A stretch of 60,871 nucleotides of DNA from an uncultured Methanosarcinales archaeon (GTDB taxonomy: Archaea; Nanobdellota; Nanobdellia; Woesearchaeales; GW2011-AR4), in contig CAZTBE010000002.1 of the NCBI GenBank assembly GCA_964611745.1, forward strand, positions 1-60,871, read 5' to 3'. The notes below the pieces were generated by a model. The model had not been told where the DNA came from. It worked only from the letters and a program-made list of their open reading frames with translations, and made no database searches. The position numbers and the translations under genes are program-made. Below, piece after piece: positions 1 to 60,871 of this stretch. Numbering within the stretch: position 1 is the stretch's first letter; each line of letters opens with the position of its first letter.

Positions 1-141
1 AAAGTGTTTCGTTTTCTATGCTTTGTTTTCATTTATTATTTAAACGTAATTCTGTATGTGAATTTTTACTAAAATCTAAGATATGGTGATTAAGGAAAAT
101 ATTAAAAATAAATTCATATTCTTAACATAAACTTAATTGAT

Positions 142-438
142 TTGGCCAAAATAATAAACAAAAGATTTAAAATAGTTATGGAATATGCGCATATAAATAA
201 GGTGACAAAAATTAAAAAACAATTTAGAATGATATTTGCTTCTTTCTTTGTATTAACTGTATTAGGTGAAGGAGTATTAGCCTACTTAGATCCAGGAACT
301 GGTTCGGCAATTGGAGGGGCTTTATGGCCTTTAATAATAGCTTTTTTCTCGGCTATATTCGCATTTATAGTTAAATATTTTTGGAATCCAATAAAAAAAG
401 TTTTTTCTAAGCTGAATGGCTTTGCAAAATCTAAGTGA
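142..438 (+). CDS. small membrane protein with Y-L-D-P-G-T-G-S motif
   Basis: 98-aa ORF with TTG at 142 and in-frame ATGs at 178 and 229. Hydrophobic stretches FASFFVLTVLG and LWPLIIAFFSAIFAFIV. Ends 7 nt before the next ORF. No family recognised. Confidence 0.5.
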   Translation: MAKIINKRFKIVMEYAHINKVTKIKKQFRMIFASFFVLTVLGEGVLAYLDPGTGSAIGGALWPLIIAFFSAIFAFIVKYFWNPIKKVFSKLNGFAKSK

Positions 439-445
439 ATAACAT

Positions 446-2215
446 ATGAAAAATAAAGTCCTAATTATTGGAATAGATGCTATGGATTCCAGAATAGTCG
501 ATGAACTAGAACTTCCAAATCTAAAAAGCCTAGAAACATACACCAAATTACAAACTACAATTCCACCTGAGACTCCAGTAGCATGGAGTGCGGCATCTAC
601 TGGAACAAATCCGGGAAAATATGGGATTTTTGATTTCATTAATCGAGATCTGCAAACATATATGCCAAGATTGAACTTAGCAATCGAAAAAAGAGGTATT
701 GTTAAGACAGAATTTTTTTCGCTTATGAAAGGTATACCTTTTTGGAGAATATTAAGTGAAAATAACATTCCCTCTACTATAATAAGATGGCCAGTTACAT
801 TTCCCCCGGAAAAGATAAATGGCAAAATGCTCTCAGGCCTAGGCACTGTCGATATAAAAGGTATGTTAAACAAATATTCTTTCTATACTGATGGTAATTT
901 TAATGGAGATGAAGAGAGCACTGGAAATATAATACCCATAGAAATACAAAATAATGTAATAGAGACATATATTTCTGGCCCTTTGATAAATAAGGGTGGT
1001 GAGCTTAAAGATGTAAAGAAACTTATTTCTATAATACTTAAAGAGGATAAATTAATTATAAAAATCGATAATAAAGATTATGAAATAGGATTAAAATGTT
1101 GGAGCGAGATGATCAAAACCAAATTCAAAGTATATTTTATGAGTGTATATGGCATATTTAAAATATACCTTGAATCTATAAAACCAACTTTCAAGATGTA
1201 TATGACTTCTGTACAGATAGATCCTGAAAACCAAATTTATGATATAACTTATCCTAAAGACTATGGCAAAGAACTTGAAGATAATATAGGATTATTTCAT
1301 ACATTAGGTATGCCCGAGGATACTAAAGCTGTTACTGAAAATAAAATTAGCGAGTCTGTTTTTATAGAACAAGTTAAGCAAATAGAAGAAGAGAGGAAAA
1401 AAATGTTCATATATGAATTCAAGAGATTTAATGAAGGTGCTTTAGCTTGCGTGTTTGATGCTGGCGATAGGCTTAAACATATATTTTGGAACAATAGATT
1501 AGATGATGATAGAGATGTAATAAAAAACTTATCGAAAGAGATAAAAGATTATTATGCTGAAAAAGACAAATTTATTGGGAACGTTATTTCTCAACTAGAT
1601 AAAAATACAAAATTCATAATATTTTCTGATCATGGTTTTAGTACATTCAAAAGGCAAGTAAATATCAATTCGTGGCTAGTAAAAGAAGGTTTTATGAAAT
1701 CTGATGGCAAGGGCATATTATTTGAATCTGTTGATTGGAATAGCACACAAGCATATTCTCTAGGTTTTACAAGTATATATTTGAATCTAAAAGGAAGAGA
1801 AAGAAAGGGTATTGTAAATTATGGAGAAAAAAATGATATAATAAACGAAATAATAAGGAAACTTAAAAATATTAAGGATGGAAGCAAAACAGTTCTTACT
1901 AATATATATAAAGGAAGTGAAATTTACCATGGTAAATATATAGATTTAGCTCCCGATATCGTTTTAGGATTTTCACCAGGTTACAGAATGTCTTGGAAGA
2001 ATGCAAGTGGAGGCATAGAAGACGAAATAATTTATGATAACACAGAAAAATGGAGAGGCGATCACTTAATAGATAGAACTCATGTTCCTGGTGTTTTATT
2101 CACAAACTTTAAAATAAAGAGAGATAATCCCGCTATACTTGACATTGCACCTACAGTACTTAAACTTTTAGATGTTAAAATTCCTGACTATATTGATGGA
2201 GATGTGTTAATATGA
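446..2215 (+). CDS. alkaline-phosphatase-superfamily enzyme, type I phosphodiesterase/nucleotide pyrophosphatase-like
   Basis: 589 aa. Motifs: LIIGIDAMD near the N-terminus, PPETPVAWSAASTG (Thr nucleophile context), FSDHGF and RGDH. Its stop overlaps the cysD start (ATGA at 2212-2215). Confidence 0.8.
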   Translation: MKNKVLIIGIDAMDSRIVDELELPNLKSLETYTKLQTTIPPETPVAWSAASTGTNPGKYGIFDFINRDLQTYMPRLNLAIEKRGIVKTEFFSLMKGIPFWRILSENNIPSTIIRWPVTFPPEKINGKMLSGLGTVDIKGMLNKYSFYTDGNFNGDEESTGNIIPIEIQNNVIETYISGPLINKGGELKDVKKLISIILKEDKLIIKIDNKDYEIGLKCWSEMIKTKFKVYFMSVYGIFKIYLESIKPTFKMYMTSVQIDPENQIYDITYPKDYGKELEDNIGLFHTLGMPEDTKAVTENKISESVFIEQVKQIEEERKKMFIYEFKRFNEGALACVFDAGDRLKHIFWNNRLDDDRDVIKNLSKEIKDYYAEKDKFIGNVISQLDKNTKFIIFSDHGFSTFKRQVNINSWLVKEGFMKSDGKGILFESVDWNSTQAYSLGFTSIYLNLKGRERKGIVNYGEKNDIINEIIRKLKNIKDGSKTVLTNIYKGSEIYHGKYIDLAPDIVLGFSPGYRMSWKNASGGIEDEIIYDNTEKWRGDHLIDRTHVPGVLFTNFKIKRDNPAILDIAPTVLKLLDVKIPDYIDGDVLI

Positions 2216-3015
2216 ATCATTTGGATGAATTAGAAAATAATAGCATCTATATCATCAGAGAGGCATATAAGCAATTTAAAAATATAGGTGTACTGTGGAG
2301 TATTGGAAAAGACTCTACTACATTAGTATGGCTTTGCAGAAAAGCTTTTTTTGGAAAGGTTCCATTCCCAGCAATCCATATAGATACAACTTATAAATTT
2401 CCAGAGATGTATAAATTTAGAGACTTTTTTGCAAAAGAATGGGAACTTAAATTGATGGTTGAAAAAAATCAAGAAGCTATTGATAAAGGAATAGGCTACG
2501 GAACTCACGATGCCTTTACTTGCTGCCATGAATTAAAAACAGTCGCTCTACAAAAATCGATTAAAAAACACAGCTTCAAGGCACTTCTTGTAGGAATAAG
2601 AAGAGACGAACATGGAATTCGTGCAAAAGAACGCTATTTCTCTCCAAGAGATATACAATTTAGGTGGGATTACAAAAACCAACCTGCTGAACTTTGGGAT
2701 CAATATAAAAGTAATGTCAAAGAAGATCAGCATATTAGAGTGCATCCTCTTCTTGGATGGACTGAGCTTGATGTGTGGGAATATATTAGAAGAGAAAATA
2801 TACCAATAAATGAGCTCTATTTCGCAAAAAACAGCAAGAGGTACAGAAGTCTTGGAGACATGCCAATTACTAAGCCTATAGAATCAAATGCAGACACTGT
2901 TGATAAGATAATAGAAGAATTGAAAATAACTAAAATTGCTGAAAGAAGCGGCAGATCTCAAGATAAAGAACAGGCTTATACAATGCAAAAATTAAGAAGT
3001 TTAGGTTATATGTGA
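2212..3015 (+). CDS. cysD: sulfate adenylyltransferase subunit 2 (PAPS-reductase/PP-loop fold)
   Basis: 267 aa with PP-loop motif SIGKDSTTLVWL. Length and order (directly upstream of a CysN-like GTPase) are typical of CysD. Confidence 0.9.
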   Translation: MNHLDELENNSIYIIREAYKQFKNIGVLWSIGKDSTTLVWLCRKAFFGKVPFPAIHIDTTYKFPEMYKFRDFFAKEWELKLMVEKNQEAIDKGIGYGTHDAFTCCHELKTVALQKSIKKHSFKALLVGIRRDEHGIRAKERYFSPRDIQFRWDYKNQPAELWDQYKSNVKEDQHIRVHPLLGWTELDVWEYIRRENIPINELYFAKNSKRYRSLGDMPITKPIESNADTVDKIIEELKITKIAERSGRSQDKEQAYTMQKLRSLGYM

Positions 3016-3018
3016 CAA

Positions 3019-4263
3019 ATGGAAAAAGAATGCATGAACATAGTAATCGTAGGCCACGTTGACCATGGTAAAAGTACGTTGATAGGCAGATTATTATACG
3101 ATACAAATTCGATTCCAGAAGGAATATTTGAGGAAGTTAAAAAAGTTTCTGAAGAATTAGGGAAAGAAACAGAATTTGCATATCTCCTTGATTCACTAGA
3201 GGAAGAAAGAAAGCTAAATATAACAATAGATACTACACAAATATTTTTCAAGAGCCCTAAAAAAGATTATGTAATAATAGATGCTCCAGGACATAAAGAA
3301 TTTCTAAAAAACATGATAACTGGGGCTTCATTAGCTAATGCTGCTATATTGATTATAGATTCAAATGACGGTATTCAGGAGCAGACTAAAAGACACGCTT
3401 ATATTTTAAGTATGCTTGGATTAAGACAAGTAATAGTTGTTGTTAATAAAATGGATATTACAGGTTATAATAGTGTCAAATTCAATAAAATAAAAGAAGA
3501 TATTTTAAAATTTCTTAGTAAATTAAACATAAGACCAAAATATATTATTCCTATTTCTGCTATAAAAGGAGACAATATTATTAAGAAATCTAAAAATATG
3601 CCTTGGTACAATAATTTAAGTGTATTGGAAGCTTTAGACAATTTAAATGCAAAACAAACTTTGTCAAATCAACCATTAAGGTTCCCTGTGCAGGACGTTT
3701 ATGAAATAAATAATAAAAGAATTTTAGTAGGAAAAATAGAATCAGGAAGATTAAAACAGCATGATGAGATTATCTTTCTTCCTTCAAATAAAAAATCTGA
3801 AATAAAATCAATAGAGGTTTGGAATAAAAATAAAACACATGCCGAATCTGGAGAATGTGTTGGAGTAACATTAAAAGAACCTTTGTGTATTGAGAGGGGG
3901 GAAGTGATCTGTTCAGAAGTTTCTCCAAGGATAACAAATAAATTTGAAGCAAATATTTTTTGGATGTCAAAAAACCCAACAAAAATTAATGAGAAATTAA
4001 TCTTGAAATGTGCAACCCAGGAAGTGAAATATATAATAGAGAAAATTAAGAAGAAAATCAATTCTTCTACTTTAGAGGGCATAGATGAGGACTGTGATGA
4101 ATTGAAAGAGACAGAAGTGGGGAATGTAATAATAAAGACTGAAAAACCAATTGTTATAGAAAATTTTAATTATATAGAGGGGTTAGGTAGATTTGTTCTT
4201 GTCAAAAATGACATTATTGTTTCAGGAGGAATTATACCTAATGAGGTTCTTAGATCATATTAA
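3019..4263 (+). CDS. cysN: sulfate adenylyltransferase subunit 1 (GTPase), no fused APS-kinase domain
   Basis: 414 aa. G1 [16 protein letters not shown]3 DAPGH, G4 NKMD. Too short to carry the C-terminal CysC domain. Confidence 0.9.
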
Positions 4264-6115
4264 ATTAGCAGGCTTTACTGGACTAACAGTAGGAATGCTG
4301 TTTGGGGTAATAGATTCTATGGTCAGAGTTATGGCCTGGAGTTTTGAATGGTTTGAATTATATCAAACATTACTGGTATCGGCTGTATTAGCCACTCTAG
4401 GATTTGTCATAGTGGGTATTTTTATAGAACTATTCGGAAAAGCTTTAAGGTTAAACTTTACGAAAAAAAACTTACTTGTTTTTTATGTTGTAAGTTCTAT
4501 ATTGGTTATGCTGCTTGTTTATGGAGAAATTTTTATCAATTTTAAATTGTTTGATGCTTTCACTAGATCCTATCAGCCAAGAATTGTAGTAAGCTTACTA
4601 TTCCCCTTAATCGTTGGTTTGATTTATATTGCATTATTAACCAAAGGAAAGGAGATTGTATTGTATATAGTGAATTACACTCAAAGAAAAAAATTAAAAG
4701 TGTTAGCTAAAAATTTTATTTTTGTAGTACTTATTTTTATCATAACTAGCTTTCTAGTGGATATATACTTCTTGAATTCTATACAAAATTATTCATATAA
4801 TAAAGAAACAAATGAAGTCCCAAATGTAGTCTTCATAACACTAGATACTGTAAGGGCAGATCACCTTTCTCTTTATGGCTACTATTTGAATACCAGCCCC
4901 AATATAGATAATCTTGCTAAAGATTCTGTTGTATTTGATAATGCTGTGTCTCCTTCACCATGGACGCTTCCAAGCCATGCATCATTTTTTTCAGGAAAAT
5001 ATTTGTTCAACCATAATGCTACAATAGCAAATCAGCATCTTGATAACACTGAAACAACTTTGGCGGAAATTTTAAGGGCAAAAGGTTATAATACTGCTGG
5101 ATTTGTAGGAGGCCCATACACAAAAAAAAAATATGGAATTGGACAGGGCTTTGAAACATATAAGGACAGAATTGATTTTTTTGAATATGTGCAGACCTTT
5201 AATAACTGGGGTATCACCTATATTATTACTGAATTCTTTCCAGGGGTTTATAAAATATTAGGTTCTGATGGTTTTAGATCTTCAGAAGATTTAAACAAAG
5301 ATATTTTTGCATGGCTTGATAAAAACAGCAAACAATCTTTTTTCATGTTTATAAATTATTTTGATGCTCATGATCCTTATAACTTAGGGAGCGAATTTAG
5401 AGACCAATTTGTAAATGAAACAAAAAAGTATCCAGATATTGATTTATGGAACTTTGAACGATATAAAAGTATTTCTGAAGACACTATCTACCACTTGAGT
5501 AGACTTTATGATACTGAGATATTCTTTCTTGACTATCATCTTGGAAAGTTTGTCAACAAGCTTGATGAATTAGGCATCAAAAATAATACCATTATAATTA
5601 TAACAGCGGACCATGGAGAAGAATTCTATGACCATGGTGGTTTCCTTCATACTCAAACACTTTATGAGGAAGTTATTCATGTCCCTTTGATTATTTATTA
5701 TCCAAAAGAGTTTAAGAGTAAAAGCATACATAACAGAGTAGAAGCAATGGCCATTTTTCCTACTATTTTGGATATCCTTGATGTAGAGATTCCCAGAGAT
5801 ATTGATGCAACTAGTCTTTTGCCGCTTATAAATAATGAACAGGGCTATAATAAGAAATATGCCTTCTCTGAATTATTCAGTAAACCAAGACGGAGTGATC
5901 AACCGATATCGGCAAATTTACAGTTTAAATCAATTTCCGATGATAACTGGAAAATTATAGAAGCAGAACCGAATATAGAGATTTTACCCCCTTCCCTTTT
6001 TAATTTAAAAACTGATCCAAGAGAACAAAAGAATTTTTATGATGTCTACCCTAATAAAAGAAAAGAGTTGCAGAAATTAATAGCCTCTTTAACAGAGGAC
6101 GACGAACAAAAGTAA
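4241..6115 (+). CDS. membrane-anchored sulfatase-fold (AP superfamily) protein with Thr/His in place of the Cys/Arg of the formylglycine motif
   Basis: The ORF opens at TTG 4193. ATG 4241 is preceded by AGGAGG (4223-4228). Several N-terminal TM helices are followed by [28 protein letters not shown] and [14 protein letters not shown]. Confidence 0.8.
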
Positions 6116-6299
6116 GTGTAAATAAAACCTGTATTAATTTATTCTATATTCATCCTTCTGAAAATTAGAAATAATAATATTATAAAGAACTAAAAACCTA
6201 ATTTGTAAAAAATCAGTAAACTTTTTAAACGGATAAGCATGAGCTAAAACCACTAAAATATAATAAAATCCTAGAGTTCAACTATTTGGGGGTAAAATA

Positions 6300-7502
6300 A
6301 TGGAAGATAATGTAGATGGTAAGTTTGATGTTGCCATAGTTGGAGGTTTAGGACATGTTGGGCTTCCATTGGGCATTGTTTTTGCAGATAAAGGGTTAAA
6401 TGTGTGTTTATGCGATATTGATAAGAAAAATGCACAACTTGTTGAAAAAGGAGTTATGCCCTTTATAGAATATGGTGCTGAACCCCTACTTAAAAAAGCA
6501 CTTGCAGATGGAAAACTAACGGTTTCCCTTGACAATGAAAGCGTTTCAAAAGCAAAATATGTTGTCATTGCTATTGGAACTCCCGTGGATGAATATTTGA
6601 ACCCTAAGACAAGACAATTTCTTGAATTTTTTATTAGTCTTAAGAAGCATCTCCATGAAGACCAGATAATCATCATCCGCAGTACAGTATATCCTCATAC
6701 ATGCCAGCAAATCGTAAATTTATTGGGTGATGGAGATTGGCATATTGCCTATTGTCCTGAGCGTATTGTGCAAGGCTATGCAGTAAAAGAATTAAAAGAA
6801 CTGCCCCAAATTGTTGCAGGCTTGAGTGAGAAAGCAATAGAAGAATCTTCTAAACTGTTCAATAAGATTTCTCCTAAGATTGTAAGAACTCCAATAGGGG
6901 AAGCAGAGATGATAAAGCTTTTTTCCAATGCATGGAGATACATCCAATTTGCTGTTGCAAACCAGTTCTATATGATTTCGCATAACTTTGGAGTTGATTA
7001 TGATAAAATTAGGTCTGCTATGAGGGAAGGATATGAAAGAGCGCATTCTTTACCTGGTGCTGGTTTCGCTGCAGGTCCATGTTTGCTTAAAGATACAATG
7101 CAATTGTCTGCTTTTAACAGCAATAACTTCCTGTTGGGCCATGCTGCAATGATGATAAATGAAGGGCTACCAAATTTCCTTGTAGAAAACTTAAGGAAAA
7201 AACACGATTTAAGTAAAAAAAAAGTGGGCATTTTAGGCATGGCATTTAAGTCGGATATAGATGATGTCAGAGATTCCCTTTCCTTTAAGCTTGGCAAAAT
7301 ACTGAGGTTCCACGGAGCTAAAGTTTACTATTCAGATGAGTATGCAAAAAACCAAGATTTTGTATCTAAAGAAGAATTAATAAAATCAAGTGATATTGTC
7401 ATTGTAGCAGTACCGCATTCTGCATATAAAAATTTGATTATACCTAAAAATATTGAAGTTGTCGATCTTTGGAATGTAACTGAGAAAAAACAACATAATT
7501 GA
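6300..7502 (+). CDS. nucleotide-sugar 6-dehydrogenase (UDP-glucose/GDP-mannose dehydrogenase family)
   Basis: 400 aa. Rossmann motif VAIVGGLGHVGLPLG, catalytic Cys context AAGPCLLKD, C-terminal UDP-binding-type domain (GMAFKSDIDDVRDS). GGGGT ribosome-binding site upstream. Confidence 0.85.
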   Translation: MEDNVDGKFDVAIVGGLGHVGLPLGIVFADKGLNVCLCDIDKKNAQLVEKGVMPFIEYGAEPLLKKALADGKLTVSLDNESVSKAKYVVIAIGTPVDEYLNPKTRQFLEFFISLKKHLHEDQIIIIRSTVYPHTCQQIVNLLGDGDWHIAYCPERIVQGYAVKELKELPQIVAGLSEKAIEESSKLFNKISPKIVRTPIGEAEMIKLFSNAWRYIQFAVANQFYMISHNFGVDYDKIRSAMREGYERAHSLPGAGFAAGPCLLKDTMQLSAFNSNNFLLGHAAMMINEGLPNFLVENLRKKHDLSKKKVGILGMAFKSDIDDVRDSLSFKLGKILRFHGAKVYYSDEYAKNQDFVSKEELIKSSDIVIVAVPHSAYKNLIIPKNIEVVDLWNVTEKKQHN

Positions 7503-7526
7503 TCATTTTTATTGATTCATATCTAC

Positions 7527-8294
7527 ATGGCATACAAAAACATACTTTTGACCGGCAGTTCAGGAGAACTTGGAAAAACTATAATTAAATTGAATTACTT
7601 TCCATCTTTATTAACACCTTCAAGCAAAGAATTAGATATAACAAAACCAGAATCCATCCAAAACTTCTTTGACAATAATAATTTTGACGGAGTAATTCAT
7701 TGCGCAGCATTGGCAAGGATGAAGGAATGCGAAGAAAATCCAGCAAAGGCAATAACTACAAATATAATTGGCACAGGCAATCTTGTTAAAGAGGTAATTA
7801 GAAAGGAAAAAGCATCAAGAAGAAAAATAAGATTTGTTCATATGTCTACTGATGGGGTTTATTCCGGAATTAAAGGAAATTATACTGAAAAAGACGAAAC
7901 ATCCCCTTATAATGTATATGGTTTGACAAAATTAGGAGCAGAATGCACAGTAAGAACACTTTCAAATTTCTGCATCATACGCACAAGTTTTTTTGATCCT
8001 GAAAACATAGAATTTGATACTGCTGCTGTGGATGCATACTCCTCAAAAGTCCCAATCAGTTATCTGGTTAAGGCTATTAAAATTATGTTCGATTATGATT
8101 TTGCAGGGGTTATTAATATCGGAAGAGAAAGGAGATCTGATTATGAACATTACAAAGAGTTCAAACCAGAAATTAAAAAATGCGGGCTTAAGGATATACT
8201 GAAGACAGTCCCTTTTGCCATGGCCAAAGACGCTTCAATGGATTGCAGTTTATGGGGGAAAATAGAGAAGGAAAATGGTACTATCAAGAAATAA
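7527..8294 (+). CDS. short RmlD-like NAD(P)-dependent sugar reductase
   Basis: LLTGSSGELGK glycine-rich motif, HCAALARMKECEEN, STDGVY, YGLTKLGAE (YxxxK). The ORF opens at TTG 7512; the first ATG is 7527. Paralogue of 14433..15155. Confidence 0.7.
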   Translation: MAYKNILLTGSSGELGKTIIKLNYFPSLLTPSSKELDITKPESIQNFFDNNNFDGVIHCAALARMKECEENPAKAITTNIIGTGNLVKEVIRKEKASRRKIRFVHMSTDGVYSGIKGNYTEKDETSPYNVYGLTKLGAECTVRTLSNFCIIRTSFFDPENIEFDTAAVDAYSSKVPISYLVKAIKIMFDYDFAGVINIGRERRSDYEHYKEFKPEIKKCGLKDILKTVPFAMAKDASMDCSLWGKIEKENGTIKK

Positions 8295-9054
8295 GATAAA
8301 ACTATCTGTTGTGGTTCCCGTGCTTAATGAGGGGGATAATCTTAAGGTATTGCTGCCAATACTGAAAGCTATGATAAATGTTCCTCACGAAATTTTGATT
8401 GTATATGATATTGTTAATGATGACAGCATTCCTGTTGTAAAGTCAATGCAAAAAAACTATACTAGATTGAGGCTGGTGCATAACAAACTTGGCAGGGGAG
8501 TAATAAATGCTATAAAATCCGGTGTAAATGAGTCCAGCGGAGAGTATGTACTTACCATTGCGGCAGACGATATAGGGCCGCCATTGGCTATCAATGATAT
8601 GATAATCTTGATGGATAAAGGATGTGAACTGGTTAATGGAACAAGATATAAATATGGCGGCAAGAATGCAGGAGGAGTCTTCATAAGCAGGCTGCTTTCC
8701 ACTACTGCAAACAACATCTTTCATGTATTATCCGGCTCTGCTTTAACAGATCCTACTTTTGGAGTAAAAATGTTTAAGCGCTCTAAATTCAATCAACTTA
8801 ATCTGGAATCGAACCCTATTGGGTGGGCAGTGTCTTTTGAGTTTGCAATCAAGGCTCAGGCAGCAGGATGGAAACTTGGAGAAGTTCCTTTAATCTCGCT
8901 AAACAGATTATACGGAAAAGGCAAATCTACCTTTAGGCTTAACTGGATCAAGGAATATATGAAATGGTTTTTATTTGGAACTAAGAGACTATTGTTAAGA
9001 AGAAGAAAAAACAGGGTCCTTGTTAGAATACCTGACAACTTAAAATCCGGTTAA
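8275..9054 (+). CDS. GT2 glycosyltransferase, dolichyl/polyprenyl-phosphate sugar synthase-like
   Basis: LSVVVPVLNEGDNL N-terminal GT-A motif and an AADD acidic motif. About 260 aa. Confidence 0.8.
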   Translation: MVLSRNKIKLSVVVPVLNEGDNLKVLLPILKAMINVPHEILIVYDIVNDDSIPVVKSMQKNYTRLRLVHNKLGRGVINAIKSGVNESSGEYVLTIAADDIGPPLAINDMIILMDKGCELVNGTRYKYGGKNAGGVFISRLLSTTANNIFHVLSGSALTDPTFGVKMFKRSKFNQLNLESNPIGWAVSFEFAIKAQAAGWKLGEVPLISLNRLYGKGKSTFRLNWIKEYMKWFLFGTKRLLLRRRKNRVLVRIPDNLKSG

Positions 9055-9055
9055 A

Positions 9056-10045
9056 ATGAAAGATAAAAAATATTTAGTAACAGGAGGAACAGGGTTTATT
9101 GGCAGTGCACTAGTTAAACGTTTAGTAAAAGAAGGATATTTTGTCAGGGTCATGGATAATGATATCAGGGGAACAGCAGAAAGGCTGAAAGAAATTGCTG
9201 ATAAAATTGAGCTTGTACAGGCAGATATAAGAAATGCTGGGGAAGTGCAGAAAGCATGCAAGGGAATGGATAGTGTGATACATCTTGCCTATATTAATGG
9301 CACTGAATATTTCTATAATATGCCTGAGCTTGTACTGGAAGTTGGAGTTAAAGGGATTATCAATGTTATAGATGGTTGTATCAAAGAAAATGTTAAAGAA
9401 CTGGTGTTGGCATCAAGCTCTGAAGTTTACCAAACACCAAAAAAGATTCCAACAGATGAGACTGCACCTTTGTCTATACCAGATCCACTGAATCCTAGAT
9501 ATTCTTATGGCGGTGGAAAGATAATTTCTGAGCTGCTTACAATAAATTATGGCAGGAAGCATTTTGACAGGGTTGTTATTTTCAGGCCACATAATGTTTA
9601 TGGCCCAGATATGGGGTGGGAGCATGTCATTCCACAATTTGTGCTTAGGATGAAAGATATCTGCAGCAAGAGTAAAGATAAAAAAGTTGAATTCCCAATT
9701 CAAGGTAGTGGCAAAGAAACGAGAGCTTTTGTTTATATAGATGATTTCATTGATGGTCTTATGTTAGTTTTGGAAAAAGGAGAGAATTTAGGAATATATC
9801 ATATTGGCACTATGGATGAAATTTCAATAAAAGATGTTGCAGCTGAAGTTGGAAAATATTTTGGAAAGGACGTTGAGATTGCTTCTGGTGAAGAAGCAAA
9901 AGGAGGCACACCACGAAGATGCCCGGACATTACAAAATTAAAAAAATTAGGGTATAAACCTAAAGTTCTTTTTAGCAAAGGCTTAAAAATTACAGCAAAA
10001 TGGTACGATGAAAATGCCGGTAAAATACAAAAAATACAAAAGTGA
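9056..10045 (+). CDS. extended SDR NAD-dependent sugar epimerase/dehydratase
   Basis: VTGGTGFIGSALV, SSSEVY, YSYGGGK (YxxxK), RRCPDITK tail. Paralogue of 15186..16238. Confidence 0.85.
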   Translation: MKDKKYLVTGGTGFIGSALVKRLVKEGYFVRVMDNDIRGTAERLKEIADKIELVQADIRNAGEVQKACKGMDSVIHLAYINGTEYFYNMPELVLEVGVKGIINVIDGCIKENVKELVLASSSEVYQTPKKIPTDETAPLSIPDPLNPRYSYGGGKIISELLTINYGRKHFDRVVIFRPHNVYGPDMGWEHVIPQFVLRMKDICSKSKDKKVEFPIQGSGKETRAFVYIDDFIDGLMLVLEKGENLGIYHIGTMDEISIKDVAAEVGKYFGKDVEIASGEEAKGGTPRRCPDITKLKKLGYKPKVLFSKGLKITAKWYDENAGKIQKIQK

Positions 10046-10051
10046 AATCAT

Positions 10052-11302
10052 ATGGGAGACATAACTAAATCCAGCAAAGTAGTAGAAAAATGCCAAATAT
10101 GTGATAATGCAGACCTTAAACCTATATTGTTTTTGGGATATTTGCCTCCGGTAAACCAGATGCATAATATTGGAAAAAAGCCGCATGAGCAGCCCAGCTA
10201 TCCTGCACAATTGTTGTATTGCGAAAAATGCCATTTGGTTCAGTTAGGATTGATTGTTGACCCAAAAATACTATTTCCTGCAGAGTATCCTTATACGAGC
10301 AGCACTACAAGAATATTAAGGGATAATTTTGCTGAACTCTATCAAGAATGCAAAACTCTCATTAATCTGGGCAAGGACGACCTTATTGTGGACATAGGTT
10401 CAAATGACGGCAATTTGTTGAGTAATTTTAAAGATAACCATAAAGTTCTCGGAATTACCCCAGAGAATATAGGTAAAATTGCAATAGAAAGAGGCATTCC
10501 AACTATTTTGGATTATTTTAAGAAAGATGTTGTTGAAAAAATAGAGAAAGAACATGGAAAAGTGAAAATAATAACTGCAACAAATGTGTTTGCACATATC
10601 GAAAATATTAATGAAATAGTAGATTTGATTTCTGGGCTGCTGGAAGAAAATGGGGTATTTATTTCAGAATCTCATTATCTGCTGCGGCTTATTGAGACAC
10701 TTCAGTATGATACTATATATCATGAACATCTGAGATACTATTCCTTGCACAGTCTTAAATACTTGTTGGAGAAACACGATTTTGAGATATTCCATGCTAA
10801 AGAAATACCGACTCATGGAGGGTCAATAAGAGTATATGCAGCAAGAAAAGGAAAATATCCGGTAAAAGAGACAGTCAAATCATTGCTTAATACTGAGAAA
10901 AAAACAATACTTGATCAAGAAAAACTTTTGGATTTTAAAGATAATGTTGTTGCATCAAAACTTAAGCTTTATTCTTTATTGCTTGATATAAAAAAGCAAG
11001 GTAAACGAATCTATGGCATAGGTGCCCCTTCAAGAGCAGGCACTCTAACAAATTATATAGGACTTGATGACGGCATTATAGATTATGTTGTGGAAATAAA
11101 AGGTTCCTATAAAATAGGAAAATATATGCCCGGAACGTTAATTCCAGTTGTGGAAGAATCAAAACTTTTTGAAGATCAACCAGAATATGCTATATTTCTT
11201 TCGTGGCATATTGCTGATGAGCTTGCTCCTAAGCTTAAAGATAAGGGCTTTAAGGGACAATTTATTGTACCATTGCCGAATCCTAAAATTCTTGATGTTT
11301 AA
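10052..11302 (+). CDS. NDP-hexose C-methyltransferase-like SAM enzyme (zinc-ribbon N-terminus)
   Basis: CQICDN...CEKCHLVQL four-Cys ribbon, SAM motif VDIGSNDG, NVFAHI, conserved HEHLRYYS. Layout resembles TylC3-type C-methyltransferases. Paralogue of 16700..17920. Confidence 0.8.
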   Translation: MGDITKSSKVVEKCQICDNADLKPILFLGYLPPVNQMHNIGKKPHEQPSYPAQLLYCEKCHLVQLGLIVDPKILFPAEYPYTSSTTRILRDNFAELYQECKTLINLGKDDLIVDIGSNDGNLLSNFKDNHKVLGITPENIGKIAIERGIPTILDYFKKDVVEKIEKEHGKVKIITATNVFAHIENINEIVDLISGLLEENGVFISESHYLLRLIETLQYDTIYHEHLRYYSLHSLKYLLEKHDFEIFHAKEIPTHGGSIRVYAARKGKYPVKETVKSLLNTEKKTILDQEKLLDFKDNVVASKLKLYSLLLDIKKQGKRIYGIGAPSRAGTLTNYIGLDDGIIDYVVEIKGSYKIGKYMPGTLIPVVEESKLFEDQPEYAIFLSWHIADELAPKLKDKGFKGQFIVPLPNPKILDV

Positions 11303-11345
11303 TCCGTTTGATTTCTTTTTTGTTTCTAATTCTTTAGCTATTATT

Positions 11346-12989
11346 TTAGTTAAGCATTACTTCATAAATATAAATATGGTCTTTTATTTCTGTTGTGGGA
11401 TATGTTTCTTCTATTATTGTTAATAATTTAAATTGTTCTGGATGGTCCCTTATATATTTAATGGCACCATAATTAAGAGTTCCTTCTTTATCCCCTTCTG
11501 AAAATGGCCTGTGATATTGCTCCCCATAAACCATGTAACTTACATCATATATGTCAATTAAGGAAAAATAATCTGCATTTACAGGCAATGCCATGATTCT
11601 TTTATCACTCTGATAGTCCAGTTCTATAACATAACCCATTTGAATCATAACACCATCTTTTGGTAATTTATTTATAAACTGGGCTGTTATTGGTATCTCA
11701 ACAATCTTTTCCTTTGAGAATATAAAATGATTATTATTAAGATAGTAGAAGGGTAGATACAAAACCAGAATTAAGATAATAGCAATGATACCAACCTTGT
11801 ATATCCTAAATATGTTATAAGTTTTTGCAAATTTAAAGAGTCCATAACTTGTCACTATAAACAAAAAAGGAATAGCAGTAACAGTGAATCTTGGAGATGT
11901 GTATATTTGTGTTAAAGGCAGAAGAAAGAGAAAGAACATTGTTAGGAAAAACAGCATTTCATTATTTTTTATTCCTTTTTTTAATGATAATTTAATTATC
12001 TTATATAAGCTATACATTGTCGCAATACCCAGTATGGGGTAAATAACTAATTGTAGGAAATTATCTGATGTAAGGAACATTGTTATGTTGCTAAATCTCA
12101 ATCCCATTGGCAATGGAGCAACCACCAATTTAAACATATTTGCTACATGATAAAAATAATGCGAAGGGTCAAGACTTAATCCAAATGGAAGAATGGATTC
12201 AACTTCTTTGAAATATTGTGGGCTTAGTAATTGCCTTAACCCCCAATCACCTGTTTTTACAATAGTTCCATTGACAACCGGATAAAATTCGTTAGTCATA
12301 TATGTGTACACCCTTACAAATATCCAAGAAGAATAAGAAAAAATAGCAGCAATTATTGGAATTGTTGCATGAAAAATTTTGGTTTTGTCTCTGAAAAAAA
12401 CATAGGTTATGATAAGACCAGGAATAAGTAATATTGCATGGTCTGTTGTTATGCCCAATAATAGTGCTGGAAGCGACGAGTATATGATATTTCTAGTTTT
12501 TCCTTCCTTTAAGAACCTGATGTAATAATAAATAGATAATAAAGTAAGCATCATTCCAAGAGGCGCTCTTTTTAAATTACCTATTGAAAGATTAATGAAA
12601 ACATTAGATAAGGATAGAAGTATTAAAGTTCCAAAAGCTATATAATAGTTATTACTTACAAGCATAACCAGTTTGTAAATAATGAAAAAGATTATAGCTA
12701 AGGATATTAATGAAACAAGCAGTCCTGCTATATGGTCTTCAAATAAAAAACTTACAAAATAAATGGCGTAAGGATATAATGGAGGATGTTCTATGTAGAG
12801 TTGATTGTTAAAGAGAGTGTTATAAGGAAAACTATCTGCAAGTGCAAGATATCTTGCAGTATCACCTCCTTGTATGAAATAGTATGGACTATCTGAAAAT
12901 ATTCTTAAGAATATAAATACAAAAAAAACTGCAATAAGCAATAGGTGTTCTCTCTTTAGATTAATTCTAGGTGTTTCTCTTATTTTCAT
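11346..12989 (-). CDS. GT-C fold polytopic membrane glycosyltransferase (PMT_2/ArnT-like)
   Basis: 547 aa, more than 10 hydrophobic segments. First-loop GGDTARYLALADSF followed by EHPPLY, then a C-terminal soluble tail. Confidence 0.7.
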   Translation of the reverse strand: MKIRETPRINLKREHLLLIAVFFVFIFLRIFSDSPYYFIQGGDTARYLALADSFPYNTLFNNQLYIEHPPLYPYAIYFVSFLFEDHIAGLLVSLISLAIIFFIIYKLVMLVSNNYYIAFGTLILLSLSNVFINLSIGNLKRAPLGMMLTLLSIYYYIRFLKEGKTRNIIYSSLPALLLGITTDHAILLIPGLIITYVFFRDKTKIFHATIPIIAAIFSYSSWIFVRVYTYMTNEFYPVVNGTIVKTGDWGLRQLLSPQYFKEVESILPFGLSLDPSHYFYHVANMFKLVVAPLPMGLRFSNITMFLTSDNFLQLVIYPILGIATMYSLYKIIKLSLKKGIKNNEMLFFLTMFFLFLLPLTQIYTSPRFTVTAIPFLFIVTSYGLFKFAKTYNIFRIYKVGIIAIILILVLYLPFYYLNNNHFIFSKEKIVEIPITAQFINKLPKDGVMIQMGYVIELDYQSDKRIMALPVNADYFSLIDIYDVSYMVYGEQYHRPFSEGDKEGTLNYGAIKYIRDHPEQFKLLTIIEETYPTTEIKDHIYIYEVMLN

Positions 12990-13085
12990 TTTACTTTAAT
13001 TTTTAGTAATAAGAATATATTTAAATAGGTTATCCTTTTCCGTAGCCATTCGTCAATGAACTCCAAAACTACCGCCTAATATATC

Positions 13086-13138
13086 ATTTCACGCAAATCC
13101 CTTTTGGACATTTTCCCTTCGGGAAAACGTCGTGAAAT
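13086..13138. repeat. GC-rich palindromic element A
   Basis: TTTTCCC (13111-13117) pairs with GGGAAAA (13121-13127) around a 3-nt loop. This is flanked by ATTTCACG (13086-13093) and CGTGAAAT (13131-13138). The element lies between outward-facing TATA-like boxes. Confidence 0.8.
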
Positions 13139-13185
13139 CGCATACAATTAAATTACATTAAAACCGAATCAGAGCCAAAACGAAA

Positions 13186-14337
13186 GTGAAGAAAAAGAAT
13201 TATAAAGCATATTCTGTAGCATTAATTATAGTTTTGCTGACTATGAGTTTTTTCTATGGAGTTCTAGTCGGGGCATATAAATATTGGCCTTATAAATTAT
13301 TGCAGACAAATCACCAAAAGTTTTTTTCGAATGAATATGACTTAATATACGAGAAAATAGACCCCTTATATGAAAAAACAGACGTTTCTTCTTTGATTAA
13401 TATAGAAAATGAAAATGACATTCTGAAAAAAAGAAATAGCCTTATCCGGTATATATGGAAAGGCAAAGGACTCCCTTACTCCAAGTTCCCTGAAACTGTT
13501 GAAATAGACATAAAAGATGCCAGATATTCTGATTTAAATAACCTTAAGAGAATCGATAAACTTGTTATTACTATGGACTATGGTTTTAATTCAATTGTTT
13601 ACTTTTTTCACCCGGTTAAGAATAATAATAACCTTGTGATTTACCACCAGGGCCATGAGGGTGATTTTATATTTGGAAAAAGGACTATACAATTCTTTTT
13701 GGATAATGGATATGATGTAATGGCCTTTTCTATGCCCTTGTTGGGGATGAACAACCAGCCAATTGCGGAGTTACCATCATTTGGAGTGATAAAATTAACA
13801 TCACATGATCGTTTAGAACTTCTAGAATCATATGACTTTTCTCCAATTAAGCTTTTTTTAGAGCCTGTTGCTGTTTCTTTAAATTACGCAGAAAATTTTG
13901 ATTTTGATTCTATATCGATGATAGGCCTTTCAGGGGGAGGCTGGACAACTACACTATATTCTGCTATTGACCCAAGAATTTCTAAAAGCTATCCTGTTGC
14001 CGGAACCTTGCCAACCTATTTACGCTCAAAACGTAATTTAGGAGATTATGAACAACACTTACCAGAACTTTACAAAATTGCTAATTACCTGGAGTTATAC
14101 ATTATTGGGTCTTATGGCAATAACCGAAAACAGATTCAAATATTGAATAAATATGATGATTGTTGCTTTGCAGGAATTAATTATAAGACATATGAAAAAG
14201 AAGTTGAGATTACATTGGCCGAACTAGGAAAAGGAACCTTTAAAATATATTCAGATGATACACATGCAGAACATAAAATATCAGATAATGCACTAAATAT
14301 AATAAAAGAAGACCTTGATGAGGTGGATGGGAGTTAA
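13186..14337 (+). CDS. membrane-anchored alpha/beta-hydrolase-like esterase
   Basis: GTG start giving MKKKNYK plus one TM helix. HQGHEG and nucleophile-elbow-like GLSGGGW. Confidence 0.6.
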   Translation: MKKKNYKAYSVALIIVLLTMSFFYGVLVGAYKYWPYKLLQTNHQKFFSNEYDLIYEKIDPLYEKTDVSSLINIENENDILKKRNSLIRYIWKGKGLPYSKFPETVEIDIKDARYSDLNNLKRIDKLVITMDYGFNSIVYFFHPVKNNNNLVIYHQGHEGDFIFGKRTIQFFLDNGYDVMAFSMPLLGMNNQPIAELPSFGVIKLTSHDRLELLESYDFSPIKLFLEPVAVSLNYAENFDFDSISMIGLSGGGWTTTLYSAIDPRISKSYPVAGTLPTYLRSKRNLGDYEQHLPELYKIANYLELYIIGSYGNNRKQIQILNKYDDCCFAGINYKTYEKEVEITLAELGKGTFKIYSDDTHAEHKISDNALNIIKEDLDEVDGS

Positions 14338-14400
14338 GAAGATGGCTTCCTGGGCGGAGGTAAAGGATTAAATTTTGCAGTTAAAATGATTTCTCATAAG

Positions 14401-14410
14401 TTTTAAATAG
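14401..14410 (+). promoter_or_regulatory. archaeal-type TATA-like box for a near-leaderless transcript
   Basis: TTTTAAATAG is centred about 28 nt upstream of ATG 14433, with no ribosome-binding site between. Confidence 0.35.
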
Positions 14411-14432
14411 TGTAATTGAGTTCTGACACTAT

Positions 14433-15155
14433 ATGAAAACATTGATAACAGGCGGTAGTGGAGCATTAGGCAAATCACTGCAGAAAATTTTTAAGAATGC
14501 ATACTGCCCAACACATGAAGAGATGGATATAACCAATCCAGAGGCTGTTAACAAGGTTATCTTGGATTACAAGCCAGACATTTTGATACATACAGCAGCA
14601 TTTGTTGATATAAGGGGATGTGAAGAAAATAGAAACAAAGCATGGTCAACTAATGTTAAAGGTACGCAAAATATAGTGAATGCAGTAAAAAAACTGGATA
14701 ATAACTGCTATCTTATCTATATTTCCACAGCATGTGTTTTTGCCGGAGAAAATGAGAAATACTATACAGAGGATGATGCTCCAAAGCCGAAGAATTATTA
14801 TTCTACTACCAAATTAGAAGGGGAGGGAATTGTCAAGGAATATGAAAATTATTGCATTATAAGAACTAATTTTGTGCCAAAAGAACAATGGAAGTATCCC
14901 AAGGCCTTTGTTGACAGGTTTGGGACATACCTGTTTACAGATAATGTGGCTCAAGGCATATATGATGTCTGCGAAAAGAAGGAGAAGGGAATAATACATA
15001 TTGCGGGGGATAGAAGGATGAGCATGTATGAGCTTGCATTGCTTGCAGGATCAAAGAATCTTGGCAAGATGACTCTGGATGAGTATGACGGGCCAAGTGT
15101 TACAGTAGACATGAGCCTTTCTACAAAGAGATGGAAAAAATATAAAATAGAGTGA
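14433..15155 (+). CDS. short RmlD-like NAD(P)-dependent sugar reductase
   Basis: ITGGSGALGKSL, HTAAFVDIRGCEEN, STACVF, YSTTKLEGE. TTTTAAATAG box at 14401-14410. Confidence 0.7.
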   Translation: MKTLITGGSGALGKSLQKIFKNAYCPTHEEMDITNPEAVNKVILDYKPDILIHTAAFVDIRGCEENRNKAWSTNVKGTQNIVNAVKKLDNNCYLIYISTACVFAGENEKYYTEDDAPKPKNYYSTTKLEGEGIVKEYENYCIIRTNFVPKEQWKYPKAFVDRFGTYLFTDNVAQGIYDVCEKKEKGIIHIAGDRRMSMYELALLAGSKNLGKMTLDEYDGPSVTVDMSLSTKRWKKYKIE

Positions 15156-15185
15156 TAAAAAAGCTTATTTTTCTGTTAGACGCAG

Positions 15186-16238
15186 TTAAGTTTGTGTTTC
15201 TTTTGCCCATTCTATAAATCTTTTTATTCCGGTTTTCAAGTCTACTTTGGCTGTGTAATTCAGCTTTTCCTTTATTTTTGTTAGGTCTGGGCATCTCCTT
15301 TTTGGGTCTGCATTGGTATATGCATCTGTAGGCCCTTCAACATTTTCTATTTCCGGATTATTACCAAGAATTTCAGCAACATTTTTTGCTAAAGTTGCCA
15401 TATTAATCTCATTATCCTCATTTCCTACATTGAACGCTTCTCCATTATAGTCTGAAAATAAGATTCTAAAAAAACCCACCAACGCGTCTGTCACATAACA
15501 AAAGGTTCTTGTATTATTCCCTGCTCCATAGACGGGAATGGGCTTTCCTTGAAATACATTTGAAACAAAGTTGGGTATTACCCTATAATCATCTAATCTC
15601 ATCCCAGGCCCATATACATTAAAAGGTCTTACTGTCTTGACTGGGATTTTGTGAACCTGATAATAACCTACACAGAGAGTCTCTCCAAGCCTCTTGGACT
15701 CATCATAATTTGATCTTGGACCTGTACAGGAAACGTTCCCAAAATAAGTTTCCGGCGTAGGGACAGATTGCGGATCTGGGTCGCCATAAACTTCACTTGA
15801 GCTAAAATATAACATGCTCTTCACATTTTTTTCCTTTGCCAATTCAAGCATATTTTTTGTTCCAAAAACCCCTACATCGATTGTCTCTATTATGAACTTA
15901 CGATAAAACTTTGGGGATGCAATTCCTGCTGCACTTATGATATAATCTACATTTTCATCTATCTTTAAGGGTTTGGTAACATCATGTTTTATTGCTTTGA
16001 AATTACGCCCTTCCTCAAGGAGATAGCTTGACCCTGTTATGAAATTGTCGACAGAAATTATGCGGCAGGGGTTTTCAAGAACATTCTTGTTCAATTCTGC
16101 AAGAGTCAAAAGAAAATATCTTCCTAAAAATCCGGCGCCTCCAGTAATAAGGACGGTTTTTCCACTTAATTTACCGGCTTCTTTACCTATGTTCTCTACA
16201 ATTGTCTTTATATCTTCTTTTAAAATCTTACTTTCCAT
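15186..16238 (-). CDS. extended SDR, UDP-glucuronate decarboxylase-like epimerase/dehydratase
   Basis: ITGGAGFLGRYF, SSSEVYGDP, YDESKRLGE, PKRRCPDLTK. Confidence 0.85.
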   Translation of the reverse strand: MESKILKEDIKTIVENIGKEAGKLSGKTVLITGGAGFLGRYFLLTLAELNKNVLENPCRIISVDNFITGSSYLLEEGRNFKAIKHDVTKPLKIDENVDYIISAAGIASPKFYRKFIIETIDVGVFGTKNMLELAKEKNVKSMLYFSSSEVYGDPDPQSVPTPETYFGNVSCTGPRSNYDESKRLGETLCVGYYQVHKIPVKTVRPFNVYGPGMRLDDYRVIPNFVSNVFQGKPIPVYGAGNNTRTFCYVTDALVGFFRILFSDYNGEAFNVGNEDNEINMATLAKNVAEILGNNPEIENVEGPTDAYTNADPKRRCPDLTKIKEKLNYTAKVDLKTGIKRFIEWAKETQT

Positions 16239-16244
16239 TTTATG

Positions 16245-16637
16245 TTAAACCAACTTGAATTTTTTTGTATGATCTGAAAAATTTTGCGTATCTCTTTGTC
16301 CCGTAGTTAGGTTGAGCATGACAGAATCTTCCAAAAATCTCATTGCATGGGCTATCATAGGTGGTGTTATAACTAAGTCTCCAGCATTAATAATCGTCTT
16401 CTCTATTTTTTCATCCTTATTGTTCAGGTTTTTGGTGGTGCTTTCATATTTGCCGCTAATCAGGTATTCATACTGTACTTGTTTAGGATGATAGTGATTT
16501 GCTCTGATAGAGCCTTTTTTTGAGGTGATGATTGCAATATGTGTTATTGGCTCTTCTAGAATATTTGCTATTACTCCCCTTTCATCCTCAAATGCAGGTT
16601 CAATTTTTATTACTTTTTCATTAGCCATCTGTTCCAC
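16245..16637 (-). CDS. small cupin, sugar-nucleotide keto-isomerase/epimerase-like (FdtA/WxcM-like)
   Basis: 130 aa. DERGVIANIL, HYHPKQ, AHAM cupin His pattern. GGGGGTGG ribosome-binding site upstream. Confidence 0.55.
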   Translation of the reverse strand: MEQMANEKVIKIEPAFEDERGVIANILEEPITHIAIITSKKGSIRANHYHPKQVQYEYLISGKYESTTKNLNNKDEKIEKTIINAGDLVITPPMIAHAMRFLEDSVMLNLTTGQRDTQNFSDHTKKFKLV

Positions 16638-16699
16638 CCCCGTCCAAATCCTAATTTTTGGTCAAATCTTTATATAATATTACAATTTTTTATTTAAAT

Positions 16700-17920
16700 C
16701 TATGCTATCTTGGGTTCTGGTAAAGGTATTATAAATTTTACTCCCTGATCAGCATATTTTCCTGTTTTTTTTAAAATTTCTTCGGCAAAATTCCATGCAA
16801 GAATTAAAATATAATCTGGTCTTTTCTTCTCTAACATGCTTGAGCTTACAACTGGAATATGCGTTCCTGGTGAATATAAACCTATCTTTAAAGGATTGTC
16901 ATCAACAATATAATCAATAAAATCCCTACCAATATTGCAGAAATTCAGCAATGTAGTTGATTTTGCAGGAGCGCCATACCCAGCAATTGACTTTTTCTGT
17001 GCTTTTATATCCCTGATGTAAGATACTAATCTCTCTTTTACATGATAAACCTTATTTGAGAAATTTTTATAAATTTCTATATCATTGATTCCAATGCCTT
17101 TCTCATATTCCAATGTCTCTTCAACCTCTTTATGAATCTCGTGGTTTCCTTCAGACTTTTTTATAAATACTCTTAAAGAACCCCCGTGGCTGTCTACTCT
17201 TTGAACATCAAATATCTCCATCCTGTGTTTTTTAAAGAAATAACTTAATGAAGTGAGAGTGTAATAAGAAAGATGCTCGTGATATACATTATCAAAAGTC
17301 ATTTTTTCCATAGTGTCTACTAAATACTGGACTTCAATAACAAATATACCATCTTCCTTAAGCAGAGTTTTTACATTGTCTGTAACATTATCAATATCAT
17401 CAATGTGGGCAAAGACGTTATTTGCAGTTACTACATCAGCATGCCCTTTTTTTCCTATAACCCTTTTTACCGCATCATTGTTGAAAAAACCATTTATAGT
17501 TTCAATGCCATCCTGCTCTGCAATTTTCACTAAATTTGCAGCAGGTTCAATACCCATCGTTTGGATTCCTAATTTCTGAAAATTTTTTAGTAAAAGCCCA
17601 TCATTACTTCCAATATCAACAACTAAAGAACCGTTATTTAAATTAAAACAATTGCATATGTCCCTAGCCATTTTAGAAAAATGAATCTTAAAAGTATTTG
17701 ACGTAGACGATACATATATATAATTTTTGAACATCAGTTCCGGAGGCACAACATAAGTCAATTGCACCAACTTGCAATTATCACAGAAAGCTAATTCTAA
17801 AGGATAGGTGTTCTCTTTATTTTCCAATTCTTCTTTTGAAAGAAAACTATTAGCTAAAGGACTTTTCCCCAATGAAAGAAATACCTTTATAGCCTCATTT
17901 CTACAAATTCTGCATATCAT
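16700..17920 (-). CDS. NDP-hexose C-methyltransferase-like SAM enzyme (zinc-ribbon N-terminus)
   Basis: CRICRN...CDNCKLVQL, VDIGSNDG, NVFAHI, HEHLSYYT. Collinear with 10052..11302. Confidence 0.8.
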   Translation of the reverse strand: MICRICRNEAIKVFLSLGKSPLANSFLSKEELENKENTYPLELAFCDNCKLVQLTYVVPPELMFKNYIYVSSTSNTFKIHFSKMARDICNCFNLNNGSLVVDIGSNDGLLLKNFQKLGIQTMGIEPAANLVKIAEQDGIETINGFFNNDAVKRVIGKKGHADVVTANNVFAHIDDIDNVTDNVKTLLKEDGIFVIEVQYLVDTMEKMTFDNVYHEHLSYYTLTSLSYFFKKHRMEIFDVQRVDSHGGSLRVFIKKSEGNHEIHKEVEETLEYEKGIGINDIEIYKNFSNKVYHVKERLVSYIRDIKAQKKSIAGYGAPAKSTTLLNFCNIGRDFIDYIVDDNPLKIGLYSPGTHIPVVSSSMLEKKRPDYILILAWNFAEEILKKTGKYADQGVKFIIPLPEPKIA

Positions 17921-18052
17921 CGTGATTGGTACAACTGTATAATTTATAAATCATTCGTTGAACAAACTTACAGTAACTATACTCGCAGACAAAAGTTTTT
18001 ATATAATAGTTGTCTACTCCTAATAAGCAAATGACATATTTACATATACAGT

Positions 18053-18110
18053 GGGAAAATCTGTGAAATGCGAGTGAGCTCGCGAACTCGCTCACAATTC
18101 ACGATTTTCC
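18053..18110. repeat. GC-rich palindromic element B, related to element A
   Basis: GGGAAAATCTGTGAAAT (18053-18069) is the near reverse complement of AATTCACGATTTTCC (18096-18110). The arms enclose a GC-rich inner hairpin, GTGAGC (18074-18079) with GCTCAC (18090-18095). Confidence 0.8.
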
Positions 18111-18180
18111 GAGGTTTACTTTCAGTAAACAATTTGTGTCATTTGCTATATTAAAAGCATTACTATTCCTCCTTAATAAG

Positions 18181-19194
18181 ATGGGAAAAATAAATATAGG
18201 CATTATAGGGCTGGGAAGATTTGGAAAAAATTATCTTAGAACGTTTAATGAACTAGATAATGCTCTTGTTACATGGGTCTGTGCAACAAAAGAAAGCACC
18301 ATAAAAGAAGCAATTTCGAAGATAAAAACAAAAGTACCTATAAAAACTACAACAAACTATGAGGATGTTTTTGGTGATAGTGAAGTGGATGCGGTGGCAA
18401 TAGTCACACCAGGATCTACACATTTTTCTCTGGCAAAAGAAGCTCTTAAATGCAATAAACACGTTATTGTGGAAAAACCTTTAACTTTATCCTCAGATGA
18501 TGCAAAAGAATTGGTAAAAATATCAAATGCTGCAAAAAAAATCTTGATGGTTGGCCACATTCATAGATTTAATCCAGCAATTAAAAAACTCAAAGAAGAT
18601 ATAAAAAGCGGAATATTTGGAAAAATCAATTATATCGAGTATACTCATTTGGGCAATGGCCCTGTAAGGAAAGATATTAATGCGCTATGGGACTTTTTTC
18701 CACATGTGCTGTCAATCCTGTTTTATCTTCTTGAAGATCTGCCCTTGAAAGTAAATGCAAATGGAGCCTCTTTTTTGCAGAAAGGCATAGAAGATGTTGT
18801 AACCATGGATCTTACATTTCCCAACAATATCTTTGCAACTGCGATTGGAAGCTGGCTATACCCAGTAAAAAAAATGGGCATTGTTATTGTCGGAGAAAAG
18901 CTTTATGCAACTTTTGATGACTATTTAACAGAAGAGAAACTAAAATATTATAGTAATAATTCCAAGCTTATTGATGGAAAATTAATAAAGGTGGATAAGA
19001 GATATAGTGTTCCATTTATTGAGAATGATAAACCTTTAACTGAACAATTAAAACATTTTTTAAATTGTATCAAATACAATAAGATTCCAGTAACAAATGG
19101 TAATGAAGGTTTAAAAGTAGTAAATGTTTTAGAAGCTGCCCAAGAATCCTTAAACAATAACGGTGCTCCAGTTAAAATTAATGCTTCTTTCTAG
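18181..19194 (+). CDS. Gfo/Idh/MocA family sugar oxidoreductase
   Basis: INIGIIGLGRFGKNY Rossmann motif and VEKPL motif. The ORF opens at GTG 18136, but ATG 18181 sits about 29 nt after a CTATATTAAAAG box. Confidence 0.8.
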   Translation: MGKINIGIIGLGRFGKNYLRTFNELDNALVTWVCATKESTIKEAISKIKTKVPIKTTTNYEDVFGDSEVDAVAIVTPGSTHFSLAKEALKCNKHVIVEKPLTLSSDDAKELVKISNAAKKILMVGHIHRFNPAIKKLKEDIKSGIFGKINYIEYTHLGNGPVRKDINALWDFFPHVLSILFYLLEDLPLKVNANGASFLQKGIEDVVTMDLTFPNNIFATAIGSWLYPVKKMGIVIVGEKLYATFDDYLTEEKLKYYSNNSKLIDGKLIKVDKRYSVPFIENDKPLTEQLKHFLNCIKYNKIPVTNGNEGLKVVNVLEAAQESLNNNGAPVKINASF

Positions 19195-19915
19195 AAAAAT
19201 TCATCCAAAACTTTATTATGTATGGAACCATCTTAATTTCTCTTTTAAAATTCAGCGCAGACTTTTCAGCTTCCTGCCAACATACTGGAATCTCCTTTAT
19301 TCTAATTTTGTGGCATCTCGCTCGAATAAGAAGTTCCGTATCCCAGAAAACACTCCTTGTTCTTGTTTTATCTTCTCCAGATTCTTTAACCAGTTTTAGA
19401 ATTATGCCTTTTTTAAAAGCCTTAAATCCGCAGATATTATCCCTTAATCCTGTTTGGAAGAGCAAACGAATCACAGCGTTGTATATTTTACTTATTATAT
19501 AACGTTTAGGGTGTCTTTTGGTGCGTGAGTCTTTATGGTACCTATTTGCGATAACTATAGGGAAACCTTTTTCTAGCCAATAAACCATCTCTTCTAAATG
19601 TTTTAAATCCATAGAAACATCCATATCAAGAAGCAATATATAATTCCCTTTTAGTAATTTAAATGATTTTGCAAGATTTTCCCTCCTGGATGGTCCATCT
19701 TTATAAGAAACGACCTTCAAATATGGGCGCTTTTTTTCTTTAATCAGTTTTTTTATTATATCAAGAGTTGCATCTTTTGATCCATCATTCACAACTAAAA
19801 TCTCAAAAGGCTGTTTCATGGATAAAAGTTTATTTTCTATAGCCTTAAGTGATCTGTACAGCACTTTTTCTTCATTATAAGCAGGAATAATTACGCTGAT
19901 TAGATCTTTTTTCAT
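19178..19915 (-). CDS. GT2 glycosyltransferase, polyprenyl-phosphate sugar synthase-like
   Basis: SVIIPAYNEE, VNDGSKD, LLLDMD. Its 3' end overlaps the convergent oxidoreductase gene by 17 nt. Confidence 0.8.
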   Translation of the reverse strand: MKKDLISVIIPAYNEEKVLYRSLKAIENKLLSMKQPFEILVVNDGSKDATLDIIKKLIKEKKRPYLKVVSYKDGPSRRENLAKSFKLLKGNYILLLDMDVSMDLKHLEEMVYWLEKGFPIVIANRYHKDSRTKRHPKRYIISKIYNAVIRLLFQTGLRDNICGFKAFKKGIILKLVKESGEDKTRTRSVFWDTELLIRARCHKIRIKEIPVCWQEAEKSALNFKREIKMVPYIIKFWMNFSRKKH

Positions 19916-19931
19916 CTTAACTCCATATTGA

Positions 19932-21419
19932 TTATCTTACCACTTTATAAATCGTTGTTCCAGTTTTATCATAGACCATTTTTAAATTATCACTATTATC
20001 TATACTACTCAATATTTCTTGATTCATGTGGTACTCAATACGCCATTCATTGTTAACCCAAATATAATCAACTTCGTTAAAATCAATTTTTGCAGGGGGA
20101 GAAACAACAAATCTGTCAATATTGTAATGTAAACATTGTCCATTTCCATAAAACAAATCATCCTTATTGGTGTTTGCTTTTACCCAATTAAAATCTTCTT
20201 CATATAACCCCCATTCGTTAGCTGCTATAGTAAGTTTGACCCCTTCTGAAAAAATAAACCCGCAACCAATGAGGATTATTAGAGGAAGATAAAATCTCTT
20301 TATTTTTATAGATACCATGCCCTTGGCCCACAGTATAGCCATAAAAGGCAATATTGGCAATAACAAGCGGCTACCAAACCATCCAACATTTGCAAGATAT
20401 ATGAAGAGCATGAATAAATATGATCCCAACAAGATCTTTATAGACATCATAAAATAGTTATTACCTTCTTTGGATTTATTTTGAAACAAGCCTTTTATGA
20501 AAGGATAAATAAAAATCATAGTTCCAATAACCCATAAGGAAAATAGGTAATATATAAACGGGCCATTATAGAAAGAAAGCGAATTTAAACCGCCATTGGG
20601 AAGACCAAAAAATTCTAAATACGGCCCTATGTAAGCATTAAGATTAAAGATGAAGCTGAAATCTATCTTATTAAATGATGCTCCGCGTGTAATTCCATCA
20701 AAGATTCCATTCAAAAATGGCCATATTGGGTTCTTCAGCAGTATCCAGTTTCTCAAAAACCATGCAGATGATATGATTAATGGAACAACTGCCATAATAA
20801 ACAGATTTTTTAATCTTTCATTCTTATCTTTAATTAACCTGTATGTCAGGTAAAGGAGCATAGGATACATAAAAATTCCATTATATTTTGCTATTATAGC
20901 TAGGCCCAACGAAACAGCAGAAAGAAGATGCTTATTCTTTAGGATTAAATAGACAGAGAGCACTGAGAAGAAAGTTGTAGTAGAATCCGTGTAACTGAAT
21001 ATGCTGTAATCAAGAAATAAAGGCACAAAATTAATAAAAATCATAGAAAAGAAAGCTATTCTCTCATCAAATAATCTTCTTGCTATAAAAAATAAGATTA
21101 TCACGCTTAGGGTTCCAAAAATCGGGGATGCTAATTTTAAGCTTAAGTCTGCTAGATTCATGCTGATTGGAGCGGTAAGTTTGTACAAGAATGCAGATGC
21201 AAAGTGAAATAATGGTGGAGGCCAAAAAGGTTGCATCCTGCCAATATTCTCAAATACAGGTATTTTATTTTCTGTAGCCATAAATTTAGCAGCGGATAGA
21301 TGCCAGCAAGCATCACCAGAAACTGCATATGTCAATGCGAATGCAAATCTTAAAATCGTAGCTAAAACAATAAGTATTACACTAAGTTTGATATATGTTT
21401 TTTTTTCCATGGTAGCCAA
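19932..21419 (-). CDS. GT-C fold polytopic membrane glycosyltransferase (PMT_2/ArnT-like)
   Basis: 495 aa, many TM segments. VSGDACWHLSAAKF loop and WPPPLFH motif. Confidence 0.7.
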   Translation of the reverse strand: MATMEKKTYIKLSVILIVLATILRFAFALTYAVSGDACWHLSAAKFMATENKIPVFENIGRMQPFWPPPLFHFASAFLYKLTAPISMNLADLSLKLASPIFGTLSVIILFFIARRLFDERIAFFSMIFINFVPLFLDYSIFSYTDSTTTFFSVLSVYLILKNKHLLSAVSLGLAIIAKYNGIFMYPMLLYLTYRLIKDKNERLKNLFIMAVVPLIISSAWFLRNWILLKNPIWPFLNGIFDGITRGASFNKIDFSFIFNLNAYIGPYLEFFGLPNGGLNSLSFYNGPFIYYLFSLWVIGTMIFIYPFIKGLFQNKSKEGNNYFMMSIKILLGSYLFMLFIYLANVGWFGSRLLLPILPFMAILWAKGMVSIKIKRFYLPLIILIGCGFIFSEGVKLTIAANEWGLYEEDFNWVKANTNKDDLFYGNGQCLHYNIDRFVVSPPAKIDFNEVDYIWVNNEWRIEYHMNQEILSSIDNSDNLKMVYDKTGTTIYKVVR

Positions 21420-21522
21420 TATAAAATTTACGAAATAATAATTTTTCTGCTATTATCAACTGAATTTCAGATGGAATATTAAGCTTAGTATTTATGGTTT
21501 ATGGAATATATTTATTGATTTT

Positions 21523-22785
21523 TTATGCTAGGTGATATGCTATGCTTATAATAGAAATAATATTTAGTACTACAAAAGATGCGATGTAGAAGTGCAGGAA
21601 TTTTTCCCTGTAGATCTTTTTGACAAAGTTGTAGAATCCAAGCGTGAAGAATATGGATATTGCTGCTATTGCAGGATAGAATAATTTGCCGTGTGGTTGG
21701 AAGTCTTGAAATAGATTGTAAGACAAAATTGAAGAACCTATAACAAAAATTTGAAAGATGAACAGTAAGAAGGCTTTTTTCTGGAAATCGTTTAGTATGC
21801 TCCTGTTTTTTAAATATCTCTTAAAGAGTCTGTAGAGTCCGAACAGGGAAATTATTGTTATTATCGCGAAGAATATAAACGTAGCCAAAAAAACTATAAT
21901 TCCAGATATAGAAGTGAGGTTTCCTATGAAAATCTGGTTATATACTCCAAAAGCAGCCCAGAAATTAAGGAAAGACCATCCTACGAGTCTAATAAAAAAT
22001 AATAAGCTAATTTGAGCCTCATAAGGTGTGTGGGCAATCCTTAGAGCATTTACTCCTAAAAAATCTCCATAAAGTATGAAATTTCTAATTAAATACCAAC
22101 CAGATAAAACCAGGACTATCAATGCAATAATTGTCATTGGCTTTATCATCTTTTTAATATTTGAATAGTATCTAATCAGAAATGCAAGGGGTATTGTAAG
22201 TATGGTAGAAAAAGTACTTATCCTTGTTAATAAGGATGCAGCTGTAATTATACCCAGTAGCATTAGGATTTTATTATTTTCCCCTCTTGATAAGATAATT
22301 AAGAGCAAATAGATGATTATAGTTGAGAACAAATGCGCAAGTGAAGCATTAGTTACTGAAGTGTTCCAATTAATAAACGTTGGAAGGAATGAAGCAAAAG
22401 TTACGACTCCGAGGACAAATGTTTTATCCTGGAAGAGCAGTGAAGCTATCTTGTAAACAAAATATAATGTGAACATACTGACAATTACAGATAAAAGCCT
22501 TATGGAGAACACCTGAACCTCAAGATTCTGAGAGAACATTTTAACTACTCCTAAGATTAAGGCAGCAAATGTGTGAAACAAGGGCGGATGAAATGCCTCC
22601 CCCCTTTCTCCTGGCTGCACAACATGCAGCTTTTTAGTATCATAAAGCAATTCTATATACTCAAAATGCTGCTTCTCATCAGGTTTTTCAAAAATAGGAA
22701 CAACTGCCGGAATTGAATATACTATCCTGAAAAAAAGCGCCAATATCAGGATCAATATCAAAACTTTTTTATGATTCATTTTCAA
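21523..22785 (-). CDS. GT-C-like polytopic membrane protein (DE..H loop type)
   Basis: 420 aa, almost entirely hydrophobic. EKPDEKQHFEY loop and FHPPLFH motif. Confidence 0.65.
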   Translation of the reverse strand: MKMNHKKVLILILILALFFRIVYSIPAVVPIFEKPDEKQHFEYIELLYDTKKLHVVQPGERGEAFHPPLFHTFAALILGVVKMFSQNLEVQVFSIRLLSVIVSMFTLYFVYKIASLLFQDKTFVLGVVTFASFLPTFINWNTSVTNASLAHLFSTIIIYLLLIILSRGENNKILMLLGIITAASLLTRISTFSTILTIPLAFLIRYYSNIKKMIKPMTIIALIVLVLSGWYLIRNFILYGDFLGVNALRIAHTPYEAQISLLFFIRLVGWSFLNFWAAFGVYNQIFIGNLTSISGIIVFLATFIFFAIITIISLFGLYRLFKRYLKNRSILNDFQKKAFLLFIFQIFVIGSSILSYNLFQDFQPHGKLFYPAIAAISIFFTLGFYNFVKKIYREKFLHFYIASFVVLNIISIISIAYHLA

Positions 22786-22936
22786 TTATGATAGAGTTTC
22801 CGAATTGTATATTTAAAATTATCTGAATATTTGAATTCTGCCGTTAAAGTGAATCTTCCATTCATAAAAACAACGCATATATAATTTAAAATTTTCAATC
22901 AAAAACCTTATATATCTTCCTTTTATACCTCGCTAT

Positions 22937-24439
22937 ATGAAGTTCCTATTTGTAATTAAGGATACCTTTGCGATTGAAAGAATCGGCTTGATGACACTAT
23001 CTTCAATTCTAAAGAAAGCAGGGCATGAAACTGATGTTGTCATGACAGAAAAAGAAGATATCTATAAGAGGATGGATGAATATAATCCTGATTTTCTTTG
23101 CTATACTATAACTACTGGAGAGCACCAATACTTCCTTGACTTAAATAGGGAATTAAAAAAGAAATATAAATTTTTAAGTCTTTTTGGTGGCATACATGCT
23201 ACATTTGTTCCAGAGACTATTGAAGAGGAAGGTGTAGACTGTATATGCCGGGGTGAAGGTGATGACGCAATCCTAGAGTATGTTAATGCTATCAGAGACG
23301 GGAAGCCTTATGACAATATCAAAAACTTATGGGTTAAAAGGCCTGATGGGAGCATAGCTAAAAATGAGATGAGAGATTTAATTTCTGATTTGGACAGGAT
23401 ACCTTTTCCGGATAGGGAGATACTTACAAAAAGAGATCCCACATTAAGAAACATTAAGACAAGAGTATTCTTTATGGGAAGAGGTTGCCCGTATAAATGC
23501 ACTTATTGTTTCAATACCGGATACAACAAATTGAGTGAAGGCAAAGGCAATATAGTCAGGATGAGGAGTGTTGATAATGTCATAAAAGAGATTAAAGAAG
23601 TTTATGAAAAAGAAAAAATAGAATGCGCGCATTTTTATGATGATACCTTTACGCTTGCTGGCAAACCCTGGTTAAGAGAATTTGCGAAAAGAATGAAAGA
23701 AGAAATAGGGATACCATTTGTATGCAATGTAAGGCCTAACACGATTGATGAAGAGATGGTGCAAATCCTAAAGAGCGGCGGATGTTATACTGCCTGGATG
23801 GGTGTTGAAACTGCCGATGATGAAGTAAGAAATGGATTATTAAAAAGAGAATTATCAAAAGAGGATATGTTAAATGCCTGCAGATTATTCAGAAAATATA
23901 AAATAAAAACCGTGCCGCAGATTATGCTTGGGCTTCCAACTAAAGACACATTCAAAAAGGATTTAGAGACATTAAGGTTTTGCATAAAGCTAAAACCTAC
24001 TTTTGTATGTTCGTCTATCTTTTATCCTTACCCATCAACAGAGCTTTATGATTATAGCATAAAAAATGGATATTTTGATCCGAATAACTTTACGCTTGAA
24101 AGCAATAAGATATCATCTCCCCTAAATTTTGATGAGAAGACCAAAAAAAAGATAGTGAATCTGCACAAATTATTTGGAGTTACTGTTGCATTTCCATTCT
24201 TATACCCTTTAACCAAGGTTTTAATTAAATTACCTTTTTATAAATTATATTCCTTAATATTTTTTGGGTGGTATGGATTTATGTATCATATTATACTAAG
24301 GCCAAATAAAATGAGTGTTGGTCAATTTAAAGACTTATTTAAAGCGTTTTTATCTCTTTTTGGTTCTTTAAAGGACCTCAATAAAACTGATAACAGGAGT
24401 ATTAAACCAGACAAAAAATCTAAAGTAGCAAGTAACTGA
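22937..24439 (+). CDS. B12-binding-domain radical SAM enzyme
   Basis: N-terminal flavodoxin-like B12-type domain (FLFVIKD...LMTLSSILKKAGHE). CxxxCxxC GRGCPYKCTYC. Hydrophobic C-terminal region. Confidence 0.85.
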   Translation: MKFLFVIKDTFAIERIGLMTLSSILKKAGHETDVVMTEKEDIYKRMDEYNPDFLCYTITTGEHQYFLDLNRELKKKYKFLSLFGGIHATFVPETIEEEGVDCICRGEGDDAILEYVNAIRDGKPYDNIKNLWVKRPDGSIAKNEMRDLISDLDRIPFPDREILTKRDPTLRNIKTRVFFMGRGCPYKCTYCFNTGYNKLSEGKGNIVRMRSVDNVIKEIKEVYEKEKIECAHFYDDTFTLAGKPWLREFAKRMKEEIGIPFVCNVRPNTIDEEMVQILKSGGCYTAWMGVETADDEVRNGLLKRELSKEDMLNACRLFRKYKIKTVPQIMLGLPTKDTFKKDLETLRFCIKLKPTFVCSSIFYPYPSTELYDYSIKNGYFDPNNFTLESNKISSPLNFDEKTKKKIVNLHKLFGVTVAFPFLYPLTKVLIKLPFYKLYSLIFFGWYGFMYHIILRPNKMSVGQFKDLFKAFLSLFGSLKDLNKTDNRSIKPDKKSKVASN

Positions 24440-24490
24440 CATAATAAAAATATTTTTAAATTCCATATTTCTGCTTTTCCCTATATAAAA

Positions 24491-25153
24491 ATGAATAACA
24501 AAATAAACAGTATTGCAGAGAAAACCATCTCCCTTTACTCTGGTTTAGGCTGGAAGCGCTTGTTTGCACAAATTCGTTTTTGGGATGCACCTTACAAACA
24601 AGTTGAGAAAATGATAACTGAGAAAGGGATAATAATTGACCTTGGTTGCGGAGAAGGTTTGTTCTCAAACTATTTGGCTCTAGGATCAAAAAAAAGAAAA
24701 ATTTTTGGCATAGAGATTGACAAAAACAGAATTAAATATGCAGATCGTGGTCTTCCCAACACTCATTTTATTTTTGGTGATGCCAACAAAGTTAGTATTC
24801 CAATAGCTGATGTAATTGTCCTTATGCATATACTTCATCATGTTGACTCCTTTAAAAAACAAAAAGAATTAATAAATCTATGCTGGTCTAGGTTACGTAA
24901 AGGAGGCAAATTGATAATTGTCGAGGTAGAACCAAAATTTTCTTTGAAGTATCTTATAGCTTTTTTAACTGACCATTTTCTAGTGGCCTGGATTTTTGAG
25001 AGAAAGATATACTCACCAATTCATTTTAGAAAAAAGAAAGATTGGCTAAATTTGTTGAGTCAAATAGGCTTTAAAGTGAATTCCTATCCTGCGCATAAAA
25101 ATAAGCCTTTTTCTCATATAATATTTGAATGTAACAAACTAGACAAAATTTAA
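24491..25153 (+). CDS. class I SAM-dependent methyltransferase
   Basis: Motif I IIDLGCGEGLFS and post-I acidic residue FGIEID. 220 aa. Confidence 0.8.
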   Translation: MNNKINSIAEKTISLYSGLGWKRLFAQIRFWDAPYKQVEKMITEKGIIIDLGCGEGLFSNYLALGSKKRKIFGIEIDKNRIKYADRGLPNTHFIFGDANKVSIPIADVIVLMHILHHVDSFKKQKELINLCWSRLRKGGKLIIVEVEPKFSLKYLIAFLTDHFLVAWIFERKIYSPIHFRKKKDWLNLLSQIGFKVNSYPAHKNKPFSHIIFECNKLDKI

Positions 25154-25220
25154 ATAGTCCTCACTTTTCGCTTGTTTAGTGTATTTTGTTCCTTATTTAT
25201 AGGATGATATTGTCTGAAAA

Positions 25221-26177
25221 ATGAAAGTTTCCATCATTATTGTCAATTATAATGGAAAAGAGCTTCTTAAAAAAATTCTTGCCTCGCTAAAAAGCTCAAA
25301 ATTTAAGGATTATGAGATAATAGTTTTGGATAATGCCTCTACCGATGACAGTAAAGGCTTTTTGAGGAAGAATTATCCAAGAATTACTGTTGTAGCAAAT
25401 AAGTCGAACCTGGGCTATTCTGGAATTAATAATGCTATTAAACACTGCAAGGGGAAATATATACTGTTCCTTAACAATGATATGGAAATTGATAAAAACT
25501 GTATTGGTAATTTGGTCAAAACTCTCGAATCTGATGATTCTATAGGAATGACGGTACCAAAATTGGTTAATTATTACAATAAGAATCTTGTTTCTGGCGG
25601 AACCTGGCTTTCACGGGCTTTCTATAATGGGCATATCAAAGAGGAGGATAAGCCAAAAAACAGGATTGTACCTTATTTGGGTGTGGGCTTGATAAGAAAA
25701 ACAATTGTAGACACTTATGGCTGCATCTTTGATCCTGATTACTTTATTTACGGAGAAGATGTTGATCTTGGATTAAGGATAAGGCTTTTAGGCAAAAAAA
25801 TAATTTTTGTTAGTGACGCAGTAAGCTATCATATGCACGGCTTAACTGCCCTGAATGGTTTTAAATCTTCAAAAATGACGTATCTTATGGAAAGGAATTT
25901 ATTGATATCTTTTTTTAAAAATATTCCACTGTCAAGAGTTTTTCTTTACCTGCCCTACGTGTTATTATTTAGGGTTGTGGCTATGGCCAAAGATATTGTT
26001 TCTTTGAATTTTACTGGTTTTTTTTCTCGGATTAAGGCACTTTTATGGGTAATAGTTCATTTTCATAAAATTCTTTTAAAAAGAAGAGATACCCAGAAAC
26101 ATAAAAAAGCATCCACAAAGTTTATTCTTGAAATATTTAGTGAAAAGAACCTTTATAAAAAGAAATTTATTGTTTGA
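25221..26177 (+). CDS. GT2 glycosyltransferase (rhamnosyltransferase-like, C-terminal hydrophobic tail)
   Basis: VSIIIVNYNG, LDNASTD, FLNNDME, GEDVDLGLR. Confidence 0.8.
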   Translation: MKVSIIIVNYNGKELLKKILASLKSSKFKDYEIIVLDNASTDDSKGFLRKNYPRITVVANKSNLGYSGINNAIKHCKGKYILFLNNDMEIDKNCIGNLVKTLESDDSIGMTVPKLVNYYNKNLVSGGTWLSRAFYNGHIKEEDKPKNRIVPYLGVGLIRKTIVDTYGCIFDPDYFIYGEDVDLGLRIRLLGKKIIFVSDAVSYHMHGLTALNGFKSSKMTYLMERNLLISFFKNIPLSRVFLYLPYVLLFRVVAMAKDIVSLNFTGFFSRIKALLWVIVHFHKILLKRRDTQKHKKASTKFILEIFSEKNLYKKKFIV

Positions 26178-26178
26178 T

Positions 26179-27189
26179 TCAATGCTTTCCTAAAAGTTTT
26201 ATTACTGATTCTGAAAATTCCTTTACATTGCCTTTTTCAGTTAGAATTCCTTTTTTTACAATTTCCTCATGCGCTCCTATCTTAAAGGCAACTACCGGCT
26301 TTCCACATGCCTGAGCCTCTACAGCAGGCAAATTAAAACCCTCCCATAATGATGCTGTAACATAAACATCGCATGCTGCATAATAATATGGCAAATTTTC
26401 ATCAGGAACAAAACCGGTAAAGATAACGTCTTTGTTTGCTGTCTTTTTTAGTTTCTTAAAATAATTATTAAATGTTGGTTTTCCAACAATTAGCAATTTT
26501 AGATTAGGAATTTGTTTTTTTACAATATTAAAAGATTTTAATAATAAATGGATGCCTTTATGCGGAGCAATCCTCCCCACATATTGAAGAACTTTATTAT
26601 TCTTTAAATTGTATTTTTTTTTTATTTTATTTCCTTTTATTTTTTTATTAAATCTTTTTTTGTCTATTTTGTTATATACAACTTTACTGTCCAAACCTGA
26701 GACTTTTTTTAAGTCATCTTTCAAATATTTACTGACTGAATATGCTTCATCAACATTCTTTAATGTGATATTGGTAAAGAAAGAAAATAATTTCATGTAG
26801 ATTCTCTGCCAGACATTGTTCAACAGACCGGTTATATTAATGCCATGGTTAAAATAAATATATTTGATATTGTATTTTCTTCTTGCCAGATATGCAATCC
26901 AGTTCATAGGATAGAAATGGCTTATTACCATATCATAATTCTTTAATTTTTTATAATATCCTAACCTTTTATTATCAATAAAGAAGAAGAGCCGATATAA
27001 TCTTTGTACAAAAGAAGTTTTAGGCATTCCGAGTTCTACAACATCATAATTATTTGGTTTTATTTTGGCTTCCAGTGCAATAACAGTAACCTTATGCCCT
27101 TTTTTAACATAGTCCTCTGCCTGTAATTGTACAACCCTGTCTATGCCGCTATGGTAATTAAATGTTGGAGTTAATATTGCTATTCTCAT
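26179..27189 (-). CDS. GT4 (GT-B, group 1) glycosyltransferase
   Basis: C-terminal EGFNLPAVEAQACGKPVV motif. 336 aa. Confidence 0.85.
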   Translation of the reverse strand: MRIAILTPTFNYHSGIDRVVQLQAEDYVKKGHKVTVIALEAKIKPNNYDVVELGMPKTSFVQRLYRLFFFIDNKRLGYYKKLKNYDMVISHFYPMNWIAYLARRKYNIKYIYFNHGINITGLLNNVWQRIYMKLFSFFTNITLKNVDEAYSVSKYLKDDLKKVSGLDSKVVYNKIDKKRFNKKIKGNKIKKKYNLKNNKVLQYVGRIAPHKGIHLLLKSFNIVKKQIPNLKLLIVGKPTFNNYFKKLKKTANKDVIFTGFVPDENLPYYYAACDVYVTASLWEGFNLPAVEAQACGKPVVAFKIGAHEEIVKKGILTEKGNVKEFSESVIKLLGKH

Positions 27190-27905
27190 TATATTTCACC
27201 AATTAATTTCAAGAATTTTAATTTTGTAACCATGAAATAACCAGATGCAAGTTGCTTAATTCCTAGCTTGGATTTACCTTTTGTTCTGTTTTTGAATGTT
27301 ATTGGGATTTCCTTGATTTTGAATTTGTTTAAGTGTGCTTTGAACAGAACTTCTTGTACAATAGAAGGCCCCTTGGATTTTAGCTTTTCTGGTCTTATTT
27401 TTTCCAATACTTTTCTTTTGAAGCATCTATAGCCGGAATTACAGTCTCTTACCTTTATTCCTAAAATGATGGTTATGTATGAGTTTGCAGCTATGGTTAT
27501 AAATCTCCTAAACCAGCTTCTTCCAATCTCTTTGCTGCCTTTAACTCTTCTTGATCCCAGAACAAGGTCTGCATTTCTTAGTTCCTTGATTAGTGATGGA
27601 ATGTATTTTGGGTTGTGAGACATATCAGCATCCATCTCAATGATTATATCTGCATTATTTTTTAAACAATAAATAAATCCGTCTTTTCCTGCTGAACCTC
27701 TGCCTCTACTCTTTGTTCTCAGCAATAAATGTACGTTTTTCTTTTTCTTTGAAATTTGTTGAACTATTCTCCATGTTCCATCAGGACTATTGTCATCAGC
27801 AACAACTATATGCAGGTTTTTTATTTTTAATTTTAGAATTTCATCTATTAAATTAGCAATGTTTTCTTTTTCATTGTATGTTGGAATCATTACAAAAAGT
27901 TTCAT
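27189..27905 (-). CDS. GT2, dolichyl-phosphate mannose/glucose synthase-like
   Basis: VMIPTYNEKENI, DDNSPDGT, MDADMSH. 238 aa. Confidence 0.85.
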   Translation of the reverse strand: MKLFVMIPTYNEKENIANLIDEILKLKIKNLHIVVADDNSPDGTWRIVQQISKKKKNVHLLLRTKSRGRGSAGKDGFIYCLKNNADIIIEMDADMSHNPKYIPSLIKELRNADLVLGSRRVKGSKEIGRSWFRRFITIAANSYITIILGIKVRDCNSGYRCFKRKVLEKIRPEKLKSKGPSIVQEVLFKAHLNKFKIKEIPITFKNRTKGKSKLGIKQLASGYFMVTKLKFLKLIGEI

Positions 27906-27907
27906 TT

Positions 27908-28906
27908 TTAAATCAGTTTCTTAACACTATCGACTATTTCATCAATATCCCATTCTGGCGGAATGTCACATTTTGACTTATAGCAGCATACACAACCTTT
28001 TTTTGGGATTATTTTTATTCCCCTGGAATATAATTCAATCTCGTTAGGACTTGTAGGGCAGAAAAACGCAATAATTTTCTTTTTCAATACAATTCCTATG
28101 TGCATTGCAAGGCTGTCTGATGTGATTAAAATATTGCATAGATTCACTAAAGAGGCAAATTCCATTAAGGAATTATCACAGCCAGCATCTATTATCTGTG
28201 TTTTTACTGAGCTTTTTATTTTATTGTTTCTTTCTTTTTCTTCTGGGCCGCCAAAAAGCAACAATTTAACATTTTTTATATTATTGTTTAATTTGTCTAT
28301 TAGCTCTGCAGTTTCTTCTATGCTTAATTTTTTGTCTTCCCAGCGCCCTCCTGCTCCAGTATTGATGCCAATGGCTAAATTCTCATTTTTTATGTTGTTT
28401 TTTTCAGCAAAATTCTTTCCAAATTTTATCTCATCATTATTTAAGATTAATAGGGGTTCCTGCTTTTTATATTGCAAATCAAGAATTTTGTAAATTATTT
28501 CCTGATAAGTCTTTTTATTTTGGGCCTTTAATTCATCTGCTCTTTGCTTTCCAAACTTTGAAATCAAACCTATGTCAAACCATAGTGATGAATTTTCAGT
28601 GTAAATCTTTTTTCCATCTTTTAAATATGCTCCAATAATCTCTTTATGTTTAATTTCAGCAGCAAGCTCGCATGCAATATCCTCATCATCCAGATTTATT
28701 ATTAGATCATACTCTTTGTTTTTTAATTCTTCATCAATTAAATAAATCTTATCAATTAGATTGTTGTTTTTTAGAATATCAAAGGACTCCTTTTTAGTAA
28801 TCCAATCTATTGTACAATTTTCATATTTGGATTTCAATCCATGAAGTATGGAAGTGGTTCTAATGACATCTCCAATTGCTCCAAGCTTTATTATGAGTAT
28901 ATTCAT
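27908..28906 (-). CDS. GT9 family glycosyltransferase (heptosyltransferase-like)
   Basis: ILIIKLGAIGDVIRTT N-terminal motif, SDSLAMHIG, C-terminal Cys cluster CVCCYKSKC. Confidence 0.8.
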   Translation of the reverse strand: MNILIIKLGAIGDVIRTTSILHGLKSKYENCTIDWITKKESFDILKNNNLIDKIYLIDEELKNKEYDLIINLDDEDIACELAAEIKHKEIIGAYLKDGKKIYTENSSLWFDIGLISKFGKQRADELKAQNKKTYQEIIYKILDLQYKKQEPLLILNNDEIKFGKNFAEKNNIKNENLAIGINTGAGGRWEDKKLSIEETAELIDKLNNNIKNVKLLLFGGPEEKERNNKIKSSVKTQIIDAGCDNSLMEFASLVNLCNILITSDSLAMHIGIVLKKKIIAFFCPTSPNEIELYSRGIKIIPKKGCVCCYKSKCDIPPEWDIDEIVDSVKKLI

Positions 28907-28977
28907 AGTCTGGAATAATCTATAGTATATTTTAAAGGTTTCTGCTTTGATGGAGGTTGGTGCGAAAATCTAATATT

Positions 28978-29083
28978 AAGCTAAGCTATGCCAGAGCGGA
29001 CTGAAGCCAAAATACTAATTTTAAGTTCATATTTGAGGTGATCCTGCCCACCCGCCACCCCTAAATTAGGCATAGCTTGGCTT
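28978..29083. repeat. 106-nt element bounded by a 15-bp inverted repeat (element C)
   Basis: AAGCTAAGCTATGCC (28978-28992) versus GGCATAGCTTGGCTT (29069-29083). There is one mismatch, which is a T-G wobble on the + strand. The interior is GC-rich (CCTGCCCACCCGCCACCCC). Confidence 0.75.
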
Positions 29084-29117
29084 TATTTATTCGACAAATG
29101 TTCTTCAATTACAACTA

Positions 29118-29130
29118 AATATTTATAAAT
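29118..29130 (+). promoter_or_regulatory. archaeal-type TATA-like box
   Basis: AATATTTATAAAT is centred about 22 nt upstream of ATG 29147. Confidence 0.3.
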
Positions 29131-29146
29131 CCGGTAAATTAGCCTA

Positions 29147-30859
29147 ATGTGTATGAGGATTAAAAGAAGTTATATTGAAGCAGGTATATTTATTGCAGTT
29201 TATTTATTTGCTATTTATGTATGGACATTGCCTTTCCAGGACAATAGAACTCCTTATGGAGAATGGGATGCTATATCGCATTGGGAACTAGGAGATTTTA
29301 TAGCCCAATATGACCAGACATTTGTATATTTACCTGGTTTCCTTGATTATTCTTATGGGGGAGATAACAATTATAAACCTCACACATTGTGGTATCATCC
29401 ACCTTTCCATACTGATTTTGCCATAATATCTGCATTTTCTAATGATAGGATGGTGCCTATATTCCTTACAAATGCAATATTTGCAAGCGCCATATTGATT
29501 TCGGTTTTTTTTGTCATAAACAGATTGTTTGGGTTTCTGCCAGCGATATTGTCGTCTTTTATGCTTACTTTTTCAATGAGGGATATACTGCCTTACCTGT
29601 GGGGGCAATGGCCTGAGAGGTTTGCCTATGCTTTCATTCCTTTAGTCTTATATTGTTTTTATATGTATTATATCAGTTATTCCAGAGAAAAAAACAAACC
29701 AATTTACTTGTACATAATGTCTCTGCTTCTTGCTATTAATGTGTTTATACATCCATTGGTTTTCTTCCATACTTTAATCGGTATTTTTGTACTGGGTGTA
29801 ACTTTAGCAATAAAACTGAGAAAAATGCCATTTAATCTAAAGCATATAAGCATTTTCTTACTACTTTTTCTGGTCTTGTTTGCAGTCTTCCCTTACCAAA
29901 CCGGCAATGTCATTGTTTCTTTTACCAAAAGCTCTACTCCGGAAGAAAGCAAATACCCATTAATCTCCAGATTACTGCAATGGGCTCCGAACCCCAGGGA
30001 TTTTGTTGGTTCAGTTCCAGGAACATACTTTTCTTTTGAGCAGATGATTGGCTATTGGGGATTTTTGGATGATAGCAAGTCACAAGGAATTAATTCAGAT
30101 TCGCCTTTTTTTAAGAAATTATCCGTAAATATAACAAACCTGCTTTTTATCTTTCTTGTTATCGGCATAGCAATCCTATTTTTAAGAAAAGAACAGAGAG
30201 ATATTTTTCTTTTGGCATGGCTAATTAGTTTATACCTTGTTTTACACAGAGATTTAATCGGAAAATTTACTTTCCTGCACAGATCTCTTTCTGCAACAGC
30301 GCATATATTTATACCAATAATTGTTATTGGAGCACTTTCTATATCTTCACTGATTAAAATACCAAAAATGTATAGATCTTTATTGAAGTATGTGATAGCT
30401 GTTTTAATTGTTGCATTTACACTTATGTATAATATGCCTTTTGCATTCTCTACGCTTGATAATGCTTATAATTCACCTTTAATAAGGCTTAATCCTGCAC
30501 AAATTGAGGTCAGCGAGTGGTTAAAGGATAATATTCCTGAAGACCGCAATGTTTCTATAATAGGAACACCAGAGCAATTAGATAAGAAAGTTTGGTGGAT
30601 GGCCTCTTATTCTCATCGTGTAAGCCATTATTTTGAAGGATTTTTTACATGGTCCTCTGAGGATGAGGAAACTAAACAGAGAATTGCCAGTGGCCACCTG
30701 TTAAGCGATTATGTGGTTTTTGATTACTCTGACATAGCCTTGTTAAGTGACAGGAGTTTTGTTGAACGATGGCTGGAATTTGAGCAACGAAACATGGCAA
30801 ATCATACATTATTGTATAATAAAGATAATATGAAGGTGTATAAATATGAATCTTCTTAA
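29147..30859 (+). CDS. GT-C-type polytopic membrane protein with C-terminal soluble domain (paralogue of 35125..36843)
   Basis: 570 aa. YGEWDAISH loop, WYHPPFH, LWGQWP. After the last TM: EWLKDNIPE...VWWMASYSH. Confidence 0.6.
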   Translation: MCMRIKRSYIEAGIFIAVYLFAIYVWTLPFQDNRTPYGEWDAISHWELGDFIAQYDQTFVYLPGFLDYSYGGDNNYKPHTLWYHPPFHTDFAIISAFSNDRMVPIFLTNAIFASAILISVFFVINRLFGFLPAILSSFMLTFSMRDILPYLWGQWPERFAYAFIPLVLYCFYMYYISYSREKNKPIYLYIMSLLLAINVFIHPLVFFHTLIGIFVLGVTLAIKLRKMPFNLKHISIFLLLFLVLFAVFPYQTGNVIVSFTKSSTPEESKYPLISRLLQWAPNPRDFVGSVPGTYFSFEQMIGYWGFLDDSKSQGINSDSPFFKKLSVNITNLLFIFLVIGIAILFLRKEQRDIFLLAWLISLYLVLHRDLIGKFTFLHRSLSATAHIFIPIIVIGALSISSLIKIPKMYRSLLKYVIAVLIVAFTLMYNMPFAFSTLDNAYNSPLIRLNPAQIEVSEWLKDNIPEDRNVSIIGTPEQLDKKVWWMASYSHRVSHYFEGFFTWSSEDEETKQRIASGHLLSDYVVFDYSDIALLSDRSFVERWLEFEQRNMANHTLLYNKDNMKVYKYESS

Positions 30860-31181
30860 AATTGAAAATCTTGGATTTATAGGAATTATTGCAGCTGTGG
30901 TGCTTGTTTTTTTCTATTTTATACTGGGTTTTTCAGGAATGATGGCAGTTTTAGGCATTATGCTTCTGTTTATTTTTCCGATTTATCTCATACTTGATAA
31001 CTTTGACTTAAAACAAGATGAGAAAATAGTATTTTCATTCTTTTTAGGCGTGGGAATTTTCCCGTCTTTGGTATATTGGCCAGCTACTGTTATATCCTTG
31101 AGGTTATCTATTGTTATTAGTTTTGTAATATTGGTTGTTGTGGCTTATTTGGTTAGGAAATTCTATAAGAAAAAATCTTAA
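30846..31181 (+). CDS. small polytopic membrane protein coupled to the preceding GT-C gene
   Basis: 111 aa, 3-4 TM segments. Overlaps the upstream stop by 14 nt. Weak collinear similarity to 34776..35165 (LFIFPIYL vs LFVLPGYF). Confidence 0.55.
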   Translation: MNLLKIENLGFIGIIAAVVLVFFYFILGFSGMMAVLGIMLLFIFPIYLILDNFDLKQDEKIVFSFFLGVGIFPSLVYWPATVISLRLSIVISFVILVVVAYLVRKFYKKKS

Positions 31182-31205
31182 TGGAAATAAAATCATATAA
31201 AAGAT

Positions 31206-31222
31206 AAATTTTAAATATGCAC
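31206..31222 (+). promoter_or_regulatory. TATA-like box plus conserved TGCAC (shared promoter 17-mer, copy 1)
   Basis: AAATTTTAAATATGCAC lies about 40-50 nt upstream of ATG 31261. It matches 45332-45348 at 16 of 17 positions. Confidence 0.4.
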
Positions 31223-31260
31223 GTTAATTTAACGGCGCAGATAGAAGTTCAAATAAAAAT

Positions 31261-31956
31261 ATGAAAAGACCAAAATCTTTGTCTATACTTATACCCTGCT
31301 ATAATGAAGAGGACAATATAAGGGAGTGTATAAAGAGAATACCTTCTATGAGATGGAAGACTGAGGTAATAGTTATAGATGATGGCAGCAGCGATAAAAC
31401 GACACAGTTTGCTAAAGGGGTAGGATACAGGGGCAGGCTGAAGACAATCCATTATAAACCTAATAGGGGCAAAGGGCATGCTGTCAGGAAAGGCCTGGAA
31501 GCTGCCAGGGGAGATGTTGCTATAATTCTTGATGCTGATATGTCATCCCCACCAGAGGAGATACCTTTAATTGTAAAGCCGATTTTTGAAGGCAAAGCTG
31601 ATTTTGTGAATGGAACCAGGTTAGTCTATCCGATGGATAAAGGAGCAATGAAATTAATCCATATACCAGGCAATAGGATATTTGCGTTGTTGGTGTCGAT
31701 GATTGTAGGGAAATACCTTACTGATTCTTTATGCGGATTTAAGGCTTTTAAAGTAAAACCATTTGCGAGAAAATTAAAAGAGGATAGTTGGCCTGATTTC
31801 GAGTTGCTTATAAAAGCAAAAAGAATGGGCATGAAAATAGTTGAAGTTCCTATACATTACAAGGTAAGAGTAGGAGGGGTTTCTAAGATGAAGACAATTA
31901 GGCATGGTTATAACATGCTGAATATGCTCCTAAGAAGCTTAAAGAAAGATTACTAA
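31261..31956 (+). CDS. GT2, polyprenyl-phosphate sugar synthase-like
   Basis: ILIPCYNEEDNI, IDDGSSD, LDADMS. 231 aa. Confidence 0.85.
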   Translation: MKRPKSLSILIPCYNEEDNIRECIKRIPSMRWKTEVIVIDDGSSDKTTQFAKGVGYRGRLKTIHYKPNRGKGHAVRKGLEAARGDVAIILDADMSSPPEEIPLIVKPIFEGKADFVNGTRLVYPMDKGAMKLIHIPGNRIFALLVSMIVGKYLTDSLCGFKAFKVKPFARKLKEDSWPDFELLIKAKRMGMKIVEVPIHYKVRVGGVSKMKTIRHGYNMLNMLLRSLKKDY

Positions 31957-31971
31957 ATATGAACTATGAAC

Positions 31972-33072
31972 TTATTTTTTACCTATTTTCTTAAAATAAT
32001 CCTTATTTTTTAAAGTTATATTTAATTTCAGTTCATTAATGTAAAATTCAATTATTTCGTTGAAAATATAATCAAGGTCTTTGGTTAGTTTCCATGAAGG
32101 ATAATCTTTCCTGAACTTAGACATATCTGAAATCCACCACATATGGTCTGACTCACGGTCTTGGGCTTCTTCATATTCAAGCTTCATAGAGGTTTTAGCT
32201 TCTATTGCATCAATGGTTTCAAATATTGATATTGAATTTTTTCTCTCGCCTCCTAAGTTATAAGGCTCCCCATAAAGCCCATTAGCATTAGGTTTTGGCT
32301 TTTTTATGAATTCATATATTACCGAGGCAACATCAGAGCTATGGATTTGATCCCTTACTCTATACCCTCCACCATAAATGAAATATTTCTTTTTGGTTAA
32401 TGCGCATTTGATTATATACGGCAGGTATCCATGCAGTTCCACTGCTCTTGAATTTTTTCCAGTTAGGCAACCGCCTCTAAAGGTTGCAGTCTTTAGGCCG
32501 TAATTAATACCATACTCCTGGGCATAGATATCCGCAGCAAGCTTTGATGCTCCAAAAGGAGTATGCCCGCACCTATCTACTGCCAACTCTTCGTTAAAAC
32601 TGTCGCATGCTGGATTTTCGTATCTTTTTCCTACAATCTTATACTTAAAATTATTGGGCTGGTCGCCGTAAACCTTATTTGTTGACATAAAAGCAAAAGG
32701 AATATCAGTGTTAAGCTGCCTTGTAAGCTCAAGAAGCTGTAATGTGCCAAAGGCATTTATCTGGAAATCTTCCATTGGAATTTCCATGCTTTTAGGATGA
32801 GATGGCTGGGCTGCAAGATGAACAACAGCATCAACTTTCTTGATAATTTTGGACATGACATCCTTGTCCCTTATATCAGCTTCTATCAACTCTAATTTAT
32901 CATTATTAGAAAGGTGGCTTTCCTCTATGTTGAGCTTATTATTTGCATCATTACCAAATAATTTTTGCCTTGTATTATTATCTACGCTGATTACTTCGTG
33001 GCCTTCTTTTAGGAATAATTCGCAACATGCGCTTCCAATAAGGCCTATTCCACCAGTAACTAAAATCTTCAT
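31972..33072 (-). CDS. extended SDR, CDP-paratose 2-epimerase-like
   Basis: VTGGIGLIGS, STNKVYGD...KY...RY, FGASKLAAD, VRDQIH. Resembles tyvelose/paratose epimerases as I recall them. Confidence 0.75.
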   Translation of the reverse strand: MKILVTGGIGLIGSACCELFLKEGHEVISVDNNTRQKLFGNDANNKLNIEESHLSNNDKLELIEADIRDKDVMSKIIKKVDAVVHLAAQPSHPKSMEIPMEDFQINAFGTLQLLELTRQLNTDIPFAFMSTNKVYGDQPNNFKYKIVGKRYENPACDSFNEELAVDRCGHTPFGASKLAADIYAQEYGINYGLKTATFRGGCLTGKNSRAVELHGYLPYIIKCALTKKKYFIYGGGYRVRDQIHSSDVASVIYEFIKKPKPNANGLYGEPYNLGGERKNSISIFETIDAIEAKTSMKLEYEEAQDRESDHMWWISDMSKFRKDYPSWKLTKDLDYIFNEIIEFYINELKLNITLKNKDYFKKIGKK

Positions 33073-33134
33073 TTTGATGCTATAAAGTTAAAGAATGTTA
33101 TTTAGAACACATTATAAACTTTTCTACAATTGTC

Positions 33135-34775
33135 TCAAGATGGTTTTTTTGTTCCTAAATTTTTTAAATATGGCTTCCAAATCATAAAAAGCAGTAAAAT
33201 CAAAACTGCCAATCCGATGAGGTTTAAAAATAATGAATTCCAGTCCATAACACCTGCCAGGGTATGCAAAAAATCCGATGAAGGTCCGTTGCTTAGGAAT
33301 TTAGATATTGCAACTAACTGTTCGTCGTTTAGTGCAGGTTGATCTAATGTATGAAGACCAGAGTATTGTGTAGATGTCCAATTTAAAAATAGGGATATGA
33401 TGCCAACAACAATGAATAATATCTTCATCTTATTTTTCTTTAGTAAATTATTATTAACAAAAATATATGGCGAAAAAATAAAAAGATAGGGGAGTATAGG
33501 TGTCATATGCCTATTAAATTCTGTTGCTATAGCTGAAGGATATGTAAATGTTAATATGGAAGCATACATGAATGTAAAGATGGCAAATATCGCTATAGCT
33601 AAAGCATCGCGGTAATAAACATCTTTTTTTATAAGTGCCCTATAGATACCATAAAATACCAAAAATATTATTGGAGAGTAAAGAAATGAATTTAACATGT
33701 AAACCAATGTATCCATACCAGGTAATTTTATATCAAAAATTCCTGATATTTTAGCGACACTTTCTGGTAAGACTGTGTAAGCATAAGATTGGGTAAATGG
33801 GTTGTCAAAGACAATGTAATAGTATGAAAATAATAGAAAAACAGGAATTGATGCACCAACAAAAAATGATAATAGCAGTGATAACTTTTGTTTATTTAAA
33901 TCAAAAATCCACAATCTTTTAAATCCTTTTGTCCTGATAGTTTTGCCCTTTATGTAGAAAGATAATAAATAAATAAACAATAATCCTGCGACAAACAGAT
34001 GAAAATAATCAAACCAAGCAGAAAGTCCTGCAAGTATGCCTGCGACAAATAATGTAGCTTTCTTTGACTTTAATTCTTTATGTCTTATCTTAAACAAAAT
34101 AATGAACGCAGCAAACATGAAGAAAATGGCTATTGGTCTTTCAAGAAATCCAGTAGCTAAAGAGAATCGTAATGTTCCAAAAGCAAAAAATAATGTTATA
34201 ACCATTCTTAACTTATCATTCTTAGTAAATCTTTTTAGAAACAGATATAGCAAAAGAACGGTTAATGCACTAAACAAAGAAGTGGTAAATAACGGAAGGA
34301 TGAATCCCGAAATAATGAGATATTCTAAAATTTGTCTTTTACTAAAACCTGGAAGGTAACTTGAAGGGATTCTTTTATTTCCGTCGTAGTCATCAGGCAG
34401 ACTAGCCCCATAGTTTTCAAGCTTTTCAAACAAAGAATTTATTATCTCTTTAGGCAAAAGATAAAAAATTGGTCTGCTTACTATATAAATAGGCACGGAA
34501 ATAAATGAAATTCCGGGGGCTTGGCCCGAGTAGTAATGATCATCATAGAATGCTATACCACCGCCAGCAACTCTATAGTATGTGTCTATCTCGAATCTGC
34601 CTTCGTTTACAATTGCGGCTGTAAGTGCAGATTGGCTATTGGCCATAGTACTTGATCCAAACATTTGCAGGTAAAAAATGTAGACAATCCAGACTGTTAA
34701 GAACAGCTTAAACTCTTTACTTCTAAAAAAATTTGATTTTATATCTAACATTTTTATTAATCTAATATTAAACAA
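33135..34775 (-). CDS. GT-C-like polytopic membrane protein
   Basis: 546 aa, mostly TM. First loop DDHYYSGQAPGISFISVP resembles the D..YS.KaPG loop of bacterial/archaeal GT-C families. Confidence 0.6.
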   Translation of the reverse strand: MFNIRLIKMLDIKSNFFRSKEFKLFLTVWIVYIFYLQMFGSSTMANSQSALTAAIVNEGRFEIDTYYRVAGGGIAFYDDHYYSGQAPGISFISVPIYIVSRPIFYLLPKEIINSLFEKLENYGASLPDDYDGNKRIPSSYLPGFSKRQILEYLIISGFILPLFTTSLFSALTVLLLYLFLKRFTKNDKLRMVITLFFAFGTLRFSLATGFLERPIAIFFMFAAFIILFKIRHKELKSKKATLFVAGILAGLSAWFDYFHLFVAGLLFIYLLSFYIKGKTIRTKGFKRLWIFDLNKQKLSLLLSFFVGASIPVFLLFSYYYIVFDNPFTQSYAYTVLPESVAKISGIFDIKLPGMDTLVYMLNSFLYSPIIFLVFYGIYRALIKKDVYYRDALAIAIFAIFTFMYASILTFTYPSAIATEFNRHMTPILPYLFIFSPYIFVNNNLLKKNKMKILFIVVGIISLFLNWTSTQYSGLHTLDQPALNDEQLVAISKFLSNGPSSDFLHTLAGVMDWNSLFLNLIGLAVLILLLFMIWKPYLKNLGTKKPS

Positions 34776-35165
34776 TTACTGGTCTTTTGTTAATCTGAAA
34801 TTGATTATGACCCCAAACAATATTAATATTAACGGAAGTACAATTGTATGGTACTTTATATTTAATCCGATTAATCCAAGATAATAGCTAAATATTCCAA
34901 TTATGGCCGCAGCTAAAGCAATACCAATTATGAACCTCTCTATAAATTCCAGCTTTTCTTTCCAGTAAAGCATTAAAAAATAACCAGGCAAAACAAACAG
35001 CCAAAATAATGATAGAGCATTTCTAAACAAAATAATTAAATTCTCTTTGAAAAATGCAATTTTAAATATAATCATGACTAATAAAAACAAAAGTCCAATA
35101 TATTTCAATTCTTTTAGTGCAGTGTTAAAAACTTCTTTCTTCAATGCAATCAGCCCCCACATCAC
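34776..35165 (-). CDS. small polytopic membrane protein coupled to the upstream GT-C gene
   Basis: 129 aa, 4 TM segments. Overlaps the 35125..36843 stop and abuts the next gene with no gap. Confidence 0.55.
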   Translation of the reverse strand: MMWGLIALKKEVFNTALKELKYIGLLFLLVMIIFKIAFFKENLIILFRNALSLFWLFVLPGYFLMLYWKEKLEFIERFIIGIALAAAIIGIFSYYLGLIGLNIKYHTIVLPLILILFGVIINFRLTKDQ

Positions 35166-36843
35166 TATTTTTCAATATGAATACGAATTGATTGTCAAAT
35201 ACAAGAGTAATAGATTCTTTTTTTAATAGTTCTTGTGCAATCAAAACATTATACTGTGCAAGAACCTCTTGCCTTGAAACTTTATCAAAAATTAAATAGT
35301 CAAATGTACAAATATCTCTAGGGCCATAAAAAAATTCCCCCGGTTTATCTTTAAAAGCATTTTCAAAATTAAAAAAACTGCTTCTTATTGGTGTTCCCCC
35401 TCCGGCATCTCCAGGAAACTCACTTATATAACTTCTTTTGATTTTTCTTTCCTGAAGAGCATTGATGAAATCACCAGGATCAACCTGGTGATGCACTCTT
35501 TTTGAGTTTCTTAGAAGCGCATCCTGATCATATATGTCCCCATAAAAAAAATAGATTATTGCATCAGGTTCAGCATTATCACTGATCCATGTTAAAGATT
35601 CCCAATGGTAAGGATCCATTATACCTTGGCTCGTTCTTGCATTGTTTTGTGGAAATGTTTTTAGAACAGATTTAAAAAGATCAGCGGAAAATGGCATGTT
35701 CTCAAGAGACATTTGCAAACTATTTTGGAACTTAACATTTTCTGGAACTATGCCTAGTATAAGAATGGTAAGGATAAGCAAGACCACTGGAGTGTAAACT
35801 GAATTCCATTTTTTTACTATAATTTTAAGAATGGCATAAATTCCAAACCCCGCAAATACTGAGAGATAGATTGGCCAGTAAAATCTTATCTGAAAAGATC
35901 TAAGTCCAAATCCTATATAGTTTAGAAAACCACTAATAAGCATTGCAAAAGCTAGAATTATAGAAGCATGTAAACTCTTTAATTTTGTCAGGGAAAAGAC
36001 AATTCCAATAATTATCGGTATTAATAATAAGCCAAACCCTATCAGGTAGAATCCCGGATTTCCATCCCATATAGGCTGAACTCCAAATTCATATGCCTGA
36101 CTTTTAGCCCATGAATTCTGAAAAATTACCAGATAATAAAACGAAATTACAAAGAAAACACCAAGGAATATTGCCGCATTTTTGATATCCTCCTTGTTAA
36201 ATTTTTTTACTAATATTTTTATACCAAAAAATAAAGCTAAGAATATCAAAGCAAATATGGCTTCCGATGTATGGGTTAATGCTATTGCTGAGAGCGATAA
36301 TGCTATGATAAGAAATGATTTATCCAGGTCTATCCTCATAATGCTCCAGGCAAATAATATAAGGAAGGATTGTGATAATACAGAGGGCCAGTGACCCCAT
36401 AAGAATCCCAATGAAAGCGGAAATGAAAAAATAAGTATTGATAAGGGGAGTGAGAGCAAAGCTACTGTTTTGTTAAAATTTCTTATTATGAGGTACATCA
36501 CAAAACTTGCAATTATTGAAAAGAATACAACTATGAAATATATTGAATCATAAACTTCTGTTCCGGATGCATATGAAAATATTGCAGCCAAATGATAAAC
36601 TACTGGAGGATAAACTCCAACAATATTTTCTACCCCTTTTTCTAGATATGGAGGCTCATACCTAAAATTTCCTATATCTTTAATAGATTCTGCCCTTATT
36701 TGATGCTGAAAAGCGTCAGATGCGCCATAAGCAAAAGGAAAGTCATGCTTAATCTTGTGGTCAAATAAAGCCCCAGGACCTGAAAAAAGTATCACTCCAA
36801 AAAAAATTATGAGTATTATTTTCTCCAGGTTTATTTTTGTCAT
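35125..36843 (-). CDS. GT-C-type polytopic membrane protein with C-terminal soluble domain (paralogue of 29147..30859)
   Basis: 572 aa. YGASDAFQH loop, VYPPVVYH, LWGHWP. C-terminal domain starts WISDNAEPD. Confidence 0.6.
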   Translation of the reverse strand: MTKINLEKIILIIFFGVILFSGPGALFDHKIKHDFPFAYGASDAFQHQIRAESIKDIGNFRYEPPYLEKGVENIVGVYPPVVYHLAAIFSYASGTEVYDSIYFIVVFFSIIASFVMYLIIRNFNKTVALLSLPLSILIFSFPLSLGFLWGHWPSVLSQSFLILFAWSIMRIDLDKSFLIIALSLSAIALTHTSEAIFALIFLALFFGIKILVKKFNKEDIKNAAIFLGVFFVISFYYLVIFQNSWAKSQAYEFGVQPIWDGNPGFYLIGFGLLLIPIIIGIVFSLTKLKSLHASIILAFAMLISGFLNYIGFGLRSFQIRFYWPIYLSVFAGFGIYAILKIIVKKWNSVYTPVVLLILTILILGIVPENVKFQNSLQMSLENMPFSADLFKSVLKTFPQNNARTSQGIMDPYHWESLTWISDNAEPDAIIYFFYGDIYDQDALLRNSKRVHHQVDPGDFINALQERKIKRSYISEFPGDAGGGTPIRSSFFNFENAFKDKPGEFFYGPRDICTFDYLIFDKVSRQEVLAQYNVLIAQELLKKESITLVFDNQFVFILKNSDVGADCIEERSF

Positions 36844-36852
36844 GCTTAAAAA

Positions 36853-39129
36853 TCACCTTTGTTGATTTTCAGGGTTCTTCATCTTTGAATAAGTAGCGTA
36901 AAATAAATATATTATCAAAACTAAAATAGTTAATAATGTTATTATTTTTCCTTTTCTAAAGGAATCTGGGTTGTACTTAAATATTAAATCTCCCACCTCT
37001 CCAGTTAAATAAACTGCGCTTATGGCACTGTCTGTTTTGTATAGTTTTAAAACACGTCCATTTATTGTTGTTTCCCATCCAGGGAAATGAGCAAATCTCT
37101 CGCTTAGGACAAGAAACCCTGTTTCCCCATCAAGAGCAATAGAAAATTCATTCACAGAAATTTCTCTTGATTTTAGCTCTTTATTGGTACTACTTGATTT
37201 AAGGATGTCTATAATTGATTCCTTTGAAATTGAGTTTTGCCCTTCAAGAAGGTTGGGCAGTATTTTTCCACCATTGTCCACATATTGCTGCAGCTTTGAA
37301 ATGTCACTTTGTGTTACAGAATCCTTTAGTAATATAACGCTATTGAAATTTTTTAATTCATCAATATCATGGTCCGCTATGGCGCTTTTTCCCTCTATTA
37401 ATGCGGTTGATAATGGATCTAGGTTTTCTAATATAAGACTATAAGAAAAATCTCTTTTATCATTATCATTACCCAGCACTAAAATGCTATTATTCACAAT
37501 AAAGGCTCTCGGGATTACATTCTTGTTTTCGTAAAGATATGGCCCAGATGGTTCTGTAGGAACACAATCTTCACATTTCTGGAACCTTTGTTTTAATGAA
37601 AGACCAGAATCATCGATTTCCCTATCAGATATAATATATTTGCCATTTAAGATTCCAAACATCTTTGAAGGAGCTGCTTGTTGCGCAATAGCCAGATACT
37701 GTACATAGTCATTTATCCAGATTCCACCACCACCTTTAATTGCAGGTATGCCAAGCTGTGAGTAATAATTATAACCAGATGCGCCTATAGGTGTTGATAA
37801 TGCATAAGTTGCGATTCTAAAATCACTTTGGTCTTTACTTATTTCATTTAGAGTTGGTACATCTTTTGGTTTTACAACCTCGACAGATGCTGGAAATTTG
37901 TATGATGATGCCAATTCAATGACTAAGATTGCTAATATAATTGAAAATATAAGCCCTTCTTTGATATTTTTTTTATATTTTTTTAGAATACTGACTAAAT
38001 TGCTGAATCCATAGGCAATTATAATTGGAGACGCAAAAACGAACATTACTAAAGCGCGTTCAATATGCCTCATCTGTCCAAAACCTGGAAGCTGATAGAA
38101 AAATTTTGTAACAAATGTTCCTGAAGCAAGCAATACGGACAGTACCATCAGAAGAATAGAGAACATAACAATTTTTTTTCTAAAAGACAGTAAACCAAAT
38201 AATAAGAGTATCAGGGAAGTAATGCCTATTGCTCCGGAAAATCCACTGCTGTCTGACAAATTGACCAGATGACCCCATAAGCTGCCTAAATTTATCGGAT
38301 ATCCGAGATATTCCTGGTAATTTACTCCAGAAGCCCTGCTGGACATTTTTGTGAATTCAAGAACAGGCAACAGCTTTAATGCAGACAAACCAACCAATAA
38401 AATGCCTATAACCAGGGAGACAAGTATTGCTTTTACAATCCTTTTTTTGAAGTTGTTTCCTATCAAATTCCAGGCAATATATAATCCAATTATTAATCCG
38501 GTATAAAGAAAGAATATCATCCCTCCAGCATAAATCATCATTGAAAAGAATAAAGCAGCGATTATGGAGTTATTCAGCCATGACTTTTTATTCAATGCCC
38601 TGTATGTGAAGAGGAAGACAAAAGGCATAAGGGAATAACTTTCTACAATATTAAGATGTCCTGCAAGAGCAAATTTTTGTATAACTCCATTGAACATGAA
38701 AATTAAGGATGCAATAAATGCAATGTTCTGTTTTCTTAATATTTCATAAATAAGAAGGTACATTCCTAATCCAGCAAGAAAAAAATAACTTATTACTGCA
38801 AGATTCATTGCAAGGAATATATTCTTGAATAATAAAATGTACAGAAAATTAAGATCAAATAAGTAATGTTCCGGAATTGCCATGAATGGCTCTCCGCTGT
38901 AGAAATAAGGAGTCCAGAGTGGAAATACTCCAAACTCATGCAGACTCTTCCTTATATTCTCTGACTGGAAGGTCATATCGTTTATGTAATGTATATTACC
39001 GAATATTCTTGAAGAACTTAATATGCTCGAAAAAAAAATCAGAGTTATAAGGAGCAACAAAAAAATATAAAAATGCTTTTTTACCAGATATTTTGATTTA
39101 GAGATAATCAATTCCTTTTTCATTGTCAC
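36853..39129 (-). CDS. large polytopic membrane protein, YfhO-like GT-C candidate
   Basis: 758 aa. N-terminal loop FPLWTPYFYSGEPFMAIPEH resembles YfhO family proteins. Large extracytoplasmic domain and a C-terminal TM anchor. Confidence 0.55.
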   Translation of the reverse strand: MTMKKELIISKSKYLVKKHFYIFLLLLITLIFFSSILSSSRIFGNIHYINDMTFQSENIRKSLHEFGVFPLWTPYFYSGEPFMAIPEHYLFDLNFLYILLFKNIFLAMNLAVISYFFLAGLGMYLLIYEILRKQNIAFIASLIFMFNGVIQKFALAGHLNIVESYSLMPFVFLFTYRALNKKSWLNNSIIAALFFSMMIYAGGMIFFLYTGLIIGLYIAWNLIGNNFKKRIVKAILVSLVIGILLVGLSALKLLPVLEFTKMSSRASGVNYQEYLGYPINLGSLWGHLVNLSDSSGFSGAIGITSLILLLFGLLSFRKKIVMFSILLMVLSVLLASGTFVTKFFYQLPGFGQMRHIERALVMFVFASPIIIAYGFSNLVSILKKYKKNIKEGLIFSIILAILVIELASSYKFPASVEVVKPKDVPTLNEISKDQSDFRIATYALSTPIGASGYNYYSQLGIPAIKGGGGIWINDYVQYLAIAQQAAPSKMFGILNGKYIISDREIDDSGLSLKQRFQKCEDCVPTEPSGPYLYENKNVIPRAFIVNNSILVLGNDNDKRDFSYSLILENLDPLSTALIEGKSAIADHDIDELKNFNSVILLKDSVTQSDISKLQQYVDNGGKILPNLLEGQNSISKESIIDILKSSSTNKELKSREISVNEFSIALDGETGFLVLSERFAHFPGWETTINGRVLKLYKTDSAISAVYLTGEVGDLIFKYNPDSFRKGKIITLLTILVLIIYLFYATYSKMKNPENQQR

Positions 39130-40552
39130 TCCATAACTTTAAGGTGTCATGAGCCCACTTGAAAGGTTTATCATTTTTTTCTATTAATTTTGAAACTACA
39201 GAAATAAGTTTTTTGCCTACATTGCTGCCATAGATCTTTTTTGAGGATTCCATCTGCTTTCTTAAGCCATCATTATTGATAATATGCTTTACCATATCAA
39301 CAATTATCTCTTTGCTTGCAGGAGGCACAATTATATTACTTCTTGCATCAAATACAGTTTCCGGACGGTCTGTTGTCAATCTGCATGTCATGCATGTTTT
39401 GCCAATAAGATTGAGCTCTTCCTGGACTCCACCAGAGTCTGTTAAAGCAGCAATGCATTTATCTGATTCAAAGAATTCAATTACATGCCCATATTCAGGC
39501 CATACACTTGTATAAAGAAAATTCTTCTTTTTCTTTAGCTTCTCAAGCTCTTTTCTTAAACCATAGAAATCAAGGGCCATTCTTGTCGCACTCATCTCTA
39601 TAAAATTGATGTTGTGCCCTTTTTTGACTAGCTCTTTTATTGCTTTGATTATTGATTTAAATCTTATTGGAGTGAGATTTTCTCTTCGGTGTATGTCTAC
39701 CCGTATCCAGTTATCTTTTTCAAGCTGAGGGTAAATGCTAAATATGCTCTTTTCCGGCTTTATTTTTCTTTTAAGCTCCAATGCATCAACAACAACACCG
39801 CCTATGACCCATATATTCTCTTCAGGGTAACCCTCTCTTAAAAGATGGTCTTTGTTGAGTTGGACAGGAGCGAAATGATATTGGGAACCGGCAGCAGAGG
39901 TGAAAGTGTCCCATTGCTCTGGGAATGGCTCATTCCTCATAAGTATCCATCTGCCATAGAACTGTTGATCAATGAATGTTTCTGTGTCTACTTTATTGTA
40001 TCTTTTCATCACTTCCGGAGTCATACTTCTCAAGCCAGCTTCATTCTGTATTGCCTTCTCGGACCTGGAAAACATCCAGGCAGCCGGAACAATGCTGGTC
40101 ATTATAGTATCTCCTAATACCACGGGAATTACAGTCACACCAGGCCAGTTTTTCTTCAAATGTTTTGCGAACCATGATATTTTTATCATCAACTCTGCTG
40201 ATTTCTGAGCTAAATCACCCCTTATGGATAAGTTGGATGCAATCTTGTTCTGAAAATTGAATTCTTTGATGCCATGAGTTAAGATATCATCATAATGCTG
40301 GTTTGAGTTGATAATAAAAAAAGGAATTTTAGATTTCGCTGCAGCTACTATGCTTCCATAAAATTTATAGAAACAGGGTTTTGTTCCAATCACAAAAGCA
40401 AGAACCCATTTTCGCTCTTTTTTTGCCTGCTCCATTACACCTTTAATCAATGGCTTGTTTAGAGTTAATGGCAGGATTGTAGGCATAAAATGGTCTGCTT
40501 CTGTAGCTGTTTCTGCTCCAAACATCGATTCGTATGCGTCTTTCATTACCAT
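39098..40552 (-). CDS. UDP-N-acetylglucosamine 2-epimerase-like (WecB-fold) enzyme with N-terminal extension
   Basis: 484 aa. TDSGGVQEE motif characteristic of the epimerase_2 family. Confidence 0.7.
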   Translation of the reverse strand: MVMKDAYESMFGAETATEADHFMPTILPLTLNKPLIKGVMEQAKKERKWVLAFVIGTKPCFYKFYGSIVAAAKSKIPFFIINSNQHYDDILTHGIKEFNFQNKIASNLSIRGDLAQKSAELMIKISWFAKHLKKNWPGVTVIPVVLGDTIMTSIVPAAWMFSRSEKAIQNEAGLRSMTPEVMKRYNKVDTETFIDQQFYGRWILMRNEPFPEQWDTFTSAAGSQYHFAPVQLNKDHLLREGYPEENIWVIGGVVVDALELKRKIKPEKSIFSIYPQLEKDNWIRVDIHRRENLTPIRFKSIIKAIKELVKKGHNINFIEMSATRMALDFYGLRKELEKLKKKKNFLYTSVWPEYGHVIEFFESDKCIAALTDSGGVQEELNLIGKTCMTCRLTTDRPETVFDARSNIIVPPASKEIIVDMVKHIINNDGLRKQMESSKKIYGSNVGKKLISVVSKLIEKNDKPFKWAHDTLKLWSDNEKGIDYL

Positions 40553-40572
40553 TTTACTAAATTATTTTTAAT

Positions 40573-41292
40573 TTATTTCTTAATTTGTTTTTTTAATGAT
40601 GCAACCTCTTTTATAATTTCTGCTATTACTCTGGCTTTGGGTATGCTAAATCCTTTTTGATTGAAAACCGAAACACCGCTATATCTCTTGAAATGGTGCA
40701 CGCCTACGTGCTTAATTTTATAACCACCCCTTCTGGCTCTTATCAATAATTCACTCGTACCAAGCCCTGTTTTGCATTGTAATTTAATTGTTTTAAAAAC
40801 CTTTTTCTTTACTAATCGGAATGCGCAATCAAAATCTCTGCCTTTAAGATTAAATATAATCTTTATTAGGATATTGTATATCCTGGATACCCATATCCTG
40901 GTTAATGGATCCTGCCTGTTTATCCTGTATCCGGCAACTATATCATAATGCTTTGTATAAGGCAGCAATAACTTGAATTCATTCAGGTCAAACTGGTTGT
41001 CTGAGTCAGCGTAAAATATAAGGTCATATTTTGCAGCATCAAAACCCATTTTAATGGCATAGCCGACTCCTTTAAGTTTTTTTGGCTGCATAACAAGCCT
41101 AAGACTCTTGTTTTTCTTCATCAACTCTTTAATTATATTTTTTGTGTTGTCAGTTGAGCCTTCATATAATACTATAATCATCTCATATTTGTTTGCATTC
41201 TCTTTAAGAACTCTCTCTGCATCTTTTACTAGTTTTTTTATATTTCCTTCCTCATTATAGGCAGGAAAGAACATTGTAATATCTTGTTGCAT
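40573..41292 (-). CDS. GT2, polyprenyl-phosphate sugar synthase-like
   Basis: MFFPAYNEEGNI and YADSDNQ. 239 aa. Confidence 0.85.
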   Translation of the reverse strand: MQQDITMFFPAYNEEGNIKKLVKDAERVLKENANKYEMIIVLYEGSTDNTKNIIKELMKKNKSLRLVMQPKKLKGVGYAIKMGFDAAKYDLIFYADSDNQFDLNEFKLLLPYTKHYDIVAGYRINRQDPLTRIWVSRIYNILIKIIFNLKGRDFDCAFRLVKKKVFKTIKLQCKTGLGTSELLIRARRGGYKIKHVGVHHFKRYSGVSVFNQKGFSIPKARVIAEIIKEVASLKKQIKK

Positions 41293-41359
41293 TTTAATAT
41301 CAACTTTGTATTTGTTTCTGGCAACACATGAAGATATTTAAACCTTTATACAAATTCCA

Positions 41360-41538
41360 ACTAGGAACGGCTGCGTTCAAAATCTCGCTACGCTTGGGTT
41401 GCCATCGGTTCGCATTTGATTTCATTAAGTTAAGGCTGCCACCCCCGTAAGGGACTTCCCCCCGGCAGCTTCATGTATCTTATTAAAGATGCTCACAAAT
41501 TGATGGCAACCTACATTTTGAACGCAGCCACTAAGAAC
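41360..41538. mobile_element. MITE-like rod-shaped palindromic element D with TSD-like flanks
   Basis: Perfect 15-bp terminal inverted repeat GGCTGCGTTCAAAAT (41369-41383) with ATTTTGAACGCAGCC (41515-41529). Second perfect 10-bp inverted repeat GGTTGCCATC (41397-41406) with GATGGCAACC (41502-41511). Flanking direct repeat ACTAGGAAC (41360-41368) and ACTAAGAAC (41530-41538). No transposase in the window. Confidence 0.4.
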
Positions 41539-41597
41539 AAAAACTATTTAAAACTAGGAAGATTCTTGGATTAATCCAGATTATAGCAGGGATTGGA

Positions 41598-43508
41598 ATG
41601 ATAGAAATCTTTTACTTTATTTTTGTTGTATTAGTTGCAGTTGCATTAGGGCAAAGAATTTTGAAGATAATTGGTGCAAAATTTGATTCTGATATTCTAA
41701 GATTTATATTCTCTTTTCCATTGGGATTGGCAGTTTTAGCCTACGCTGCTTTTTTTTTGGGGCTTGCAGGTCTGTTATATAAATCAATATTTATCTCAAT
41801 TTTATTACTTATACTTATTATTTTGATAAAAGATATCATAAAGATAATATCAACATTATTTGCTTTTGTTAAAAATATCAATCAAAAAAACGTTAGGAAG
41901 CGGAAGTTAGGATTTAATTTCTTCACTATTCTGCTTTTGTTTTTATTGTTATTTGTAGTACTTAATTTTATCATCAGTTTTTCTCCCCCATGGAATAATG
42001 ATGCATTAGCATATCATCTAGCTGTTCCAAAGATATATATTGAAAATCATAAGATTATAGACATACCACATATTTTTTACTCAAACTTTCCTTCGCTAAT
42101 TGATATGATAAGCATGATAGGACTTTTGCTTCACAGCGGCATTTTAAGCCATCTTTTTGCATATGCATTGGGTATTACATTGATACTGGCAATCTACTCT
42201 TTCTGCAAAAAATTCTTTAATCCAAGAGTTGCAATTTTAGCTTCTTTGATTTTCTATAGTTTTCCAATGGTTATTGAGTTTGTATCAACTACCTATATAG
42301 ATATTCAACTGGCATTATTTGTTTTTTTGTCAATCTATGGGCTGTTTATATATTTTACTTCAAAAAAGAATTCGTGGCTTTTCTTATCCGCAATCTTTAT
42401 AGGATTTGCAATTTCATCAAAAGTTTTTGGCATCATAGGTGCAATAGGCATTTTAATTTTATTAGCACATAACTTGTTTTTAAGGTTAGTAAAGAGTGAG
42501 ATTAATTATAAGGATGTATTTTTTAAAATATCAATTTTTTGTTTAATCGCATTTGTAATAACCATGCCCTGGTTAGCGAAGAGTTATTTCTTTACCGAGA
42601 ATCCTGTTTGGCCATTCTTCAATAGCTTTTTTGGTGGAAAATATTGGGATGAAGAACATCAAGAGTATCAAGAAAAGGATGTTTCTGGAAGAGAACTAAG
42701 CATCGTTAACTACATAAAGTTGCCCTGGGATTTGCATGTGCAAATAGTTGAGTGGGAGGATGAACTTGATATTAGAATGGATAGAAATCTTCAAGAAGGA
42801 GAGCATTTTGGACCATTTCTTATATTTTTACTTTTTTATTTTTTCTTCAGGAAAAAGAATAAAATTTTAAATACCCTCTTTTTTTTTATATTTGTTTATA
42901 TAACCTTGTGGTTTTTTATAGCCAATATCGGAAGGTATTTACTTTATCTTGCACCTTTGGTAGCAATAATCTCTTCTTATGTCATAATAGAATTATTCAA
43001 AAATAAGTATCTTTCAAAAGTCTTAAAGATTCTGCTAATATTCACTTTTAGCTTCAATCTTCTAATATGGGTTGGAGGAAATGCTAAAGATATGCTTGTA
43101 CCTCTTGGATTAGAATCAGAAGACAGTTTTTATGAAAGACAAGCCCCCATATATAAGCCATCTAAGTTTATTAACTCTAATCTTCCAGGGAACTCAAGAA
43201 TACTTCTTGTTAGAGAAGTAAAGGGGTTTTTCTTGGAAAGGGACTATGTTTGGGATAATCCATCAACACAGGTTTATATTAATCACTCTAAATTTAAAAA
43301 CGAAAAAGATTATTATGAAGAGCTAAAAAAATTAGGAATAACCCACATATTAGTCAATGATGGATCATTTGCTAAATATAGGGGTTTTACAGTTAAAGAA
43401 GAAACTTATCTTGCTGAAAAAGTTTTTAATATTACAAACAATTTATTGGAAAAATATACTACAAATCTTTATAACAAAGATAACTGGCTGGTCAATGAAA
43501 TAAAATGA
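41598..43508 (+). CDS. GT-C-like polytopic membrane protein with C-terminal soluble domain
   Basis: 636 aa. PPWNNDALAYHL first-loop motif, more than 10 TM segments, soluble C-terminal region of about 150 aa. Confidence 0.65.
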   Translation: MIEIFYFIFVVLVAVALGQRILKIIGAKFDSDILRFIFSFPLGLAVLAYAAFFLGLAGLLYKSIFISILLLILIILIKDIIKIISTLFAFVKNINQKNVRKRKLGFNFFTILLLFLLLFVVLNFIISFSPPWNNDALAYHLAVPKIYIENHKIIDIPHIFYSNFPSLIDMISMIGLLLHSGILSHLFAYALGITLILAIYSFCKKFFNPRVAILASLIFYSFPMVIEFVSTTYIDIQLALFVFLSIYGLFIYFTSKKNSWLFLSAIFIGFAISSKVFGIIGAIGILILLAHNLFLRLVKSEINYKDVFFKISIFCLIAFVITMPWLAKSYFFTENPVWPFFNSFFGGKYWDEEHQEYQEKDVSGRELSIVNYIKLPWDLHVQIVEWEDELDIRMDRNLQEGEHFGPFLIFLLFYFFFRKKNKILNTLFFFIFVYITLWFFIANIGRYLLYLAPLVAIISSYVIIELFKNKYLSKVLKILLIFTFSFNLLIWVGGNAKDMLVPLGLESEDSFYERQAPIYKPSKFINSNLPGNSRILLVREVKGFFLERDYVWDNPSTQVYINHSKFKNEKDYYEELKKLGITHILVNDGSFAKYRGFTVKEETYLAEKVFNITNNLLEKYTTNLYNKDNWLVNEIK

Positions 43509-43702
43509 AACGTAAAATTAAAAATAAATTAATAAGCATATTTATTTTGTTATTGATACTATTTTTGTACGTAGTGCATTATTATTTTGAAATAAAGCGG
43601 TATTTTGCTTATCTTCCAGGACGTTTTTTTTTATTTTAATAGACATAACTGGACTTTCAGAAAAGCAATAAATATTTAAATATTTTTTGTTTACTTCAGA
43701 AG

Positions 43703-45253
43703 ATGATAGATATAATACTTTTTCAGCCAAAATGCGGTGTTTGGGATATAATGGGTGCACGAGTACCTATTGGATTACTTTCTATAGGTGCTGTTCCTTG
43801 TAATAAAGGCTATAAGGTTGTCCTTATTGATCAGAGAATTGACTTCGATTGGCAAAGTAAAATTAAGAAATATATCAACCAAGGGGCTAAAATTGTATGT
43901 CTAACAACTATGGTTGGTGAACAAATATTGCATATGATGGAAGTATCCAAATTTATCAAATCAATTGATTCAAACATTCTTACTATACTAGGTGGATCGT
44001 GGCCGCAAACTCAGCCAGAAATGTGTATGCAAGACAAAAATATTGATGTAGTTTGTTATGGTGAGGGAGATTATCTACTTACAGAGCTTATGGCTTATTG
44101 TGAAGGCAAGAAAAAAATAAGTGATGTGCTGGGTATTATACACCGCACTAAGGAAGGGACAATAAAAAGAACTGCTCCAAGACAACCAGTTCAAAATCTT
44201 GATGAACTTCCTAAAATTCCCTATCGTCTTGTTAATCTTAGGGATTATACAGCAGTTGGATTTCGTCAAGGAAAACCTTCAATATCTGTTGTTACAAGCA
44301 GAGGTTGCCAGTTTAGGTGTACATTTTGCTCTATGGTCCCATTATATGGTCAATCATGGAGGGGATATTCTGTAGATAGGTTGATGGAAGACATTGCGGA
44401 ATTAGAGTCAAAGTATGGTATAAAAGACTTTTTCTTCAATGATGATTTAATTACTGGAGATTTTAAGCGTTTTACAGAATTTCTTGAAGCTCTTGCAAAA
44501 TCTGGCAGAGACTATAATTGGGGAACTCCAGGTATGCGAGGAGATGCAGTTTTGAGATTAACAAAAGATGAAAAAGCAATGGATAACCTGATAAAATCAG
44601 GATGTAAAAATCTGGATATAGGTGTCGAGTCCGGAAGTCCTAGAATATTAAAGCTTATAAAAAAAGATACAACCGTAGATGTTATTAGAAGAGTTAATCA
44701 GAAAATGAGTAAATATCCAGTTATCATGAAATATAATTTCATGGGAGGATTCCCAACAGAAACTGAAGGAGAATTTTTTGATACAATGAGGCTTAGGAGA
44801 ATATTACAAGAAGAAAATGAGTATGCTATTGCTCCGATTTACTTCTTTACACCGGTTCCAGAGACCCAGATATTTACATTGGCTATAGAGAATGGATTTC
44901 AACCTCCAACAAAATTGCAGGAATGGGCAGATTTTAATTATGATACTTGGTATAAAAAATATCCATCTTGGTTAACAAAAAGAATGATACACTTGATAGA
45001 TAACGCAGTGTTTTTATCATACTTCTCTAATAAAAAAATGAGTTATAAGTATCCCAATCCACTTTTGAATATATTGTTTAAATTATATTATCCCTTGGCA
45101 AAGCTAAGGAATGATAATGATTATTATGGATTCATGTTCGAAAAGTCGTTAGCAGAATTTATTGTAAAGATTGATGGTAAATTTAATTTATTTAATCGCA
45201 TCCAAAAAAAGTTTTTTTTTAAAAAAAGCGAAAGTCTCAATACCTATTCCTGA
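43703..45253 (+). CDS. B12-binding-domain radical SAM enzyme
   Basis: N-terminal B12-type domain (IILFQP...IGLLSIGAV). SRGCQFRCTFC cluster motif. Confidence 0.85.
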   Translation: MIDIILFQPKCGVWDIMGARVPIGLLSIGAVPCNKGYKVVLIDQRIDFDWQSKIKKYINQGAKIVCLTTMVGEQILHMMEVSKFIKSIDSNILTILGGSWPQTQPEMCMQDKNIDVVCYGEGDYLLTELMAYCEGKKKISDVLGIIHRTKEGTIKRTAPRQPVQNLDELPKIPYRLVNLRDYTAVGFRQGKPSISVVTSRGCQFRCTFCSMVPLYGQSWRGYSVDRLMEDIAELESKYGIKDFFFNDDLITGDFKRFTEFLEALAKSGRDYNWGTPGMRGDAVLRLTKDEKAMDNLIKSGCKNLDIGVESGSPRILKLIKKDTTVDVIRRVNQKMSKYPVIMKYNFMGGFPTETEGEFFDTMRLRRILQEENEYAIAPIYFFTPVPETQIFTLAIENGFQPPTKLQEWADFNYDTWYKKYPSWLTKRMIHLIDNAVFLSYFSNKKMSYKYPNPLLNILFKLYYPLAKLRNDNDYYGFMFEKSLAEFIVKIDGKFNLFNRIQKKFFFKKSESLNTYS

Positions 45254-45331
45254 GTCTTATTAGATATTATTCAATAAGCTTTTATAACAGAATCATATGC
45301 TCATTTCTCTAACAAATTATTACAAGTTAGG

Positions 45332-45348
45332 AAAATTTAAATATGCAC
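45332..45348 (+). promoter_or_regulatory. TATA-like box plus conserved TGCAC (shared promoter 17-mer, copy 2)
   Basis: AAAATTTAAATATGCAC lies about 35-45 nt upstream of ATG 45382. Confidence 0.4.
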
Positions 45349-45381
45349 ATATATTCTTAATCGAGATTTAGGTGAAAATTT

Positions 45382-46800
45382 ATGGATGAAAAAGGTATAA
45401 GGGTATGTTTAATCAATACACCGGAGTTACTAAGTGTGTATGGTAAAGTTCAGAAGTTTATCCCACCAACAGCACCACCTTTAGGTCTTCTCTATATTGC
45501 AGCGGTATTAGAACGGGAAAGTTTTCCTGTTAGGATTATAGATTCTTATGCAGAACATTATGATGTGTCTACAACAGTAAAAGAAGCACTAAAATTTAAT
45601 CCAGATATAGTTGGCATTACAGCTGTAACTCCAACATTTGGAAATGCCATTATGATTGCCAAAGCTTTGAAGAAGGCAAATCCAGATGTAACAATAGCTA
45701 TGGGAGGTCCCCATATAACACCAACTGGAGCATTGATATTGCAAAATCACAAATGTGTAGATATTTGCGTAAAGCATGAAGGAGAGTATGCTTTCCTAGA
45801 GTTAACTCAAAAAAAACCATTGAAAGATATTTTGGGCATTTTTTACAGAAACGATGCTGGTACTGTGATAACCAACCCTGACCGGCCTTTGTTGGAAAAC
45901 TTGGATGAACTTCCATTTCCTGCTAGGCATCTAATTGATTTATCTAAATACCATCATGTTCTTTATTCTTCTTATGGAGAACCCTTGACAGAAATGACCA
46001 CATCAAGAGGTTGTCCTTACAAATGTAGTTTTTGTGCATCTAAAATCACAAATGGTTCAAGGGTACGTTTCAGAAGTGTTGAAAATGTTATTGAGGAAGT
46101 AGACGAACTAATAAATAATTACGGAATAAAGGTGATTGAATTTAGAGATGATACACTTACATTAAATCCTCCTAGATTTAAGAGATTATGCGAGGAGTTA
46201 AAGAAACGTGATGTAGATTTTATAGGGAATGCGAAGGTGAATATGGTTGCACGTTTTCCTGAAATGGCCCAACAGGCTAAAGATGCAGGCTGTAAACTAT
46301 TCCTGTTTGGGTGTGAATCAGGCGACCAAAAAATTCTTGATTCATTCCTAAAATCACAAACTGTAGAAGACATCAAGCAAGCATTTAAGATTGTAAACCA
46401 TGTAGGATTGGACACCTTGGCTTGCTTTATATTAGGCTCTCCACTGGAAACTAGAGAAACTGCCAGAAAGACTATTGACTTATCAAAAGAAATTAGTCCA
46501 ACCTTTGTAGAGTACTTCCTATTAAATCCGCATCCAGGTACTGAGTCTGAGGAAGAAGCTAAACGTGTCGGTATGATGACAAATGTCAATTGGGAAGAAG
46601 TAAGTGCACCACAATGGTTTAATCCAACTATCCATCACCCTATATTTTCTGAAGAAGAATTAAAATCCATGCTTAGTAGTGCTTATCGTGAATTCTACTT
46701 TAGGCCAGGATATTTTATGAAGCTACTTTTAAAGATGAATTCTTTTAAAAAAATCCAACGCTATACAAACTTAGCCCGAGCTATGATACACATTGTTTAA
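45382..46800 (+). CDS. B12-binding-domain radical SAM enzyme
   Basis: VCLINTP...PLGLLYIAAVL B12-type domain and SRGCPYKCSFC. AGGTGA ribosome-binding site at 45369-45374. Confidence 0.85.
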   Translation: MDEKGIRVCLINTPELLSVYGKVQKFIPPTAPPLGLLYIAAVLERESFPVRIIDSYAEHYDVSTTVKEALKFNPDIVGITAVTPTFGNAIMIAKALKKANPDVTIAMGGPHITPTGALILQNHKCVDICVKHEGEYAFLELTQKKPLKDILGIFYRNDAGTVITNPDRPLLENLDELPFPARHLIDLSKYHHVLYSSYGEPLTEMTTSRGCPYKCSFCASKITNGSRVRFRSVENVIEEVDELINNYGIKVIEFRDDTLTLNPPRFKRLCEELKKRDVDFIGNAKVNMVARFPEMAQQAKDAGCKLFLFGCESGDQKILDSFLKSQTVEDIKQAFKIVNHVGLDTLACFILGSPLETRETARKTIDLSKEISPTFVEYFLLNPHPGTESEEEAKRVGMMTNVNWEEVSAPQWFNPTIHHPIFSEEELKSMLSSAYREFYFRPGYFMKLLLKMNSFKKIQRYTNLARAMIHIV

Positions 46801-46920
46801 GTCTTCAATTCTTCGTTCATTATGAATTAACAGAAATAGGGACCAGATTTAAAAAATAAGAATGTTCGATAAGTATATTTTACCTAATATTTTATAAATA
46901 CATCACCTTTAGCTTGACTT

Positions 46921-47781
46921 ATGGTTAGCATATCTCTTATTATCCCAGCATACAACGAGGAAAAAGCTATAAAAGATACTATTGATAATATAAAAAAGGC
47001 CATAAAAAATATAAAAAATAAAATTGATATAATAGTTGTTGACGATGGCAGTAAAGATAAAACAGCGGAAATACTTTCTAAAATTAAAGCTATAAAATTA
47101 ATAAGACATAGTATAAATAAGGGATATGGTGCCTCATTAAAAACAGCCATAAAAAATACAGCATCGGACTATATATTAATCATAGATGGTGATGGCACAT
47201 ACCCTGCTTCCTCAATACTCCCTTTAATAAATTATTCAAAAAAATGTGATATGGTAGTTGGTACAAGGACAGGAAGAATAGTTAAAATTCCTTTTTTGAG
47301 AAGACCAGCTAAATGGTTTCTTAAGCACTTTGCTCAGTACTTAACTAAAACAAAAATTCCTGACTTAAATTCAGGATTAAGGATTTTTAAAAGAGACATA
47401 GCATTGCGTTTTATGAGTCTATTTCCAGATGGTTTTTCTTTTACAACAACTTTAACTATCGCTTGTTTGACAAATGATTATAATGTTAAATATGTACCAA
47501 TAAACTATTACAAAAGAAAAGGTAAATCGGGGATACATCCAATTAAAGATTTCATAGGATTTACAAATTTGATTTTTAGGCTTACCATTTTTTTTAAACC
47601 TTTAAATGTTTTCATGCCAATAAGCGTATTTTTATTTATTCTTGGAGCTTTAAAGTTAATAAGAGACTTCATCTTAGAGTCCACATTTGGATTAGGTGGC
47701 GCAACGATAATTTTAGCATCTATACAAATTGCATTCTTAGGCATTTTAGCTGAACTTGTAATAAAGAGGACTAACCTATAA
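46921..47781 (+). CDS. GT2 with two C-terminal TM helices (GtrB/polyprenyl-phosphate glycosyltransferase-like)
   Basis: SLIIPAYNEE, VDDGSKD, IDGDGTY, then C-terminal hydrophobic helices (FMPISVFLFILGAL, ILASIQIAFLGILAEL). Confidence 0.85.
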   Translation: MVSISLIIPAYNEEKAIKDTIDNIKKAIKNIKNKIDIIVVDDGSKDKTAEILSKIKAIKLIRHSINKGYGASLKTAIKNTASDYILIIDGDGTYPASSILPLINYSKKCDMVVGTRTGRIVKIPFLRRPAKWFLKHFAQYLTKTKIPDLNSGLRIFKRDIALRFMSLFPDGFSFTTTLTIACLTNDYNVKYVPINYYKRKGKSGIHPIKDFIGFTNLIFRLTIFFKPLNVFMPISVFLFILGALKLIRDFILESTFGLGGATIILASIQIAFLGILAELVIKRTNL

Positions 47782-47782
47782 A

Positions 47783-49690
47783 ATGTGCGGGATTTGTGGC
47801 TTTAATTTTTCAGATAGAGCTCTTCTAAGAAGTATGAATGATTGTATATCGCATAGAGGTCCAAATTCTAAAGGATATTTTACTGATAAATATATTTCAT
47901 TAGGACATAGAAGGTTGAGCATAATAGATTTAACCAAATCAGGCAACCAGCCAATGTTCAATGAGGACAAATCCATAGTCCTTATTTACAATGGGGAGTT
48001 ATACAATTTTAAAGAAATAAAAAAATCATTACAGGAAAAAGGACATTCATTTTCCTCTAATACCGATACAGAGGTTGTTGTGCATGCGTATGAGGAGTAT
48101 GGGACAAACTGCTTAAATCATTTTAACGGATTTTTTAGCTTTGCATTATATGATTCAAAAAAGAAAATACTATTTCTAGCAAGGGATAGGATAGGAATAA
48201 AACCTTTGTATTATTACTATGATCAAAAAAAATTTATTTTTGCTTCAGAGATAAAGTGCATACTGGAAGATGAAACTGTTAAAAGGGATATTAATAAAAA
48301 TTCCTTAAATGAATATTTTATGTTCAGGTATGTGCACAGCAATGAAACCATATTGAAGAATATCTATAGGGTTAAGCCAGGATGTATGCTCCTGTTTAAT
48401 TGCAAAAATAATAAACTAGATATTAAAAAATATTGGGATGTTTCAATTGAGAATAAAAATTATGATGAAAATATTTGTGCCAAAAATATTTTTGAGCTAT
48501 TTAGGGATTCTGTGGAAAGAAGATTGATGAGTGATGTGCCTTTGGGTGTTTATCTTAGCGGAGGAATAGATTCCTCTTCGGTTGTAGCTATGATGAAACG
48601 GTTTGGTGTTAAGAATATAAATACTTACTCAGTAGGTTTTCAATATGATGTCTTAGGTAATGAGCTAGAATATGCCAAAAAAGTTTCTGATATTTTTGAA
48701 ACAAAGCACCATGAATTTATAATAAAGCCAGATATAATTAAGGAACTGCCAAAAATAGTGTGGCATCTGGATGAACCATTGGCAGATCCGGCTGTAGTTC
48801 CAATATACTTCCTATCAAAAGAAGCTGCAAAGAGTGTTACTGTCATTTTATCAGGGGATGGGGCAGATGAACTGTTTGCAGGCTATGATCAATACAAGTT
48901 TACAGCTTTAGGAAATAAGATAAGATTTTTGCCTAGAATGATTAGGAAAAATCTTATACCCCTGACTGTTAAAGCATTGCCTAAGCAATTACTGGATAAA
49001 ATCTATAAGTATTCTAGTACAACAGGCTCTAAAATCCATGAGAGGTTTGGAAAATTTATATCCAGTGTAAATGAGAATAAAGCAAAAGCATATCTTGAAG
49101 TAATTTCTGTATTTGATGAAGATGAAAAGAATAAACTTCTAAATGATTCTTATAAGTCTAAAAATCCTTATTTGCTTCTGAATAAGACATATTTTTCAAA
49201 TCATAAAGATTTCCTGAATCAACTGACCTACATGGACCTTAAGACTTATCTTCCCGAGGATTTACTCATGAAGCCAGATAAGATGTGCATGGCCTTCGGC
49301 ATAGAAGCGAGGGTTCCTTTTCTTGACCATAGGCTTGTAGAGTATGCATTTAATATGCCTTCTAGATTAAAATTAAAGGGCAATACCACAAAATACATAA
49401 TGAAAAAATCATTCAAAAATCTGTTGCCTTATGATATATTACACAGAAAAAAACAGCCTTTCCAAGTGCCATTGGATCAATGGATGTCAAAAGACCTGAA
49501 AGATTATTTTAGAAATTTAATAGAGGATAAGATTAATGATAAATTCTTTAACAAAAATTACATTAAAAAAATATTAGATAACTATAACCGCTCAAAATTG
49601 TTTTATGGAAGACAGATTTGGAGCTTAGGGATATTTAATATTTGGCACAAGATTTATGTTGAGGAAGAAAATATTTCTAATATCTTCTAA
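47783..49690 (+). CDS. asnB: asparagine synthase (glutamine-hydrolysing) family amidotransferase
   Basis: MCGICGF N-terminal nucleophile Cys and SGGIDSS PP-loop. 635 aa. The start lies 1 nt after the upstream stop. Confidence 0.9.
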   Translation: MCGICGFNFSDRALLRSMNDCISHRGPNSKGYFTDKYISLGHRRLSIIDLTKSGNQPMFNEDKSIVLIYNGELYNFKEIKKSLQEKGHSFSSNTDTEVVVHAYEEYGTNCLNHFNGFFSFALYDSKKKILFLARDRIGIKPLYYYYDQKKFIFASEIKCILEDETVKRDINKNSLNEYFMFRYVHSNETILKNIYRVKPGCMLLFNCKNNKLDIKKYWDVSIENKNYDENICAKNIFELFRDSVERRLMSDVPLGVYLSGGIDSSSVVAMMKRFGVKNINTYSVGFQYDVLGNELEYAKKVSDIFETKHHEFIIKPDIIKELPKIVWHLDEPLADPAVVPIYFLSKEAAKSVTVILSGDGADELFAGYDQYKFTALGNKIRFLPRMIRKNLIPLTVKALPKQLLDKIYKYSSTTGSKIHERFGKFISSVNENKAKAYLEVISVFDEDEKNKLLNDSYKSKNPYLLLNKTYFSNHKDFLNQLTYMDLKTYLPEDLLMKPDKMCMAFGIEARVPFLDHRLVEYAFNMPSRLKLKGNTTKYIMKKSFKNLLPYDILHRKKQPFQVPLDQWMSKDLKDYFRNLIEDKINDKFFNKNYIKKILDNYNRSKLFYGRQIWSLGIFNIWHKIYVEEENISNIF

Positions 49691-50655
49691 TTATTGTTAC
49701 TTGCTCTGTTTTTTACATACCACTGGCAGAATAATCTTATTCCTTCTTCTATTCCTACTTTTGGATTGTAATTGAGCAGCTCTTTTGCTGTTCTTATGTC
49801 AGCATAAGTTCGTTCCATGTCCCCAGGAATAGGTTCTCTTGCAATTATTTTTGCCTTTTTGTTCAAATTTTCTTCAATCAGACTAATGAGTTTCCTGAGT
49901 TCTATAGGATTACTGTTTCCTATGTTTATTATTTTGTATTCTGTCTTAAGATCCAAACTTTGTATTATGCCGTAAACTATGTCTGTTATGTAGGTGTAAT
50001 CCCTTTTGGATGTTCCATCACCATAGACCTCTATTTCCTGATTATTGAATATTCTCTCAGTAAATTTATAATGTGCCATGTCCGGCCTTCCATTAGGACC
50101 ATAAACTGTAAAGAATCTTAGGCAGACTATAGGCAATCTATAAATGTTATGATAAGCACTACACAACACCTCTGCAGCCTTTTTTGTTGCCCCATAGGGC
50201 GATATTGGGTTATCTGTGTTGTCTTCTTCAGAAAAAGGTATCTTTTTATTATTTCCGTATACACTTGAACTTGACCCAAAAATAAATTTTTTGCATTTAT
50301 GGTGGCTTGCGAGCTCAAGCAGATTTAAAGTGCCTTTGACATTTACGTCTTCATAAATTAAAGGATTGCTTATACTGTATCTTACACCTACCATAGAAGC
50401 CAGATGAATTATCTTGTCTATCTTGTTTTCCTGAAAAACTTGTTTAAGGCTATTTTTGTCTGTTATGTCGCATCTATAAAGTTTTATCTTCAAATCTTTG
50501 ATATTCTCTTCCTTGAATTTTGGATTGTAGTAGTCATTAAAGTTATCTATTCCTATAATGCTGCAGTTATCTTTTTTGAGAAGTTCTTTAGCTACGGAAC
50601 TGCCTATAAAACCAGCAATACCTGTGATTAATATATTCATTTTTGAAATGAACAC
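49687..50655 (-). CDS. extended SDR, UDP-glucuronate 4-epimerase-like
   Basis: ITGIAGFIGS, YGATKKAAE, RFFTVYGPNGRPDMA (matches the RFFTVYGPWGRPDMA signature I recall for GlcA 4-epimerases). GTG start. Confidence 0.8.
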   Translation of the reverse strand: MFISKMNILITGIAGFIGSSVAKELLKKDNCSIIGIDNFNDYYNPKFKEENIKDLKIKLYRCDITDKNSLKQVFQENKIDKIIHLASMVGVRYSISNPLIYEDVNVKGTLNLLELASHHKCKKFIFGSSSSVYGNNKKIPFSEEDNTDNPISPYGATKKAAEVLCSAYHNIYRLPIVCLRFFTVYGPNGRPDMAHYKFTERIFNNQEIEVYGDGTSKRDYTYITDIVYGIIQSLDLKTEYKIINIGNSNPIELRKLISLIEENLNKKAKIIAREPIPGDMERTYADIRTAKELLNYNPKVGIEEGIRLFCQWYVKNRASNNN

Positions 50656-50707
50656 CGCATGTTATTTAAAATTTATTGATATAAAGGAAGGATTAAGTTC
50701 TAAAAAC

Positions 50708-51403
50708 TTAGTCCATAATCCTATATTTTATTAGATAAAATACTGCTTTTATTCCGTCCTTCCATGTTATCTTTTTGCCTTCATTAAATTTTCTTCCTAC
50801 AAAATTAATCGGGATTTCTGTTATTTTATAGCCTTTCTTGAGAATTTTGGCTGTAATTTCCGGTTCAAAGTCAAAGCGTTTTGCTTTTAAATTCATATTT
50901 TCTATCACTTCTTTCCTGAATACTTTATACCCTGTTTCCATATCAGTTATTTTTGTTCCGTATAATATGTTTGTAACTGCTGTAAGAAGCATATTGCCTA
51001 AATAATGAAGCTTATACATGTTTTTTATGTTCTCTCTAATTGCTTCTATCCTGGAACCATAGACCACTTTTGTTCTATTTTCCATTATTGGTTTTAACAA
51101 TTTTGCATATTCTATTGGATTGTATTCCAAATCAGCATCCTGAATTAGGATTATATCTCCAGTTGCATGTTTTAAAGCAGTCCTTATCGCAGTTCCTTTT
51201 CCCCTATTTTTTTGGTGGAAAAATATCTTTAAGCTAGAGTCTTTTAATTCTGACAGGATTTTTTTTGTGTTATCTGTTGAAAAATCATCAACAATAACAA
51301 TCTCTTTTGTTATGTCTTTTAATTCAGTTCTTTTTACTTTGCTGATTACTTCTAAGATATTGTTTTCTTCGTTGTATACTGGGATTATTATTGATAATTT
51401 CAT
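50708..51403 (-). CDS. GT2, polyprenyl-phosphate sugar synthase-like
   Basis: IIIPVYNEENNI, VDDFSTD, QDADLE. 231 aa. Confidence 0.85.
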   Translation of the reverse strand: MKLSIIIPVYNEENNILEVISKVKRTELKDITKEIVIVDDFSTDNTKKILSELKDSSLKIFFHQKNRGKGTAIRTALKHATGDIILIQDADLEYNPIEYAKLLKPIMENRTKVVYGSRIEAIRENIKNMYKLHYLGNMLLTAVTNILYGTKITDMETGYKVFRKEVIENMNLKAKRFDFEPEITAKILKKGYKITEIPINFVGRKFNEGKKITWKDGIKAVFYLIKYRIMD

Positions 51404-51448
51404 CTATAGTGTAGAATAATAAGGTATTTTAAAAGTTATTGGTTAGAA

Positions 51449-51991
51449 TCAATTACCTTTATGCAACTCAATAATCTTTTTTATCAAATCAGTTGTGGAA
51501 TAGCCTTTAACCTCAGGTATTAAAATTATCTTGCCGTTATTTTTTTCTACAGTGTCTTTTTCAATTATTTGGTCCATCTTGTAGTCCCCGCCTTTGGCAT
51601 GAATATTTGGTTTTATTTCTTCAAGAAATTTTATTGGGTTGTTTTCACTGAATATTGTCACATAGTCAACACATTCTAACGAAGCAAGAGCTTCTGCTCT
51701 ATCATTTTCGTGGTTTAATGGCCTTTTTTGTCCTTTAATTTGTTTTGTTGATAAATTAGAGTTTATAGCTACAATTAAAACATCTCCTAGCTTTTTTGCT
51801 TCTTTTAAATATCTTATATGGCCGATATGCAGAATATCAAAGACACCATTTGTTGTTACAACTACCTTATTCTCTTTTTTTAGGTCTTCAACTATATTTT
51901 TTAGTTCACTCGAAAAAACAATCTTTTTTCGGTGTCCCGAAAAGCTTTGCTTTTCTAGGACGTCAATAGTTTTTATTTTTTGTTTTTCCAT
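51449..51991 (-). CDS. hldC: D-beta-D-heptose 1-phosphate adenylyltransferase (RfaE domain II-like cytidylyltransferase fold)
   Basis: TNGVFDILHIGHIRYL, GDVLIVAINS, KGGDY. Confidence 0.8.
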   Translation of the reverse strand: MEKQKIKTIDVLEKQSFSGHRKKIVFSSELKNIVEDLKKENKVVVTTNGVFDILHIGHIRYLKEAKKLGDVLIVAINSNLSTKQIKGQKRPLNHENDRAEALASLECVDYVTIFSENNPIKFLEEIKPNIHAKGGDYKMDQIIEKDTVEKNNGKIILIPEVKGYSTTDLIKKIIELHKGN

Positions 51992-52027
51992 TTTCTGCCA
52001 TTAATTTTTATCAAATCTATTATATTA

Positions 52028-52579
52028 TTATTGCTTTTTATTGTTCATAATAAAATCAGCAGCTTTGAAAAAATCTTCAGCAATAAAATCAGGCTTTAGA
52101 CCTTTTTTTCCCAGATTCTCAAAATGCTTTTTACCATGGCCAGTTAGCATATAGACATTTCTGCAATTAGCCTTCACTCCCATCTCAATATCATGCAGGT
52201 GATCTCCTATCACCCAGGAGTTTTTTATGTCTATGTCGAATTCCTTTGCTGCTTCCTCGATGTATTTTGTGCTTGGCTTTCTGCAGTCACAACTTTCCTC
52301 TTTTTTATGCGGACAATGATATATTTTTTTTATATCTATACTTCCTTTTTTCAACTCATCAATCAGTTTTTCATTGAATTTTCTCATATCTTCCTCTGTA
52401 TACATTCCTAATCCTATGCCGGATTGGTTTGTTATGATAACAAAAATAAATTCACCTGAAAGAGCTTTTAACCCTTCTATTACTCCTGGCAGCAGTTTGA
52501 AATCTTCCACTTTGTAGACATAATAATTTGGGTCCTCTACTAAAGTTCCATCCCTGTCCAGATAAATAGCTTTAACCAT
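52028..52579 (-). CDS. gmhB: D,D-heptose 1,7-bisphosphate phosphatase (HAD)
   Basis: YLDRDGTL HAD motif I and Zn-finger-like CPHKKEESCDCRKP. ATG 52579 overlaps the upstream stop (ATGGTTAA). The ORF track opens at TTG 52606. Confidence 0.8.
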   Translation of the reverse strand: MVKAIYLDRDGTLVEDPNYYVYKVEDFKLLPGVIEGLKALSGEFIFVIITNQSGIGLGMYTEEDMRKFNEKLIDELKKGSIDIKKIYHCPHKKEESCDCRKPSTKYIEEAAKEFDIDIKNSWVIGDHLHDIEMGVKANCRNVYMLTGHGKKHFENLGKKGLKPDFIAEDFFKAADFIMNNKKQ

Positions 52580-53543
52580 TTTCAATGCTCTTTTTAAGCT
52601 CTTCAATACTTACTGTAGATGTCCCTATCTTTCCTACTGTTATGCCTGCTGCATGATTAGCTATTATGGCGGCTTCTTCAAATGAAGCTCCTGATGCTAA
52701 AGCTAATGTTAGGGTAGCAACAGATGTATCTCCTGCACCAACAATATCATAGACCTCTTTGGCAAATGTTGGTATACTTGTGATTTTTCCATCTTTTTCA
52801 AACAGAGACATGCCTTTTTCCCCTTTTGTTATCAAAACATTGCTGTCTAGCTCTTTTAACAGTTCTTTTCCAATCTTTTCTGCATTAGCATCTGACTCTT
52901 CTTCAATACCAGCCATCTCATACGCCTCTTTATGGTTTGGTGATATCAGAGTAGCATTTTTATAGAACTCTTTGTGCTTTGGTTTCGGGTCAACTACAAT
53001 TATCTTATTTTTTTCCTTGCAAAGTCCTATTACCTTTTCCACCAGGTTTTTTGTTATTACACCTTTTGCATAATCTGAGATTATGATTGCATCAATTTCA
53101 TCTATTTTTTTGTAAATGAAGTCAAGAATATCATTTTCTGTTTTAACATCAACATAACCTTTCTTTTCATAATCAAATCTTAGCAATTGCTGATTTCTTC
53201 CAAAGACCCTGACTTTCTGTATGGTTCTTTCATTTCCATCTTCTATTAAACCACTTACATCTATACTTCTTTTTTTAAGCTCGTCTATTAATTTGTTTTT
53301 TGTTGAATCTTTTCCAACAACACCTATCATGAATGATTTTGCATTTAAAGCTGCTATATTATTTGCTACGTTTGCAGCGCCTCCTGGAGTATAGCTTTCT
53401 TTGATAACATTGACAACCTGGACAGGAGCTTCCGGGCTTATTCTTGAAACACTGCCCCAGATATATTTGTCCAGCATAACATCCCCTAAGACTATGATTT
53501 TTTTATTTTTGAATTGCTCAATAACTCTAATTAAATTATTCAT
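52572..53543 (-). CDS. hldA: D-beta-D-heptose 7-phosphate kinase (RfaE domain I, PfkB family)
   Basis: VLGDVMLDKYIWGSVSRISPEAPV, GGAANVANN, GAGDT. ATG 53543 overlaps the hldD stop (ATGAATAA). Confidence 0.8.
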   Translation of the reverse strand: MNNLIRVIEQFKNKKIIVLGDVMLDKYIWGSVSRISPEAPVQVVNVIKESYTPGGAANVANNIAALNAKSFMIGVVGKDSTKNKLIDELKKRSIDVSGLIEDGNERTIQKVRVFGRNQQLLRFDYEKKGYVDVKTENDILDFIYKKIDEIDAIIISDYAKGVITKNLVEKVIGLCKEKNKIIVVDPKPKHKEFYKNATLISPNHKEAYEMAGIEEESDANAEKIGKELLKELDSNVLITKGEKGMSLFEKDGKITSIPTFAKEVYDIVGAGDTSVATLTLALASGASFEEAAIIANHAAGITVGKIGTSTVSIEELKKSIENG

Positions 53544-54447
53544 TTTCCCACCCATTTTCATCTAACCAATTAAAATAATCTTTAATACTTTCTTTTAATG
53601 GCCATTTTGCCTTAAAGCCAAGAATATTTTCTGCTTTTGTTGTGTCTGCCTGTGTATCAGCTTGGTAAGTTTTAGGATCATAAGGCATGTCAAAATATTC
53701 TGTTTTGAGATTTTTTCCTAAAACATCATTTAAAACTTTAATTAAATCATTGAAGGTTGTTGCAATGCCTGTTCCTACATTATAAATTCCGCTTTTTGCA
53801 TTTACTGCTTTGATAGTAGCATTGACAGCATCTTTGACATAAATATTGTCGCGTTTTTGCTCGCCAAGTTTAAAAATTCTTGGATTTTTTCCAGCTTTAA
53901 TTTGTTTGCCTAAATGATATATCATAGATGCTGGACGTCCTTTATACGCTTCTCTAGGGCCGAAAACATTAAAGTATCTTAATCCTACAATGTGCATGTC
54001 GTCAAATAATTTTTCTGCCATATTATCCATTTCTAGTTTTGATTTTCCATAAGCACTTAGAATTTCTTTTTTCTGGCCTTCTTTCATTGGAACTTGCCCA
54101 TTACCATATAACCCTGCTGTTGATGCGTAAATTAATTTGGCATTGTTGTTTTTTGCAAGCTCTATTATATTTTTGAAACCTTGTATATTCTTATTGTAAG
54201 TTTCCTCATCATTTGGATATCTTGGATCAGTTATTGCAGCTTCATGGAAAATCACATCAAATTTTTCATTAAGCTCAAATGATTCTGAAACATCTAATTC
54301 AATAATTTTACCTTTAAAACCATTTAAATTATTTTTATTTCCAGAATTTAAATTGTCAACTATTGTGACTTCATGCCCTTGTTTTTCTAGTTCTAAAGCT
54401 AAATTAGAGCCTATAAAACCTGCACCACCTGTTACTAAGCATTTCAT
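53536..54447 (-). CDS. hldD: ADP-L-glycero-D-manno-heptose 6-epimerase-like SDR
   Basis: VTGGAGFIGSNL, HEAAITD, YGKSKLEMD. 303 aa. The start overlaps the cupin stop (ATGA). Confidence 0.75.
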   Translation of the reverse strand: MKCLVTGGAGFIGSNLALELEKQGHEVTIVDNLNSGNKNNLNGFKGKIIELDVSESFELNEKFDVIFHEAAITDPRYPNDEETYNKNIQGFKNIIELAKNNNAKLIYASTAGLYGNGQVPMKEGQKKEILSAYGKSKLEMDNMAEKLFDDMHIVGLRYFNVFGPREAYKGRPASMIYHLGKQIKAGKNPRIFKLGEQKRDNIYVKDAVNATIKAVNAKSGIYNVGTGIATTFNDLIKVLNDVLGKNLKTEYFDMPYDPKTYQADTQADTTKAENILGFKAKWPLKESIKDYFNWLDENGWENE

Positions 54448-54803
54448 TTTGGCAGCTCCAACTTGTCTAAATCAACTTTTCCTGATAATTCATCGCGGTA
54501 TGAATCAGAATCTTCATGATGTGTTGAGAATTCTATTATTTCACTGGGTTCTAAGCCTGTAAAGCGGTGTTTTGTATTTGGTGTTATAAGGATAGAATGC
54601 CCAGGAAGCATTATCTGTTTTTTATTGTCAGTTTCCATTAAGACCTTGCCTGCTAGTATATAGAATGTTTCATCCTTGTTTTTGTGGTAATGCATTGAGC
54701 ATCTGAAACCTTTATTTAGGATTAACTTTTTTCCGCAATAATTTCTATTGGCAATTATTTCTTCATGACCCCATACTTTCTTAACTATCTTATGTTCTGT
54801 CAT
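54444..54803 (-). CDS. cupin, phosphomannose-isomerase-type (candidate sedoheptulose-7-phosphate isomerase)
   Basis: 119 aa. WGHEE, SMHYHKNKDETFYILAG, TKHRF. First gene of the heptose operon. Confidence 0.6.
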   Translation of the reverse strand: MTEHKIVKKVWGHEEIIANRNYCGKKLILNKGFRCSMHYHKNKDETFYILAGKVLMETDNKKQIMLPGHSILITPNTKHRFTGLEPSEIIEFSTHHEDSDSYRDELSGKVDLDKLELPK

Positions 54804-54853
54804 ATTAGTATGAATAGTTCATACTTCTAGTATATAAATGTTTCGTTATTGTA

Positions 54854-54963
54854 CGTGCCCGTACAACAGCGTATTGGGGTGTCTCAGACACCCCGAGACC
54901 GCAACATCAGGAGCTGTCTCGGATCGTGCAGTGCGAAGCACTGTACACTAGTGTGCGGGTACG
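54854..54963 (+). ncRNA. candidate structured RNA or structured DNA element E (four-way junction)
   Basis: Closing stem 54854-54865 with 54952-54963 (12 bp, 2 G-U). Hairpin GGGGTGTC/GACACCCC (54876-54894). Hairpin GAGAC/GTCTC (54895-54920). Hairpin GTGCAGTGC/GCACTGTAC (54926-54946, 1 G-U). The wobble pairs work only on the + strand. No known RNA family recognised. Confidence 0.3.
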
Positions 54964-55014
54964 CATAAATAGAAAAATATATAAAGTATGAACTTATACT
55001 ACTATTTTATACCT

Positions 55015-55764
55015 ATGACTAAACCTAAAATCGCAATAAGTCTGGATAAAAGCCTGCTTAATCTTGTAGACAGCAAGGTGGACGGTTCTGTAATAAGGTC
55101 CAGAAGCCAGGCAATGGAGTTTTTTCTGAAAAAAGGTCTGCAGGAGCAGTCTATCAATACAGCTGTTTTACTGATAAAAGGAGAGCACCAGAAAAATTTG
55201 TTAAAGAAACTGAAAGGAAAATCATTATTAAAAAATCAATTAGAATTTTTTGTCAAAAATGGGATAAATAATGTATACATTGTTACGCAGCATACTAAAA
55301 ATATTAATTTGTTATTAAATGAAATTTCTGATGCGAAAATTAATGTTGAAGTAGTTGAGACAAATGCTAAGGGAAATGCAGAGGCCTTGCAATCTGTCAA
55401 AGAAAAAATAAAAAATAGCTTTATTGTAATGTCAGGAGACACGTATAATAATTTTGATCTGTTGAAGATGATAAAAAAGCATCTGGAATTGGATAAAATG
55501 ACTACAATGGGATTAATGACTAGGGAGAAAATCAGCGGCTATGGAACTGCAATCTTAGATGGGGATCTTATTGTTGATTTCCAGGAAAAACCAAAACAAA
55601 GCTCTACGAATATTGTCAATGCTGGGATTTATATCTTCAAACCAGAAGTTTTTGAGCTGTTTGAGAATGCCAATAGTTTAGAAAAAGATTTGTTTCCTAA
55701 ACTTGCAAGATTAAAGCAGCTTATTGGGTTTTTTACGTATGGAGAATATGAGCATTTAGAGTGA
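55015..55764 (+). CDS. ribbon-helix-helix (CopG-like) domain fused to a degenerate sugar nucleotidyltransferase-like domain
   Basis: The ORF opens at ATG 54988, but the TATA-like box at 54975-54986 favours ATG 55015. KIAISLDKSLLNLVD...RSRSQAMEFFLKKGL fits beta-alpha-alpha RHH. The NTP_transferase-like core keeps SGDTY, EKP and NAGIY but has LLIKGEHQKNL where GGxGTRL is expected. Confidence 0.65.
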   Translation: MTKPKIAISLDKSLLNLVDSKVDGSVIRSRSQAMEFFLKKGLQEQSINTAVLLIKGEHQKNLLKKLKGKSLLKNQLEFFVKNGINNVYIVTQHTKNINLLLNEISDAKINVEVVETNAKGNAEALQSVKEKIKNSFIVMSGDTYNNFDLLKMIKKHLELDKMTTMGLMTREKISGYGTAILDGDLIVDFQEKPKQSSTNIVNAGIYIFKPEVFELFENANSLEKDLFPKLARLKQLIGFFTYGEYEHLE

Positions 55765-56967
55765 TTACCTCTTTCTTTTTTTCATAACCTTATCAACCAA
55801 AGAAGTAACATCATCAACCTGTATCCTTTTTACACATGCATTTTCCATGCCGTGCTTACATTCACCAACTTCACCTTTATGGACATTTATGCATGCTTTT
55901 TGAAAAGCAAGCGGCACACTACGTGCGAGGTGGGATTTTTTGTAGATAGAATAATTATTTTTTCCGAATGGTGCAAATCTTACTGGCAGGTTGCATCCAA
56001 ATAAACCAATTGTTTTTACATTTTGAGCAGCTGCAACGTGCATTGGCCCTGAATCATTGCCAATAAATAATCTACATAAGGAAATCAGATAAAACATTTC
56101 TCTAACATTTATTTCTCCAGAAACATTAAAAGAATTATTTTTACCTACGGAGTTGGTACCGGATTTTGTCCGAGTATTTTCAATTAAATTTTGCAATTCG
56201 TCGATTAAATTTTTTTCTTTATCATTTCCAATTAAAAATATTTTTGCATTATACTTTTTTATTAAATTGTCTGCAAGTTTTGCAAACTTTTCTTTTGGCC
56301 ACATCCTTGATTTTGCACTTTCAGCAGCTCCAACACCAAAGCCAACAAGAAAATTTTTTTTCTCAATATTATATTTTTTTAATAAGCTATCGACATTTTT
56401 TTTATCGTTTTTTGAATAATTTAATTGAGATAATTTTTCAACTCTTTTTTTAATTCCTAATGGCTTTAATAAATCTAAAAATGTATAAACAACGTGCTGC
56501 CTATCATTATAATCAACTTTGTCAGTGTACAAATTTGACCTTATTCCATGAGAAAATCCAATTCTGCGCTTTCCTGTAAAAAATGCTATTATGGATGATA
56601 TGTTGAGGTATTCTTCCATGTCTATTGCAAGATCATATTTTTTGAAATTAAGTGACATAAAAAGTTTTATAGAAATTGGATTTAATTTCAGAACTTTTAC
56701 ATCATTAATATATTTATTCTTATAATAGACTTCCTTGTTTCTTCCAGTCACTAAAATATCTATATTGCTTTTTTTATACTGCTTTCTTAACACTTCTATT
56801 GCTGGGAGTGTTAATATTGTTTCGCCTATGCCCCATAACTGGATAATCAATATTTTATTATATTTATGGATTTTTTTATATCTGAGAAGCTTGTTTATTG
56901 ATAGAAATGAACATAATAAGGAACCAGCATATTTATCCAGAAATTTTATTAGATTAACGGATACCAT
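55765..56967 (-). CDS. GT9 family glycosyltransferase (heptosyltransferase-like)
   Basis: ILIIQLWGIGETILTLP, GNDSGPMHVAAA, C-terminal Cys cluster. Its stop codon abuts the stop of the convergent gene. Confidence 0.8.
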   Translation of the reverse strand: MVSVNLIKFLDKYAGSLLCSFLSINKLLRYKKIHKYNKILIIQLWGIGETILTLPAIEVLRKQYKKSNIDILVTGRNKEVYYKNKYINDVKVLKLNPISIKLFMSLNFKKYDLAIDMEEYLNISSIIAFFTGKRRIGFSHGIRSNLYTDKVDYNDRQHVVYTFLDLLKPLGIKKRVEKLSQLNYSKNDKKNVDSLLKKYNIEKKNFLVGFGVGAAESAKSRMWPKEKFAKLADNLIKKYNAKIFLIGNDKEKNLIDELQNLIENTRTKSGTNSVGKNNSFNVSGEINVREMFYLISLCRLFIGNDSGPMHVAAAQNVKTIGLFGCNLPVRFAPFGKNNYSIYKKSHLARSVPLAFQKACINVHKGEVGECKHGMENACVKRIQVDDVTSLVDKVMKKRKR

Positions 56968-57300
56968 TTACTTTCTTTTTAAAGCAACATTCCTGACTAC
57001 TTCTTCAAGCTTTCTTTGGTTTTTCTTGACTATAGTGTATGTATAGAAAATAATGAATATTAAGAAGAGAAATCCAGCAATTATAAAAAGATCCAATGCC
57101 CTTGCTATATTCAATGTTTTAAGAACAGGGTCAAGCATCTGCGGGAATAAGGTTAAAACTACAAAAACCCCCCAAAAGACGAACCAAAAACTATATTCCT
57201 TTATTGTAAATTCCTTTCTTTTATGCTGCAGGAATGTATAATACATCATAAAGAATCCAAATAAAATGCCTATAATCTGAATGCCCAGTATATTTGCCAT
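56968..57300 (-). CDS. small 4-TM membrane protein (DUF2304-like)
   Basis: 110 aa. Hydrophobic core and a basic/coiled C-terminal tail KKNQRKLEEVVRNVALKRK. Abuts the GT9 gene with no gap. Confidence 0.5.
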   Translation of the reverse strand: MANILGIQIIGILFGFFMMYYTFLQHKRKEFTIKEYSFWFVFWGVFVVLTLFPQMLDPVLKTLNIARALDLFIIAGFLFLIFIIFYTYTIVKKNQRKLEEVVRNVALKRK

Positions 57301-57392
57301 TTTTATCTTATGCGTTATTCACTATTTATTTATAAAATTAACTGAAAGAAGTGTTTATTGTCTTTTAATTAATTGCAAATGTCATATATAAT

Positions 57393-58292
57393 TCATTCGA
57401 AGAAACGGGATACAATATTGTCCAATACCTTAAAGATTTTAGGCTCATTCCTTAAGAAGAAATAACTGGCCTTGTTAAATATCCTAAAGATTTTAGGCTC
57501 ATTCCTTAAGAAGAAATAGACATCTTTATCTAATAAATTCATCCCTTCCTTAAAGAATGCATCTGTTTCGATTGCCAATATTTTGCCTTTGCCTAATTTA
57601 ACTTCTTTCAATAGCCCTTTTTCAAGTAAATGTTTTTCAAGCTCGAATAGCAAAGTAAAAAAAGTAATATACTTATAAGAAACAGTAATTTCATCTTCAT
57701 ACTCTTTGCCTTTATTTATTATTATGCCCCTATATTCTCTCATATATCGGTAGGGTATTTTATGCATTTGTTCAATGTAGTGGATATAGGTGCAAGATGA
57801 AAAAGGAGCACCAAAAAAGACAATTTTTCCACGCAGATGATGCAATTTTCCAAAGATAGAATCTTTGTTAAATGTATCTTTGCCTATCTGTAACAAATAG
57901 TCCTTGTGTTTTCCCCATATTGCTGCTGAATGATTTGGATGTGATGTTCTACTGACGTCTGGTCGTTTTCTGAAATATTCTGTAAGAACACCCACTTCTG
58001 ATTTAGTATTTTTTATATCATAAGGTTTTTTTTTCCAGAAACTATATGAAAATGCAGGCATTATTATTGTTCCCTGCGGTCCAACACTTTCTTTTAGAGC
58101 CTCAACCAAGGTTTGGAGAAGAGAATCATCATCAAAGATATATGGTTTTCCAAAAGAAGATACACTAGTATGGACAAAAATAGTGTCTCCTTTTCTGATA
58201 CCACTTTTCCTTAACGCATTGAGAAAATTAGAATAATATATCTGTTTTCCATTAACTTTATACAGGGGTTTGTTTAATATTTTCTTTGACAA
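57393..58292 (-). CDS. AAC(3)-family (aminoglycoside 3-N-acetyltransferase-like) acetyltransferase
   Basis: GDTIFVHTSVSSFG and TIIMPAFS resemble the Antibiotic_NAT family. The C-terminus carries an 18-aa tandem duplication. Confidence 0.65.
   Translation of the reverse strand: MSKKILNKPLYKVNGKQIYYSNFLNALRKSGIRKGDTIFVHTSVSSFGKPYIFDDDSLLQTLVEALKESVGPQGTIIMPAFSYSFWKKKPYDIKNTKSEVGVLTEYFRKRPDVSRTSHPNHSAAIWGKHKDYLLQIGKDTFNKDSIFGKLHHLRGKIVFFGAPFSSCTYIHYIEQMHKIPYRYMREYRGIIINKGKEYEDEITVSYKYITFFTLLFELEKHLLEKGLLKEVKLGKGKILAIETDAFFKEGMNLLDKDVYFFLRNEPKIFRIFNKASYFFLRNEPKIFKVLDNIVSRFFE
57431..57518. repeat. 54-bp-period tandem duplication inside the acetyltransferase gene
   Basis: TAAAGATTTTAGGCTCATTCCTTAAGAAGAAATA occurs at 57431-57464 and again at 57485-57518. 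It encodes YFFLRNEPKIF twice. Confidence 0.9.
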
Positions 58293-58526
58293 TTTATTAT
58301 TCCTAAGCTGTTCTTAGTATTTTATTTCTCTTTATTTAACTTATGATTTACTAATACTACGGTTTCACAAATTTCTTGCATTAAATTTATAAAATATCTG
58401 GAAATCATTAAAATATATAATAACAATGGTAATATCTTATTAAAATAATGATTAATTGAACAAAAGAGGACATATCTGAAATATGCAGTAAATGGCATTA
58501 AGCCAAGAAATTTCTATTATCTGTCT

Positions 58527-59459
58527 TTGCATACATTTAAGGATTTTCTGAATAAATGTTATCCTGCTTATCCGAATGAAGTGCATATCAAGGCAGCAAT
58601 GAAATGGCTTAGCCTTGCCCAAAAACAAAACAATGACGGCGGTGTAAGCGCATTGTATTCATTGTTTGAAGGCTGGGCTTCCTCATACGTTGAAACTACG
58701 GGTTATATCATTCCTACGTTTTTTAATTATGCGGAGTTTTCAAAAGAACCTGCTTATAGAAAAGGAGCTATAGAAATGGCAGATTTTGAATTAAGAAATC
58801 AGCTTCAGTCAGGAGCATTTCCTGGCGGCGGAAAAAAAGATATGCCAATAGTGTTTAACACCGGGCAGGTTATTTTTGGGTTGTGCAGAGCATATCAAGA
58901 AACAAAAAAAGAAAAATACAGGAAAGCAGCAGAGAGAGCAGCAGATTGGTTGGTCTCTGTCATGGACAATGACGGCTGCTGGAGAAGACATCTGTACCAA
59001 AATCATGTACATACATACAATACAAGGGCAGCATGGTCTTTGCTATATTTTCATAAAATTAGTAAAAAGAACAAATACAAAATCGCTGCTGAAAAGAACA
59101 TCAAATGGGCTTTGACCCAGCAATTAGAAAACGGCTGGTTTCAGAATAATGGATTTTATCCTGAGCAAGAACCGCTAGTACATACAATAGCATATTCTAT
59201 CAGAGGAATTTTAGAAGCGGGACTTTACTTAAGGAAAAATGAGTATTTGGAAGCAGCAATCAAGGCAGCAACCAAGCTGCTAGACGCTCAAAGAAAGGGT
59301 GGCTCACTTCCAGGAAGCTTCAATGAAAGATGGAAAAGCAGTGTAGCATGGTCTTGTTTAACAGGCAATTCGCAGATGTCAATAATCTGGCAGAAGATAT
59401 ACCTAGAGACCAAAGATAAAAAATTTATAAATGCTGCAAAAAAAGTAATATATACATGA
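58527..59459 (+). CDS. alpha/alpha-toroid (prenyltransferase/squalene-cyclase-repeat-like) protein, apparently truncated by a frameshift
   Basis: Repeated DGG/GW motifs (NDGGVSALY, DNDGCWRR, ENGWFQNNG, KGGSLPGSF). TTG start at 58527; the first ATG is 58599. The reading frame appears to continue in the -1 frame to 59632. Confidence 0.6.
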   Translation: MHTFKDFLNKCYPAYPNEVHIKAAMKWLSLAQKQNNDGGVSALYSLFEGWASSYVETTGYIIPTFFNYAEFSKEPAYRKGAIEMADFELRNQLQSGAFPGGGKKDMPIVFNTGQVIFGLCRAYQETKKEKYRKAAERAADWLVSVMDNDGCWRRHLYQNHVHTYNTRAAWSLLYFHKISKKNKYKIAAEKNIKWALTQQLENGWFQNNGFYPEQEPLVHTIAYSIRGILEAGLYLRKNEYLEAAIKAATKLLDAQRKGGSLPGSFNERWKSSVAWSCLTGNSQMSIIWQKIYLETKDKKFINAAKKVIYT

Positions 59460-59648
59460 AAAAAGTGCAGAATCTTACTTCTTCCAATATTGGAATAAGA
59501 GGAGGGATTCAAGGAGCATTTCCGATTTATGGATGGTATGCACCCTTCTGTGTAATTAATTGGGCAACCAAATTCTTTGCAGACGCATTACTGCTTGAGT
59601 TGTATCCGGAGATTCATATAAAAATTGTTTAAAGCAATATCAAGAAGT

Positions 59649-60311
59649 CTATATGTTATTCAATTTCCACAGTAGAAGATCAAATACAATTTTTATCCCA
59701 TCAAGAATTGTTGTGCCTTTATATTTATCTGAATAAATTGTCTCTATTGGAATCTCTTGGTAAGATAATTTATATTTGCCTATCTTGGCTATCATCTCAC
59801 TTTCCATGCTATAATCGGATGCTTTCCACCTTAACTTTTTATAGGCTTTTGTGGTAAAAGCACGATATCCGCATTGGCTGTCTTTGATTTTTATGTCATA
59901 CAAAAACTTTATTGTTTTGTTAATAAACCAGTTACCAAACTTTAATATCAAAGGCATATCTTTATTTGTTTTTCTGTATGCAAGCACGACATCACAATTT
60001 TTTATGTTTTCCAGAAATTTTGGAATTTCTTTTGGATTGTGCTGTGCGTCAGCATCTATGGCAATAATAATGTCTGCATTTTTTTTTACAGCATAATCGC
60101 AACCTGTTTTTAATGCAGCACCCTTTCCTAAGTTTACTAAATGTCTTAAGACAATAGCTTTGCTTTTTTTTGCAGATTCTTTTGTTTTATCTTTACTGCC
60201 ATCATCAACAACTATAATATTATCAACATATTTTTTTGTTTCCTTAATTACTTTGTTAATGTGCTTCTCTTCGTTATATGCAGGTATTACAGCAAATATT
60301 TTCTTTTTCAT
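59649..60311 (-). CDS. GT2, polyprenyl-phosphate sugar synthase-like
   Basis: AVIPAYNEEKHI, VDDGSKD, IDADAQH. 220 aa. Confidence 0.85.
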   Translation of the reverse strand: MKKKIFAVIPAYNEEKHINKVIKETKKYVDNIIVVDDGSKDKTKESAKKSKAIVLRHLVNLGKGAALKTGCDYAVKKNADIIIAIDADAQHNPKEIPKFLENIKNCDVVLAYRKTNKDMPLILKFGNWFINKTIKFLYDIKIKDSQCGYRAFTTKAYKKLRWKASDYSMESEMIAKIGKYKLSYQEIPIETIYSDKYKGTTILDGIKIVFDLLLWKLNNI

Positions 60312-60344
60312 GAGTAAAAAAGGTAAATTTAGAGCATTTAAAAA

Positions 60345-60871
60345 TTATTGGGTATTATTAGAACTCTCTGATTCTGAGGTGTTTGTTTCATTTATTGACT
60401 CTTCAATTTCTGTTTCATTGGTTTCTGTCTTGACCTCAATTTCTTCTTCTTTTTGTTCTGGTTCTGGTACTGCTATTGTGTTCGTTTCTTTACCCTCCCA
60501 GTCAACTTTCCATACTATTATCCTGTCTCCAAAAACGCTGCTTTCATCACTGAATTTTTTGAAGTGCTTTAGCCCAACGCCATCCAACATAAACAACCGA
60601 TTAAACATGGATACGCTCATTACTGGCTGAAATATCATAGATCTATAACTGCCTGTGCTTGTTTCCAATAAAACATCTAGATTAAGGTTGCTACTCTCTA
60701 TTTTTGTTTTACTTACACCAGCTCGGTTTGATATAACTAACGCGTTAGGCGTCGATGCACTGTCTCCTACTCTGGCACCAGATCTTTTATCATAATAACC
60801 AATTATCACATAAGTGTCTGCGATATTATTCTCATCTATAAAAGATGATTCTAAGATTATATCTTGATTAT
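60345..60871 (-). CDS. partial CDS (N-terminus outside the window) with acidic, Thr/Ser/Asn-rich C-terminal tail
   Basis: The frame stays open from the GTG at 60809 to the window edge with no stop. The C-terminal 40 aa are PEPEQKEEEIEVKTETNETEIEESINETNTSESESSNNTQ. Confidence 0.55.
   Translation of the reverse strand, partial: NQDIILESSFIDENNIADTYVIIGYYDKRSGARVGDSASTPNALVISNRAGVSKTKIESSNLNLDVLLETSTGSYRSMIFQPVMSVSMFNRLFMLDGVGLKHFKKFSDESSVFGDRIIVWKVDWEGKETNTIAVPEPEQKEEEIEVKTETNETEIEESINETNTSESESSNNTQ

What the first reader, a model, noticed from the sequence alone, without database searches (positions are those of the whole stretch)
51449..54803. ADP-heptose operon with split HldA/HldC and a phosphomannose-isomerase-type cupin in the position where GmhA is expected
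Seen:
- Five minus-strand genes are coupled by overlapping stop and start codons (ATGA, ATGAATAA, ATGGTTAA).
- Their order is cupin 54444..54803, hldD, hldA (PfkB kinase), gmhB and hldC (adenylyltransferase).
- No SIS-domain isomerase is recognisable in the window.
- The cupin has the WG.E...H.H...E...G...H pattern of type II phosphomannose isomerases.

Established:
- The pathway needs sedoheptulose-7-phosphate isomerase (GmhA, SIS fold). That reaction is a ketose-to-manno-aldose isomerisation, chemically analogous to Fru6P to Man6P.
- Cupin-type phosphosugar isomerases exist in archaea.

Inference: the cupin is a non-orthologous replacement of GmhA.
Basis: partly seen in the sequence, partly recalled or inferred. 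Interest (0 to 1): 0.65.

Follow-up and report, generated by a model that had tools for sequence, protein, structure and literature searches.

The report
Cupin enzyme replacing GmhA in ADP-heptose operon
A small metal-binding cupin protein at the head of an archaeal ADP-heptose operon sits exactly where close relatives carry the normal first enzyme of the pathway (GmhA), and elsewhere is fused to the next enzymes, so it is very probably an undescribed, unrelated enzyme for the same first step of heptose sugar synthesis.

Summary
On the minus strand lie cupin, hldD, hldA, gmhB and hldC. Three junctions overlap; gmhB and hldC are separated by a 36-nt spacer. No SIS domain occurs in any window ORF of 100 aa or more.

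The window is a glycosylation island of a DPANN (Woesearchaeota-type) archaeon.

- **In-situ displacement.** Loci selected on HldA alone share one synteny: GT9, divergent NTP-transferase, X, hldD, hldA, gmhB, hldC. X is either this cupin or a bona fide SIS GmhA, never both. One such pair shares 75-94% identity in all six flanking proteins.
- **Shared promoter element.** The same palindrome precedes the first gene whichever isomerase is present.
- **Fusions.** The cupin is fused to HldA, HldA-HldC, GmhB, a GT9 and an HldD-like SDR in nine architectures. These make up 32 of the 150 best family representatives. An HldA-GmhA(SIS) fusion parallels the HldA-cupin fusions.
- **Chemistry.** The fold and motifs match small cupin phosphomannose and D-lyxose isomerases, which convert a ketose to a manno-aldose.

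I found no published description. Enzyme activity is untested, and absence of gmhA from the whole genome could not be checked.

The parts
54444..54803 (-). 119-aa monocupin, proposed sedoheptulose-7-phosphate isomerase (GmhA analogue). Predicted metal ligands are H38, H40, E45 and H79.
   Evidence: Pfam Cupin_2 and PF01050. AF2 model with pLDDT 90.6. Best PDB folds are the Thermococcus cupin phosphomannose isomerases 7ZVY/7ZVM. Family invariants. Displacement and fusion evidence.
53536..54447 (-). hldD-like ADP-glycero-manno-heptose 6-epimerase (SDR). Its start overlaps the cupin stop (ATGA).
   Evidence: TIGR02197 270.8 bits against a 274.6 cut-off. Junction read.
52572..53543 (-). [quoted passage not shown] Its start overlaps the hldD stop (ATGAATAA).
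   Evidence: TIGR02198 391.5 bits, above the 345 cut-off. Junction read.
52028..52579 (-). gmhB-like HAD-IIIA heptose-1,7-bisphosphate phosphatase. Its start overlaps the hldA stop (ATGGTTAA).
   Evidence: PRK08942 152.8 bits (cut-off 178). TIGR01656 132.7 bits, above the 84.15 cut-off. Junction read.
51449..51991 (-). hldC, heptose-1-phosphate adenylyltransferase. It follows gmhB after a 36-nt spacer.
   Evidence: TIGR02199 186.1 bits, above the 181.5 cut-off. Spacer read.
50708..51403 (-). GT2 glycosyltransferase of the AglJ / dolichyl-phosphate-hexose type, conserved downstream of hldC in relatives.
54807..54825 (.). Perfect palindrome AGTATGAATAGTTCATACT, 4 nt upstream of the cupin start codon. 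It is a likely operator or promoter element.
   Evidence: An exact copy sits in the same position in 32 related loci, including the GmhA-type loci L097, L105 and L106.
55015..55764 (+). Divergently transcribed sugar-1-phosphate nucleotidyltransferase with an N-terminal ribbon-helix-helix-like segment. The 249-aa form is the one called in related contigs. It is a candidate regulator of the operon; this is an inference.
   Evidence: PF00483 at residues 68-229, with a weak NikR N-terminal hit. Conserved next to both cupin-type and GmhA-type operons.
55765..56967 (-). GT9 heptosyltransferase, the likely consumer of the ADP-heptose.
   Evidence: PF01075 117.7 bits; TIGR02195 112.6 bits. Conserved in relatives.

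Best explanation
**Proposed function.** The 119-aa cupin is the first enzyme of this organism's ADP-heptose pathway. [quoted passage not shown] That is the reaction normally done by the unrelated SIS-fold enzyme GmhA.

**Proposed mechanism (inferred).**
- A divalent metal is held by H38, H40, E45 and H79 in the cupin barrel.
- The metal polarises the C1/C2 oxygens of the open-chain sugar.
- Isomerisation proceeds through an enediolate, as in the related cupin phosphomannose and D-lyxose isomerases, which also give a manno-configured aldose.
- The invariant basic residues K9, K25, K43 and R103 are candidate phosphate binders.

**Rest of the pathway (family assignments).**
- HldA phosphorylates the product at C1.
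- GmhB removes the 7-phosphate.
- HldC adenylylates the sugar.
- HldD epimerises C6.
- The neighbouring GT9 heptosyltransferases then use the sugar, probably for a surface glycan. The island also carries STT3/AglB just beyond the window.

**Shown versus inferred.**
- Shown: gene identities, operon structure, family-wide association, fusions, and in-situ alternation with GmhA.
- Inferred: the catalytic activity, the substrate, the metal ligands' role and the phosphate contacts.
For: **1. In-situ alternation with GmhA**
- Loci were fetched by HldA similarity only, then mapped. They share the order GT9 / NTP-transferase(-) / X / hldD / hldA / gmhB / hldC.
- X is the cupin in L091, L093, L095, L096, L103 and L109.
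- X is a SIS GmhA in L097, L099, L102 and L105. TIGR00441 scores are 227.8, 239.6, 200.3 and 183.8 bits against a 209.45 cut-off.
- Within 2.5 kb of HldA, 11 loci have the cupin, 13 have GmhA and 0 have both.
- L099 (GmhA) and L089 (cupin) share 94, 83, 79, 77, 75 and 75% identity in NTP-transferase, HldD, HldA, GmhB, HldC and GT9.
- GmhA-type loci nest at four or more places among cupin-type loci in an HldA tree.

**2. Same cis element**
- The same palindrome precedes the first gene in both operon types.

**3. Fusions**
- cupin-HldA in Peribacteria; cupin-HldA-HldC in Bdellovibrionota; HldA-cupin in Woesearchaeota; HldA-HldC-cupin, cupin-GmhB and GT9-cupin-HldA elsewhere.
- 32 of the 150 best 50%-identity cluster representatives are such fusions. 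None is fused to a SIS domain.
- L106 carries an HldA-GmhA(SIS) fusion with the same layout as the HldA-cupin fusions.

**4. Association independent of hldD**
- cupin-hldA-gmhB-hldC-GT9 operons lacking hldD occur in L003/L038, L032, L033 and L042.

**5. Linkage and absence of GmhA nearby**
- 45 of 80 cupin-selected loci have HldA immediately downstream.
- No GmhA-like ORF occurs in 1.2 Mb of flanking sequence except one divergent paralogue, and none in the window.

**6. Chemistry**
- The protein passes Pfam PF01050.
- Best Foldseek hits are the Thermococcus cupin phosphomannose isomerases, TM 0.74.
- A profile alignment to B. subtilis D-lyxose isomerase shares YC.K.L.L..G..C..H.H...K.ETF..GKV.
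- The metal-binding motif is complete and invariant in 226 sequences.

**7. The product is a heptose**
- HldD, which epimerises the secondary C6 alcohol of a heptose, is in the operon.
- HldA and HldC score above the equivalog cut-offs.
Against: - No biochemical or genetic test exists. The function rests on context and homology.
- Only 60.9 kb of this genome was available, so a gmhA elsewhere cannot be excluded.
- In one genome (L032 = L148) a divergent GmhA-like gene lies 6.9 kb from the cupin operon. It scores 107 bits on TIGR00441, below the cut-off, and sits in a second module with its own divergent kinase and nucleotidyltransferase.
- 35 of the 80 cupin-selected loci show no hld gene within 10 kb; about 29 of these have enough flank to judge. 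Most are Planctomycetota, where the cupin lies next to ddl and fab genes. Some are DPANN, where it lies between gyrB and gyrA. The family is therefore not always linked to heptose genes.
- Sequence similarity to characterised isomerases is weak (18-26% identity in structural alignments), and the cupin fold hosts many other chemistries.
- The mutual-exclusion counts are not phylogenetically independent.
Confidence: 0.8

Rival explanations
1. The cupin is an ordinary phosphomannose isomerase (fructose 6-phosphate to mannose 6-phosphate). It would feed GDP-mannose synthesis together with the divergently transcribed nucleotidyltransferase, as a split version of bifunctional type II PMI/GMP enzymes. 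A gmhA elsewhere would make the heptose precursor.
For: - The protein passes Pfam PF01050, the type II PMI C-terminal domain.
- The best structural matches are annotated phosphomannose isomerases.
- An NTP-transferase gene is its conserved divergent neighbour.
- One family representative is a cupin-NTP-transferase fusion (P0286).
- Many family members are not linked to heptose genes.
Against: - The NTP-transferase stays in place when the cupin is exchanged for a bona fide GmhA (L099, L102, L105). It therefore belongs to the operon, not to the cupin.
- The cupin is translationally coupled or fused to HldA, HldC and GmhB far more often than to any nucleotidyltransferase (31 fusions against 1).
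- It persists in cupin-hldA-gmhB-hldC operons that have no neighbouring NTP-transferase (L003).
- A PMI would not be expected to alternate one-for-one with GmhA in a single slot.
- A promiscuous enzyme doing both reactions is not excluded.
Confidence: 0.08
2. The cupin is a tailoring enzyme acting later in the pathway, for example a C3/C5 epimerase or ketoisomerase on the nucleotide-heptose. It would resemble the RmlC-like cupins of Campylobacter heptose modification or FdtA-type isomerases.
For: - Cupin-fold C3/C5 epimerases act on GDP-heptose derivatives in C. jejuni (PMC7949155, found).
- The cupin lies next to the SDR epimerase hldD in this window.
- Two family representatives are cupin-SDR fusions.
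Against: - No RmlC- or FdtA-type entry appears among sequence matches to solved structures up to E = 1, nor among Pfam or NCBIfam hits.
- The protein has a complete, invariant His/His/Glu/His metal motif. From my own knowledge, RmlC-type epimerases lack this.
- Those epimerases need a 4-keto intermediate made by a dehydratase, and none belongs to the conserved module.
- The cupin stays in operons without hldD.
- This explanation leaves the isomerase step unfilled and does not account for the one-for-one alternation with GmhA.
Confidence: 0.06
3. The cupin is a non-catalytic or regulatory sugar-binding subunit, for example a sensor or chaperone for the kinase. The isomerase step would be supplied by an unlinked or unrecognised enzyme.
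For: - Small cupins can serve as ligand-binding domains. AraC_binding and EutQ-like Pfam models give weak hits to some fused members.
- The family also occurs in housekeeping neighbourhoods.
Against: - Very strong conservation of a full catalytic-type metal site and about 23 invariant residues across archaea and bacteria.
- Positional exchange with an enzyme, GmhA, rather than with a regulator.
- The operon already has a candidate regulator in the RHH-bearing neighbour and its palindrome.
Confidence: 0.03

Closest known systems
GmhA (sedoheptulose-7-phosphate isomerase; SIS fold; TIGR00441, PF13580)
   Same: - Proposed same reaction and same place in the pathway.
- Occupies the same operon slot in close relatives.
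- Fused to HldA in the same way (L106 compared with L113, L118 and P0156).
- Both are metal-dependent. GmhA uses Zn2+ according to PMC11056994 (abstract).
   Different: - No sequence or fold relationship. GmhA is a roughly 190-aa alpha/beta SIS domain; this protein is a 119-aa beta-barrel cupin.
- It gives no hit to GmhA or SIS models.
Type II phosphomannose isomerase cupin domain (PF01050) and the small stand-alone Thermococcus phosphomannose isomerases (PDB 7ZVY, 7ZVM)
   Same: - Same monocupin fold and size, with TM 0.74.
- Same His/His/Glu/His motif and N-terminal WG motif.
- Same stereochemical outcome: 2-ketose phosphate to manno-aldose phosphate.
   Different: - Only 18-20% identity.
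- A distinct and very tightly conserved family signature (WGxE, YCxK, SxHxH, KxExF, ExST, DxxR).
- Genomic association with heptose genes rather than mannose genes.
- The proposed substrate has seven carbons.
D-lyxose/D-mannose isomerase (PF07385; B. subtilis YdaE 2Y0O, Thermofilum 7NZO)
   Same: - Second-best isomerase match in sequence, with a shared YC.K.L.L..G..C..H.H...K.ETF motif.
- A cupin aldose-ketose isomerase that gives manno/lyxo-configured aldoses.
   Different: - Those enzymes are 170-200 aa and act on unphosphorylated sugars.
- The match covers only part of the protein.
Cupin-type phosphoglucose isomerase of Thermococcales (for example P. furiosus 4LUL, T. litoralis 1J3R)
   Same: - An archaeal precedent for a cupin replacing a SIS-type sugar-phosphate isomerase.
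- Metal-dependent.
   Different: - Fold-level similarity only, TM 0.56-0.61 at ranks 41 and 48.
- About 190 aa.
- It produces the gluco epimer, not the manno epimer.
Multifunctional NDP-heptose biosynthetic enzymes (HldE kinase/adenylyltransferase; isomerase-kinase-nucleotidyltransferase fusions reported by Tang et al. 2024, as summarised in PMC11461863)
   Same: The cupin-HldA-HldC and HldA-HldC-cupin fusions have the same logic: isomerase, kinase and nucleotidyltransferase in one chain.
   Different: The summary I read does not say which fold the isomerase module of those fusions has; I take it to be GmhA-like (SIS) from my own knowledge. Here it is a cupin.
C. jejuni heptose C3/C5 epimerases (RmlC-like cupins; PMC7949155)
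   Same: Cupin fold, and involvement in heptose metabolism.
   Different: - They act on GDP-4-keto-6-deoxy-heptoses.
- No detectable sequence similarity here.
- No metal motif there (from my own knowledge), whereas the motif is complete here.

Membership tests
Cupin superfamily (Cupin_2, PF07883) | Beta-barrel with the two-motif metal site G(X)5HXH(X)3-4E(X)6G ... H | tested here: met
   PF07883 43.6 bits, above 27.2. Motif 1 matches exactly at G32...G52, plus H79 (sequence). The AF2 model is an all-beta barrel with pLDDT 90.6.
Type II phosphomannose isomerase, C-terminal domain (PF01050) | Score above the Pfam gathering threshold | tested here: met
   29.4 bits against 23.6, covering residues 2-93. 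The margin is small. Several fused relatives fall below the threshold.
Bifunctional GMP/PMI (TIGR01479, ManC/AlgA type) | N-terminal nucleotidyltransferase plus C-terminal PMI domain in one protein, with an equivalog-level score | tested here: not met
   28.8 bits against a cut-off of 372.95. Only the last roughly 95 profile positions match.
Phosphomannose isomerase (activity) | Interconverts fructose 6-phosphate and mannose 6-phosphate | not testable with these tools
   Requires an enzyme assay.
GmhA (TIGR00441; SIS_2 PF13580) | SIS fold, or sequence similarity to GmhA | tested here: not met
   No SIS or GmhA hit for the cupin. phmmer with two GmhA queries finds nothing in the window. The cupin is proposed to work like GmhA without being a member of its family.
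GmhA (function) | [quoted passage not shown] | tested here: inconclusive
   Supported indirectly by positional exchange with bona fide GmhA, by mutual exclusion and by fusions. There is no biochemical test.
D-lyxose isomerase (PF07385) | Full-length match to the roughly 220-position profile | tested here: inconclusive
   24.7 bits against 20.8 for the whole protein, but only positions 83-112 align and no stretch passes on its own.
RmlC-like sugar-nucleotide 3,5-epimerases / FdtA ketoisomerases | Sequence similarity to dTDP-sugar epimerase or FdtA families | tested here: not met
   No such family in Pfam or NCBIfam hits. None among PDB sequence matches up to E = 1. No characterised RmlC or FdtA enzyme among the top 50 Foldseek hits, only two unannotated structural-genomics 'RmlC-like cupin' entries, 2PFW and 3FJS.
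[quoted passage not shown] | Kinase HldA, phosphatase GmhB, adenylyltransferase HldC and epimerase HldD all present | tested here: met
   HldA and HldC score above the equivalog cut-offs. HldD is 3.8 bits below its cut-off. GmhB is the best hit but below the equivalog cut-off.

The most novel reading that the evidence does not exclude
This cupin family is a previously unrecognised, non-homologous sedoheptulose-7-phosphate isomerase.

- It has repeatedly swapped places with GmhA.
- It is widespread in DPANN archaea, CPR bacteria (Peribacteria, Peregrinibacteria), Bdellovibrionota, Opitutaceae and Planctomycetota.
- If so, NDP-heptose synthesis (an innate-immune agonist and a target of GmhA inhibitors) exists in many lineages that homology-based censuses score as lacking the first step.
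- A further possibility is that the enzyme is promiscuous and also serves as the phosphomannose isomerase of these reduced genomes.
Probability: 0.75. Interest if true: 0.75.

Novelty: new variant of a known kind. Interest (0 to 1): 0.72.

Why it matters
**An unrecognised route to a studied reaction.** GmhA is treated as the universal first committed enzyme of heptose nucleotide synthesis, and it is a target for antibiotic adjuvants. A second, unrelated enzyme for this step would be a clear case of non-orthologous gene displacement in a well-studied pathway.

**Consequences for surveys and reconstructions.**
- It would change how pathway presence is called in metagenome-derived genomes of DPANN archaea, CPR bacteria, Bdellovibrionota and Planctomycetota.
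- It bears on recent surveys of NDP-heptose producers "across kingdoms", which searched for the isomerase by homology.

**Biology of the archaea involved.** It points to heptose-containing surface glycans in DPANN archaea, since GT9 heptosyltransferases lie next to an AglB/STT3 island.

**Biocatalysis.** The natural isomerase-kinase(-adenylyltransferase) fusions could be useful for making ADP-heptose.

**Testability.** The prediction can be checked directly with one recombinant 119-aa protein and an E. coli gmhA mutant.

Tried and rejected
- **Whole-genome absence of gmhA.** I could not test this.
- **Literature.** Four searches for a cupin-type sedoheptulose-7-phosphate or phosphoheptose isomerase, or for heptose in DPANN, found nothing relevant. 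The library is open-access only, so prior description elsewhere is not excluded.
- **RNA genes.** Rfam and tRNA scans of the window and of the GC-rich intergenic element were negative.
- **Epimerase idea.** Rejected because of the metal motif, the lack of similarity, and the operons without hldD.
- **Split PMI/GMP idea.** Rejected as the main explanation because the NTP-transferase remains when GmhA replaces the cupin.
- **L032 GmhA-like gene as a refutation.** I considered this. The gene is a divergent paralogue (107 bits against a 209 cut-off) inside a separate module with its own divergent kinase, nucleotidyltransferase and B12-radical-SAM gene. It is a caveat, not a refutation.
- **Planctomycetota and gyrase-linked contexts.** These gave no functional clue.
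- **Failed script.** That tree is neighbour-joining without support values.

Full report
**1. The observation**

The region 51449-54803 carries five minus-strand genes. Pfam and NCBIfam identify them as follows:

| Gene | Coordinates | Key score |
|---|---|---|
| cupin (119 aa) | 54444-54803 | Cupin_2 43.6 bits; type II PMI domain PF01050 29.4 bits (gathering score 23.6); weak partial D-lyxose isomerase hit |
| hldD-like SDR | 53536-54447 | TIGR02197 270.8 bits (cut-off 274.6) |
| hldA | 52572-53543 | TIGR02198 391.5 bits (cut-off 345) |
| gmhB-like HAD-IIIA phosphatase | 52028-52579 | PRK08942 152.8 bits (cut-off 178) |
| hldC | 51449-51991 | TIGR02199 186.1 bits (cut-off 181.5) |

These fix the hldA start at 53543 and the gmhB start at 52579. 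The fourth junction, gmhB to hldC, is a 36-nt spacer and not an overlap.

No SIS domain is present in the window:
- Pfam scans of the window ORFs of 100 aa or more found none; seven further ORFs are covered only by precomputed Pfam calls for the identical contig, and six short ones, mostly overlapping longer genes, by neither.
- phmmer with E. coli GmhA found nothing in any reading frame. I recalled that sequence from memory and verified it against PDB 2I22 at 419 bits.
- phmmer with a DPANN GmhA-like protein also found nothing.

The cupin has W11-G12-x-E14 and a textbook cupin motif 1 (G32-x5-H38-x-H40-x4-E45-x6-G52), plus H79.

**2. The organism and its surroundings**

- Cupin homologues of 70-97% identity come from Woesearchaeota and Nanoarchaeota MAGs. 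The identical protein occurs on metagenome (JGI) contigs and in MAG GCA_030751015.1. The window is therefore from a DPANN archaeon.
- The whole 60.9 kb is a glycosylation island. It holds many GT2, GT4 and PMT_2 transferases, two GT9 heptosyltransferases (55765-56967 and 27908-28906), sugar SDRs, C-methyltransferases, B12-radical-SAM enzymes and sulfate-activation genes.
- An STT3/AglB gene lies just beyond the window end in a sister contig (L008).
- A nucleotidyltransferase with an N-terminal RHH-like segment is transcribed divergently from the cupin.

**3. Conservation of the association**

I scanned one genome per GTDB species with a cupin alignment and obtained 80 loci. They come from DPANN archaea (some mislabelled Methanosarcinales), CPR bacteria (Peribacteria, Peregrinibacteria, one Nomurabacteria bin), Bdellovibrionota, Opitutaceae and many Planctomycetota.

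- tblastn with the window proteins shows HldA immediately downstream of the cupin in 45 of the 80 loci. It sits either directly after the cupin or after hldD.
- Operons of the form cupin-hldA-gmhB-hldC-GT9 without hldD exist (L003/L038, L032, L033, L042). The cupin therefore goes with the core pathway and not with the epimerase.
- The Planctomycetota copies (53-62% identity) and a few DPANN copies are not linked to heptose genes. They lie next to ddl and fab genes, or between gyrB and gyrA. Unlinked gmhA is also normal in bacteria, so this is neutral, but it is a caveat.

**4. Fusions**

The open reading frames run through both domains, and Pfam confirms the domain content:
- Peribacteria and Peregrinibacteria: cupin-HldA (L058, L068, L073, L076, L083).
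- Bdellovibrionota: cupin-HldA-HldC (L069, L072, L085; 608-610 aa).
- One Woesearchaeote (L067) and two metagenome contigs of unassigned origin (L113, L118): HldA-cupin.

A protein search with the triple fusion found further clusters, including HldA-HldC-cupin (P0142).

An exhaustive profile search of 1.84 billion cluster representatives found 5251 family members at E up to 1e-3 and 85 at E up to 1e-30. Among the best 150, 32 are fused to heptose-pathway enzymes:

| Architecture | Count |
|---|---|
| HldA-cupin | 14 |
| cupin-HldA | 9 |
| cupin-SDR (HldD-like) | 2 |
| cupin-GmhB | 2 |
| GT9-cupin-HldA | 1 |
| HldA-HldC-cupin | 1 |
| HldC-cupin | 1 |
| cupin-HldA-HldC | 1 |
| cupin-NTP-transferase | 1 |

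None is fused to a SIS domain. The cupin sits at either end and has several partners, which implies several independent fusion events.

**5. In-situ displacement of GmhA: the decisive comparison**

To avoid selecting on the cupin, I scanned metagenome contigs with an HldA alignment and mapped the 80 best loci.

- The DPANN-type loci share one architecture: GT9, NTP-transferase (opposite strand), X, hldD, hldA, gmhB, hldC. In some loci hldD is replaced by an unrelated gene of about 300 aa.
- X is the cupin in L091, L093, L095, L096, L103 and L109. A more divergent cupin fills the slot in L104 and L107.
- X is a canonical SIS GmhA in L097, L099, L102 and L105. TIGR00441 scores are 227.8, 239.6, 200.3 and 183.8 bits against a cut-off of 209.45, with 40-54% identity to E. 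coli GmhA.
- L106 has an HldA-GmhA(SIS) fusion. Its GmhA part scores 214.9 bits, and its layout matches the HldA-cupin fusions.

Counts:
- Among the 13 syntenic loci with enough upstream sequence, 8 have the cupin and 5 have GmhA. None has both, and none has neither.
- Across all 80 loci, 11 have the cupin and 13 have GmhA within 2.5 kb of HldA, and none has both.

L099 (GmhA) and L089 (cupin) share 94, 83, 79, 77, 75 and 75% identity in NTP-transferase, HldD, HldA, GmhB, HldC and GT9, with identical gene order. They differ essentially in which isomerase gene fills the first slot.

In a neighbour-joining HldA tree, GmhA-type loci nest among cupin-type loci at four or more places (no support values). 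This suggests repeated exchange.

The perfect palindrome AGTATGAAnnnTTCATACT lies at 54807-54825, 4 nt before the cupin ATG. It occurs exactly once in each of 32 loci, always just upstream of the first operon gene. That gene may be the cupin or GmhA (L097, L105, L106).

Because the downstream enzymes are orthologous in the two operon types, they should need the same substrate. The cupin's product should therefore be the GmhA product.

**6. Is the chemistry plausible?**

- The AF2 model is confident (pLDDT 90.6).
- Its best PDB matches are the roughly 110-aa Thermococcus cupin phosphomannose isomerases 7ZVY and 7ZVM (TM 0.74). KdgF, D-lyxose isomerases and cupin phosphoglucose isomerases follow.
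- A family profile aligns to B. subtilis D-lyxose isomerase with a shared YC.K.L.L..G..C..H.H...K.ETF..GKV block.
- Phosphomannose and lyxose isomerases convert a 2-ketose into the manno/lyxo aldose. Sedoheptulose 7-phosphate is fructose 6-phosphate extended by one CHOH unit with the same C3-C5 configuration, which is established carbohydrate chemistry. [quoted passage not shown]
- Across 226 free-standing and fused family members, these residues are 92-100% conserved: K9, W11, G12, E14, N19, Y22, C23, K25, S36, H38, H40, K43, E45, F47, G52, H79, F81, E91, S93, T94, H96, D100 and R103. That set is the metal site plus several basic residues that could hold a phosphate; the phosphate role is an inference.

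**7. Rivals**

- **Plain PMI working with the neighbouring nucleotidyltransferase.** This is disfavoured. That neighbour stays when GmhA replaces the cupin, and fusions to heptose enzymes outnumber the single NTP-transferase fusion 31 to 1. A promiscuous PMI/S7P isomerase is not excluded.
- **Later-acting epimerase, as in Campylobacter (PMC7949155).** This is disfavoured by the metal motif, by the lack of any similarity, by the operons without hldD, and because it would leave the isomerase step empty.
- **The L032/L148 case.** One genome has a GmhA-like gene 6.9 kb from the cupin operon. It is a divergent paralogue (107 bits) in a separate module with its own divergent kinase, nucleotidyltransferase and B12-radical-SAM gene.

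**8. Comparison with what is known, and novelty**

- Full-text searches found no paper linking a cupin with sedoheptulose-7-phosphate or phosphoheptose isomerase.
[quoted passage not shown] It does not mention a cupin (PMC11461863).
- The closest precedent in kind is the cupin phosphoglucose isomerase of Thermococcales, which replaces the usual PGI.
- I therefore rate this as a new variant of a known kind: a known pathway and reaction, carried out by an unrelated and apparently undescribed enzyme family. It is not a member of the GmhA family, but is proposed to work like it.

**9. Verdict**

My confidence that the cupin is the pathway's sedoheptulose-7-phosphate isomerase is about 0.8.
- What is missing is an enzyme assay or complementation test, and a whole-genome census.

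Noticed in passing
window 54807-54825 and 54985-55003; 32 related loci: The perfect palindrome AGTATGAAnnnTTCATACT lies 4 nt upstream of the cupin start. A degenerate copy (3 mismatches) lies just upstream of the divergent nucleotidyltransferase gene. The exact palindrome is conserved in 32 loci, in front of both cupin-headed and GmhA-headed operons. The nucleotidyltransferase has an N-terminal ribbon-helix-helix-like segment (weak NikR hit) and may be the regulator that binds it.
   Followed up: partly
window 54830-54965 (intergenic, between the cupin and the nucleotidyltransferase): A roughly 135-nt GC-rich insert (about 55-60% GC in a 31% GC genome) folds into a long closing stem with three hairpins. 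MFE is -63 kcal/mol with z = -5.5 on the + strand and z = -4.5 on the - strand. It has no Rfam or tRNA match. It occurs only in contigs of this same species; most relatives have a short AT-rich spacer. A few relatives (L018, L028, L035/L103, L046) carry GC-rich inserts at the same place that blastn did not match to this one.
   Followed up: partly
L097 788-1708, L104 2117-3013, L105 5059-5970, L106 5085-6005, L107 2061-3017: In some DPANN heptose operons the hldD slot is filled by an unrelated protein of about 300 aa. It has only weak deoxyhypusine-synthase-like (PF01916) hits. This happens in both cupin-type and GmhA-type operons. It may be a second non-orthologous replacement, or a different tailoring step.
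   Followed up: partly
L032 16197-19657 (same as L148): A second, divergent heptose-like module lies 4-7 kb downstream of the cupin operon. It holds a GmhA-like SIS protein (107 bits), an HldA-like PfkB kinase (126 bits), an HldC-like nucleotidyltransferase (120 bits) and a B12-binding radical-SAM enzyme. All score below the equivalog cut-offs. It may make a different, perhaps methylated, nucleotide sugar.
   Followed up: partly
window 16245-16637 (-): A second, unrelated 130-aa cupin lies between a sugar C-methyltransferase (16700-17920) and an SDR epimerase/dehydratase (15186-16238). It is probably an epimerase or ketoisomerase of a branched or deoxy-sugar pathway.
   Followed up: no
window 1-60871: The whole window is a glycosylation island. 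It has two GT9 heptosyltransferases (27908-28906 and 55765-56967), many GT2, GT4 and PMT_2 transferases, UDP-sugar dehydrogenase and SDR genes, two C-methyltransferases and three B12-radical-SAM genes. It also has sulfate-activation-like genes (PAPS-reductase-fold 2212-3015 and an EF-Tu-like GTPase 3019-4263) next to a sulfatase and a phosphodiesterase. This hints at sulfated, heptose-containing glycans in a DPANN archaeon.
   Followed up: partly
L048, L050, L055, L056; L049-L090 (Planctomycetota): In one DPANN subgroup the cupin lies between gyrB and gyrA. In many Planctomycetota it lies downstream of a D-Ala-D-Ala-ligase-like gene, near fabD, fabG and fabF. No heptose genes lie within 10 kb in either case. 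Whether these genomes have hld genes, or gmhA, elsewhere is unknown.
   Followed up: partly
L012, L013, L015, L016, L018, L023, L032 and others; L031: Many contigs with DPANN-type gene content are titled 'uncultured Methanosarcinales archaeon' in their records. One contig of a Nomurabacteria (CPR) bin, L031, carries an 81%-identical cupin and the full archaeal-type operon. These look like taxonomic mislabelling, bin contamination or recent transfer.
   Followed up: no

Follow-up and report, generated by a model that had tools for sequence, protein, structure and literature searches.

A GC-rich palindromic insertion between divergent genes of a Woesearchaeota genome, probably one copy of a small palindromic repeat family

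Element E is a palindromic DNA segment of 118 nucleotides that lies between two outward-facing promoter motifs in the analysed window, the whole stretch of 60,871 nucleotides from an uncultured marine DPANN archaeon. E is an insertion that is absent from relatives, consists of two half-units in inverted orientation and has a second copy, named E2, in the same genome. E probably belongs to a family of small palindromic repeats, of the MITE or REPIN kind, one copy of which was inserted in the gap between the two promoters. An earlier note made from the sequence had interpreted E as an unclassified small structured RNA or a regulatory DNA cruciform, and the results described below support that interpretation in part.

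Fold and composition of element E

The features of E are as follows; none of them is assigned to a strand.

54849–54966: element E, a palindromic insertion of 118 nt with 57% GC, delimited by the break of homology to loci L096 and L097
54849–54866: terminal local hairpin TTGTACG-TGCC-CGTACAA, a rival of the closing stem (DNA fold, inverted repeat I2)
54854–54865: 5' arm of the closing stem and terminal inverted repeat; the same 23-mer with two substitutions is found at both ends of E2
54876–54894: hairpin 1 (arm hairpin), 8 bp with loop TCA (RNA fold)
54895–54920: hairpin 2 (centre of the palindrome), GAGAC...GTCTC, 5+2 bp; 16 bases are absent from E2
54926–54946: hairpin 3 (arm hairpin), 9 bp with loop GAA; a GAA-loop hairpin is found at the corresponding place in E2
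54952–54963: 3' arm of the closing stem and terminal inverted repeat, which aligns with the 3' repeat of E2

The earlier note had described a 12-bp closing stem (54854–54865 with 54952–54963) around three hairpins, and folding of the region 54845–54975 confirms all of these coordinates. The fold contains 36 pairs, 33 of which are Watson–Crick pairs and three of which are G–T pairs on the + strand (54857/54960, 54862/54955 and 54928/54944). The terminal inverted repeat of 12 bp includes two G–T mismatches, and the family terminal repeat TACGTGCCCGTACAACAGCGTAT corresponds to 54852–54874 in E. The minimum free energy of the + strand RNA is −60.9 kcal/mol as compared with −37.6 ± 3.9 kcal/mol for 200 dinucleotide shuffles (z = −6.06), none of which is as stable as E. 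E is the strongest GC island in the window, which has 32.5% GC, and shows the highest stability among about 4,000 sliding 120-nt segments of the window after regression on GC. E has no reading frame open for more than 57 codons in any frame and no protein match in a database of 5.8 billion sequences.

The three G–T pairs had been taken as evidence that only a + strand RNA is compatible with the fold. The three pairs are indeed all G–T on the + strand, but they are weak evidence for a strand because the fold of the minus strand has almost the same stability (−54.3 kcal/mol, z = −5.23). For transition mismatches, a named strand would carry all three as G–T with a probability of 1 in 8.

An alternative explanation is that E and E2 are lineage-specific small structured RNA genes, with E on the + strand, that act in trans or on their neighbours. 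This is consistent with the very stable fold (z = −6.1), with the wobble pairs that are all G–U on the + strand, and with a GC-rich island in an AT-rich archaeal genome, which is a classic sign of a structural RNA. However, the minus strand of E folds nearly equally and E2 is a full palindrome that is equal on both strands, and the hairpins are near-perfect triloop hairpins that lack the internal loops usual for functional RNAs. Together with the promoter, distribution and variant data given in the following sections, such RNA genes are considered unlikely.

When DNA parameters are used, both single strands of E are far more stable than shuffled sequences (z = −5.2 and −4.6). The four-way junction is not the minimum-energy fold under these parameters, and the terminal hairpin competes with the closing stem.

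Flanking genes, promoters and operator-like sites

The genes and predicted control sites around E are as follows.

54444–54803, minus strand: cupin gene, the first gene of a sugar-nucleotide operon (Pfam)
54807–54825, no strand assigned: operator-like palindrome AGTATGAATAGTTCATACT over the predicted cupin transcript start, present in most of 80 related loci
54831–54845, minus strand: cupin core promoter, with a TATA box at 54831–54838 and a BRE-like CGAAACA at 54839–54845, conserved in relatives
54969–54985, plus strand: NTP-transferase core promoter, with a purine-rich BRE-like element at 54969–54977 and TATATAAA at 54978–54985, conserved in relatives
54985–55012, no strand assigned: second operator-like site AGTATGAA...TTTTATAC over the predicted NTP-transferase transcript start
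55015–55764, plus strand: NTP-transferase gene with an RHH-like N-terminus, 249 aa (Pfam)

As the earlier note had placed it, E lies in a control region, flanked by a heptose-type sugar operon and the NTP-transferase gene. In the minus-strand operon, the cupin gene is followed by genes for an epimerase, a PfkB kinase, a HAD phosphatase and a cytidylyltransferase-like protein (Pfam), and on the plus strand the NTP-transferase gene is followed by a gene for a family-9 glycosyltransferase. The gene downstream of E had been regarded as an RHH fusion. It is an NTP-transferase gene with an RHH-like N-terminus, but the match to RHH_1 is weak (E-value 0.018) and falls below the Pfam cut-off. Homologues of the NTP-transferase carry the names Woesearchaeota, Nanoarchaeota or 'archaeon'. 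An STT3/AglB gene is located directly past the end of the window. Most contigs with the last genes of the window stop 400–1,350 nt past the glycosyltransferase gene, inside STT3/AglB (L120 and L129–L136), and the right-end region near this gene is probably hypervariable between strains.

Since the source is a marine DPANN archaeon, archaeal promoter rules were used. Bell and co-workers are said to have found in 1999 that the BRE upstream of the TATA box fixes the direction of transcription. Since the BRE-like element lies on the E side of each TATA box, both core promoters are predicted to face outward, away from E. The TATATAAA boxes at 54831–54838 and 54978–54985 are identical. The cupin core promoter is 28 nt from the cupin ATG at 54803, and the NTP-transferase core promoter, in which ATAGAAAAA lies beside the box at 54978–54985, is 30 nt upstream of the ATG at 55015. 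The NTP-transferase transcript is predicted to start at about 55009, 4–6 nt ahead of this ATG, and the cupin transcript near 54807 on the minus strand. A longer reading of the gene (258 aa) begins at 54988, 3 nt past the TATA box. Since the TATA box overlaps this alternative and most contigs call the 249-aa form, 55015 is likely to be the true start.

It had also been proposed that the TATATAAA box at 54831–54838 drives E in addition to the cupin operon. The box is present, and together with a CGAAA BRE-like element on the minus strand that is conserved in relatives it is predicted to serve the cupin gene, but its driving a + strand small RNA is unsupported. This is because both BRE-like elements point outward, a transcription start about 24 nt from either TATA box towards E would be within the closing stem, and inspection of the sequence detects neither a TATA box within E nor a T-run terminator after E on either strand. 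Thus, E appears to have no promoter and terminator of its own, which argues against small RNA genes; their transcription would have to come from weak bidirectional activity of a TATA box or from an unrecognised promoter. E is located upstream of the BRE and TATA box of the NTP-transferase gene and so does not have the position of a riboswitch or 5' leader.

In most of the 80 Woesearchaeota loci (L016–L095), each of the two divergent genes has the operator-like palindrome AGTATGAAnnnTTCATAC(T) at its predicted transcript start, and the AGTATGAATAGTTCATACT palindrome pairs as an inverted repeat with 54984–55004. The operator-like palindrome is likely to be the putative target of the RHH-like N-terminus of the NTP-transferase, which would then be autoregulatory. 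The distance between the operator palindrome and the gene is 208 nt in the window as compared with about 115 nt in most of the 80 loci, and the spacing between the operator-like sites is 178 bp as compared with 86 bp in close relatives. These distances bear on another alternative, namely that E is a DNA-level regulatory insert, a cruciform-forming spacer or insulator, that alters the coupling of the divergent promoters by the operator and the RHH-like protein. The position of E exactly between both core promoters, the increase in spacing of the AGTATGAA...TTCATAC sites from the conserved 86 bp to 178 bp and the stable folding of the single strands under DNA parameters are in agreement with such a role. 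However, preservation of helical phase was considered and rejected, as the operator-like sites are moved apart by about 92 bp, or 8.8 turns, and the phase is broken, and E2 lies in an unrelated gene pair. A regulatory insert is considered improbable, and the insertion of a repeat copy remains the preferred explanation.

Absence of E from related loci

The spacer was compared with 80 related loci from species-representative genomes and with further metagenome contigs. Its order from the cupin ATG onward is conserved in the relatives. First comes the operator-like palindrome AGTATGAAnnnTTCATACT, then a TATA box with TTTCG after it, which on the minus strand is read as CGAAA plus TATA. An AT-rich stretch of about 26 bases separates this unit from A(C/T)AGAAAA and its TATA box on the plus strand, beyond which lie a further AGTATGAA...TCATAC site and the NTP-transferase ATG. 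The sides of the spacer around the gap of about 26 bases are almost base-for-base conserved. These AT-rich bases correspond to the 118-nt E (54849–54966) in the window, and homology to L096 and L097 ends at 54848 and restarts at 54965–54967 (at 54967 for L096 by BLAST).

L096, which is 95% identical in protein and 88% identical in nucleotide sequence, has the spacer without E. The same is true of other relatives, with NTP-transferase identities of 91% (L019), 90% (L021 and L097) and 87% (L023 and L026). Thus, all six of these loci have empty sites, indicating an insertion polymorphism. Since these close relatives keep the spacer without E, E is a recent lineage-specific insertion or replacement, and its absence next to 95% identical neighbours counts against small RNA genes.

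E does not purely interrupt the ancestral spacer but replaces 26 nt of it. There is no clear target-site duplication: TA is found at 54847–54848 and 54966–54967, but this is common by chance in AT-rich DNA, and E2 shows no evident direct repeat in its flanks. Covariance models R1 and R3, described below, detected no E-like sequence in 1.25–1.3 Mb from the 80 related loci. The earlier note had looked to covariation in homologous spacers; none of the 80 related loci carries E, and so there is no between-genome covariation for E.

A second copy and the half-unit architecture

Covariance model R1 was built from E alone and run on contigs reaching 10 kb past each end of the window. It detected E2 at L119:3024–3130 with a score of 44.7 bits (E-value about 1e-8). 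E2 shares this contig with a copy of E and is 12.2 kb apart from it, which corresponds to about 67.2 kb in window coordinates and is outside the window; no second copy of E is present inside the 60,871-nt window. E2 is known from this single contig (JGI 3300048645, Ga0496646_0000633), where the two divergent genes around it, which are unrelated to the pair at E, are separated by 292 nt. The family thus has two copies, E and E2, in about 81 kb of this genome. A joint E/E2 model, R3, matches E and E2 only in 1.3 Mb, and TACGNNCCCGTAMAACAGYGTAT is a motif for the family. According to the earlier note, its interpretation would be refuted if the region were simply another copy of a genomic palindromic repeat. 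Since the diverged E2 is found 12 kb away in the same genome, E is such a copy.

Each terminal 23-mer of E2 has two differences from TACGTGCCCGTACAACAGCGTAT of E (21 of the 23 bases are shared), and the two copies also align at the linker, at the arm hairpin with its 3-nt loop and at the central CCGAG...CTCGG. E2 is palindromic over nearly its whole length: its 50-nt arms show 76% complementarity and include a terminal repeat of 23–27 nt, and the two strands fold equally well (−52.9 and −55.2 kcal/mol, z = −6.2 and −6.7). Compared with E2, the centre of E is longer by 16 bases and the 3' arm of E has diverged.

E and E2 each consist of two half-units in inverted orientation. A half-unit is made of a terminal hairpin (7 bp), a linker ACAGYGTAT, an arm hairpin of 8–9 bp that closes a 3-nt loop, and one half of the central hairpin. 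Alignment of the four half-units (A9) gives a mean column identity of 77%, and in their local hairpins 88% of the cells are paired and four pairs are changed on both sides. The terminal local hairpin of E (54849–54866) shows compensatory changes in the half-units of E2, as in TTGTACG/CGTACAA compared with TTTTACG/CGTAAAA, and pairing in the E2 homologues of hairpin 1 is preserved through double changes; a further example of a double change is GGGGTGTC/GACACCCC compared with GGGCTATC/GATAGCCC. The covariation score of the half-units is reached by no more than 5 of 500 shuffles and, coming from four related sequences, is suggestive of kept pairing. The covariation count for the whole element, obtained from three distinct sequences, is no higher than that of shuffles.

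The preservation of local hairpins by compensatory changes between half-units would also be expected of small RNA genes. More generally, hairpin-preserving change may reflect selection on the folded single strand, either DNA during transposition or RNA, or may be compensatory evolution as for REPINs. In quasi-palindromes, template-switch correction can yield hairpin-preserving change without selection, and it is possible that the changes in the half-units arose in this way.

Variation among strains that carry E

More than 20 independent contigs, drawn from TARA, JGI, ENA, NCBI and Logan assemblies, agree exactly in the 211-nt spacer that contains E, and therefore E is not an assembly artefact. 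Position 54971, beside E, is the exact start of three short contigs from different assemblers, as an artefact would allow, but with the identical spacer in so many contigs, and with none of 200 shuffles folding as well, an artefact or a chance palindrome is hardly credible. The three contigs (L001, L002 and L005, from assemblies with different k-mer sizes) all begin just outside E. Their shared start points to a second left-hand context at that junction in those samples, perhaps an allele without E.

The sole variant of E found in more than one contig is G54878A (L104 and L003), which converts a G–C pair of hairpin 1 to A–C on the plus strand and to G–U on the minus strand. Since pairing survives only on the minus strand, this variant opposes the strand argument drawn from the G–T pairs, and it counts against an RNA encoded on the + strand. 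L003, which has low coverage, has one additional stem-breaking change in E; otherwise the strains that carry E are identical.

The flanking genes of L104 and L114 differ from those of the window by roughly 5–8%, whereas a block of about 1 kb with E and the NTP-transferase gene is nearly identical to the window in both contigs (54796–55874 and 54631–55604). This block looks as if an allele had spread, in agreement with a DNA-level regulatory role of E, but the mosaic identity is explicable by ordinary recombination. As a recombination mosaic, the block is uninformative about constraint on E.

The exact cupin and NTP-transferase proteins are deposited at NCBI as MDP7244668.1 and MDP7244667.1 from a MAG named 'Flavobacteriales bacterium'. 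Since all relatives are Woesearchaeota or Nanoarchaeota, the contig in this MAG is probably mis-binned.

Searches for known families

Rfam 15 gave no match for E when the whole window was searched at gathering thresholds, and a search of the local 400 nt with E-values up to 10 gave a single meaningless match (E-value 3.3). The scan that the earlier note had called for thus assigns E to no family, so that E is unclassified, as had been stated, but its reading as an RNA gene is unsupported. E is not a tRNA, again as had been stated: tRNA, intron-containing tRNA and tmRNA are ruled out by ARAGORN, which found nothing with or without introns. Small RNA genes thus find no support from Rfam or tRNA matches. 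E has the stability of a structured RNA but neither membership of a described family nor conservation and covariation on one strand.

Several other candidates were rejected. There is no Rfam match even at E-values up to 10 to a 5S rRNA, a four-way-junction ribozyme or an rRNA fragment. The terminal boxes RYYYAAC and GTTRRRY of an integron attC site are absent by eye, the T-loop motif of split or permuted tRNA halves, as in Nanoarchaeum, is absent, and the closing stem has no bulges, which excludes a bulge-helix-bulge splice motif.

A metagenome scan with the arms of E and any interior, from which the known flank was excluded, gave two chance matches in GC-rich DNA; the arms are specific for E, and E2 itself would not match them. 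Nothing related to E was found in viral contigs, where a scan for shared repeats gave chance matches only, and phage and plasmid collections contain no match. Six-frame peptides of E, used as a probe for spurious ORFs over hidden copies, found nothing. The E family is therefore new with respect to Rfam and the viral, phage and plasmid collections searched, although its kind (MITE or REPIN) is known. In common with MITEs, E is short and non-coding, has terminal inverted repeats and has empty sites in relatives. In common with REPIN or BIME doublets, it has inverted half-units with palindromes of their own and compensatory pairing, as judged from four sequences.

Other palindromic insertions at the same site and in the window

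Some 70 related loci include about 17 in which the spacer is expanded at the site of E. Those expansions that were examined prove to be palindromic or hairpin-rich insertions of unrelated sequence, two kinds of which are themselves repeated. One of them, family X, is unrelated to E and is a GC-rich structured repeat of about 115 nt in the same promoter gap of L064 and L066, two Nanoarchaeota MAGs. Its copies are as follows.

L066:9832–9948: family X copy
L064:9824–9944: family X copy
L064:5944–6059, plus strand: family X copy
L064:6060–6172, minus strand: family X copy

In family X, the core ATGGCGGCAGACGG...GTCTGCGCCAT is conserved and the outer stems covary, with compensatory changes in 15 of 37 predicted pairs. 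The family has no Rfam match and was found in L064 and L066 only. The second kind is the insertion of L018 (L018:3656–3840), which recurs at L047:5706–5873 and L043:10762–10874.

Insertions of many sizes that are unrelated to one another thus occupy the same site in other lineages, which fits tolerance of the site better than design and argues against E as a regulatory insert. A tolerant landing site is consistent with the preferred explanation, the insertion of a repeat copy.

Further unrelated hairpin-rich insertions lie in or beside the same spacer at L025:9877–9985 and L089:9808–9935 and in L028, L071 and L073. The L089 insertion has the ends GAAAAACCAC...GTGGTTTTTC, like the outer stem of family X. 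A repeat pair resembling these ends is present in a viral contig of 33% GC (L111:3607–3721), and a search of viral contigs with the family-X-type repeat GAAAAACCAC gave three matches.

Two other elements lie within the window itself. The segment 18021–18155 is bounded by a closing stem AGCAAAUGACAC.../...GUGUCAUUUGCU and has three inner hairpins (−52.8 kcal/mol, z = −7.1, 38% GC). It is unrelated in sequence to E and sits between divergent genes at 16700–17920 (minus strand) and about 18136 (plus strand). The segment 28975–29090, of about 115 nt, has an 18-nt terminal inverted repeat (ATTAAGCTAAGCTATGCC / GGCATAGCTTGGCTTTAT) and sits between divergent genes at 27908–28906 (minus strand) and 29147–30859 (plus strand).

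In a survey of prokaryotic MITEs, the median length was 104 bp and about 89% lay between genes (PMC11602168). DPANN MITE densities are among the highest in archaea, with 105 per Mb in one Woesearchaea genome, and MITE GC usually follows host GC (PMC11602168).

A plausible model for E

In the proposed model, E would be a REPIN-like doublet in which the inverted half-units are joined at the central CCGAG...CTCGG hairpin. Within one narrow Woesearchaeota lineage, such a mobile doublet would have been inserted between the cupin and NTP-transferase promoters. Compact genomes offer few harmless landing places, and the gap between outward promoters would be one of them, where the insertion could be neutral. 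The 'four-way junction' would then be the appearance that a nested palindrome takes when a single strand folds, and E would most likely not be transcribed as a gene of its own.

Several observations stand against a repeat copy. Two copies are known, with E2 on one contig, although this count refers to about 81 kb of the genome; E replaces 26 nt of the spacer and shows no clear target-site duplication; and neither a transposase nor an autonomous partner was detected in the window and 10 kb on each side. The GC content of E (57% versus 32.5%) is unusual for a MITE and typical of a structural RNA. Instead of neutral decay, selection acting on a folded strand could account for the compensatory changes in the hairpins.

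A more far-reaching proposal is that the E family is an archaeal counterpart of REPINs with selected hairpins and an unknown, possibly domesticated, transposase, or else a structure-dependent module, for instance a DNA four-way junction or a short RNA, by which divergent promoters in the cell-surface glycosylation islands of DPANN archaea are rewired. This proposal is regarded as doubtful. If E is a repeat copy, it is an ordinary selfish or neutral insertion, and a GC-rich, very stable fold is insufficient to call an RNA gene in AT-rich DPANN genomes. It would also add an undescribed palindromic family, along with several others nearby, to archaea reported to be unusually rich in MITEs, and would show that insertions recurrently land between back-to-back promoters. 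Should selection lie behind the hairpin-preserving changes, the E family would offer a tractable archaeal example of structure-dependent mobile DNA.

Comparison with known systems

Klein, Misulovin and Eddy reportedly described GC-rich islands of structural RNA in AT-rich archaea in 2002. E shares with these a sharp GC island and a very stable fold, but the archaeal RNAs are conserved across species and have their own promoters, neither of which applies to E.

AT-rich fungal mitochondrial genomes contain mobile GC clusters and double-hairpin elements, mostly of 30–60 bp. Like E, the GC clusters are GC-rich palindromes in the intergenic regions of an AT-rich genome and vary between strains, whereas they differ from E in host and scale and are mostly shorter. 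They are not known to be related to E in sequence.

MITEs, such as the Correia elements of Neisseria and archaeal MITEs (PMC11602168), resemble E in being non-coding elements of about 100–120 bp with terminal inverted repeats that lie between genes. They likewise show presence or absence between close relatives and more than one copy per genome, and Correia elements are also found at promoters. In contrast, E has two known copies, no clear target-site duplication and no known partner transposase. MITE GC usually tracks the host, whereas the GC content of E is far higher than that of its host and its hairpins show compensatory change.

REPINs and BIMEs are reportedly doublets of REP palindromes that are mobilised by RAYT transposases in bacteria, an account associated with Bertels and Rainey in 2011. 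REPINs are bacterial, are present in tens to hundreds of copies along with a single-copy RAYT gene, and are unrelated to E in sequence. However, REPINs and BIMEs share with E an intergenic location, inverted half-units with palindromes of their own, a hairpin of about 100 nt and compensatory pairing.

Follow-up and report, generated by a model that had tools for sequence, protein, structure and literature searches.

PutA, BirA and NadR each fuse a DNA-binding domain, which in PutA is a ribbon-helix-helix (RHH), to a metabolic enzyme domain that is catalytically active. B. subtilis PurR (PRT-like) and NrtR (Nudix-like) are local repressors that bind their effector in an enzyme fold which has given up catalysis, and their DNA-binding fold is a winged helix. 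GMPPA, the inactive paralogue of GDP-mannose pyrophosphorylase, is reportedly an ex-enzyme that binds the NDP-sugar product of its pathway for feedback control; it carries a C-terminal left-handed beta-helix and acts allosterically on the enzyme GMPPB rather than on DNA. The heptose pathway includes a short, single-domain nucleotidyltransferase, D-glycero-alpha-D-manno-heptose-1-phosphate guanylyltransferase (HddC), which has an intact catalytic loop and no RHH. NikR is a repressor with an operator in the promoter, and consists of an N-terminal RHH followed by an ACT-like C-terminal domain that binds nickel and oligomerises.

The locus analysed here shares something with each of these systems. 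It lies in a window of 60,871 nt (the whole stretch of DNA under analysis) from a tiny uncultured DPANN archaeon with a genome of 1.1 Mb, and encodes an RHH joined to a nucleotidyltransferase-like domain (RHH-NT protein). As in PutA, BirA and NadR, a DNA-binding and a metabolic-enzyme module are combined in one chain, but here the catalytic signature is lost; PurR and NrtR, which have lost theirs as well, possess neither an NDP-sugar pyrophosphorylase fold nor an RHH. The enzyme-like domain belongs to the same fold family as GMPPA (7d72, Foldseek E about 1e-16) and is akin in length to HddC, whereas the overall layout differs from that of GMPPA in that the protein bears an RHH and comes to an end with the NT domain itself, at residue 249. 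Among solved structures, the head is closest to NikR (E. coli 1q5v/2hzv, P. horikoshii 2bj1), and the C-terminal domain is likewise presumed to bind a ligand and to oligomerise, the presumed ligand being a sugar nucleotide instead of a metal.

Taken as a whole, the evidence makes it fairly probable that the RHH-NT protein is a repressor acting locally, on its own gene as well, and that its ex-enzyme domain serves to sense a nucleotide-sugar of the heptose pathway. If this is true, the NDP-sugar pyrophosphorylase would be a new sensor fold among one-component regulators, and archaeal transcription would be tied to precursors of cell-surface glycans (ADP-heptose). A literature search retrieved no published description of an RHH-NT fusion or of a regulator of this type. 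Gene regulation is hardly known in DPANN archaea, which cannot be cultured alone and in which very few transcription factors can be recognised; the locus offers a concrete candidate triplet of regulator, operator and target operon that is accessible with recombinant protein and synthetic DNA.

Start codon and domains of the RHH-NT protein

The open reading frame initially called for this gene spans 54988-55764 on the plus strand. Its existence was upheld, but its start was not. The ATG at 54988 lies inside an operator half-site, GTATGA (54986-54991), just 3′ of a TATA box, and the majority of homologues are 249 aa long and begin with MTKPK or MKKPK at a Met equivalent to 55015. For these reasons we placed the real start at 55015, giving a coding region of 249 codons plus stop (55015..55764) and leaving the first nine codons (54988..55014) as a spurious extension. 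At the related locus L003, the ATG equivalent to 54988 does not share the reading frame of the gene. Databases annotate members of the family as enzymes ("mannose-1-phosphate guanylyltransferase", "NTP transferase") or as "hypothetical", an annotation that the present analysis revises for both start codon and function.

Residues 1-46 (55015..55152, plus strand) constitute the RHH domain, which is predicted to bind DNA. AlphaFold modelled the protein with a pLDDT of 94.4, leaving residues 1-11, which include the beta strand KIAISL, extended and followed by helices 12-20 and 30-44. In RHH proteins the second helix is capped by Ser, Thr or Asn; here R30-S31, in the turn, occupies that N-cap position with a conservation of at least 90%, and the alignment columns of strand residues K5, A7 and I8 and of the R30-S31 turn are invariant. 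Taken alone, the window protein matched the NikR model TIGR02793 weakly (residues 5-49, E 0.006, score of 16.8 against a cut-off of 175). The family profile of the N-terminal 46 residues matched E. coli NikR (1q5v) at E 3.5e-10, the antitoxin Rv0298 at 2.9e-7 and CopG at 2.2e-5, and 59 of the 145 family members matched Pfam RHH_1 (PF01402). This profile similarity over a beta-alpha-alpha unit of about 45 residues, together with the predicted strand-helix-turn-helix order, places the segment in the RHH superfamily. The initial annotation had read it as a CopG/NikR-type head on a nucleotidyltransferase remainder, and the profile searches and the AlphaFold model bear out both halves of that description. 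It had also considered the protein to be the sole DNA-binding protein of the window, which agrees with what the scan covered: 20 other ORFs of at most 310 aa contained no DNA-binding Pfam domain, and seven small ORFs gave no match of any kind.

The remainder of the protein, residues 47-249 (55153..55761, plus strand), has an NDP-sugar pyrophosphorylase-like (GT-A/Rossmann-like) fold and not the ACT-like tetramerisation domain, bearing a His/Cys nickel site, found at this place in NikR. It matched PF00483 (NTP_transferase) at E 3e-24, with 86 bits where the gathering score is 21.2, and the best Foldseek matches of the model were GDP-mannose pyrophosphorylases (E about 1e-17 [2.7e-17], TM 0.73). 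The closest solved relatives by sequence include HddC (6jq8/5xhw, E 1.5e-11), although the protein scored 38.6 bits against the HddC model NF049965, far below its cut-off of 300.

The loss of the GGxGTRL nucleotide loop, also claimed from the initial reading of the sequence, was confirmed. The PF00483 match begins only at position 21 of the 245 profile positions. Where intact family members have ILAGGxGTRLxPxTxxxPKP, the window protein has LLIKGEHQKNLL, a loop about 9 residues shorter, so that the stretch KGEHQKN (residues 54-60; 55174..55194, plus strand) replaces GGxGTRLxPLTxxxPK. The G-x-G-T-R-x(n)-P-K signature, absent from the window protein, is kept by the family members P0200, P0220 and P0232 and by a paralogue in the same genome. 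In RmlA/GlmU-type enzymes, the Arg and Lys of this loop stabilise the leaving pyrophosphate. At the C-terminal end the GxWxDxG motif reads GEYEHLE: of the pair of metal-binding Asp residues, D142 of the GD motif is retained, with a conservation of at least 90%, and the second is replaced by His247 (codon 55753..55755, plus strand) throughout the orthologue clade. In contrast to these losses, Y176, G177, E191, K192, N202, G204 and Y206 (motifs YG, EKP and NAGIY) are invariant or nearly so, and a pocket predicted to accommodate nucleoside, sugar and phosphate appears to be retained. With the catalytic loop and one metal ligand gone, catalysis is probably lost, and the preserved pocket points to ligand binding instead.

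Predicted promoters, operators and the intervening repeat

The gene diverges from a heptose operon on the minus strand, as the initial annotation had stated, and each side of the intergenic region displays a predicted promoter followed by an inverted repeat. On the operon side, a BRE/TATA-like element, CGAAAC ATTTATATA in minus-strand reading (54831..54845), belongs to a conserved TTTAAAT...TTTCG block that adjoins the palindrome in relatives. Downstream of this TATA box, at a distance of 3 nt from the first gene's start codon, lies O1, AGTATGAA-TAG-TTCATACT (54807..54825), of the form GTATGA-N5-TCATAC. On the other side, the element AGAAAA ATATATAAA (54971..54985, plus strand), part of a conserved GAAAA-TATA(A/T)AAA block, likely serves as the promoter of the RHH-NT gene. 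Between this TATA box and the start codon is O2 (54986..55012), which reads GTATGA-N15-TTATAC with a central TACTAC at 54997-55002; the general form of this second operator is GTATGA-N15-TCATAC.

With at most one mismatch, GTATGA-N5-TCATAC is present upstream of the gene in 64 of 77 related loci. Across 928 kb of such loci it was found 85 times, always upstream of the RHH-NT gene, and other spacings of the half-sites yielded 0 to 4 matches each, save N15 with 18. The N5 palindrome is present in a single copy in the window and in the whole 1.1-Mb genome of this archaeon. For this reason, the regulated unit would consist of the heptose operon and the RHH-NT gene itself; the broader suggestion that the protein governs the entire 60-kb glycosylation island was not supported. 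A search of 301 whole genomes allowing one mismatch returned about 2-3 matches per genome, equal to the control, and gave no co-occurrence signal. Exact palindromes were located 6-9 nt from the starts of distant homologues in two genomes (G018 and G183).

The operator of E. coli NikR is GTATGA-N16-TCATAC (PMC7055735), with the same half-site as O1 and O2. Its spacing differs from that of the sites described here, in which the half-sites are separated by N5 (one turn) or by N15 (two turns, with a middle box). The beta strand of NikR reads R-T-T where that of the RHH-NT protein reads K-A-S, and because of this difference the identity of the half-sites could be a coincidence.

Between the two promoters lies element E (54846..54970), a GC-rich, strongly folding sequence (−62 kcal/mol, z −6.2) that directly adjoins the RHH-NT gene region, as had been remarked. 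Rfam searches (gathering and E-value) and a tRNA scan of the element gave no match. It is missing from the related loci L001, L003 and L004 and has 29 partial copies in its own genome, suggesting that it is an inserted repeat, and it was rejected as a component of the regulatory system. The proposal that GC-rich spacers A to E are the regulator's targets is not likely to hold, given that element E is such a multi-copy insert.

The heptose operon and its predicted regulation

The putative target operon (50708..54803, minus strand) comprises genes for a cupin (54444-54803), the HldD epimerase, the HldA kinase, the GmhB phosphatase, the HldC adenylyltransferase (51449-51991) and a GT2, the Pfam labels having been transferred from homologous loci. 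In nearly all of the approximately 80 Woesearchaeota loci with enough flanking sequence, the RHH-NT gene is divergent from HldA/GmhB/HldC. HldA is present in 15 of the 18 genomes with an RHH-NT orthologue compared to 64 of 301 overall. Conversely, 49 of these 64 HldA-bearing sampled genomes lack an RHH-NT orthologue, indicating that the operon can manage without this gene. The RHH-NT protein is more conserved than HldA in 63 of 63 loci, and than GmhB and HldC in 56 of 56 loci each, the cupin and HldD being the sole operon enzymes that are not less conserved. A local regulator is not usually so well conserved, which hints that other constraints act on the protein too. We rejected the possibility that the protein is a missing nucleotidyltransferase of the operon, which has its own HldC and does not need it as an enzyme.

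We propose that the protein acts as a local one-component transcription regulator. Members of the RHH superfamily dimerise by way of an antiparallel two-stranded sheet that inserts into the major groove, and they bind DNA sequence-specifically; the conserved GTATGA/TCATAC repeats beside the gene, spaced by one turn, are indirect evidence that this protein may do likewise. Its NikR-like head would dimerise and read GTATGA/TCATAC hexamers one helical turn apart, occupying O1 between the TATA box of the heptose operon and the start codon, and O2, with its N15 spacing and TACTAC box, at the equivalent place of its own gene. Occupancy of these sites would keep the archaeal pre-initiation complex from assembling, thereby repressing the operon and placing the gene under autoregulation. 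The C-terminal domain, a former NDP-sugar pyrophosphorylase, would keep the RHH dimers together and also accommodate a heptose-pathway metabolite, either a nucleotide-sugar or a sugar-1-phosphate. As ligand we favour the end product, ADP-heptose or another NDP-heptose, which may act as a co-repressor.

Two other roles of the C-terminal domain were weighed against sensing. A protein whose pocket residues are invariant is hardly a mere scaffold, which would have no need of them; the conserved positions (GD, YG, EKP, NxGxY) line the substrate pocket and are not confined to the surface. We thus regard as unlikely a ligand-blind repressor in which the ex-enzyme domain is an oligomerisation scaffold or a docking surface for enzymes of the pathway, with control being constitutive or exerted by protein contact. 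Such a role would fit the fact that these NT domains are oligomeric (the Foldseek matches include structures of GMPP, RmlA and AGPase) and the behaviour of GMPPA, which is said to work by contact with its catalytic paralogue and whose complex, 7d72, is also among these matches; the high conservation is compatible with several protein interfaces. About as unlikely is an active sugar-1-phosphate nucleotidyltransferase that makes an alternative NDP-heptose and represses as well, in the manner of BirA, NadR and PutA. In such a trigger enzyme, the conserved KGEHQ and His247 could make an unorthodox catalytic or metal site, and the invariance of D142, E191-K192 and NAGIY, the conservation of His58 along with His247, the very high conservation of the whole protein, the sequence relationship to HddC and the coupling of an RHH to a fully intact enzyme in the same genome (see below) all speak for it. 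Yet the pyrophosphate-stabilising loop is deleted, Lys60 varies in the wider clade, the second metal-binding Asp is a His, the HddC model is missed by a wide gap and HldC is already encoded in the operon.

Less probable still is that another protein reads GTATGA/TCATAC and that the RHH-like segment serves dimerisation or some other role. The seven small ORFs of the window without family assignment could supply such a reader, but the palindrome accompanies the gene in the loci counted above and is absent elsewhere in them and in the archaeon's own genome, R30-S31 does not vary, nor do K5, A7 and I8 of the strand, and TCATAC repeats recur upstream of distant paralogues. The reading that we prefer remains that of a repressor whose RHH head binds O1 and O2 and whose pocket senses a heptose-pathway nucleotide-sugar.

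Related fusions in DPANN archaea

Paralogues with 30-36% identity to the RHH-NT protein occupy unrelated gene neighbourhoods, and pairs of TCATAC at N4/N5 were present in 33 of their 59 upstream regions compared to 0.46 in shuffled sequences. Shuffled rather than reversed sequences were used as the control because TCATACT reads identically backwards. Inspection by eye upstream of two paralogues in the archaeon's own genome revealed no clear repeat. One own-genome paralogue (C22:1287-2141) joins an RHH to an intact enzyme with GGKGTRL...PK and GQWFDIG, and from its presence an active enzyme-repressor is likely the ancestral state of the family. A single genome would then hold an apparent evolutionary series from an intact enzyme-repressor fusion to a pure sensor.

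About one third of sampled Nanoarchaeota genomes appear to carry the fusion, often as several paralogues each. We tentatively suggest, as a possibility that falls short of probable, that the RHH-NT fusions of DPANN archaea are transcription factors responsive to nucleotide-sugars and together make up a large class so far undescribed, ranging from trigger enzymes that are still intact to pseudoenzyme sensors and sharing one NikR-like head and the operator word GTATGA. If so, the clade of the window protein would provide the first known case of a transcription factor that senses an NDP-heptose. The distant members with an intact loop lie mostly on short contigs on which the neighbourhood is rarely readable; one family member from Diapherotrites has a phosphomannomutase gene on one side and another NT gene on the other.

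A nucleotidyltransferase-like protein with a ribbon-helix-helix head

The ORF at 54988-55764 (plus strand) was confirmed in the window, but the nine codons at its 5′ end almost certainly go untranslated. Because ATG 54988 is part of the hexamer GTATGA (54986-54991), the majority of the 712 homologues are 249 aa long with an MTKPK or MKKPK start, and the equivalent upstream ATG is out of frame in one relative (L003), we placed the predicted start at 55015, giving a product of 249 aa. A TATA-like box, ATATATAAA (54977-54985), lies directly 5′ of the hexamer. The host is a DPANN archaeon with a low-GC genome (about 32%), and all close homologues of the ribbon-helix-helix (RHH)-nucleotidyltransferase protein, hereafter RHH-NT, carry Woesearchaeota or Nanoarchaeota labels. 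The stop codon of the gene directly adjoins (55762-55767) that of a GT9 heptosyltransferase gene on the minus strand (55765-56967), which is convergent with it, so that no intergenic room is left for a terminator.

The initial annotation had proposed an RHH N-terminus fused to a nucleotidyltransferase-like remainder that has lost its catalytic loop, and all three elements of this description were borne out. Taken alone, the window protein matched the NikR model TIGR02793 weakly (residues 5-49, E=0.006). The family data settle the head as RHH at the level of sequence profiles: a profile built from residues 1-46 retrieved Escherichia coli NikR (1q5v, E=3.5e-10), the RHH antitoxin Rv0298 (2.9e-7), CopG (2.2e-5) and Pyrococcus horikoshii NikR (1e-4), and 59 of 145 aligned relatives matched Pfam RHH_1. 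An AlphaFold2 model built from the 145-sequence alignment (pLDDT 94.4, pTM 0.84) has residues 1-11 extended, followed by helices at 12-20 and 30-44, as would be expected for a monomeric RHH domain, in which strand pairing occurs only in the dimer.

The rest of the protein is an NDP-sugar pyrophosphorylase fold. It matched PF00483 with E=3e-24, its best solved sequence relatives were a UDP-glucose pyrophosphorylase, the heptose-1-phosphate guanylyltransferase HddC and GDP-mannose pyrophosphorylases, and the best Foldseek matches were VTC1, GMPPB and GMPPA (E about 1e-17, TM 0.73). In enzymes of the RmlA/GlmU type, catalysis and metal binding fall to the loop Arg and Lys and to the two Asp. The ILAGGxGTRLxPxTxxxPKP signature of intact fusion members is replaced in the clade of the window protein by LLIKGEHQKNLL, about nine residues shorter, and the PF00483 match leaves out the first 20 of the 245 profile positions. 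At the C-terminus, G-x-W-x-D-x-G has become G-E-Y-E-H-L-E, where the chain ends. Asp142 of the GD motif, Y176-G177, E191-K192-P and N202-x-G204-x-Y206, whose counterparts in enzymes line the nucleoside/sugar/phosphate pocket, are invariant or nearly so; His58 and His247 are also conserved. Loss of catalytic residues with retention of the pocket is the pattern expected of a pseudoenzyme sensor, although it is no proof of inactivity. Databases label the protein an enzyme or hypothetical, and a full-text search of the literature gave no description of a regulator that joins RHH and nucleotidyltransferase domains. Judged by its domains, RHH-NT would be a one-component RHH regulator whose new part is the enzyme-derived sensor fold.

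Predicted operators in the divergent spacer

Alignment of the upstream regions of RHH-NT loci revealed a conserved layout of TATA-like boxes and GTATGA/TCATAC sites. The predicted operator O1, AGTATGAA-N3-TTCATACT (54807-54825), adjoins the start codon of a cupin gene and is preceded, on the strand of that gene, by the BRE/TATA-like sequence CGAAAC-ATTTATATA. O2, GTATGA-N15-T(C/T)ATAC around a central TACTAC (54986-55012), adjoins the regulator start codon, with AGAAAA-ATATATAAA ahead of it; among more distant orthologues it takes the form of an N5 palindrome directly against the TATA box. Both sites lie between TATA box and start codon, the classical location for archaeal repressors that block pre-initiation complex assembly. 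When at most one mismatch is allowed, 64 of the 77 non-redundant upstream regions contain GTATGA-N5-TCATAC, and all 85 matches in 928 kb of locus DNA were upstream of an RHH-NT gene. Spacings of 0-20 other than 5 and 15 gave 0-4 matches each. The N5 palindrome occurs once in the window (0.04 expected) and once in the 1.1-Mb genome.

E. coli NikR has an operator, GTATGA-N16-TCATAC (PMC7055735), with the identical half-site hexamer, and NikR is the closest solved relative of the head. However, since the strand residues differ (K-I-A-I-S-L in RHH-NT, R-V-T-I-T-L in NikR), this identity may be partly coincidental.

As initially annotated, the gene is next to element E, a 125-nt GC-rich segment (54846-54970) inside the divergent spacer. 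It folds at -62 kcal/mol (z -6.2) into a 12-bp closing stem with three hairpins, gave no match in Rfam or tRNA searches, and is absent from relatives. Its 29 partial copies in the same genome, with conserved ends, make it look like a MITE-like repeat. Sequence comparison identifies it as an insertion between the two divergent promoters that leaves both predicted operators untouched; O1 and O2 are 197 nt apart in the window, compared to modal distances in relatives near 94 and 105-107. RHH-NT is unlikely to bind element E. Other GC-rich insertions occupy the same spacer in L014, L054, L056, L007 and L061. In one Woesearchaeota genome (L001/L006), a LAGLIDADG-type homing-endonuclease-like ORF (5019-5849) separates the cupin gene from O1, which still lies beside the regulator.

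The heptose operon and a possible mode of regulation

According to Pfam labels from homologous loci, the divergent operon comprises the cupin gene (54444-54803, minus strand), followed by genes for an HldD-type epimerase, an HldA-type kinase, a GmhB-type phosphatase, a cytidylyltransferase-fold HldC (51449-51991) with an FDILHIGH motif, and a GT2. As this ADP-heptose pathway has its own adenylyltransferase, HldC, RHH-NT is not needed as an enzyme. The 119-aa cupin has weak phosphomannose-isomerase-type matches. An SIS-type GmhA was not observed among the genes of the operon, and the cupin may therefore stand in for the enzyme that opens the pathway.

The divergent arrangement noted initially extends beyond the window: across 80 species-level genomes from the GTDB set, nearly every locus with enough flank carries HldA, GmhB and HldC on the other strand, 2-5 kb upstream, and downstream most of these loci also have a GT9 heptosyltransferase, DUF2304 and GT2. 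Of 301 evenly sampled genomes of the phylum, 18 had an RHH-NT orthologue (E below 1e-59), and 15 of these 18 had an HldA orthologue, mostly adjacent, compared to 64 of 301 overall.

We propose that RHH dimers, linked through their nucleotidyltransferase-like domains, would contact hexamers spaced by one turn of the helix, and that occupancy of O1 and O2 would repress the regulator's own gene along with the heptose operon. A nucleotide-sugar or sugar-phosphate of the heptose pathway in the former active site would modulate DNA affinity. We favour end-product co-repression by analogy with GMPPA, which reportedly binds GDP-mannose, and because what has been lost is the element gripping the NTP beta and gamma phosphates, and not the nucleoside-sugar pocket; the ligand and the sign of the response are guesses.

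Three observations do not fit this proposal. One is the conservation of His58 and His247. In addition, many genomes with a heptose operon have no RHH-NT orthologue, and RHH-NT is more conserved than HldA (63/63 loci), GmhB (56/56), HldC (56/56) and GT9 (62/62), with a median identity to the window protein of 74% compared to 50-60%, which is unusual for a local repressor and its target enzymes. Stacked constraints from DNA, ligand and oligomer, or an additional role, may account for this slow evolution. RHH-NT was also more conserved than DUF2304 at every locus compared (L005-L084).

The wider RHH-NT family

A 50%-identity representative library contains more than 120 clusters whose alignments span the whole protein with its RHH, at identities down to 28%; about 10% retain an intact catalytic loop and the others have many different degenerate loops. 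Full-length homologues occur in 101 of 301 sampled Nanoarchaeota genomes, and the genome of the window has three, including the window gene. One paralogue (284 aa; G000:C22:1287-2141, minus strand, L099) combines the same RHH head (KERITITLD) with fully canonical GGKGTRLRPVTLKMPK and GQWFDIG, an intact nucleotidyltransferase that is by its motifs a candidate bifunctional enzyme-regulator. Across Woesearchaeota this paralogue is conserved, at 74-90% identity. The other (237 aa; G000:C6, L100 6404-7117, minus strand) has a degenerate loop, has also lost the GD Asp, and is divergent from a methyltransferase/cupin/DegT aminotransferase operon for NDP-aminosugar synthesis. It is co-directional with GT2 and large membrane glycosyltransferase genes.

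Of 59 upstream regions from paralogues sharing 30-36% identity, 33 contained a TCATAC pair at N4/N5 (27 direct repeats), compared to 0.46 in shuffles. In genomes G018 and G183, homologue starts have exact GTATGA-N5-TCATAC palindromes at a distance of 6-9 nt. The link between head and DNA word thus holds family-wide and in unrelated neighbourhoods, which is the strongest argument that RHH-NT itself would bind the predicted sites. In paralogues (L101-L160), TCATAC direct repeats often lie immediately upstream of BRE/TATA, for example TCATACTTTATCATACAAAA-GAAAC-TTTAAATA, unlike the window, where the sites are downstream. Such repeats could act by activation or BRE occlusion rather than start-site blockage.
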